Counted from the stretch's first letter, positions 1 to 32,000 are shown. The stretch: 32,000 nt of DNA from Phreatobacter sp. (GCF_016793595.1 NZ_JAEULY010000016.1:1-32000); one strand, 5' to 3'. Numbers and translations are program-made. The notes: generated by a model from the sequence alone, not told the origin.

Positions 1-7680: not shown

Positions 7681-7705
7681 AGCGTGAGTTTCAGGGAGAG
7701 AGGCA

Positions 7706-8041
7706 ATGAAGACGGACGCTGCGGTGATTGGCCACTTCGATATATCGGGGCCGGATCTCGCCAGCCTGACAAAATTTTATGAGGCTCTGTTTGGATGGGA
7801 CATTGCTTCACGCGGGCCGGGTTACTCGCAAATTTCTACGCCGAGTTTGGCGGGCGGAATAGTCGAAGCGGAGCAGCCATCCCTGACAATCGGCGTCGTG
7901 GTCACCGACTTGGTAGAATCCTTGTTGCGTGCAGAGTCTGAGGGCGGGTCCGTAGCGATGCCGGCCACCGACAATGGGTGGGTCAAGAAAGGGCAAATCC
8001 GCGATCCGGCAGGCAATCTTCTAACACTGATCCAAAAGTGA
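7706..8041 (+). CDS. VOC (glyoxalase/bleomycin-resistance/dioxygenase) family protein
   Basis: 111 aa: GHFDISGPDL..FYEALFGWDI ... DPAGNLLTLIQ, a typical single VOC module. Confidence 0.8.
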   Translation: MKTDAAVIGHFDISGPDLASLTKFYEALFGWDIASRGPGYSQISTPSLAGGIVEAEQPSLTIGVVVTDLVESLLRAESEGGSVAMPATDNGWVKKGQIRDPAGNLLTLIQK

Positions 8042-8319
8042 TGCCGCTGCCGGAGGCGCAATTTTGCGAGGCATTGCGCGCGCTAGGCCATGTTGACCGG
8101 CTCGATTTCGTTCGTGAATGCTTGAAAGACGAAAAAGCGGCGGGCGAACTGGCGGCGCGCTCAACACTGTCGCTCGCGACGGTTTCGGAGCACCTCAAAG
8201 TACTGCGAAAAAGCGGGCTGTTACGCCTCAATCGCGACGGTCGCTTCTGGCGCTATAGGACGGATCAAGCCACGCTTACTGCGGTGGGAAAAGCCATACT
8301 CGAACTAGGGGAGCTGTGA
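8041..8319 (+). CDS. ArsR/SmtB-family transcriptional regulator (92 aa)
   Basis: ALGHVDRLDFV...ELAARSTLSLATVSEHLKVLRKSGLL is a winged HTH of ArsR type. The ATG at 8041 shares one nucleotide with the VOC stop (GTGATG). The track ORF 7978..8319 is trimmed to this start. Confidence 0.8.
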   Translation: MPLPEAQFCEALRALGHVDRLDFVRECLKDEKAAGELAARSTLSLATVSEHLKVLRKSGLLRLNRDGRFWRYRTDQATLTAVGKAILELGEL

Positions 8320-8921
8320 TGGGTCGAGAGGCGCTCATCTACGCGACCGTCGACGGGCAAGCTGGGGAAGTAAAGGCACTGCTCGAAAGTAGCGAATTGA
8401 TCCTGCGCGGCGAAATCCGACGCCGCTACCCGAGATCGGCGATAGGAGATGTCCGCGCAGACGGTGACGCGCTGCATTTCCATTGCTTAGGGGAACACGT
8501 GCGTCTCGAACTCGGCGCCAAAGCAGCCGAGGCTTGGCGCCTCGCCATCGCTACCCCGCCGCCAACCCTCCGTGTCAAGCTTGGCTTGGACAAAGGCGCA
8601 GGCGCGTTTCTGGTCGGGCAGACTGCCGATGCCGAACTTTGTCGAGCGCTCGCAGGCGCCTTGGTTAATGATGTCGAGGTGGCGGCGATCATCATCGCTT
8701 GTGTCGACGAGATAGGCGACCTCGAAAATGCTTTCGCCGCAAGCGCATCAAAGCCCTCTCTGCCGATTTGGATGGTCTACCGCAAAGGACGCGGAGTTGA
8801 GGTTGGCGACGGGATCATCCGTTCCAGTCTTCGATCAGCAGGGTTTCGCGATACGAAATCCTGCTCCGTTTCGGATGTCTATACAGCTACGAGGTACAAT
8901 CGAGTAACCGATGCGGCTTAG
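8316..8921 (+). CDS. DUF3052-like conserved hypothetical protein
   Basis: LGLDKGAGAFLVG...IWMVYRKGRG...IRSSLRSAGFRDTKSCSVSDVYTATRY resembles DUF3052 proteins (recalled from memory). ATGA-type overlap with the ArsR stop. Confidence 0.55.
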   Translation: MMGREALIYATVDGQAGEVKALLESSELILRGEIRRRYPRSAIGDVRADGDALHFHCLGEHVRLELGAKAAEAWRLAIATPPPTLRVKLGLDKGAGAFLVGQTADAELCRALAGALVNDVEVAAIIIACVDEIGDLENAFAASASKPSLPIWMVYRKGRGVEVGDGIIRSSLRSAGFRDTKSCSVSDVYTATRYNRVTDAA

Positions 8922-8945
8922 CCGCGGAGCTGCTAAGACTCCAGT

Positions 8946-9749
8946 ATGAGGATGCTTTTACAACCCGCACCTATCAGGCTCCGATGCGGCGTCATTTCGC
9001 TTTGGACGCTGCGCGGCCATCCTCCAGGGGCGTATGTCGGGCTACCTAAGCCGTACGTCGAACTCATTATAAGCTTGTCGGGCGTACACCTATGGCGAGC
9101 CGACGCGTCGTCACTTCCGCTAACCTACCGCGACGGGTGGCTCACCCCGCTGCAAGTGAAACCGCGCTGGGCCGAGACGCTGGGCGAACTTCATCTGATC
9201 GGGGCGCGGCTGCACCTGTTTACCGCAGCTCGGCTCTTTGGCGCGGCAGCAATGAGGGCTGGCGGGTTCCCAATTCCGCTCGATGCAATCTTGGGTTCTG
9301 CGGCCAACGAGCTCCGCGAGCGACTGTTGCATATGTATAGCGACGGGGACCGCATGAAATTGCTCGCGCACTGGCTAGAGACACAGTTGGATCACAGCGA
9401 CGCAGGTTGGTTGCCGCAATCTAGCGAGTTGTCCTCTACAGGTTGGCGGACCGACGCTCTCGCCGAGATGCTTCAACTGTCGCCGAGGGCTCTGCGTAAG
9501 CGGTTTGCGAGCAAGGTCGGCCTCTCGCCGAAATTGTGGTTGCAACTGAGCAGATTTGACGAATTCTTGCGTGCAGAGCCAGCGCCCGGTTCCCTGGCGG
9601 ATGCGGCTGCGGCGTTTGGTTTCGCAGATCAGGCGCACATGACGCGGGAATTTACCCGATTTGCGGGCGTCCCGCCCGCGCGTTACGCAACTGCGCGTGC
9701 AAGCGTCTCAGCTCCCAAAGCGGCGCCTCACTTCGTACCCGCTTCCTAG
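8946..9749 (+). CDS. AraC-family transcriptional regulator
   Basis: C-terminal double HTH: LSPRALRKRFASKVGLSPKLW ... FGFADQAHMTREFTRFAGVPPARY. Confidence 0.8.
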   Translation: MRMLLQPAPIRLRCGVISLWTLRGHPPGAYVGLPKPYVELIISLSGVHLWRADASSLPLTYRDGWLTPLQVKPRWAETLGELHLIGARLHLFTAARLFGAAAMRAGGFPIPLDAILGSAANELRERLLHMYSDGDRMKLLAHWLETQLDHSDAGWLPQSSELSSTGWRTDALAEMLQLSPRALRKRFASKVGLSPKLWLQLSRFDEFLRAEPAPGSLADAAAAFGFADQAHMTREFTRFAGVPPARYATARASVSAPKAAPHFVPAS

Positions 9750-9814
9750 GTGCCGAATTTAACAAGACGGCATCAGATTGGGAGCCTTATCCCTCGGTGC
9801 GAAGGGAGAATCGG

Positions 9815-10162
9815 ATGAGTCCTGTGGTACGAAAAGGTTTAGGGTTGTTAGCGGGCGTGATCGCGGCGAGCCTATGCGTTGCGGGCGTCGAGACGGCAGG
9901 TCACGCGATCCTCTCTGGCGACGGTGCCTTCGGCGCCGCAATTTTTGCTTTAGGGGTAGGGGCCGTGGTTGGTGGCGTTGTAGCCTCCCGCCTTGGGCAG
10001 TCTGCTGCTTTGGCTTGGGCGGTCGGTGCCCTGTTAGCGATGCTGTCGCTTGTGAATATCCTCTCGTTCCCTCATCCTGTCTGGTTCGTGCCGGCTGCGG
10101 GGTTGGCGCTGCTCCTAGCAACGATGCTTGCCGCACGTCTCGCTCCCCGAGCAGTGGCATGA
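9815..10162 (+). CDS. Small integral membrane protein (about 115 aa, 3-4 predicted TM helices)
   Basis: Gly/Ala/Leu-rich hydrophobic segments. GGGAGA RBS before the ATG at 9815 (track ORF starts at 9797). Confidence 0.5.
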   Translation: MSPVVRKGLGLLAGVIAASLCVAGVETAGHAILSGDGAFGAAIFALGVGAVVGGVVASRLGQSAALAWAVGALLAMLSLVNILSFPHPVWFVPAAGLALLLATMLAARLAPRAVA

Positions 10163-10527
10163 GCACCCCTCCGGTATTCGAGACGTTGGTGGGCCTTATA
10201 CGCCCCTACGCTGCCAAGTTTTCGGTCAAGTCAGATACCGAAAATAACTTCTACCTAGAAGAGATTAGGTCTCCGGGAAAACCACAGATGTTCGCCGCGG
10301 TGCAGGCCAAAAAGTCCTACGTATCTCTCCACCTCTATCCGGTATACCTTTGTCCCGAGCTCATGAGCGATGCCAGCTCCGTGCTCCGGGGCCGTATGCA
10401 GGGCAAGTCATGCTTCAACTTCACTCGCGTCGATCAGATACCGACGGCTGAACTGACTGGTCTTGTCGAGGCCGCTTACCGGGCCGTGGCACCAACATCG
10501 ACGGCTTCTCCGTCGCCAAGTAGCTAA
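10159..10527 (+). CDS. DUF1801/YdhG-like small protein
   Basis: MFAAVQAKKSYVSLHLYPVY...MQGKSCFNFTRVDQIP resembles DUF1801-family proteins. The ATG at 10159 overlaps the upstream stop (ATGA). The 5' part of track ORF 9778..10527 is rejected. Confidence 0.5.
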   Translation: MSTPPVFETLVGLIRPYAAKFSVKSDTENNFYLEEIRSPGKPQMFAAVQAKKSYVSLHLYPVYLCPELMSDASSVLRGRMQGKSCFNFTRVDQIPTAELTGLVEAAYRAVAPTSTASPSPSS

Positions 10528-10683
10528 CGGACCGGGGATCGTGCTGGCGTGACCGTGATGAAACCCCTTCACGTCCTCATGTCATCAACAGGCATCGAGA
10601 TCGCTCAGCTACCAGTGGCTCCGCAACCGCGCTTGATGATTGTTGGCCAAACGCATCTGGTTCGAAGATGAGCCGAGTTCACA

Positions 10684-11607
10684 GTGCCCTTCGAGATCCG
10701 CCAACTCCGTTACGCTATCGCCGCAGCAGACCACGGTAGCTTTTATCGAGCGGCTCGCGCTCTCGATATTGAGCAATCAACGCTTAGCCGGAACATCTTA
10801 AGGCTCGAAAGGGCGATCGGGATGCCGATCTTTGAGCGCTCGCGCTCGGGCGTAACCACAACACTTGCGGGCGGCACCTTTCTACGTAGCGCCAAGCCGA
10901 TGGTGGCGACAGCGGATAACATGGTGGCGATGATGCGCGCGGCAGGTCAAGGCCGTGCTGGAGGGCTAAAGCTGGGGCACAACAGTTCCGTATCCGCCGG
11001 CAATCTGCGGGCGACTCTAATGAGCTGGCACGAAGCGCACCCCGGCGTTGAGGTGGATTGTGTCGAAGCCGACCGCAGTGTGCTTCTGGCCGGCTTGGAC
11101 ACCGGCGAGGTCGACATGGCGATCCTCATGGGGGCCGCCGGGCATAATGGCTTTCGCTGCGAGACTTTGTGGAGCGAGCGGATGCTTGTTGCGCTCCCCG
11201 CTTCTCATGCGCTCGCCGAGCGCGATCTTATCCACTGGACGGATCTTCGGAGCGAGCGGTTCCACTTACCCGTTGCCGATCCTGGCCCGGAGATGCGCGA
11301 CATGCTGCTCGGCCGCCTATCGGTATCGGGTACTAAACCTGACATAAGGATGACGCAGACGAGCCGTGAAACCGTCCTGAGCATCCTTGGTGGCAGCTCG
11401 GGCGTGAGCATCGTGTGTGAGGGCTCGACGGGCGCGCACTATCCCGACGTCGTTTATCGACCGATCCACGGAGAACAGGGGCCGGCGCTGATCGGCTATT
11501 CCGGCTGCTGGCGCGACGAAAACAGCAATCCGGCGCTTCGCCGCTTCCTTGGATTCATCAAAGCGCGATACGCGCTGTCTTTTGATTTCCCGCCGAGATT
11601 CGAGTAA
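10684..11607 (+). CDS. LysR-family transcriptional regulator
   Basis: N-terminal HTH (IRQLRYAIAAADHGSFYRAARALDIEQSTLSRNILRLE) plus a substrate-binding domain. GTG start. Confidence 0.9.
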   Translation: MPFEIRQLRYAIAAADHGSFYRAARALDIEQSTLSRNILRLERAIGMPIFERSRSGVTTTLAGGTFLRSAKPMVATADNMVAMMRAAGQGRAGGLKLGHNSSVSAGNLRATLMSWHEAHPGVEVDCVEADRSVLLAGLDTGEVDMAILMGAAGHNGFRCETLWSERMLVALPASHALAERDLIHWTDLRSERFHLPVADPGPEMRDMLLGRLSVSGTKPDIRMTQTSRETVLSILGGSSGVSIVCEGSTGAHYPDVVYRPIHGEQGPALIGYSGCWRDENSNPALRRFLGFIKARYALSFDFPPRFE

Positions 11608-11638
11608 AATGCGCCACTAGTTTTAGGAGTTCAAAGCC

Positions 11639-11947
11639 GTGTCGCAAGATAAGACAATCATCGTCTTGATCGTCACTTTGGCGATCGGCTTCGCAGGCGG
11701 GTTCATCTTGCGACCCGTCATTGCCCCATCGCCTGCAACCGTGGTCGCCAGCATGCCGACACCCTTTCCTTCGGCATCGAGCGAAGCGCGCGAGACTCAG
11801 TATTTCATGGCGCATCTCGACGAAGCGCGGCAGGTCGTGGCCGGATGCCGCGACGGCTCGGTGCGCGGCGGCGAATGCGCCAATGCCGAGGAAGCGATCA
11901 TCAAGGTCGATGCCCAGGAGCGCCGCAGGCGGTTCTTGGGCAACTGA
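11639..11947 (+). CDS. TrbK-alt-like small membrane protein (possible second entry-exclusion factor)
   Basis: One N-terminal TM helix, a Cys-x11-Cys pair and a C-terminal RRRRFLG. It parallels the trb-encoded TrbK-alt (C-x14-C, ENRRRFL). AGGAG 9 nt before the GTG start. Confidence 0.45.
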   Translation: MSQDKTIIVLIVTLAIGFAGGFILRPVIAPSPATVVASMPTPFPSASSEARETQYFMAHLDEARQVVAGCRDGSVRGGECANAEEAIIKVDAQERRRRFLGN

Positions 11948-11962
11948 TCCTAGCCGGACGGC

Positions 11963-12184
11963 TCAGCCCTTGGCGTCACGGCGGCGGGAAAAGCCCCGGT
12001 CGCTCGCCATGAACTTCGCCAGCATCGGCGAGACGAGCTTTTCGGGAGGAATGGCGTCCCCGCCCGTCTCGATTGCGAGCGCGGCGGCGTAAGCCGCAAG
12101 ATCGCGGTGGACAGAAGCCGGCAGCTCCACCGTCAGCTTCACGGGCCGGTCATCGGCGAGCGGCCCCAGCTTCAACTTCGTCAT
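11963..12184 (-). CDS. DUF2274-domain protein (terminal gene of the trb operon)
   Basis: KLKLGPLADDRPVKLTVELPASVHRDLAAYA...FMASDRGF. ATGA overlap with the trbI stop. This is the typical position after trbI in ICE trb operons. Confidence 0.75.
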   Translation of the reverse strand: MTKLKLGPLADDRPVKLTVELPASVHRDLAAYAAALAIETGGDAIPPEKLVSPMLAKFMASDRGFSRRRDAKG

Positions 12185-13392
12185 CTTGTCGCTCCCATCG
12201 GTTCAAGCACCAGGTCGCGGGTCAGGACCACGCGCAGCGGATGGCCCGGCCGGACCGTGAGCGTCGGCGGCACATTGAGCTGCCGCCGCACGATCTGCTG
12301 GCCGGTCTGGTTGATGGTGTCCTGCGAGCCACGCCGCAGCGCGCGGGTCAGGTCGTCCTCGCTGTCCGCCCCCAGCTCGGCGCCGACGCCGAGCAGCGTC
12401 GAAACCGCAGCGGCCTTGAGCAGGTTCCCCCAATGCTGGTTCACCCGGTCCTGTAGCCCTGCGAAGCCGGCGCCGTCCGTGCCAGGCTGGCGCTCGAGAA
12501 CGATCGAGCGGCCGTCCGGCATGATGAGCCGATCCCAGGCGAGCAGCACGCGGGTCTGTCCTGCGGCGACCTCGCTGTCATATTCCCCGATCAGACGCGA
12601 GCCCTGCGGAATGAGCAGGATGCGCCCGGTCGGGCTGTCATAGACATTGGCCGTCACCTGTGCGGTGATCTGGCCGGGCAGGTCGGAGCGGATGCCGGTG
12701 ATGAGCGCGGCAGGGATAACGCTGCCCGCTTGCACGATGTTCGCCGAGGCCGGAGCCGTCAGTCGCTCGACGCTGACGGTGCGCTGGTTGGACGCTTGCG
12801 CCATGAAGGCGCGCCTGCCCGCCTGATCCCCCTGTGGGGGCGTATCCGCTGGCGTCGGTGTCGCTGGCGCGGCCAGAGCCGGCATAGCCGGTGCGGGTGA
12901 TGCTGCGGCGCCCGCGCTGCTGCCGAGGAAAACCGAGCTGGTGCGCGCAGCGTCGCGTTCCTGAGCGGCGCGCTGGCGGGCGGCCTCCTCGGCCTGCGCG
13001 CGCGGATCGGGCGGCGCGACCCCCGCGCCCATCGCCGGGACCGGCACATTCTCGCCGCGCTGCTGCGCCGACACGATCGGGCCGCCGAGATCGCCGGGAA
13101 GCGGCGGGCCGAGGCGCGGCGCCTGAGCATAGTCGCGCGGTCCCGACGTGATGGTCTCGGCCGTGGTCCGGCTGTCGGTGTTGTAGAGTTCCTGTGCTTG
13201 GCGATCGCTTGGCGGTCGTAGCGCATAGATCAGCGAGCCGCCGATGCCGAGGCCGGCGGCGACACCGACGACGGCGAGCGCCTTGCGCGACAAGCGCATG
13301 ACGCGCGGTTGCGGCCCGCGTAGCTGGAATGCGTTCGGATCGGGCTGCGCTGCCCGTGCGGCGGGTTGTGCGGTGACGGTAGGATCGCTCAC
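12181..13392 (-). CDS. trbI: Conjugal transfer protein TrbI (VirB10 family)
   Basis: TM segment, Pro/Ala-rich linker and conserved C-terminal barrel (GSVIPAALITGI.SDLPG...LLAWDRLIMPDGRSI). Start set to the GTG at 13392, which overlaps the trbG stop (GTGA); the longer track ORF extends into trbG. Confidence 0.9.
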   Translation of the reverse strand: MSDPTVTAQPAARAAQPDPNAFQLRGPQPRVMRLSRKALAVVGVAAGLGIGGSLIYALRPPSDRQAQELYNTDSRTTAETITSGPRDYAQAPRLGPPLPGDLGGPIVSAQQRGENVPVPAMGAGVAPPDPRAQAEEAARQRAAQERDAARTSSVFLGSSAGAAASPAPAMPALAAPATPTPADTPPQGDQAGRRAFMAQASNQRTVSVERLTAPASANIVQAGSVIPAALITGIRSDLPGQITAQVTANVYDSPTGRILLIPQGSRLIGEYDSEVAAGQTRVLLAWDRLIMPDGRSIVLERQPGTDGAGFAGLQDRVNQHWGNLLKAAAVSTLLGVGAELGADSEDDLTRALRRGSQDTINQTGQQIVRRQLNVPPTLTVRPGHPLRVVLTRDLVLEPMGATR

Positions 13393-14405
13393 GGCCGCCG
13401 CTCCCGTCCATCGGTGCGGACGATGCGGACACGCTGCGCGGTGCGCCGGTCGCCCAGCCGCAGTTCGGCGGCGGCGAACAGGCGGTCCACGACCATGTAG
13501 CGGCCCTGCACCCGGTAATTGACCAGCTCGGCTTCGCCAGATGCGCCACTTACGAACAGCGGCGGCATCTCGCCCTGCGAGATCCCGGCTGGAAACTCGA
13601 TGAACACCTGCCGTCCATCGTCGAACGCGCGCGCCGGTCGCCAAGGCGTGCGATCACCGTCGATGCGATAGCGGAAATTGAGTGTGGTCAGCTCGATGCC
13701 GCTCGCCACAGGCGCGGCGGCTGCGGCCGCCGCGTTGCGGCCCTGCAAGGCGATCAATGCGTCCTGCGGATAGGTCCAGCTCACCGACGCCATGTAGGTC
13801 GAGGACGTGGCGCGAAGTTCCAGATGATAGGTGCGCCGATCGGTGTTGATGACGAGATTGGTGGTGAGATCAGGCCGGGTTGGCTTGACGAGGATGTGGA
13901 CGCGCGCGGTGGGACCGCTGCCGCTGATGGTGTCGCCGATAATCCACCTGACCGTATCGCCGGCCGCGACCGGCCCTAGCCCGACGAGTTGTTCGCCTTC
14001 CTGCAAGGCGATGTCCGTCACCTGACCCGGCGCGGTATAGACCTGATAGAGCGCGCCGTCGGTCCACGGATATTGCTGGATGGCGTTGAGGAAACCGTCG
14101 CGGACGGGCTGGACGCGGGCGGCCGCGTTCGCCGCGCCGACGCGCTGGCGAGGATCGGTCGGTTCCGGCGGGCGGCGTGTGTCGGGCACGGGCATCAACT
14201 GGCCCGGAAGCGGCAACGGTTCGGGGATCGTCACTACTTCGACCGGGCGCGGCGGCTCTGGTGCGAGCGTCGCAGCGATCTCGGCCGGGGGATCGTCATA
14301 GGTGATGGCGGGCGGCCGCGCCGAGGTGGTGGCGCATCCGGCGAGCGCGGTGGCGGAAACGAGCAGCGCCGCCGATGCGGCACGGCGATACGGACTGACG
14401 GTCAT
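13389..14405 (-). CDS. trbG: Conjugal transfer protein TrbG (VirB9 family)
   Basis: Lipoprotein-type signal (LLVSATALAGC) and VirB9-like repeats. Position between trbF and trbI. Confidence 0.9.
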   Translation of the reverse strand: MTVSPYRRAASAALLVSATALAGCATTSARPPAITYDDPPAEIAATLAPEPPRPVEVVTIPEPLPLPGQLMPVPDTRRPPEPTDPRQRVGAANAAARVQPVRDGFLNAIQQYPWTDGALYQVYTAPGQVTDIALQEGEQLVGLGPVAAGDTVRWIIGDTISGSGPTARVHILVKPTRPDLTTNLVINTDRRTYHLELRATSSTYMASVSWTYPQDALIALQGRNAAAAAAAPVASGIELTTLNFRYRIDGDRTPWRPARAFDDGRQVFIEFPAGISQGEMPPLFVSGASGEAELVNYRVQGRYMVVDRLFAAAELRLGDRRTAQRVRIVRTDGRERRP

Positions 14406-15085
14406 TGCGACAGTTCCTTTGACCAGTTGAGGGCATTGACGAAGACGCCGAGCGGATTCTTGCGCAGGGCGTCGGGCGTGCGCGGAGGCTGCACGACGAC
14501 GGTGAGGATCGCGGACCAGCGCTCGGTCGTGGTGAGGCTGCCGTCCTGATAGCGGCGCTCGGTCCAGGCGACGCGGAAGCTGTCGGGCGAAGCCCGGATC
14601 ACGCTCGACACGTCCACCGCGACCTGCACCCTTCCGACATTGGCGAAGGGATCGTTGGCGCGCGCATAGTCGTTGAGCGCCACCGCGCCGCGATCGGTGG
14701 TGAAGTCATAGGCGCGCAGCCAGTTCTGACGGACGATCACGGGATCGGCGGGGATCGCGCGGACCTGCTCGATGAAGCGCGCGAGGTGGAACGCGATCTG
14801 CGGATCGGTCGGGCGATAGCCGGCTTCGGCCGGGGCGACCGCCTGCGCTTCGCCGAGCCGATCGACCTGTACGACCCAGGGGACGATATGGCCGCGCGCG
14901 GATTGCCAGATGAGGCCAGCGGTCAGGCCGCTCGACAGCGCCAGCGCGCCGAAGAAGGCGATGCGCCAGTTTTTCGCCTGCACACGAGACGATCCGATCC
15001 GGTCGTCCCAGGCTTGCGCGGCGCGTTGGTAAGGGGTCGTCGGTTCCGGCGTCTGGCCGTAGCGGAGGCTGGGGCGTTTGAACAT
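14402..15085 (-). CDS. trbF: Conjugal transfer protein TrbF (VirB8 family)
   Basis: PYQRAAQAWDDRIGS...NWR followed by a TM helix and a VirB8-like domain. Overlaps the trbG start. Confidence 0.9.
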   Translation of the reverse strand: MFKRPSLRYGQTPEPTTPYQRAAQAWDDRIGSSRVQAKNWRIAFFGALALSSGLTAGLIWQSARGHIVPWVVQVDRLGEAQAVAPAEAGYRPTDPQIAFHLARFIEQVRAIPADPVIVRQNWLRAYDFTTDRGAVALNDYARANDPFANVGRVQVAVDVSSVIRASPDSFRVAWTERRYQDGSLTTTERWSAILTVVVQPPRTPDALRKNPLGVFVNALNWSKELSQ

Positions 15086-15088
15086 GGA

Positions 15089-16399
15089 TCAATCCTTCTG
15101 GCTGACATCGACCGATGCGCCGCTGCCGCCACCGTCGCCGGAGCGCAGTGTGTGGGCGGCGACCGTCGCGCCGTGGGTCATGGTTTGGCGGCGCTTCATG
15201 GCGGTGGCCCAGGACGGCGGACCGCTGGACGGCTCCGGCGCGGGCGATGCGCTGCCGCCTGAAATGGTGCCGCCCGTGGCGGTGACGGCGGCTCGGCCGC
15301 CGGAGCGGTAGCTTTCCTTGAGCGAGGCAGCGGCCCGGCGCAGCGGTGATGTGGCGGCGCCCACGGCGGCCCGCCCGACGCCGGCCGCGCCGCCCGCTGC
15401 GGCGGCTGCGCCGGACTTTCCGGCAGAGCCGAGCGCATAGGCGCTGTTTGCTGCGCCGGAGGTGAAGGCCGCACCTCGGGCCGCGCCGCCAACCGCACCG
15501 GCGACTGCGCCAGCGCCGAGGCGAGCGGCGGCAGCGCCGCCGACCAGCGCGCCACCGGCGGCGAGCGCGGTTCCGGCCGCGGCGCCAGCACCAAGCGCGG
15601 GACCGCCGGAGACGATGCCGTTGGCAATCGACGGGCCGAAGATGCCAAGACCGAGCAGGCAGAGCGAGGCGAGCGCGACCGCCATCGCGTCCTCGATGGT
15701 CGGCTGTGCGCCGCCAAAGCCGGCGCGGAATTCGTCGAACAGGGTGGAGCCGATGCCGACGATGACGGCGAGCACCAGCACCTTGACGCCCGACGAGATG
15801 ACCAGCCCCAGCACGCGCTCGGCCATGAAGGCGGTCTTGCCGAACAGGCCAAATGGGATCAGCACGAAGCCCGCGAGCGTCGCCAGCTTAAACTCAATGA
15901 GAGTGATGAAAAGCTGGATCGCCAGGATGAAGAAGGCGAGGATGACCAGCACCCAGGCGAACAGCAGGCACGCAATCTGGATGAAATTCTCGAAGAAGGC
16001 GATCCAACCCATCAGGTCGGAGATGGATTCGAGGATGGGCTGTCCCGCCTCAAGGCCGACCTGAGCAACGCGGCCCGGGTGGAGCAGTTCGGCGGCCGTG
16101 AAACCGGTGCCGGACGCTTTCAATCCCAAGCCGGCGAAGCTCTCGAAGACGATCCGCGCCAGGCTGTTCCAGTTGCCGATGATGTAGGCGAAGACGCCGA
16201 CGAACAGGGTCTTCTTGATGAGCCGAGCAAGAATGTCGTCGCCTTCGCCCCACGTCCAGAACAGCGCGGCAAGCGTCACGTCGATGACGATCAACGTCGT
16301 GGCGATGAACGCCACTTCGCCGCCAAGCAGGCCGAACCCGCTGTCGATGTAGCGGGTGAAGACATCCAGAAAGCGATCGACGACGCCGGTGCCGCCCAT
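15089..16399 (-). CDS. trbL: Conjugal transfer protein TrbL (VirB6 family)
   Basis: Polytopic membrane protein with a Gly/Ala-rich C-terminal tail. The ATG at 16399 is preceded by AGGAGAA; the track ORF starts 27 nt upstream. Confidence 0.9.
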   Translation of the reverse strand: MGGTGVVDRFLDVFTRYIDSGFGLLGGEVAFIATTLIVIDVTLAALFWTWGEGDDILARLIKKTLFVGVFAYIIGNWNSLARIVFESFAGLGLKASGTGFTAAELLHPGRVAQVGLEAGQPILESISDLMGWIAFFENFIQIACLLFAWVLVILAFFILAIQLFITLIEFKLATLAGFVLIPFGLFGKTAFMAERVLGLVISSGVKVLVLAVIVGIGSTLFDEFRAGFGGAQPTIEDAMAVALASLCLLGLGIFGPSIANGIVSGGPALGAGAAAGTALAAGGALVGGAAAARLGAGAVAGAVGGAARGAAFTSGAANSAYALGSAGKSGAAAAAGGAAGVGRAAVGAATSPLRRAAASLKESYRSGGRAAVTATGGTISGGSASPAPEPSSGPPSWATAMKRRQTMTHGATVAAHTLRSGDGGGSGASVDVSQKD

Positions 16400-16400
16400 G

Positions 16401-16703
16401 TCAGTTCTCCTGCGGGGTCGCCCCATCGGCGATGCGGGCGTCGGGACGCGAACCAGGCGCGAGGAAGCGGCGGCGGTTTTCCGCCCATGCGCGAAGGCAA
16501 TCGGGATCGCTCGCGCCGGCCTGTCCGAGTGACTGGCAACGGCGCAGTTCGATCAGCAGCGGGTCCGTCGCCGTGGTTTCGGCGACGGACACTGGCGCCT
16601 CGCGCATCGGTTCGGGCGCGCGCGCCATCTCGATCGCGGTCATGGTGATTGCGATGGCGACGAACACGATGGCGCCGATCCGGGCGAGGAGCTTGCTGTC
16701 CAC
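16401..16703 (-). CDS. trbK: Entry-exclusion-type protein TrbK-alt
   Basis: TM helix, then RRCQSLGQAGASDPDCLRAWAENRRRFL, the TrbK-alt signature. Located between trbJ and trbL. Confidence 0.75.
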   Translation of the reverse strand: MDSKLLARIGAIVFVAIAITMTAIEMARAPEPMREAPVSVAETTATDPLLIELRRCQSLGQAGASDPDCLRAWAENRRRFLAPGSRPDARIADGATPQEN

Positions 16704-16708
16704 GGGAG

Positions 16709-17467
16709 TCAGTCGCGGAACATGCGGGCGTTGCCCGGCTGGTAGCCGGTGGACGGAGTGAGGAAACGACGACGCCGTTCGCGGCCTTCCTCCTCCGCTG
16801 CCGTATGGCGAGCCGCGTCCAGCGCCTGCGCGCGGCCCTGCGCCGCGATGAGGGCCGTGAGATCGGCGATCTGCTGCGATTGCAGGGCGAGAAGCTGGTT
16901 GCCCGCCTGCGCGGCCTGAAGCGCGCCCGTCGCCGACTGACTGGACGTGACCAGGCCGTTCATCGTCGTGCGCGCGCCGTCGATATTGCCGACGACGCCA
17001 GCTTGAACGCGCAGCGCGTCCTCGAACGCGCCGACGCTATCCTCCCAGCGCGCATTGGCGTTGGCGACCATCTGCGCGTGGCTGCCGGTGAGCGCTGCGC
17101 CCCTATAGCGACCATTGAACGCCTGCTGGACGTTCTGCACGTCGTAGGCGATCCGCTGCGCCTCGCCGAGAAGCTGCTGCGTTTGCTGAACCTGCTGTTG
17201 GAGCTGCTGGAGCGAACTGAACGGCAGCGAGGCGAGATTGCGCGCCTCGTTGGTGAGGCTCGTCGCCTGCTGCTGGATTTGCTGAATCTGGTTGTTGATC
17301 TGCTGGAGCGACCGAGCCGCCGTCAGCACATTTTGGGCGTAGTTCGTCGGGTCGTAGACGATCCCGCCGAGCTGGGCGTGGGCCGGGCTCGCTGCGGTGA
17401 TGCCGACCAGGCCGGACGTGGCGATCGCACCGGCCAACACCGCGCGGCGCAAGAGGGTGGTTTTCAT
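16709..17467 (-). CDS. trbJ: Conjugal transfer protein TrbJ (VirB5 family)
   Basis: Signal peptide MKTTLLRRAVLAGAIATSGLVGITAASPAHA and a Q-rich coiled coil. ATG at 17467 with a GAAGGA RBS. Confidence 0.85.
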   Translation of the reverse strand: MKTTLLRRAVLAGAIATSGLVGITAASPAHAQLGGIVYDPTNYAQNVLTAARSLQQINNQIQQIQQQATSLTNEARNLASLPFSSLQQLQQQVQQTQQLLGEAQRIAYDVQNVQQAFNGRYRGAALTGSHAQMVANANARWEDSVGAFEDALRVQAGVVGNIDGARTTMNGLVTSSQSATGALQAAQAGNQLLALQSQQIADLTALIAAQGRAQALDAARHTAAEEEGRERRRRFLTPSTGYQPGNARMFRD

Positions 17468-17480
17468 GGGGTCGTGTCCT

Positions 17481-19952
17481 TCAAGGCAAGGGGGGCTGGC
17501 CGGCATCTTCCCGGCCTGCGGCCAGCGGATCGGGTTGGGGTGCGGGAAGAAGTTCGACCGCCCAGGCGCAACCGCGATGGCGCAGCCATTCGGACGCGAA
17601 GGCGGATGCGCCGTGCGCGTCCACCAGCTCCGCGATCTGGCGCTGATCGGTCTTGGAAGATGCGGCGGCGAAGGCCAGCGCGACCTCGCCCAGCCCCAGC
17701 TCGAACAGGCGGTTGCCGCGCCGCGACTGACAGTAATAATCGCGCTTGGGCGTCGCCCGACTGAGGATTTCGATCTGCCTGGCGTTGAGCCCGAACCGCT
17801 CGTAGATCACCGCGATCTGCGGTTCGACCGCGCGTTCGTTCGGGAGGAATATCCGCGTCGGACAGCTCTCGACGATGGCTGGCGCGATCGTGCTGTCCTC
17901 GATCTGCGCGAGCGATTGGGTGGCGAAGATGACGCTGGCGTTCTTCTTACGCAACGTCACCAGCCATTCCGAAAGCTGCTTGGCGAACGCGGGCGATCCG
18001 AGCGCCAGCCAACCTTCGTCGATGATGATGAGCGTCGGGCTGCCGTCGAGCCGCCCCGCGATGCGGTGGAACAAATAGGACAGGACGGCGGGCGCCGCGC
18101 CGCTTTCCATCAAGCCTTCGGTCTCGAACACTTGAACGGTGGCCTCGCCAAGCCGCTCGGTTTCGGCATCGAGCAGCCGACCCCATGCGCCGCCGACGCA
18201 CCAAGGCGCGAGCGCCTGCTTGAGCTGCTGGCTCTGGAGCAGAACGGCGAGCCCGGTCAGGGTCCGTTCCGTTATCGGCGCGGTGGCGAGCGAGGTCAGC
18301 GCCGACCAGATATGCTCCTTGGCCTGCGGGTCGACGGTCACATTTTCGGATGTGAGGATCGCCGCCAGCCATTCGGCGGCCCAGGCGCGTTCGGCCGGAT
18401 CGTCAATATGGGCGAGCGGCTGGAGCTGAACGTCGTCCCCGGCCTCGTCGGCGAGCATCCCGCCGAGATCCTGCCAGTCGCCGCCCATGCCGATCGCGGC
18501 GGCGCGGATGCTGCCGCCGAAGTCGAAGGCAAAGACCTGCGCGCTCTCGTAGCGGCGGAACTGCATCGCCATCAGTGCGAGCAACACCGATTTGCCGGAG
18601 CCGGTCGGCCCGACGATGAGGGTGTGACCGACATCGCCGACGTGAAGGGAAAACCGGAACGGGGTCGAGCCTTCGGTCTTGCCGTAAAGCAAGGGGGGAG
18701 CGCCGAAATGCTCGTCCCGTTCCGGCCCCGCCCAAACCGCTGACAGGGGGATCAGGTGGGCGAGATTGAGGGTGGAAATCGGAGGCTGACGGACGTTGGC
18801 ATAAGCGTGACCGGGCAGGCTCCCAAGCCACGCCTCGATCGCGTTCATGCCCTCGGGGATCACGGTGAAGTCGCGACCCTGGATGACCTTTTCGACCAGC
18901 CGCAGCTTCTCGGCGGCGATGGCGGGATCGCGGTCCCACACCGTCACGCTGGCGGTGACATAGGCCATGCCGGCGTAGTCGGCGCCCAGCTCCTGCAAGG
19001 CGGTGTCGGCGTCGGCCGCCTTGTTCGAGGCGTCGCTGTCGAGCAGCGTCGATGCCTCGTTGGTCATCACTTCCTTGAGGATCGCTGCAACGCTTTTGCG
19101 CTTGGCGAACCATTGGCGGCGGATGCGGGTCAGCAGCTTCGTCGCATCGGTCTTGTCGAGCATGATCGCGCGGGTGGACCAGCGATACTCGAAGGCGAGC
19201 CGGTTCAGCTCGTCGAGCAGGCCGGGGAATGTGACGCTCGGGAATCCCGTGATCGTCAGCGTCCGTAGATGATGGTCGCCCAGGCGCGGCTCCAGCCCGC
19301 CGGTCAGCGGCTCGTCGGCCAGCAGCGCGTCGAGGTGCATCGGCGTCTCGGGGACGCGCACACGCTGGCGCCGCGTCGAGATCGTCGAATGGAGGTAAGT
19401 CAGCGTCTCGGCGTTATCGAGCCAGCGGACCTCGGGCACGAAGCCTTCGACGAGATTGAGAACGCGGTCGCTGCGATCGGTGAAGCCCTTGAGCAGCTCC
19501 CACGGATCGACGCCGGCTGTGGACCGGCCCTCGTAGAGCCAGCCTTCGGCCCGCGCGGCCTCCTCGGCGGGCGGCATCCACAGCAGCGTCAGATAATAGG
19601 CGCTCTCGAAATGCGCGCCTTCCTCGCGGAACTGTTCGCGCCGTTCCATATCGACCAGCGCCGACACGGGATCGGGGAAATCATCCTCGGGATAATGGAG
19701 CGCGGGACTGCGCTGCGCCTCGACGAAGATCGCCCAGCCCGAACCGAGCCGGCGAAGCGAATTGTTGAGCCGCGAGGTGGTCGCCATCAGCTCGGCCGGC
19801 GTTGCGCTGTCGAGATCGGGGCCGCGGAACCGGGCGGTGCGCTGGAACGAACCGTCCTTGTTGAGCACGACGCCTTCACCGACCAGCGCGGCCCAGGGCA
19901 GGAAGTCGGCGAGATGCGCCGCCTTGTTGCGATATTCGCTGAGGCTCATCAT
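17481..19952 (-). CDS. trbE: Conjugal transfer ATPase TrbE (VirB4 family)
   Basis: 823 aa. Walker A GPTGSGKS, Walker B LIIIDEGW, conserved N-terminus MSLSEYRNKAAHLADFLPW. ATGA overlap with the trbD stop. Confidence 0.95.
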   Translation of the reverse strand: MMSLSEYRNKAAHLADFLPWAALVGEGVVLNKDGSFQRTARFRGPDLDSATPAELMATTSRLNNSLRRLGSGWAIFVEAQRSPALHYPEDDFPDPVSALVDMERREQFREEGAHFESAYYLTLLWMPPAEEAARAEGWLYEGRSTAGVDPWELLKGFTDRSDRVLNLVEGFVPEVRWLDNAETLTYLHSTISTRRQRVRVPETPMHLDALLADEPLTGGLEPRLGDHHLRTLTITGFPSVTFPGLLDELNRLAFEYRWSTRAIMLDKTDATKLLTRIRRQWFAKRKSVAAILKEVMTNEASTLLDSDASNKAADADTALQELGADYAGMAYVTASVTVWDRDPAIAAEKLRLVEKVIQGRDFTVIPEGMNAIEAWLGSLPGHAYANVRQPPISTLNLAHLIPLSAVWAGPERDEHFGAPPLLYGKTEGSTPFRFSLHVGDVGHTLIVGPTGSGKSVLLALMAMQFRRYESAQVFAFDFGGSIRAAAIGMGGDWQDLGGMLADEAGDDVQLQPLAHIDDPAERAWAAEWLAAILTSENVTVDPQAKEHIWSALTSLATAPITERTLTGLAVLLQSQQLKQALAPWCVGGAWGRLLDAETERLGEATVQVFETEGLMESGAAPAVLSYLFHRIAGRLDGSPTLIIIDEGWLALGSPAFAKQLSEWLVTLRKKNASVIFATQSLAQIEDSTIAPAIVESCPTRIFLPNERAVEPQIAVIYERFGLNARQIEILSRATPKRDYYCQSRRGNRLFELGLGEVALAFAAASSKTDQRQIAELVDAHGASAFASEWLRHRGCAWAVELLPAPQPDPLAAGREDAGQPPLP

Positions 19953-20218
19953 GGCTGCATCCAGCTCGGGTAACGGAGGTGGCGGCGGGCAACGTCCACG
20001 AACTGCGGATCACGGCGGGCGGCCCAGACGGACAGGGCGTGGCCGAGCGCCCAAATGACCAGCCCGGCGATCCAGAGGCGCAGGCCGAGGCCGATCGCAC
20101 CCGCCAGCGTCCCATTGACGATGGCGAGCGAGCGCGGGGCGCCGCCGAGCAGGATCGGCTCGGTCAGCGCCCGGTGGACGGGGGCATAGAAGCCCGCGAT
20201 CGGCTCGGCGCTCTCCAT
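19949..20218 (-). CDS. trbD: Conjugal transfer protein TrbD (VirB3 family)
   Basis: 89 aa from the internal ATG at 20218 (MESAEPIAGFYAPVHRALTEPILLGGAP...) with two TM helices. Abuts the trbC stop. Confidence 0.85.
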   Translation of the reverse strand: MESAEPIAGFYAPVHRALTEPILLGGAPRSLAIVNGTLAGAIGLGLRLWIAGLVIWALGHALSVWAARRDPQFVDVARRHLRYPSWMQP

Positions 20219-20550
20219 CAGACCAGCGCCCCGCCGCCGAAGCTGAAGAACGACAGGAAGAAGGAGCTGGCCGCGAACGCGATCGACAGGCCGAACACGA
20301 TCTGGATCAGACGGCGGAAGCCGCCGCTCGTATCGCCGAACGCTAGCGTCAGGCCGGTCACGATGATGATGATGACCGCGACGATTTTCGCCACTGGCCC
20401 CTCGATGGATTCGAGGATGCTTTGCAGCGGGGCTTCCCACGGCATCGACGAACCGCCCGCGTGGGCCGGAACAGAAATGCTCAGTGCGATGACGCTGGCG
20501 GTGGCGGCAAGCATGGCGCGGCGTGCGCCATGCCGAATGGCATGGATCAT
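20218..20550 (-). CDS. trbC: Conjugative pilin precursor TrbC (VirB2 family)
   Basis: 110 aa from the ATG at 20550: signal peptide ending AHA, MPWE motif, two hydrophobic helices. ATGA overlap with the trbB stop. Confidence 0.85.
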   Translation of the reverse strand: MIHAIRHGARRAMLAATASVIALSISVPAHAGGSSMPWEAPLQSILESIEGPVAKIVAVIIIIVTGLTLAFGDTSGGFRRLIQIVFGLSIAFAASSFFLSFFSFGGGALV

Positions 20551-21590
20551 GGCAGGTCTCCGGGTTGGGGGGTGGTCAGCGGCGTGAGGCGGTAATCGCC
20601 GGTCGCGGCGTCGAGCCCTTCGACGCGGGCTAGCTCGGCGAGGCGGCGGCCATGTCCGTCGCGGGCCAGGACGGCGATGATGTCGATGGTCTCGGCCAGC
20701 AGCGCGCGCGGGACCGTCACGACGGCCTCCTGAATGAGCTGTTCCATGCGGCGCAGCGCGCCGAGCGCGGTTCCGGCGTGGATGGTGCCGATCCCGCCGG
20801 GATGTCCGGTGCCCCAGGCTTTGAGGAGGTCGAGCGCCTCGGCGCCGCGCACCTCGCCGATGGGGATGCGATCGGGACGTAGCCGCAGCGAGGACCGGAC
20901 GAGATCGGACAGCGAAACGACGCCATCCTTGGTCCGCATGGCGACGAGGTTGGGCGCGGTGCATTGCAGCTCGCGCGTGTCTTCGATCAGGACGATGCGG
21001 TCGGTGGTCTTGGCGACTTCGGCCAAAAGCGCGTTGACGAGCGTGGTCTTTCCACTGCCGGTCCCGCCCGCGACGAGGATGTTGGCGCGGGCTTCGACAC
21101 CCTGACGCAGCGCTATCGCCGCATCCAGTCGCATGATGCCCGCCGCTGCATAGTGATCGAGCGTAAAGACGGCGACGGCGGGCTTACGGATGGCGAAGGC
21201 CGGCGCGGTGACGACAGGCGGCAACAGCCCCTCGAACCGCTCGCCCCCTTCGGGCAACTCAGCCGAGACGCGCGGAGACCGGGCATGGACCTCGGCACCG
21301 ACATGGTGCGCGACCAGGCGGACGATGCGCTCGCCGTCCACCGCAGTCAGCGACAATCCCGTGTCGCTGATCCCTTCGCCGAGCCGATCCACCCACAGCC
21401 TGCCATCGGGGTTCAGCATCACTTCGATGACGGCGGGGTCGTCCAGCCACGCGGCGATCGACGATCCGAGCGCCGTGCGCAGCATTCGCGCGCCGCGTGA
21501 TCTCGCCTCGGATCGGATCGGATGAACGGTCAACGACTGGCCCCTGCAAAGGACCGGGCGAACCGCCGCCCGGCTGTCGGGGCACATCAA
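20547..21590 (-). CDS. trbB: Conjugal transfer ATPase TrbB (VirB11 family)
   Basis: Walker [10 protein letters not shown], VirB11 His box ([10 protein letters not shown]), MLRTALG...[17 protein letters not shown]-terminus. The start is uncertain: TTG 21590, ATG 21587, TTG 21533 (AGGGG RBS) and ATG 21485 are all possible. Confidence 0.9.
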
Positions 21591-21802
21591 GAGACGCAGA
21601 AATACTCGGGCTGCAACAGCTACTTGTCAGCGTAGTAGAGGGGGCGGCAGATACGCATCCGGCGGCGATGCCACTTAGCGTGCGGTGGCAGCGCGCAAGT
21701 CTCCAAACTTCATCGATTACGAGTCGCACGACGGCCGGATTTTTGAGGCAGGTGAGCCTTTCGGGTAGGGTAATTCGTTTTCCGGCCGCCTACACGTTGG
21801 GT

Positions 21803-22429
21803 ATGACGAAGCGAGGAAGACCTGCCCATCCCGATACGCTCACGCCCGCTGAGTGGCGCGTTGTCGAAGGGGTCCGGCATGGGTTGACTAACCCTGCTAT
21901 CGCTGCCCGGTGCGAATTGACGCTTGATGCGGTGAAGTTTCACGTAAGCAGTGCGTTGAGCAAGCTCAACCTGCGAAGCCGGCTGGAATTACGGCAGTGG
22001 TCGGGGGTACGAGCCGACTCTGCGCTTGTAACGCAGCAAGAAAAGGCGGCAGTGCCCGCGTGGTCGCTCGGGCAAATTGCGCGCGTGACCCGCGACCTAA
22101 GAAAGACTGCGGATTGGCTACGCGATGTCGTCGGTCTGAAAGAGCTTATGCGCTTTGAGGATATGACGTTCTTCGATTGCGGAAATACACGTCTCTACCT
22201 TTCCGTTGGCGATCCGGCTACCAATTCACTGATTTATTTCCGTGTTGGCGACATTCATGCCGAAGTCGAACGTCTTTGCGCGGCGGGAGTGTCCATTAGA
22301 AGCGCGCCTCATCGCATATATGTGCACGACGATGGGACCGAAGAGTGGATGGCATTTTTGGACGATCCAGACGGTGCTGCTTTGGGGCTGATGAGCGTGA
22401 TCGCGTCTACAGAAGGAGGAACACCATGA
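21803..22429 (+). CDS. LuxR/GerE-type HTH fused to a VOC (glyoxalase-like) domain (208 aa)
   Basis: N-terminus LTPAEWRVVEGVRHGLTNPAIAARCELTLDAVKFHVSSALSKLNLRSR (GerE HTH). C-terminus LRDVVGLKE...FFDCGNTRLYL...FLDDPDGAALGLM (VOC). Starts at the internal ATG at 21803 of the track ORF. Confidence 0.7.
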   Translation: MTKRGRPAHPDTLTPAEWRVVEGVRHGLTNPAIAARCELTLDAVKFHVSSALSKLNLRSRLELRQWSGVRADSALVTQQEKAAVPAWSLGQIARVTRDLRKTADWLRDVVGLKELMRFEDMTFFDCGNTRLYLSVGDPATNSLIYFRVGDIHAEVERLCAAGVSIRSAPHRIYVHDDGTEEWMAFLDDPDGAALGLMSVIASTEGGTP

Positions 22430-22878
22430 AAGCCGCTGTGCTAGTCGCCGCCGTTCTCGCCACCATGCCGTCCAATACTCTAGCGCAAACCGCGAAGGCG
22501 CCGGTGCTCACCAACGGCCGGTTTGAGCAAGTGGCTTTGACCGTCGCAGACCTTCCGACAGCGCTGACTTTCTATCGCGATCGGATAGGGCTGCGATTGC
22601 TGTTCGAGGCGAACCAGATGCTCTTTTTTGACGTGTCCGGAACACGGCTGATGATCGCCGCTGATGGAAGGCGGCAAAGGTCCGCGACGCCGACCGGTAT
22701 CCTATACTTTCATGTCGACGACTTCGAGGCTGCTCTGGTCAGATTGCAGGAGTCGGGAGCAAAACTCATCGGTGCCGTCGAGATGGTACAATCGACGCCC
22801 GCTGGAACCCTGCAACTTCAACAATTCGAGGATCCAGATGGCAACATGCTTGCCATCATGGGGTTCTTGGCTCGCTAA
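22426..22878 (+). CDS. Secreted VOC-family protein (150 aa)
   Basis: Signal peptide MKAAVLVAAVLATMPSNTLAQ followed by a VOC module (FYRDRIGLRLLFE ... FEDPDGNMLAIMG). GGAGGA RBS. ATGA overlap with the upstream gene. Confidence 0.7.
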   Translation: MKAAVLVAAVLATMPSNTLAQTAKAPVLTNGRFEQVALTVADLPTALTFYRDRIGLRLLFEANQMLFFDVSGTRLMIAADGRRQRSATPTGILYFHVDDFEAALVRLQESGAKLIGAVEMVQSTPAGTLQLQQFEDPDGNMLAIMGFLAR

Positions 22879-22966
22879 CCCCGTTCCCTCAATAGCGGCA
22901 TCCGCACCGACTTCCCTCGAGCGGCCAAGTGGTATGACACTCTATCGTCGTTGCGGCCTCGCCAAT

Positions 22967-23386
22967 TTACTGATCGGATCGCGTCGGCCACACATCTTCG
23001 GGGATCTCGTCCATCAAGCTCTTCCCGCTGGCAAAGCGCCGTCCAAGCGTTTCGATAAACCCCTCGTAGCGTTTGCGCCCCTTCACCTGCGCCGCCGCCT
23101 GGTCCTCGTCAGGCAGCGGTGGAGTCACCGACAGCCAGAACCGGACAAACAGGCTTAGCGCCTCGGTTGTTAGACCGGTGTTGCGCTCCAATCGCTGCAC
23201 TTGTCGCGACAGCCGGTCGAGCCTGCGAGCGAACGCCGCCTCCATGCGGTCGGCGCCATCGGGCGACAGATAGGACGCCACCGCCGCTTCAACGATCGCG
23301 GAGCGTGAGATGCGACGCCTTATCGCCAGCTCATCAACCTGCTTGGCGAGCGCGGGCGGAAAGTAGACATTGAGCCGGACGCGCAT
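22967..23386 (-). CDS. CopG/ribbon-helix-helix family protein downstream of traG
   Basis: N-terminal RHH (VRLNVYFPPALAKQVDELAIRRRISRSAIVEAAV). This is the conserved position between traG and trbB in this ICE type. Confidence 0.75.
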   Translation of the reverse strand: MRVRLNVYFPPALAKQVDELAIRRRISRSAIVEAAVASYLSPDGADRMEAAFARRLDRLSRQVQRLERNTGLTTEALSLFVRFWLSVTPPLPDEDQAAAQVKGRKRYEGFIETLGRRFASGKSLMDEIPEDVWPTRSDQ

Positions 23387-23395
23387 GATCGCCGC

Positions 23396-25369
23396 CTACA
23401 GCTCGATACCGTCGCCGGGGTCGAGCGAAGCCTGCCGCGCAATGCCCTGCATCCGGCGCCGCACGGCCGCCTGCCGCGCGGCATCGTCGGGTTCGTCGTC
23501 CACGATCGCAAACTCCTGAGCCGGCGGCGGCGAGGTCTCGGGCGCGATGGCGACATGTTCCGGCAGTTCGGGTTCGCGCCGCAATCCACCGTTGGCCGCG
23601 TCCTCTGTCGAACGAACGATCCGCGCCACGGCGGCGGGATCGGCGACGACGGCGCGGCCCGTCCAGTCATCGGGACGCACCGGGCCGGCGTCCGGGGTGG
23701 GCGCGGGCATGATCCGCTCGGCGAACCGTGCGTCGGAGTAGTAGCGAGCCTTCTTCGCCCGGATCGGATGGACGCCCGCTACCATGACGATCTCGTCATT
23801 GGGCGGGAGCTGCATCACCTCGCCCGGCGTGAGGAGTTGGCGGGCGGTCTCTGACCGCGACACCATCAGATGCCCAAGCCAGGGCGAAAGCCTGTGGCCC
23901 GCATAGTTCTTCATCGCCCGCATCTCGGTCGCGGTGCCGAGCGCATCAGACACCCGCTTGGCGGTGCGCTCGTCGTTGGTGGCGAAGCTCACGCGCACAT
24001 GGCAATTGTCGAGGATCGCGTTGTTCGGGCCATAAGCCTTCTCGATCTGGTTGAGAGACTGCGCGATCAGGAATGCCTTGAGACCATAGCCAGCCATGAA
24101 GGCCAGCGCGGACTCGAAGAAGTCGAGACGGCCTAGCGCGGGAAACTCATCGAGCATCAAGAGCACGCGATGGCGGTCGCCGTTCGGCGTCAGCTCCTCG
24201 GTCAACCGGCGACCGATCTGGTTGAGGATGAGCCGGATGAGCGGCTTGGTGCGCGATATGTCGCTGGGCGGCACGACCAGATAGAGCGTCGCCGGCCGAT
24301 CGCCATCGACCAGATCCGATATGCGCCACTGACAGGCGCGCGTGACCTGCGCCACGACCGGATCGCGGTAGAGGCCGAGGAACGACATGGCGGTGGAAAG
24401 CACGCCGGATCGCTCGTTGTCCGACTTGTTCAACAACTCGCGCGCAGCGCTGGCGACGACCGGATGCACGCCGGCTTCGCCCAAGTGTGGCGTCGCCATC
24501 ATCGCGGCCAGCGTCTGTTCGATCGTCCGCGACGGGTCCGAGAGGAATCCCGCAACGCCGGCCAGCGTCTTATCCGGCTCGGCATAGAGGACGTGAAGGA
24601 TCGCGCCGACCAGCAGCGAATGGGAGGTTTTCTCCCAATGGTTTCGGCGCTCCAGCGAGCCTTCGGGATCGACCAGCACGTCGGCGACATTCTGAACGTC
24701 GCGCACTTCCCATTGTCCGCGTCGCACTTCGAGCAACGGATTGTAGGCCGCGGACGCCGCGTTGGTCGGATCGAACAGAAGCACTCGGCCATGCCGGGCG
24801 CGAAAGCCTGCGGTCAGCGTCCAGTTCTCGCCCTTGATGTCGTGGACGATCGCCGATGCGGGCCAGGTCAGCAGCGACGGCACGACGAGGCCGACGCCTT
24901 TGCCGCTCCGCGTCGGGGCGAAGCACAGCACATGCTCCGGCCCGTCATGGCGCAGATAGTCGCGCGCGAGCTTGCCGAGAACGACGCCGTTCGGCCCCAG
25001 CAGCCCGGCGCTGCGAACCTCCCGCTCGGTCGCCCAGCGCGCCGAGCCGTAGGTTTCGGCGTTCTTCAGTTCGCGCGCGCGCCATACCGACATGCCGATG
25101 GCGACCGCGATCGACACGAACCCGCCCGACGCCGCGATGAACGCGCCGGTCTTGAAGATGTCGGGCGCATAGGCGTCGAAGCTGAACCACCACCAGAAGA
25201 ACGCCGGCGGTGGATAGATGCGGTAGCCGAAGGCCATGAACCACGGCGGGCCAAGCTCCGGCTGGTAGGCGAGAGCGGCGGCGGTCCATTGCGTCGCGCC
25301 CCATACGGCGGCGAGGACGATCAGGAACACGGTGATGACCTGACCCCATAATATCTTGGTCGCGGACAT
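23396..25369 (-). CDS. traG: Type IV coupling protein TraG (VirD4 family)
   Basis: 657 aa. N-terminal TM helices, Walker A APTRSGKGVGLVVPS, Walker B LLMLDEFPALG. Confidence 0.95.
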   Translation of the reverse strand: MSATKILWGQVITVFLIVLAAVWGATQWTAAALAYQPELGPPWFMAFGYRIYPPPAFFWWWFSFDAYAPDIFKTGAFIAASGGFVSIAVAIGMSVWRARELKNAETYGSARWATEREVRSAGLLGPNGVVLGKLARDYLRHDGPEHVLCFAPTRSGKGVGLVVPSLLTWPASAIVHDIKGENWTLTAGFRARHGRVLLFDPTNAASAAYNPLLEVRRGQWEVRDVQNVADVLVDPEGSLERRNHWEKTSHSLLVGAILHVLYAEPDKTLAGVAGFLSDPSRTIEQTLAAMMATPHLGEAGVHPVVASAARELLNKSDNERSGVLSTAMSFLGLYRDPVVAQVTRACQWRISDLVDGDRPATLYLVVPPSDISRTKPLIRLILNQIGRRLTEELTPNGDRHRVLLMLDEFPALGRLDFFESALAFMAGYGLKAFLIAQSLNQIEKAYGPNNAILDNCHVRVSFATNDERTAKRVSDALGTATEMRAMKNYAGHRLSPWLGHLMVSRSETARQLLTPGEVMQLPPNDEIVMVAGVHPIRAKKARYYSDARFAERIMPAPTPDAGPVRPDDWTGRAVVADPAAVARIVRSTEDAANGGLRREPELPEHVAIAPETSPPPAQEFAIVDDEPDDAARQAAVRRRMQGIARQASLDPGDGIEL

Positions 25370-25386
25370 GGATTTTCCTTTCGGGG

Positions 25387-27144
25387 TTACAGGCCGAGGT
25401 CGCGCTTGCGACCCAGCGTCCAGTCGATGCCGCCACCGGCGCGCACCACGCCGGACACTTGCCGGCCGAGCTGCTGTTCGAGGGTGCTGGCCCAGGGCAC
25501 GAGCCGGAAACCAAGACCGTCATCGAGCATGGCGAAACGGCCGGACGCGAGCGCAAGCCGCTGGCGGACGACGCCGGAAATCTTCTCGCCGTCGGCGGCG
25601 GAGCGATAAGCAAGCCCGGTCTCGCCGGCGATCTTCGCGCCAACCGAATCCAGCTCGCGCTTGCGCAGCGTGTCGAGCAGACCGCGCTCGAACACGGTGC
25701 GTTCGCCATAGCGGCGCGCCAGCCCTTCCTTGACGAGATGGTCGGTGCGCGCGTCCATCGCGCGACGCACCTCGGCGCCGAACCCGCCGTCAGCGACGCC
25801 AGCGCCGCGCTCGATCAGGCGATGGTCGAGCCAGGTTGCACCCGGCGCCTTGACCTGCGCGGCAAGGTCGAGGTCTGAGCGCGTGGCGAGCACCAGCGTC
25901 GGCTTGGCCTCGCCGGGCCGTCCAACGCCACGCAGTTCGACGATGCCGCCGAGCTTTGGGCTATGCTCCAGCGCCTCGATGCCGGGCAGGCGCACATGAT
26001 GGGTGCGGCCGTCCGTGCCGTCGATCACAGCATAGGCGGTGCCGGTCAGCTCGTCGTGCAATCCCTTGTCGATGAGCCGGCCGGCAATCGGGTTCTCGGG
26101 CGCGCCGTTCACGACGGCGTAGCTGTCGAGCGCGCGATCCTGCCCGCGTTCTTTGAGCGCCGCACCGATCGTGCGGATGATGTCGCCGCGCGTCCCCAGC
26201 TCGCGCAGCTTCGCCGCCGCCCCTTCGGCGACCGCCCATCGCCCCGGCTCACCCTCGGCCGCGAGTCCCATCGTTTCCAGATGCTGCAACCGACCGATCA
26301 TCAATCGGCGGAGGCGCGGGTCGTCCGGGCCGGGCCGCTCGGCGCGCAGGTCGATTACGCCCAGCTCATCGGCGGCGCGGCCGATCTCGCCGTCGAGCCG
26401 GGTCCAGCGCTCCGCCGTTACCTCGCGATCGAGCGCACGTTGGACCTCATGTTCGGGTTTCGGCCCCAACTCCGCGAACGCCAGCTCCTCGGCACGCGAC
26501 CGCAGATTGTGGCTGATATAGTCGCGGGCGATAAGAAGATCGCCGCCCTGGTCGTTGACCCCGCGAACGAGCAGATGGACGTGCGGATTGTCGGTGTTCC
26601 AATGATCGACCGCGATCCATTCCAGGCGCGTGCCAAGGTCCGCTTCCATCTGGCGAACGAGGTCGCGGGTATATTCGCGAAGGTCGGTCAATTCCGCCGC
26701 GTCCTCCGGGGACACGATGACCCGGAAATGATGGCGGTCATCCTTGCACCGCTCGGCGAAACCGCGATCGTCGGCACGGTCGCTTGTCGCGTCGAACATG
26801 CGCGTGGGAGAACCGTCGCGGGTGACGCCTTCACGCTTCAGATAGGCGATGTGCGCGGACAGCGGCGCCATACGTCGCCCGCCACGGCTGCGGGTAGTGA
26901 CGGGCAGCATCTTGACGATGGCGCGCCGGCCGGAACCGAACAGGCGGTTACGCGCAAACGCGGTGCGGCCCCGGCCGAAACTGGACTGGCCGCCCCGGCG
27001 CGACGCGCCGCCGCTGCGCCGCCCGCCGCTATGGATCGCGGCGACCCGCAGCACCTCAGCCACCAGGCCGCGCGCATTGCGGCCCTGCGCCTTGCTGCGC
27101 TTGGCCTTTCCGGGCCGGACGCGGAAATCGCTGTCCTTGCTCAC
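25387..27144 (-). CDS. Relaxase/mobilisation nuclease with a DUF3363-like C-terminus
   Basis: MSKDSDFRVRPG N-terminus, catalytic Tyr region HIAYLKREG, histidine triad HWNTDNPHVHLLVRG. Confidence 0.9.
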   Translation of the reverse strand: MSKDSDFRVRPGKAKRSKAQGRNARGLVAEVLRVAAIHSGGRRSGGASRRGGQSSFGRGRTAFARNRLFGSGRRAIVKMLPVTTRSRGGRRMAPLSAHIAYLKREGVTRDGSPTRMFDATSDRADDRGFAERCKDDRHHFRVIVSPEDAAELTDLREYTRDLVRQMEADLGTRLEWIAVDHWNTDNPHVHLLVRGVNDQGGDLLIARDYISHNLRSRAEELAFAELGPKPEHEVQRALDREVTAERWTRLDGEIGRAADELGVIDLRAERPGPDDPRLRRLMIGRLQHLETMGLAAEGEPGRWAVAEGAAAKLRELGTRGDIIRTIGAALKERGQDRALDSYAVVNGAPENPIAGRLIDKGLHDELTGTAYAVIDGTDGRTHHVRLPGIEALEHSPKLGGIVELRGVGRPGEAKPTLVLATRSDLDLAAQVKAPGATWLDHRLIERGAGVADGGFGAEVRRAMDARTDHLVKEGLARRYGERTVFERGLLDTLRKRELDSVGAKIAGETGLAYRSAADGEKISGVVRQRLALASGRFAMLDDGLGFRLVPWASTLEQQLGRQVSGVVRAGGGIDWTLGRKRDLGL

Positions 27145-27382
27145 GGCCGGGCCGTTTCCCGCCGAAAATGGCCAATGGTGCCATTCGAGACGTTGATTTT
27201 ACTGGCTTTTCCCTTCCGCGCGGCACGCGCGCCGACCGACGCCCCCATGTGAAGCCACGGAAAAGCCCCGGCTTTTCGGCGAAACGGGGTGCGGCTTATA
27301 TCTTGCCCTCGCAGTTCCCCCCTGTTTCCTGCCCTCTCGGTTCCCTGCTCGAATCCGGCGACCGATCGGGCGCGAGCGCCAA
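27145..27382. other. Candidate oriT / promoter region upstream of the relaxase
   Basis: 238-bp non-coding gap with inverted repeats AATGGC (27167-27172)/GCCATT (27180-27185), GAAAAGCC (27260-27267)/GGCTTTTC (27270-27277) and CCCCG (27266-27270)/CGGGG (27285-27289). In related ICEs oriT lies immediately upstream of the relaxase gene. Confidence 0.3.
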
Positions 27383-28273
27383 TCATTGCGGTCGGCCCGC
27401 GCGGGCGCGGGGGACGAACAGCGTGTCCGCCTGCGTTTCCGGTGACGAGGGAACCGCGATCTCCTGCGCTTCGGTGGCGCGCGCCGCGACCGATCCCGGC
27501 GCATCGGATGTGTCGTCGGATTGCGCGGCAGACGACGCGGACCCGCTACCTGTGATGCGGACGAACAGTGCCGAACGACGCCACGCGAAGCGGTCCTGCG
27601 GCGCACTCACCGCCGTTTCGACCGCACCCCGCGCGCCGACCACGGCCGTAAGCTGGGCCAGGTAGCCGATCGTCTCGGCGGGCAGCGGACGGCCGCGCGA
27701 CACATAGTCGTCGTAGCGCCCCGGTCCCGCATTATAGGCCGCCAGCATCGCGCTCGCGTTGCCGTAGCGGTCGTGCATCTCGCGCAGATAGGCCGCGCCC
27801 GCCATGATGTTGTCGCGCACGTCGAATGGATCGGGGCCGAGACCGTAACGGACGCGCAGCCCCGCCCAGGTCGCAGGCATGATCTGCATCAGCCCCATAG
27901 CGCCAGCCCGCGAGACAGCGCGCGAGTTGGCCCGGCTTTCGACGCGCATGACCGCCCATATCCACGCTTCGGGAATCCCGAACCGCCGCGCGGCGTCGGC
28001 GACATGACCAGCATAGGGATGTGCTGCGGCCGGGGCGGCGACGGGCGCGTCTTGCGCCCGAACCGTTCCCGGCGCAGCGCCACAGGACAGCAGGACGGTC
28101 GCAATCAATATGGCCGATCCGACTCCGCTTCGCCGCCAGCCTGCCAGCGTGCTCGCTGCGGTAAAGGGTTCGCGCCAAGCGCCGGCCTTTGGCCGCCCTT
28201 GACCCCCGCTGCGCGCGCCGGCCGGCCTTTGGCCGAGCGGGACGAAGGGATGAGACGGCTTTCCCGCGAACAA
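27383..28273 (-). CDS. Lytic transglycosylase (SLT domain) of the transfer apparatus
   Basis: SLT motifs VMRVESR, GLMQIMPATW, AGAAYLREM, AAYNAGPGRY, after a signal peptide (RRSGVGSAILIATVLLSCG). Start uncertain: TTG at 28273 is the only canonical in-frame start between the signal peptide and the DUF736 gene. Confidence 0.8.
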   Translation of the reverse strand: MFAGKPSHPFVPLGQRPAGARSGGQGRPKAGAWREPFTAASTLAGWRRSGVGSAILIATVLLSCGAAPGTVRAQDAPVAAPAAAHPYAGHVADAARRFGIPEAWIWAVMRVESRANSRAVSRAGAMGLMQIMPATWAGLRVRYGLGPDPFDVRDNIMAGAAYLREMHDRYGNASAMLAAYNAGPGRYDDYVSRGRPLPAETIGYLAQLTAVVGARGAVETAVSAPQDRFAWRRSALFVRITGSGSASSAAQSDDTSDAPGSVAARATEAQEIAVPSSPETQADTLFVPRARAGRPQ

Positions 28274-28298
28274 AGGGATGAACAGGGATCGCACCGGC

Positions 28299-28631
28299 TC
28301 AGTCCTGCTCGCGCGACTTGGGCTGGCGGTTCCAGCGCAACGACCAGGCCGATTTGTCGCCCGTGTTCTGGAACAGCGCGGCGCGGATCGGCTGCGCGAA
28401 CGCGGGGTCGTCGATGCGCAGCGAGACGTAATCTCCGGCGCGTTCGCCGGTCTCGTTCCAGCCCGCGCCGATCTCCGGGCCTTCGCTGTCGCCGCGGTGG
28501 ACGCGCCAGTCCGGCGCCTTTTCGGCGTCGGTCGGGTCGGCGGGAACGATCGATATGCGGATGTCGAGAGTCGCCGTCTCGATGATGCCTTCATAGCCGT
28601 TGGCGGTGCGGAAAAAGCTGCCGATCTGCAT
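28299..28631 (-). CDS. DUF736-domain protein
   Basis: MQIGSFFRTANGYEGIIETATLD..ISIVP...KAPDWRV is the canonical DUF736 N-terminus. 110 aa from the internal ATG at 28631. Confidence 0.85.
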   Translation of the reverse strand: MQIGSFFRTANGYEGIIETATLDIRISIVPADPTDAEKAPDWRVHRGDSEGPEIGAGWNETGERAGDYVSLRIDDPAFAQPIRAALFQNTGDKSAWSLRWNRQPKSREQD

Positions 28632-28666
28632 GGGAATATCCTTTCGTTTGGTGGGGTGGATGCGGG

Positions 28667-29224
28667 TCAGGACCGGACGGCACGCCACCTCAGCGGCGCT
28701 TCGGGGATGTCGCGGGTGAGGATCGAGATGGCGCGGCCGAGCACGGTCGAGGCTGGCAGCGGCCCGAAGTAGCGCCCGTCCAGGCTGTCGGGATGATCGG
28801 GATTGAGCAGCAGCAGCTCGCCGGCTGCGATCGTGCGGCAACCCTGCCACGCGGGCAGCGGGCGGCCGATCCGGTCACGGATCAGGGCGACGGCAACCGC
28901 ACGTCCATCGACGCTGACCGTCGCACCGATCCGGCAAACGCGCTGTCCCGCCTTGGCGGCGACATGCTTCAACAGTGGCACGTCACGGCCGAGATAACCG
29001 CGCTGGGCCATCCAGCGGCCAAGCGCTTCGGGCGGCGCGACGGCGACAAGCGCACCAACGTGCGGATCGCTGTCGGGCCGTATGCGATAGAGACCGAGCG
29101 GCGCGCTCGCGCTGGCGTTCCAGATGACGCGCGGCAGCGGATCGGTGAGCGCGACGGCAGCGAACGATAGGACGAACACTGACGCAGCGATGGCGGTCGC
29201 ACGGAGATAGAAGCGGCGCGTCAT
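28667..29224 (-). CDS. traF: S26-family conjugative signal peptidase TraF
   Basis: TM anchor, NASASAPLGLY (catalytic Ser region), DSLDGRYFGP. ATGA overlap with the upstream gene. Confidence 0.85.
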   Translation of the reverse strand: MTRRFYLRATAIAASVFVLSFAAVALTDPLPRVIWNASASAPLGLYRIRPDSDPHVGALVAVAPPEALGRWMAQRGYLGRDVPLLKHVAAKAGQRVCRIGATVSVDGRAVAVALIRDRIGRPLPAWQGCRTIAAGELLLLNPDHPDSLDGRYFGPLPASTVLGRAISILTRDIPEAPLRWRAVRS

Positions 29225-29727
29225 CCCTCGATCTCCCGGCGCTTGAGCCAGGCGCGATGACGCTCCAGCGTGTAGGGACGCGGGGCTTGTCCGGCGGCAA
29301 TGCGGTTATGGACGTGCCGCCAATGGTCGGGCGCGGCGTCACAGGGATCGACGCCGGCCGCCTCGGTCGCGTCGATCGCCGCGAGAACCTGACTGACTTT
29401 GGGCCAGCCCTCGATCTTGAGTAGGATGTCGCCACCCGGCCGCACGAATGGCAGCGTCGTGAACGGCTCGTCCGCGCCGACTGCGCGCACGATGTCGATG
29501 CGCGAGACTACCGTGCCGTAGTCGTTCGCCGCCCAGCGGACGAACGCGAAGATCTCGCCGGGCCGGAAGCGGACGATGCGTCGGCGGCGATCAACGATCT
29601 CGTCCACGGCGACGCGGCCGAACCTGATCCAGTGCTCGATCCGCTTCTCGATCCACGTCAGTTCAACGCGGGTCATGCCGTCGTCGGACGGCTGGCGGTG
29701 ACGCATGGGTGACGGCGGGACGGTCAT
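29221..29727 (-). CDS. DUF2840-domain protein
   Basis: TRVELTWIEKRIEHWIRFG...FAFVRWAANDYGTV..RIDIV resembles DUF2840 proteins found next to traF in ICEs. ATGA overlaps at both ends. Confidence 0.7.
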   Translation of the reverse strand: MTVPPSPMRHRQPSDDGMTRVELTWIEKRIEHWIRFGRVAVDEIVDRRRRIVRFRPGEIFAFVRWAANDYGTVVSRIDIVRAVGADEPFTTLPFVRPGGDILLKIEGWPKVSQVLAAIDATEAAGVDPCDAAPDHWRHVHNRIAAGQAPRPYTLERHRAWLKRREIEG

Positions 29728-29990
29728 CGCCGGCTCCGGGCGATGGCCGAATCCGCGCGCGGCATGAGGTCGTCCTGACCCGGATCGGAAGTCGAATGCT
29801 TGATGCCGATGTCGGCCCAGGCGCGCAGGTCATCGACCGAATAGACCACCCTGCCACCGATCCGGCGGTAGGCGGGGCCGGTGCCGAAATAGCGATGCTT
29901 CTCCAGCGTGCGACCGGAAAGGCCGAGAAAGCGCGCGGCTTCCGGCGTGCGCAGGAAACGGGGCGGCAAGTTGGTGGGCGTATCGGACAA
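29724..29990 (-). CDS. MerR/AlpA-type HTH protein, RdfS-like excisionase (recombination directionality factor) candidate (88 aa)
   Basis: FLRTPEAARFLGLSGRTLEKHRYFGTGPAYRRIGGRVVYSVDDLRAWAD is an HTH_17/excisionase signature. TTG start at 29990, 7 nt after AGGAG. Confidence 0.7.
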   Translation of the reverse strand: MSDTPTNLPPRFLRTPEAARFLGLSGRTLEKHRYFGTGPAYRRIGGRVVYSVDDLRAWADIGIKHSTSDPGQDDLMPRADSAIARSRR

Positions 29991-30119
29991 GTGACGGCTC
30001 CTGCGGGCGGTGGCGGCAGGAGGCGTAATTGTCAGAATGGAAGCGGCCGGGTGGGGTATGAAGATGTGCGGCTGCGCGGATGTGACCACCCCCCGCGACG
30101 GCGCCCTTGGATGGGCGTT

Positions 30120-30903
30120 TCAGCGGATGCGGAGCAGCTTGCGGTAATCGCCTTTCATCATGGCGATGCCATCACGGACGAGCCGAACCACGAACGACCG
30201 GGACGCCGACATTTTCCAGTCGCTCGCGGAGAGGTTGGTCGCGTCTTCGCGCCCTAACTCTACCGCGATCTGGCGATAGGTCGCACCGCCATCACGCAAA
30301 TCAACGGCGCGCAGGATCAGCTTCAGGCGGGCTAGGCGATAGGGCGTGAGGGGCCAACCGCGCGGCAACGGTCCGGCCTCTCGACCGAGCAACCGGCGAT
30401 GAAAACGCAACAGGGTGGCGATGCGAGTAATGAAGTCGCGGTCGAGGGGGACGATGGCGGCGAGCGGGCGGCCGGGCGTCGGGTCACGCAGCCATAACCG
30501 ATGCTCGCCGGCCGCGTCGGCGACGATGACGTGGCGCCCGTCGGTCCCCGCCAGGTCCGCGAGCAGCGCGCCGAGCAAGTGCGGATCGACCGGCTGAGCG
30601 CTCGCAAATCCGTCCGGCGCCGCGTCAAGAATGACCGTCACGGCGGACAGCTCCGGCCGCCAGATGACGGGCTCGGTCAGGTCATCGGGCGCGGTGGCGA
30701 AAGGACAACCCCCAGCGCCGCGCGAATGCTGCTTCCGCTGCGTTCTTGGCGACGGCGCCGTCCGCGATGCGCTGCCGCATCTGTGCATGTTCGGCGCGAT
30801 AGGTGCGATTTCGGCGTAGAAACTCGGCGGCTATGTCGGCGCGCCCGAGCGCATCGGACAGTCCGCCGACACGCCGCTGGCGACGCCCCGGCGGCGTCGG
30901 CAT
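30120..30903 (-). CDS. FseA-like DUF6499 + DUF2285 transcriptional activator, split over two frames (+1 shift needed at 30699-30702); either a programmed frameshift or a pseudogene
   Basis: Frame A (30903->30682) encodes ...DIAAEFLRRNRTYRAEH...ARRWGLSF then stops. Frame B continues ATAPDDLTEPVIWRPE... to a DUF2285 C-terminus (LRAVDLRDGGATYRQIAVEL...GDYRKLL). GGGAGGA RBS before the ATG at 30903. Confidence 0.65.
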
Positions 30904-31058
30904 GGCATCCTCCCAGTCGCGCCTTCAGCGCGGTTTGTGGAAGATTGAAGATCGTCATGGAACGCCTGCGCGATAGCGCGAAGGTCGCGCACAACCATGC
31001 CGTGCAGGCGGCAAGTTGGCACGGCAATTGGTCCGAAATGGAGAGTAATCTTAACGAT

Positions 31059-31322
31059 TTAGCCACGTCGGCTTCCTAGCAAATGAGCGTATCCCACTTC
31101 CGTCATCCACCGCGCGCGGGCGAGGTGGCTGTCGTGCATGACCTTCGCGCGACCCGGCTCGCGCGCGACGTCGATGCCAAAGATCAAACCAGCGGCCTCT
31201 CGCCAATCCGCCCCGTCTGCGTCAGCGTCGAGCAACCGCAGATAGTCGGTGAGATGGCCATTATCATAGGCCGTAAGTTCGGCAGAATCGGGCGCGCGAT
31301 CATCGAAAACTTTGGTGTTCAT
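31059..31322 (-). CDS. Stand-alone DUF2285-like small protein (87 aa), QseM-like antiactivator candidate
   Basis: YLRLLDADADGADWREAAGLIFGID...SHLARARWMTEVGYAHLL follows the same pattern as the DUF2285 C-terminus of the adjacent gene (LRAVDLRDGGATYRQIAVELG...GDYRKLL). Confidence 0.5.
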   Translation of the reverse strand: MNTKVFDDRAPDSAELTAYDNGHLTDYLRLLDADADGADWREAAGLIFGIDVAREPGRAKVMHDSHLARARWMTEVGYAHLLGSRRG

Positions 31323-31550
31323 CTCGTTCTCGCCGATCCGCCCTCTTTAACTAATTAGATCAGGGCGCTGCGTTTCGATGAGCGTGACAGGCATGATTGG
31401 CCGCAAATTCTGCATAGCTCGCCGACACTCGAAAAGGCTGCTGATTTGCGGTGCGCCCCCGCAAACAGCTCCTAGACCCGTGATCGGGGAGTTGGAAAAC
31501 CGGAATATCTCGGTCCCTATGACCTTTAGCCCGAGAGCCTGTTGTATACG

Positions 31551-31844
31551 TCACAGGCTCCCCGACCATGCGGTCAAGGATGGCGGCGTCGTCACGGCCG
31601 ACGCCCAACCGGATATTCCGGGGTTTCCACGCCCCAGGCCGCCGCGTAGCGGCCCGAGAGCTTCATAGGATGGCGGGGCTGATTTGACCACCACTAAGCG
31701 CGAGCCGGGCGCCAGCCCGGCGAGCGCGTTTGCGGCCGCGCGGACCTTGGGACGCGCGGCCGCCGCCGATCCGCCGCAGCGGATCGGCGCTAGATAGCCG
31801 AGCCGCAGGGCCGAAGGTCCGGCCCTGCGGTGGCGAACGGTCAT
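31551..31844 (-). CDS. Doubtful hypothetical ORF (97 aa, Gly/Ala/Pro/Arg-rich)
   Basis: The only support is that its ATG overlaps the stop of the upstream partial gene (ATGA at 31841-31844). The composition is not protein-like, and protein-like fragments in the other two frames suggest a decayed gene. Confidence 0.2.
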   Translation of the reverse strand: MTVRHRRAGPSALRLGYLAPIRCGGSAAAARPKVRAAANALAGLAPGSRLVVVKSAPPSYEALGPLRGGLGRGNPGISGWASAVTTPPSLTAWSGSL

Positions 31845-32000
31845 GCTTTCTTGAGGCGTTGCATTCCCTCGGCCAGTGTCCAGAGCGCCCGGTTGAGCGT
31901 CACGTTCTGGTCAATGCCGTTGATGGCGCGGGTCTGCGCCCGGCGTATGCGGCCCTCCGCGTTGCGCTTGCGGCCCTGCAACCCGCCCCGCACGACATTC
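31841..32000 (-). CDS. 3' end of an unidentified gene entering from the right window edge
   Basis: Open frame to the window edge, ending ...RAINGIDQNVTLNRALWTLAEGMQRLKKA*. No family recognised from 52 residues. Confidence 0.4.
   Translation of the reverse strand, partial: NVVRGGLQGRKRNAEGRIRRAQTRAINGIDQNVTLNRALWTLAEGMQRLKKA

Follow-up and report, generated by a model that had tools for sequence, protein, structure and literature searches.

Our analysis indicates that the minus strand of the 32,000-nt stretch of Phreatobacter sp. DNA studied here (hereafter the window) very probably carries a gene for an FseA-family transcriptional activator whose full-length product arises solely through programmed +1 ribosomal frameshifting. 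The gene is divided between two reading frames. The first, a frame-0 ORF equivalent to msi172 (30682..30903, minus strand), starts with an ATG at 30903 and encodes 73 aa up to a TGA stop at 30684-30682; its product contains a DUF6499 domain (PF20109, 3e-17 in Pfam), in which the motif reads AAEFLRRN, and has RRWGLSFRHRAR as its C-terminal end. The second, equivalent to msi171 (30120..30698, minus strand), comprises 192 codons that encode the domains DUF7012 (PF22792, 8e-32) and DUF2285, also named RovC_DNA-bd (PF10074, 4e-34). This +1 frame stays open between 30788 and a stop at 30122-30120, and its translation from 30698 begins with ATAPDDLTEPVIWRPE... The two parts meet at a cassette with the sequence UGG GGG UUG UCC UUU CGC (30697..30714, minus strand), in which a Shine-Dalgarno-like (SD-like) G run is followed by a 6-nt spacer and the slippery UUU_C. 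The minus strand across the fseA junction reads CGG CGC TGG GGG TTG TCC TTT CGC CAC CGC GCC CGA TGA, with UCC at 30705-30703, UUU at 30702-30700 and the C to be skipped at 30699. The initial annotation of this DNA had placed both frames, the junction and the skipped C exactly to the base, and the Pfam matches agree with the DUF6499-type N-terminus and the DUF2285 C-terminus that it described.

The fused protein and its proposed synthesis

When the C is skipped, codons 1-68 of the frame-0 ORF (30903-30700) are joined to the +1 frame, giving a protein of 260 aa with the junction ...RRWGLSF-ATAPDD... When 1.84 billion cluster representatives were scanned in full with HMMER, 806 homologues of this fused product were found. 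Among them are proteins of 254-270 aa encoded by a single ORF, which align to fused residues ~14-258 with an identity of up to 44%. In an alignment of 21 sequences, the fused product is colinear across the junction with the 20 single-ORF homologues, which bears out the earlier proposal that skipping the C restores the architecture of the unsplit proteins. The junction region of this alignment has the consensus RWGLxFPxxP, with W64 and G65 invariant. In addition, R31 (in the EFLRRN motif), D201 and W229 are invariant, and L29 and N32 are nearly so; the W position of (A)WEFLRRN is variable in other homologues as well. Judged by its position in the motif, R31 is the predicted equivalent of R37 in the FseA of ICEMlSymR7A (hereafter R7A), and D201 and W229 plausibly match D210 and W235 of the same protein. 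R37, D210 and W235 have been reported to be critical in R7A FseA (PMC10359603).

An AlphaFold2 model of the fused protein, based on the 21-sequence alignment, has a mean pLDDT of 90.9 and a pTM of 0.85, with disorder only at residues 1-14. The junction is modelled confidently, as the block means of pLDDT at residues 61-80 are 96 and 89. The family profile matches RovC (PDB 6XZ5) with 2e-13 in two stretches, in both terminal domains, and weakly matches QseM (PDB 7UQT) in the DUF2285 part. No match to the PDB was found with the fused sequence alone (phmmer), nor any significant match to the PDB with the predicted fused structure (Foldseek).

We propose that ribosomes read the DUF6499 domain in frame 0 until tRNA-Phe occupies UUU in the P site. 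Bacterial tRNA-Phe has a single GAA anticodon, which reads UUU by G·U wobble and UUC by full Watson-Crick pairing. On a fraction of ribosomes the P-site tRNA would re-pair with the overlapping UUC and the C would be skipped, after which the +1 frame would be read through DUF7012 and DUF2285 to give the 260-aa protein. Unshifted ribosomes would terminate five codons later and release the 73-aa DUF6499 fragment. UGGGGG, located 6 nt upstream of UUU, is probably an internal SD-like stimulator, which is able to base-pair with the anti-Shine-Dalgarno sequence in 16S rRNA and may favour a forward shift or a pause; a role for pairing between UGGGGG and the anti-Shine-Dalgarno sequence has been proposed by the authors of the R7A study (PMC10359603). 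CGC, the codon in the A site in frame 0, is the Arg codon used most often in the window genes (58%), and thus no slow-to-decode codon explains pausing. We infer that the frameshift caps the output of the FseA activator, and by analogy with R7A its efficiency here would be low.

Conservation of the split and selection on the signal

Relatives were sought by a scan of one genome per species, which yielded 37 loci with 68-93% aa identity. They are alphaproteobacterial and belong to Sphingobium, Sphingomonas, Novosphingobium, Sphingopyxis, Magnetospirillum, Prosthecomicrobium, Enterovirga, Brevundimonas, Caulobacter, Methylobacterium and other genera. In 37/37 of these loci, tblastn places the N- and C-terminal parts in +1-related frames, with one nucleotide between the two alignments and at the identical place, and in every locus a frame-0 stop follows 4-5 codons past the junction. 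Because the junction falls at the identical nucleotide throughout, chance is ruled out. The same tblastn comparison found no uninterrupted fseA ORF among the 37 related loci. The two-frame arrangement and the UUU_C, which the initial annotation had supposed to be conserved, are thus kept in all of the related loci (37/37), and the single-ORF close relatives that would have spoken for a simple mutation number 0/37. In a collection of 5.8 billion proteins, the best 120 matches consist of the C-terminal ORF alone; none spans more than 75% of the fused query or contains PF20109. A megablast search of a plasmid collection gave no match to 29700-31400.

The conservation extends to the nucleotides of the site. 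TGGGGGTTRTCYTTTCG is identical in 38/38 sequences (the 37 relatives and the window), all of which also fit the pattern UGGGGGUURUCYUUUCG, so that GGG (Gly) and UUU (Phe) are fixed at the site. Among the confident genes of the window, UUU accounts for 12% of Phe codons, GGG for 13% of Gly codons and GAU for 33% of Asp codons. The U that makes the frame-0 UGA stop is the synonymous site of a +1-frame Asp codon and is invariant in 27/27 distinct sequences. As controls, the Phe codon F28 is TTC in 16 relatives and TTT in 19, and eight codons 5' of the slip codon Phe is encoded by TTC in 34 relatives and by TTT in 1. Furthermore, the DNA of the WG motif in three unsplit homologues reads TGG GGA TGC..., TGG GGC CTG AGT TTC CCC and TGG GGT TTG CGC TTT TGC; the G5 run and UUU_C are absent from all three single-ORF homologues whose DNA was examined. 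Since the G run and UUU_C are fixed in split genes and relaxed in unsplit homologues, they are selected as nucleotides only in the former. Such nucleotide-level constraint is the signature expected of a recoding signal.

Two further candidate elements were considered and rejected. A second in-frame UUU_C occurs at codon 28 (30822-30819, GAG UUU CUA, the Phe of EFLRRN); as a shift site it is not conserved, has no G run upstream and is probably irrelevant. RNAalifold also proposed a structure in which GGGUUGUC pairs with GAUGACCU as a possible mRNA stimulator of the frameshift. Its covariation term is -0.2 with zero compensatory changes, and we rejected it because it lacks such changes and because it would lie inside the ribosome during the shift. 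RNAalifold found no mRNA structure with covariation support flanking the shift site.

The position of the frame switch can be read from the pattern of variation. We calculated column entropy over 27 distinct sequences in a gap-free alignment. Upstream (5') of the skipped C, mean entropy is highest at the third positions of frame 0 (0.41-0.81 vs 0.02-0.49), whereas downstream (3') it is highest at the third positions of frame +1 (0.79-0.94 vs 0.07-0.46). The final synonymous site of frame 0 is the Y of UCY, at -4, and the earliest one of frame +1 is the N of GCN, at +3. As synonymous sites change frame between nucleotides -4 and +3, the switch is confined to UUU_C.

This pattern bears on the possibility that the locus is expressed without frameshifting, as two polypeptides (the 73-aa DUF6499 protein and a DUF7012-DUF2285 protein initiated at, for example, ATG 30788) that associate non-covalently. 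The +1 frame is indeed open 5' of the junction, over a stretch of 44 codons in the window and of 20-138 in the relatives, and gene callers annotate C-terminal proteins of 201-262 aa. However, the annotated +1 ORFs, with lengths of 201, 207, 222 and 262 aa, have starts that are not conserved. Moreover, variation 5' of the junction follows frame 0 and not frame +1, and since the +1 frame is without coding constraint there, an independent start such as ATG 30788 is argued out. Two polypeptides would also leave unexplained why GGG and UUU_C are fixed here and absent in unsplit homologues. In R7A, the separate msi172-msi171 pair gave 0.8% of the rdfS-promoter activation obtained with fused fseA, the product that functions there being one polypeptide made by frameshifting (PMC4755241). 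We regard expression as two associating polypeptides as improbable.

A slightly lower probability still is given to correction of the frame in the mRNA, by RNA polymerase slippage with loss of one G of the G5 run or one U of the U3 run. The homopolymeric G5 run does adjoin the junction, but known sites of transcriptional slippage in bacteria have runs longer than 3-5 nt. In addition, loss of a G would yield ...WGCPF-A..., whereas unsplit homologues conserve WGLxF. The codons past the G run, UUR (Leu) and UCY (Ser), vary synonymously in frame 0, and slippage on the G5 run is excluded because they are still read in that frame. The event in R7A has been reported to be ribosomal, on the basis that frameshifted proteins could be detected (PMC4755241).

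Finally, a single sequence would not distinguish a frameshift from an error in sequencing or from a pseudogene that arose by the recent inactivating insertion of 1 nt, and there are unsplit homologues about 260 aa long. The chance of either alternative is nevertheless negligible: the extra nucleotide occurs at the identical position in 37/37 independent genomes and MAGs, the best 120 protein clusters are all C-terminal-only, purifying selection acts on both sides of the junction, each in its appropriate frame, and identity to the nearest unsplit homologues found does not exceed 44%.

The neighbouring genes and the regulatory regions

Programmed +1 frameshifting of fseA would operate within a conserved gene neighbourhood. 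A qseM-like gene lies directly upstream of fseA in 36/37 related loci. In the window (31059..31322, minus strand) it encodes an acidic protein of 87 aa with a lone DUF2285 domain (PF10074, 1.8e-6 in Pfam), a candidate FseA antiactivator. The product matches the NMR structure of the QseM of ICEMlSymR7A (PDB 7UQT) with E=9e-20 over residues 6-82. Its net charge is -4, compared with +12 for FseA residues 150-260 (the DUF2285 part).

On the other side of fseA, an rdfS-like gene (29724..29990, minus strand) encodes an excisionase, or recombination directionality factor, of 88 aa, with matches to HTH_17 (1.3e-8 in Pfam) and to RdfS (PDB 8DGL, E=1.7e-10). Its TTG start at 29990 is conserved among the relatives and is preceded by an AGGAG Shine-Dalgarno sequence. 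A DUF2840 gene (29221-29727, minus strand; PF11000, 4e-77) and a traF gene encoding an S26 peptidase (28667-29224, minus strand; PF10502, 4e-25) follow, and by analogy with R7A rdfS, DUF2840 and traF would form one operon. Past traF lie genes for DUF736, an SLT transglycosylase, a DUF3363/MobA-type relaxase, the TraG coupling protein and a Trb-type type IV secretion system. The Pfam domains accord with the downstream order that had been assigned earlier, namely an RdfS-like HTH gene, DUF2840, traF, DUF736 and a lytic transglycosylase gene. By homology with ICEMlSymR7A, the rdfS-DUF2840-traF-DUF736-SLT set, for excision and transfer, would be activated by full-length FseA, which the QseM homologue encoded upstream would inhibit; activation of the adjacent rdfS operon is what the analogy with R7A predicts for this element. 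The order of a lone RovC_DNA-bd gene (qseM-like), fseA and an HTH_17 gene (rdfS-like) is also found around three unsplit homologues, and thus the contiguous qseM-fseA-rdfS order is not peculiar to the element in the window.

Several other observations concern the remainder of the element. In the SLT gene (27383-28631 of the window), the longest ORF, with its start at 28594, overlaps the 3' part of DUF736 (28299-28631) in another frame. As the SLT domain begins at residue 200, the true start is probably further downstream. Cargo or defence-like genes are present inside the element at 1694-7122 and 21497-22878, and include an N6/N4 DNA methylase beside a BglII-like restriction endonuclease, an SNF2-family helicase and a NOV_C-domain protein. 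ORFs on the plus strand are found between trbB and traG.

Upstream of rdfS, a conserved block of 43 nt, GGGTGGTCRCATCCGYGCAGCCGCACATCTTCATACCCCACCC (30049..30091, minus strand), is a candidate promoter and activator-binding region. In three related loci in which 0.5-1.3 kb is inserted between fseA and rdfS (L018, L025 and L035), the block keeps with rdfS and not with fseA. We rebuilt the R7A FseA box, GGCGAA-N16-TTCGCC, from oligonucleotides in the supplement of PMC11963761. With a best match of 7/12, no box of this R7A type was found upstream of the window rdfS, and the conserved 43-nt block contains no 6-N14-17-6 inverted repeat with at least 5/6 matches. An inverted and conserved GGGTGG/CCACCC pair flanks the block; it was rejected as an FseA box, its halves being 31 nt apart as against the published 28-bp box. 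Consensus scans of 29800-32000 found neither sigma-70 promoters nor terminators. Closer to the gene, a possible hairpin in the rdfS 5' UTR, ACGCCUCCUGC-N11-GCAGGAGCCGU (29994..30026, minus strand), has an anti-SD CCUCCU that would pair with the rdfS Shine-Dalgarno sequence. Across 28 sequences its stem is invariant and its loop variable, and because of this invariance the stem shows no covariation. The predicted hairpin may add translational control of rdfS.

Upstream of qseM, the window differs from many of its relatives. A structured element of ~95 nt (31474-31567) is located on the strand of qseM and fseA (minus), between a DUF932 gene and qseM, and is shared by the window and 16 related loci (L004-L006, L008, L009, L014, L015, L018-L020, L023, L029 and L031-L034). 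RNAalifold gives it -34 kcal/mol and three pairs with compensatory changes. It resembles sRNA-Xcc1 (RF02221), scoring 28 bits for the window copy and 37 bits for that of L014, both of which are below the gathering score of 53, and at gathering thresholds Rfam matched nothing across the whole window. In the same slot, the remaining 20 loci for which enough flank was available have a divergent gene for a 78-aa Xre-type (QseC-like) protein, so that the structured element (17 sequences) and the QseC-like Xre gene (20 loci) are mutually exclusive. It would be tempting to speculate that the top of the transfer-control cascade is RNA-based in this sublineage, an idea that we consider rather unlikely. 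If it were true, and RNA replaced QseC in the control of qseM expression, the qseM/FseA-frameshift/rdfS circuit would have an interchangeable protein or RNA master switch.

Significance and comparison with known systems

In principle our results contain nothing new; they provide a clean comparative case of the published FseA recoding switch and extend it to ICE-like elements mostly of sphingomonads. In annotation pipelines fseA comes out as two pieces, a "DUF2285 protein" whose N-terminus is spurious and an ORF that is small or unannotated, and because the gene is split in annotation the master transfer activator is missed. As one cassette, qseM, frameshifted fseA and rdfS mark the regulatory core of the element. 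A fused allele, UUU_C mutants and a qseM deletion offer handles for manipulating transfer.

Previous studies have shown that FseA of ICEMlSymR7A is produced by a +1 frameshift at UUUC with an efficiency of 4-13%, and that a conserved G-rich region lies upstream (Ramsay et al. 2015, summarised in PMC4755241). The WGL motif, which is conserved, is encoded by UGGGGG, ~61% of 4709 curated FseA homologues are split with a conserved site, and FseA-like genes that have this site are found across the alpha-, beta- and gammaproteobacteria and are routinely misannotated (Jowsey et al. 2023, PMC10359603). The initial annotation had invoked R7A FseA as a precedent, and rightly so: the UUUC after UGGGGG in the window matches the published signal (PMC4755241, PMC10359603). 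The window gene and R7A fseA share the DUF6499/middle/DUF2285 organisation, the +1-split ORFs, the UUU_C after UGGGGG and a short frame-0 tail. Both elements also have QseM and RdfS homologues, and their backbones have rdfS, traF, a relaxase (of DUF3363/MobA type in the window, where it takes the position of R7A rlxS), the TraG coupling protein and a Trb type IV secretion system in common. The contrast between an acidic QseM and a basic FseA DUF2285 domain, reported for the antiactivator and the activator, is matched in the window by net charge. In R7A, the unshifted DUF6499 fragment is the QseM-binding part.

Nevertheless, the two elements differ in several respects. In the window, fseA lies directly between qseM and rdfS on one strand, whereas in R7A it is part of a TraR-activated traI2-msi172-msi171 operon; no traR or traI quorum-sensing genes were found among the scanned window ORFs, which are a subset, and ~1 kb is visible upstream of qseM. 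The window copy lacks a qseC-like gene, unlike R7A, and the structured RNA-like element is in its place. The DUF6499 motif is AAEFLRRN in the window and AWEFLRRN in R7A. Moreover, the rdfS promoter of R7A has an FseA box (6-N15/16-6) by the -35, which has no recognisable counterpart upstream of rdfS in the window.

RovC of Yersinia (PDB 6XZ5) shares with FseA homologous domains at the N-terminus (AWECLRRN...WG) and at the C-terminus (DUF2285). The similarity is distant, and unlike FseA it is encoded by a single ORF without a frameshift and regulates a type VI secretion system. As regards the frameshift itself, E. coli prfB is similar to the window gene in that the P-site tRNA slips by +1 (on CUU_U, compared with UUU_C in the window) and a G-rich SD-like element lies upstream. 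However, the A site of prfB holds a UGA stop, and its frameshift is autoregulatory and efficient, whereas the A site in the window is the common sense codon CGC and the R7A homologue has a reported efficiency of only 4-13%. The SD-like element of prfB is 3 nt from the slip codon; since the G run of the window is 6 nt from UUU, its role as a stimulator is uncertain. Among these systems the closest counterpart is that of R7A: the window locus belongs to the published FseA family, for which frameshifting of this kind is an already known phenomenon.
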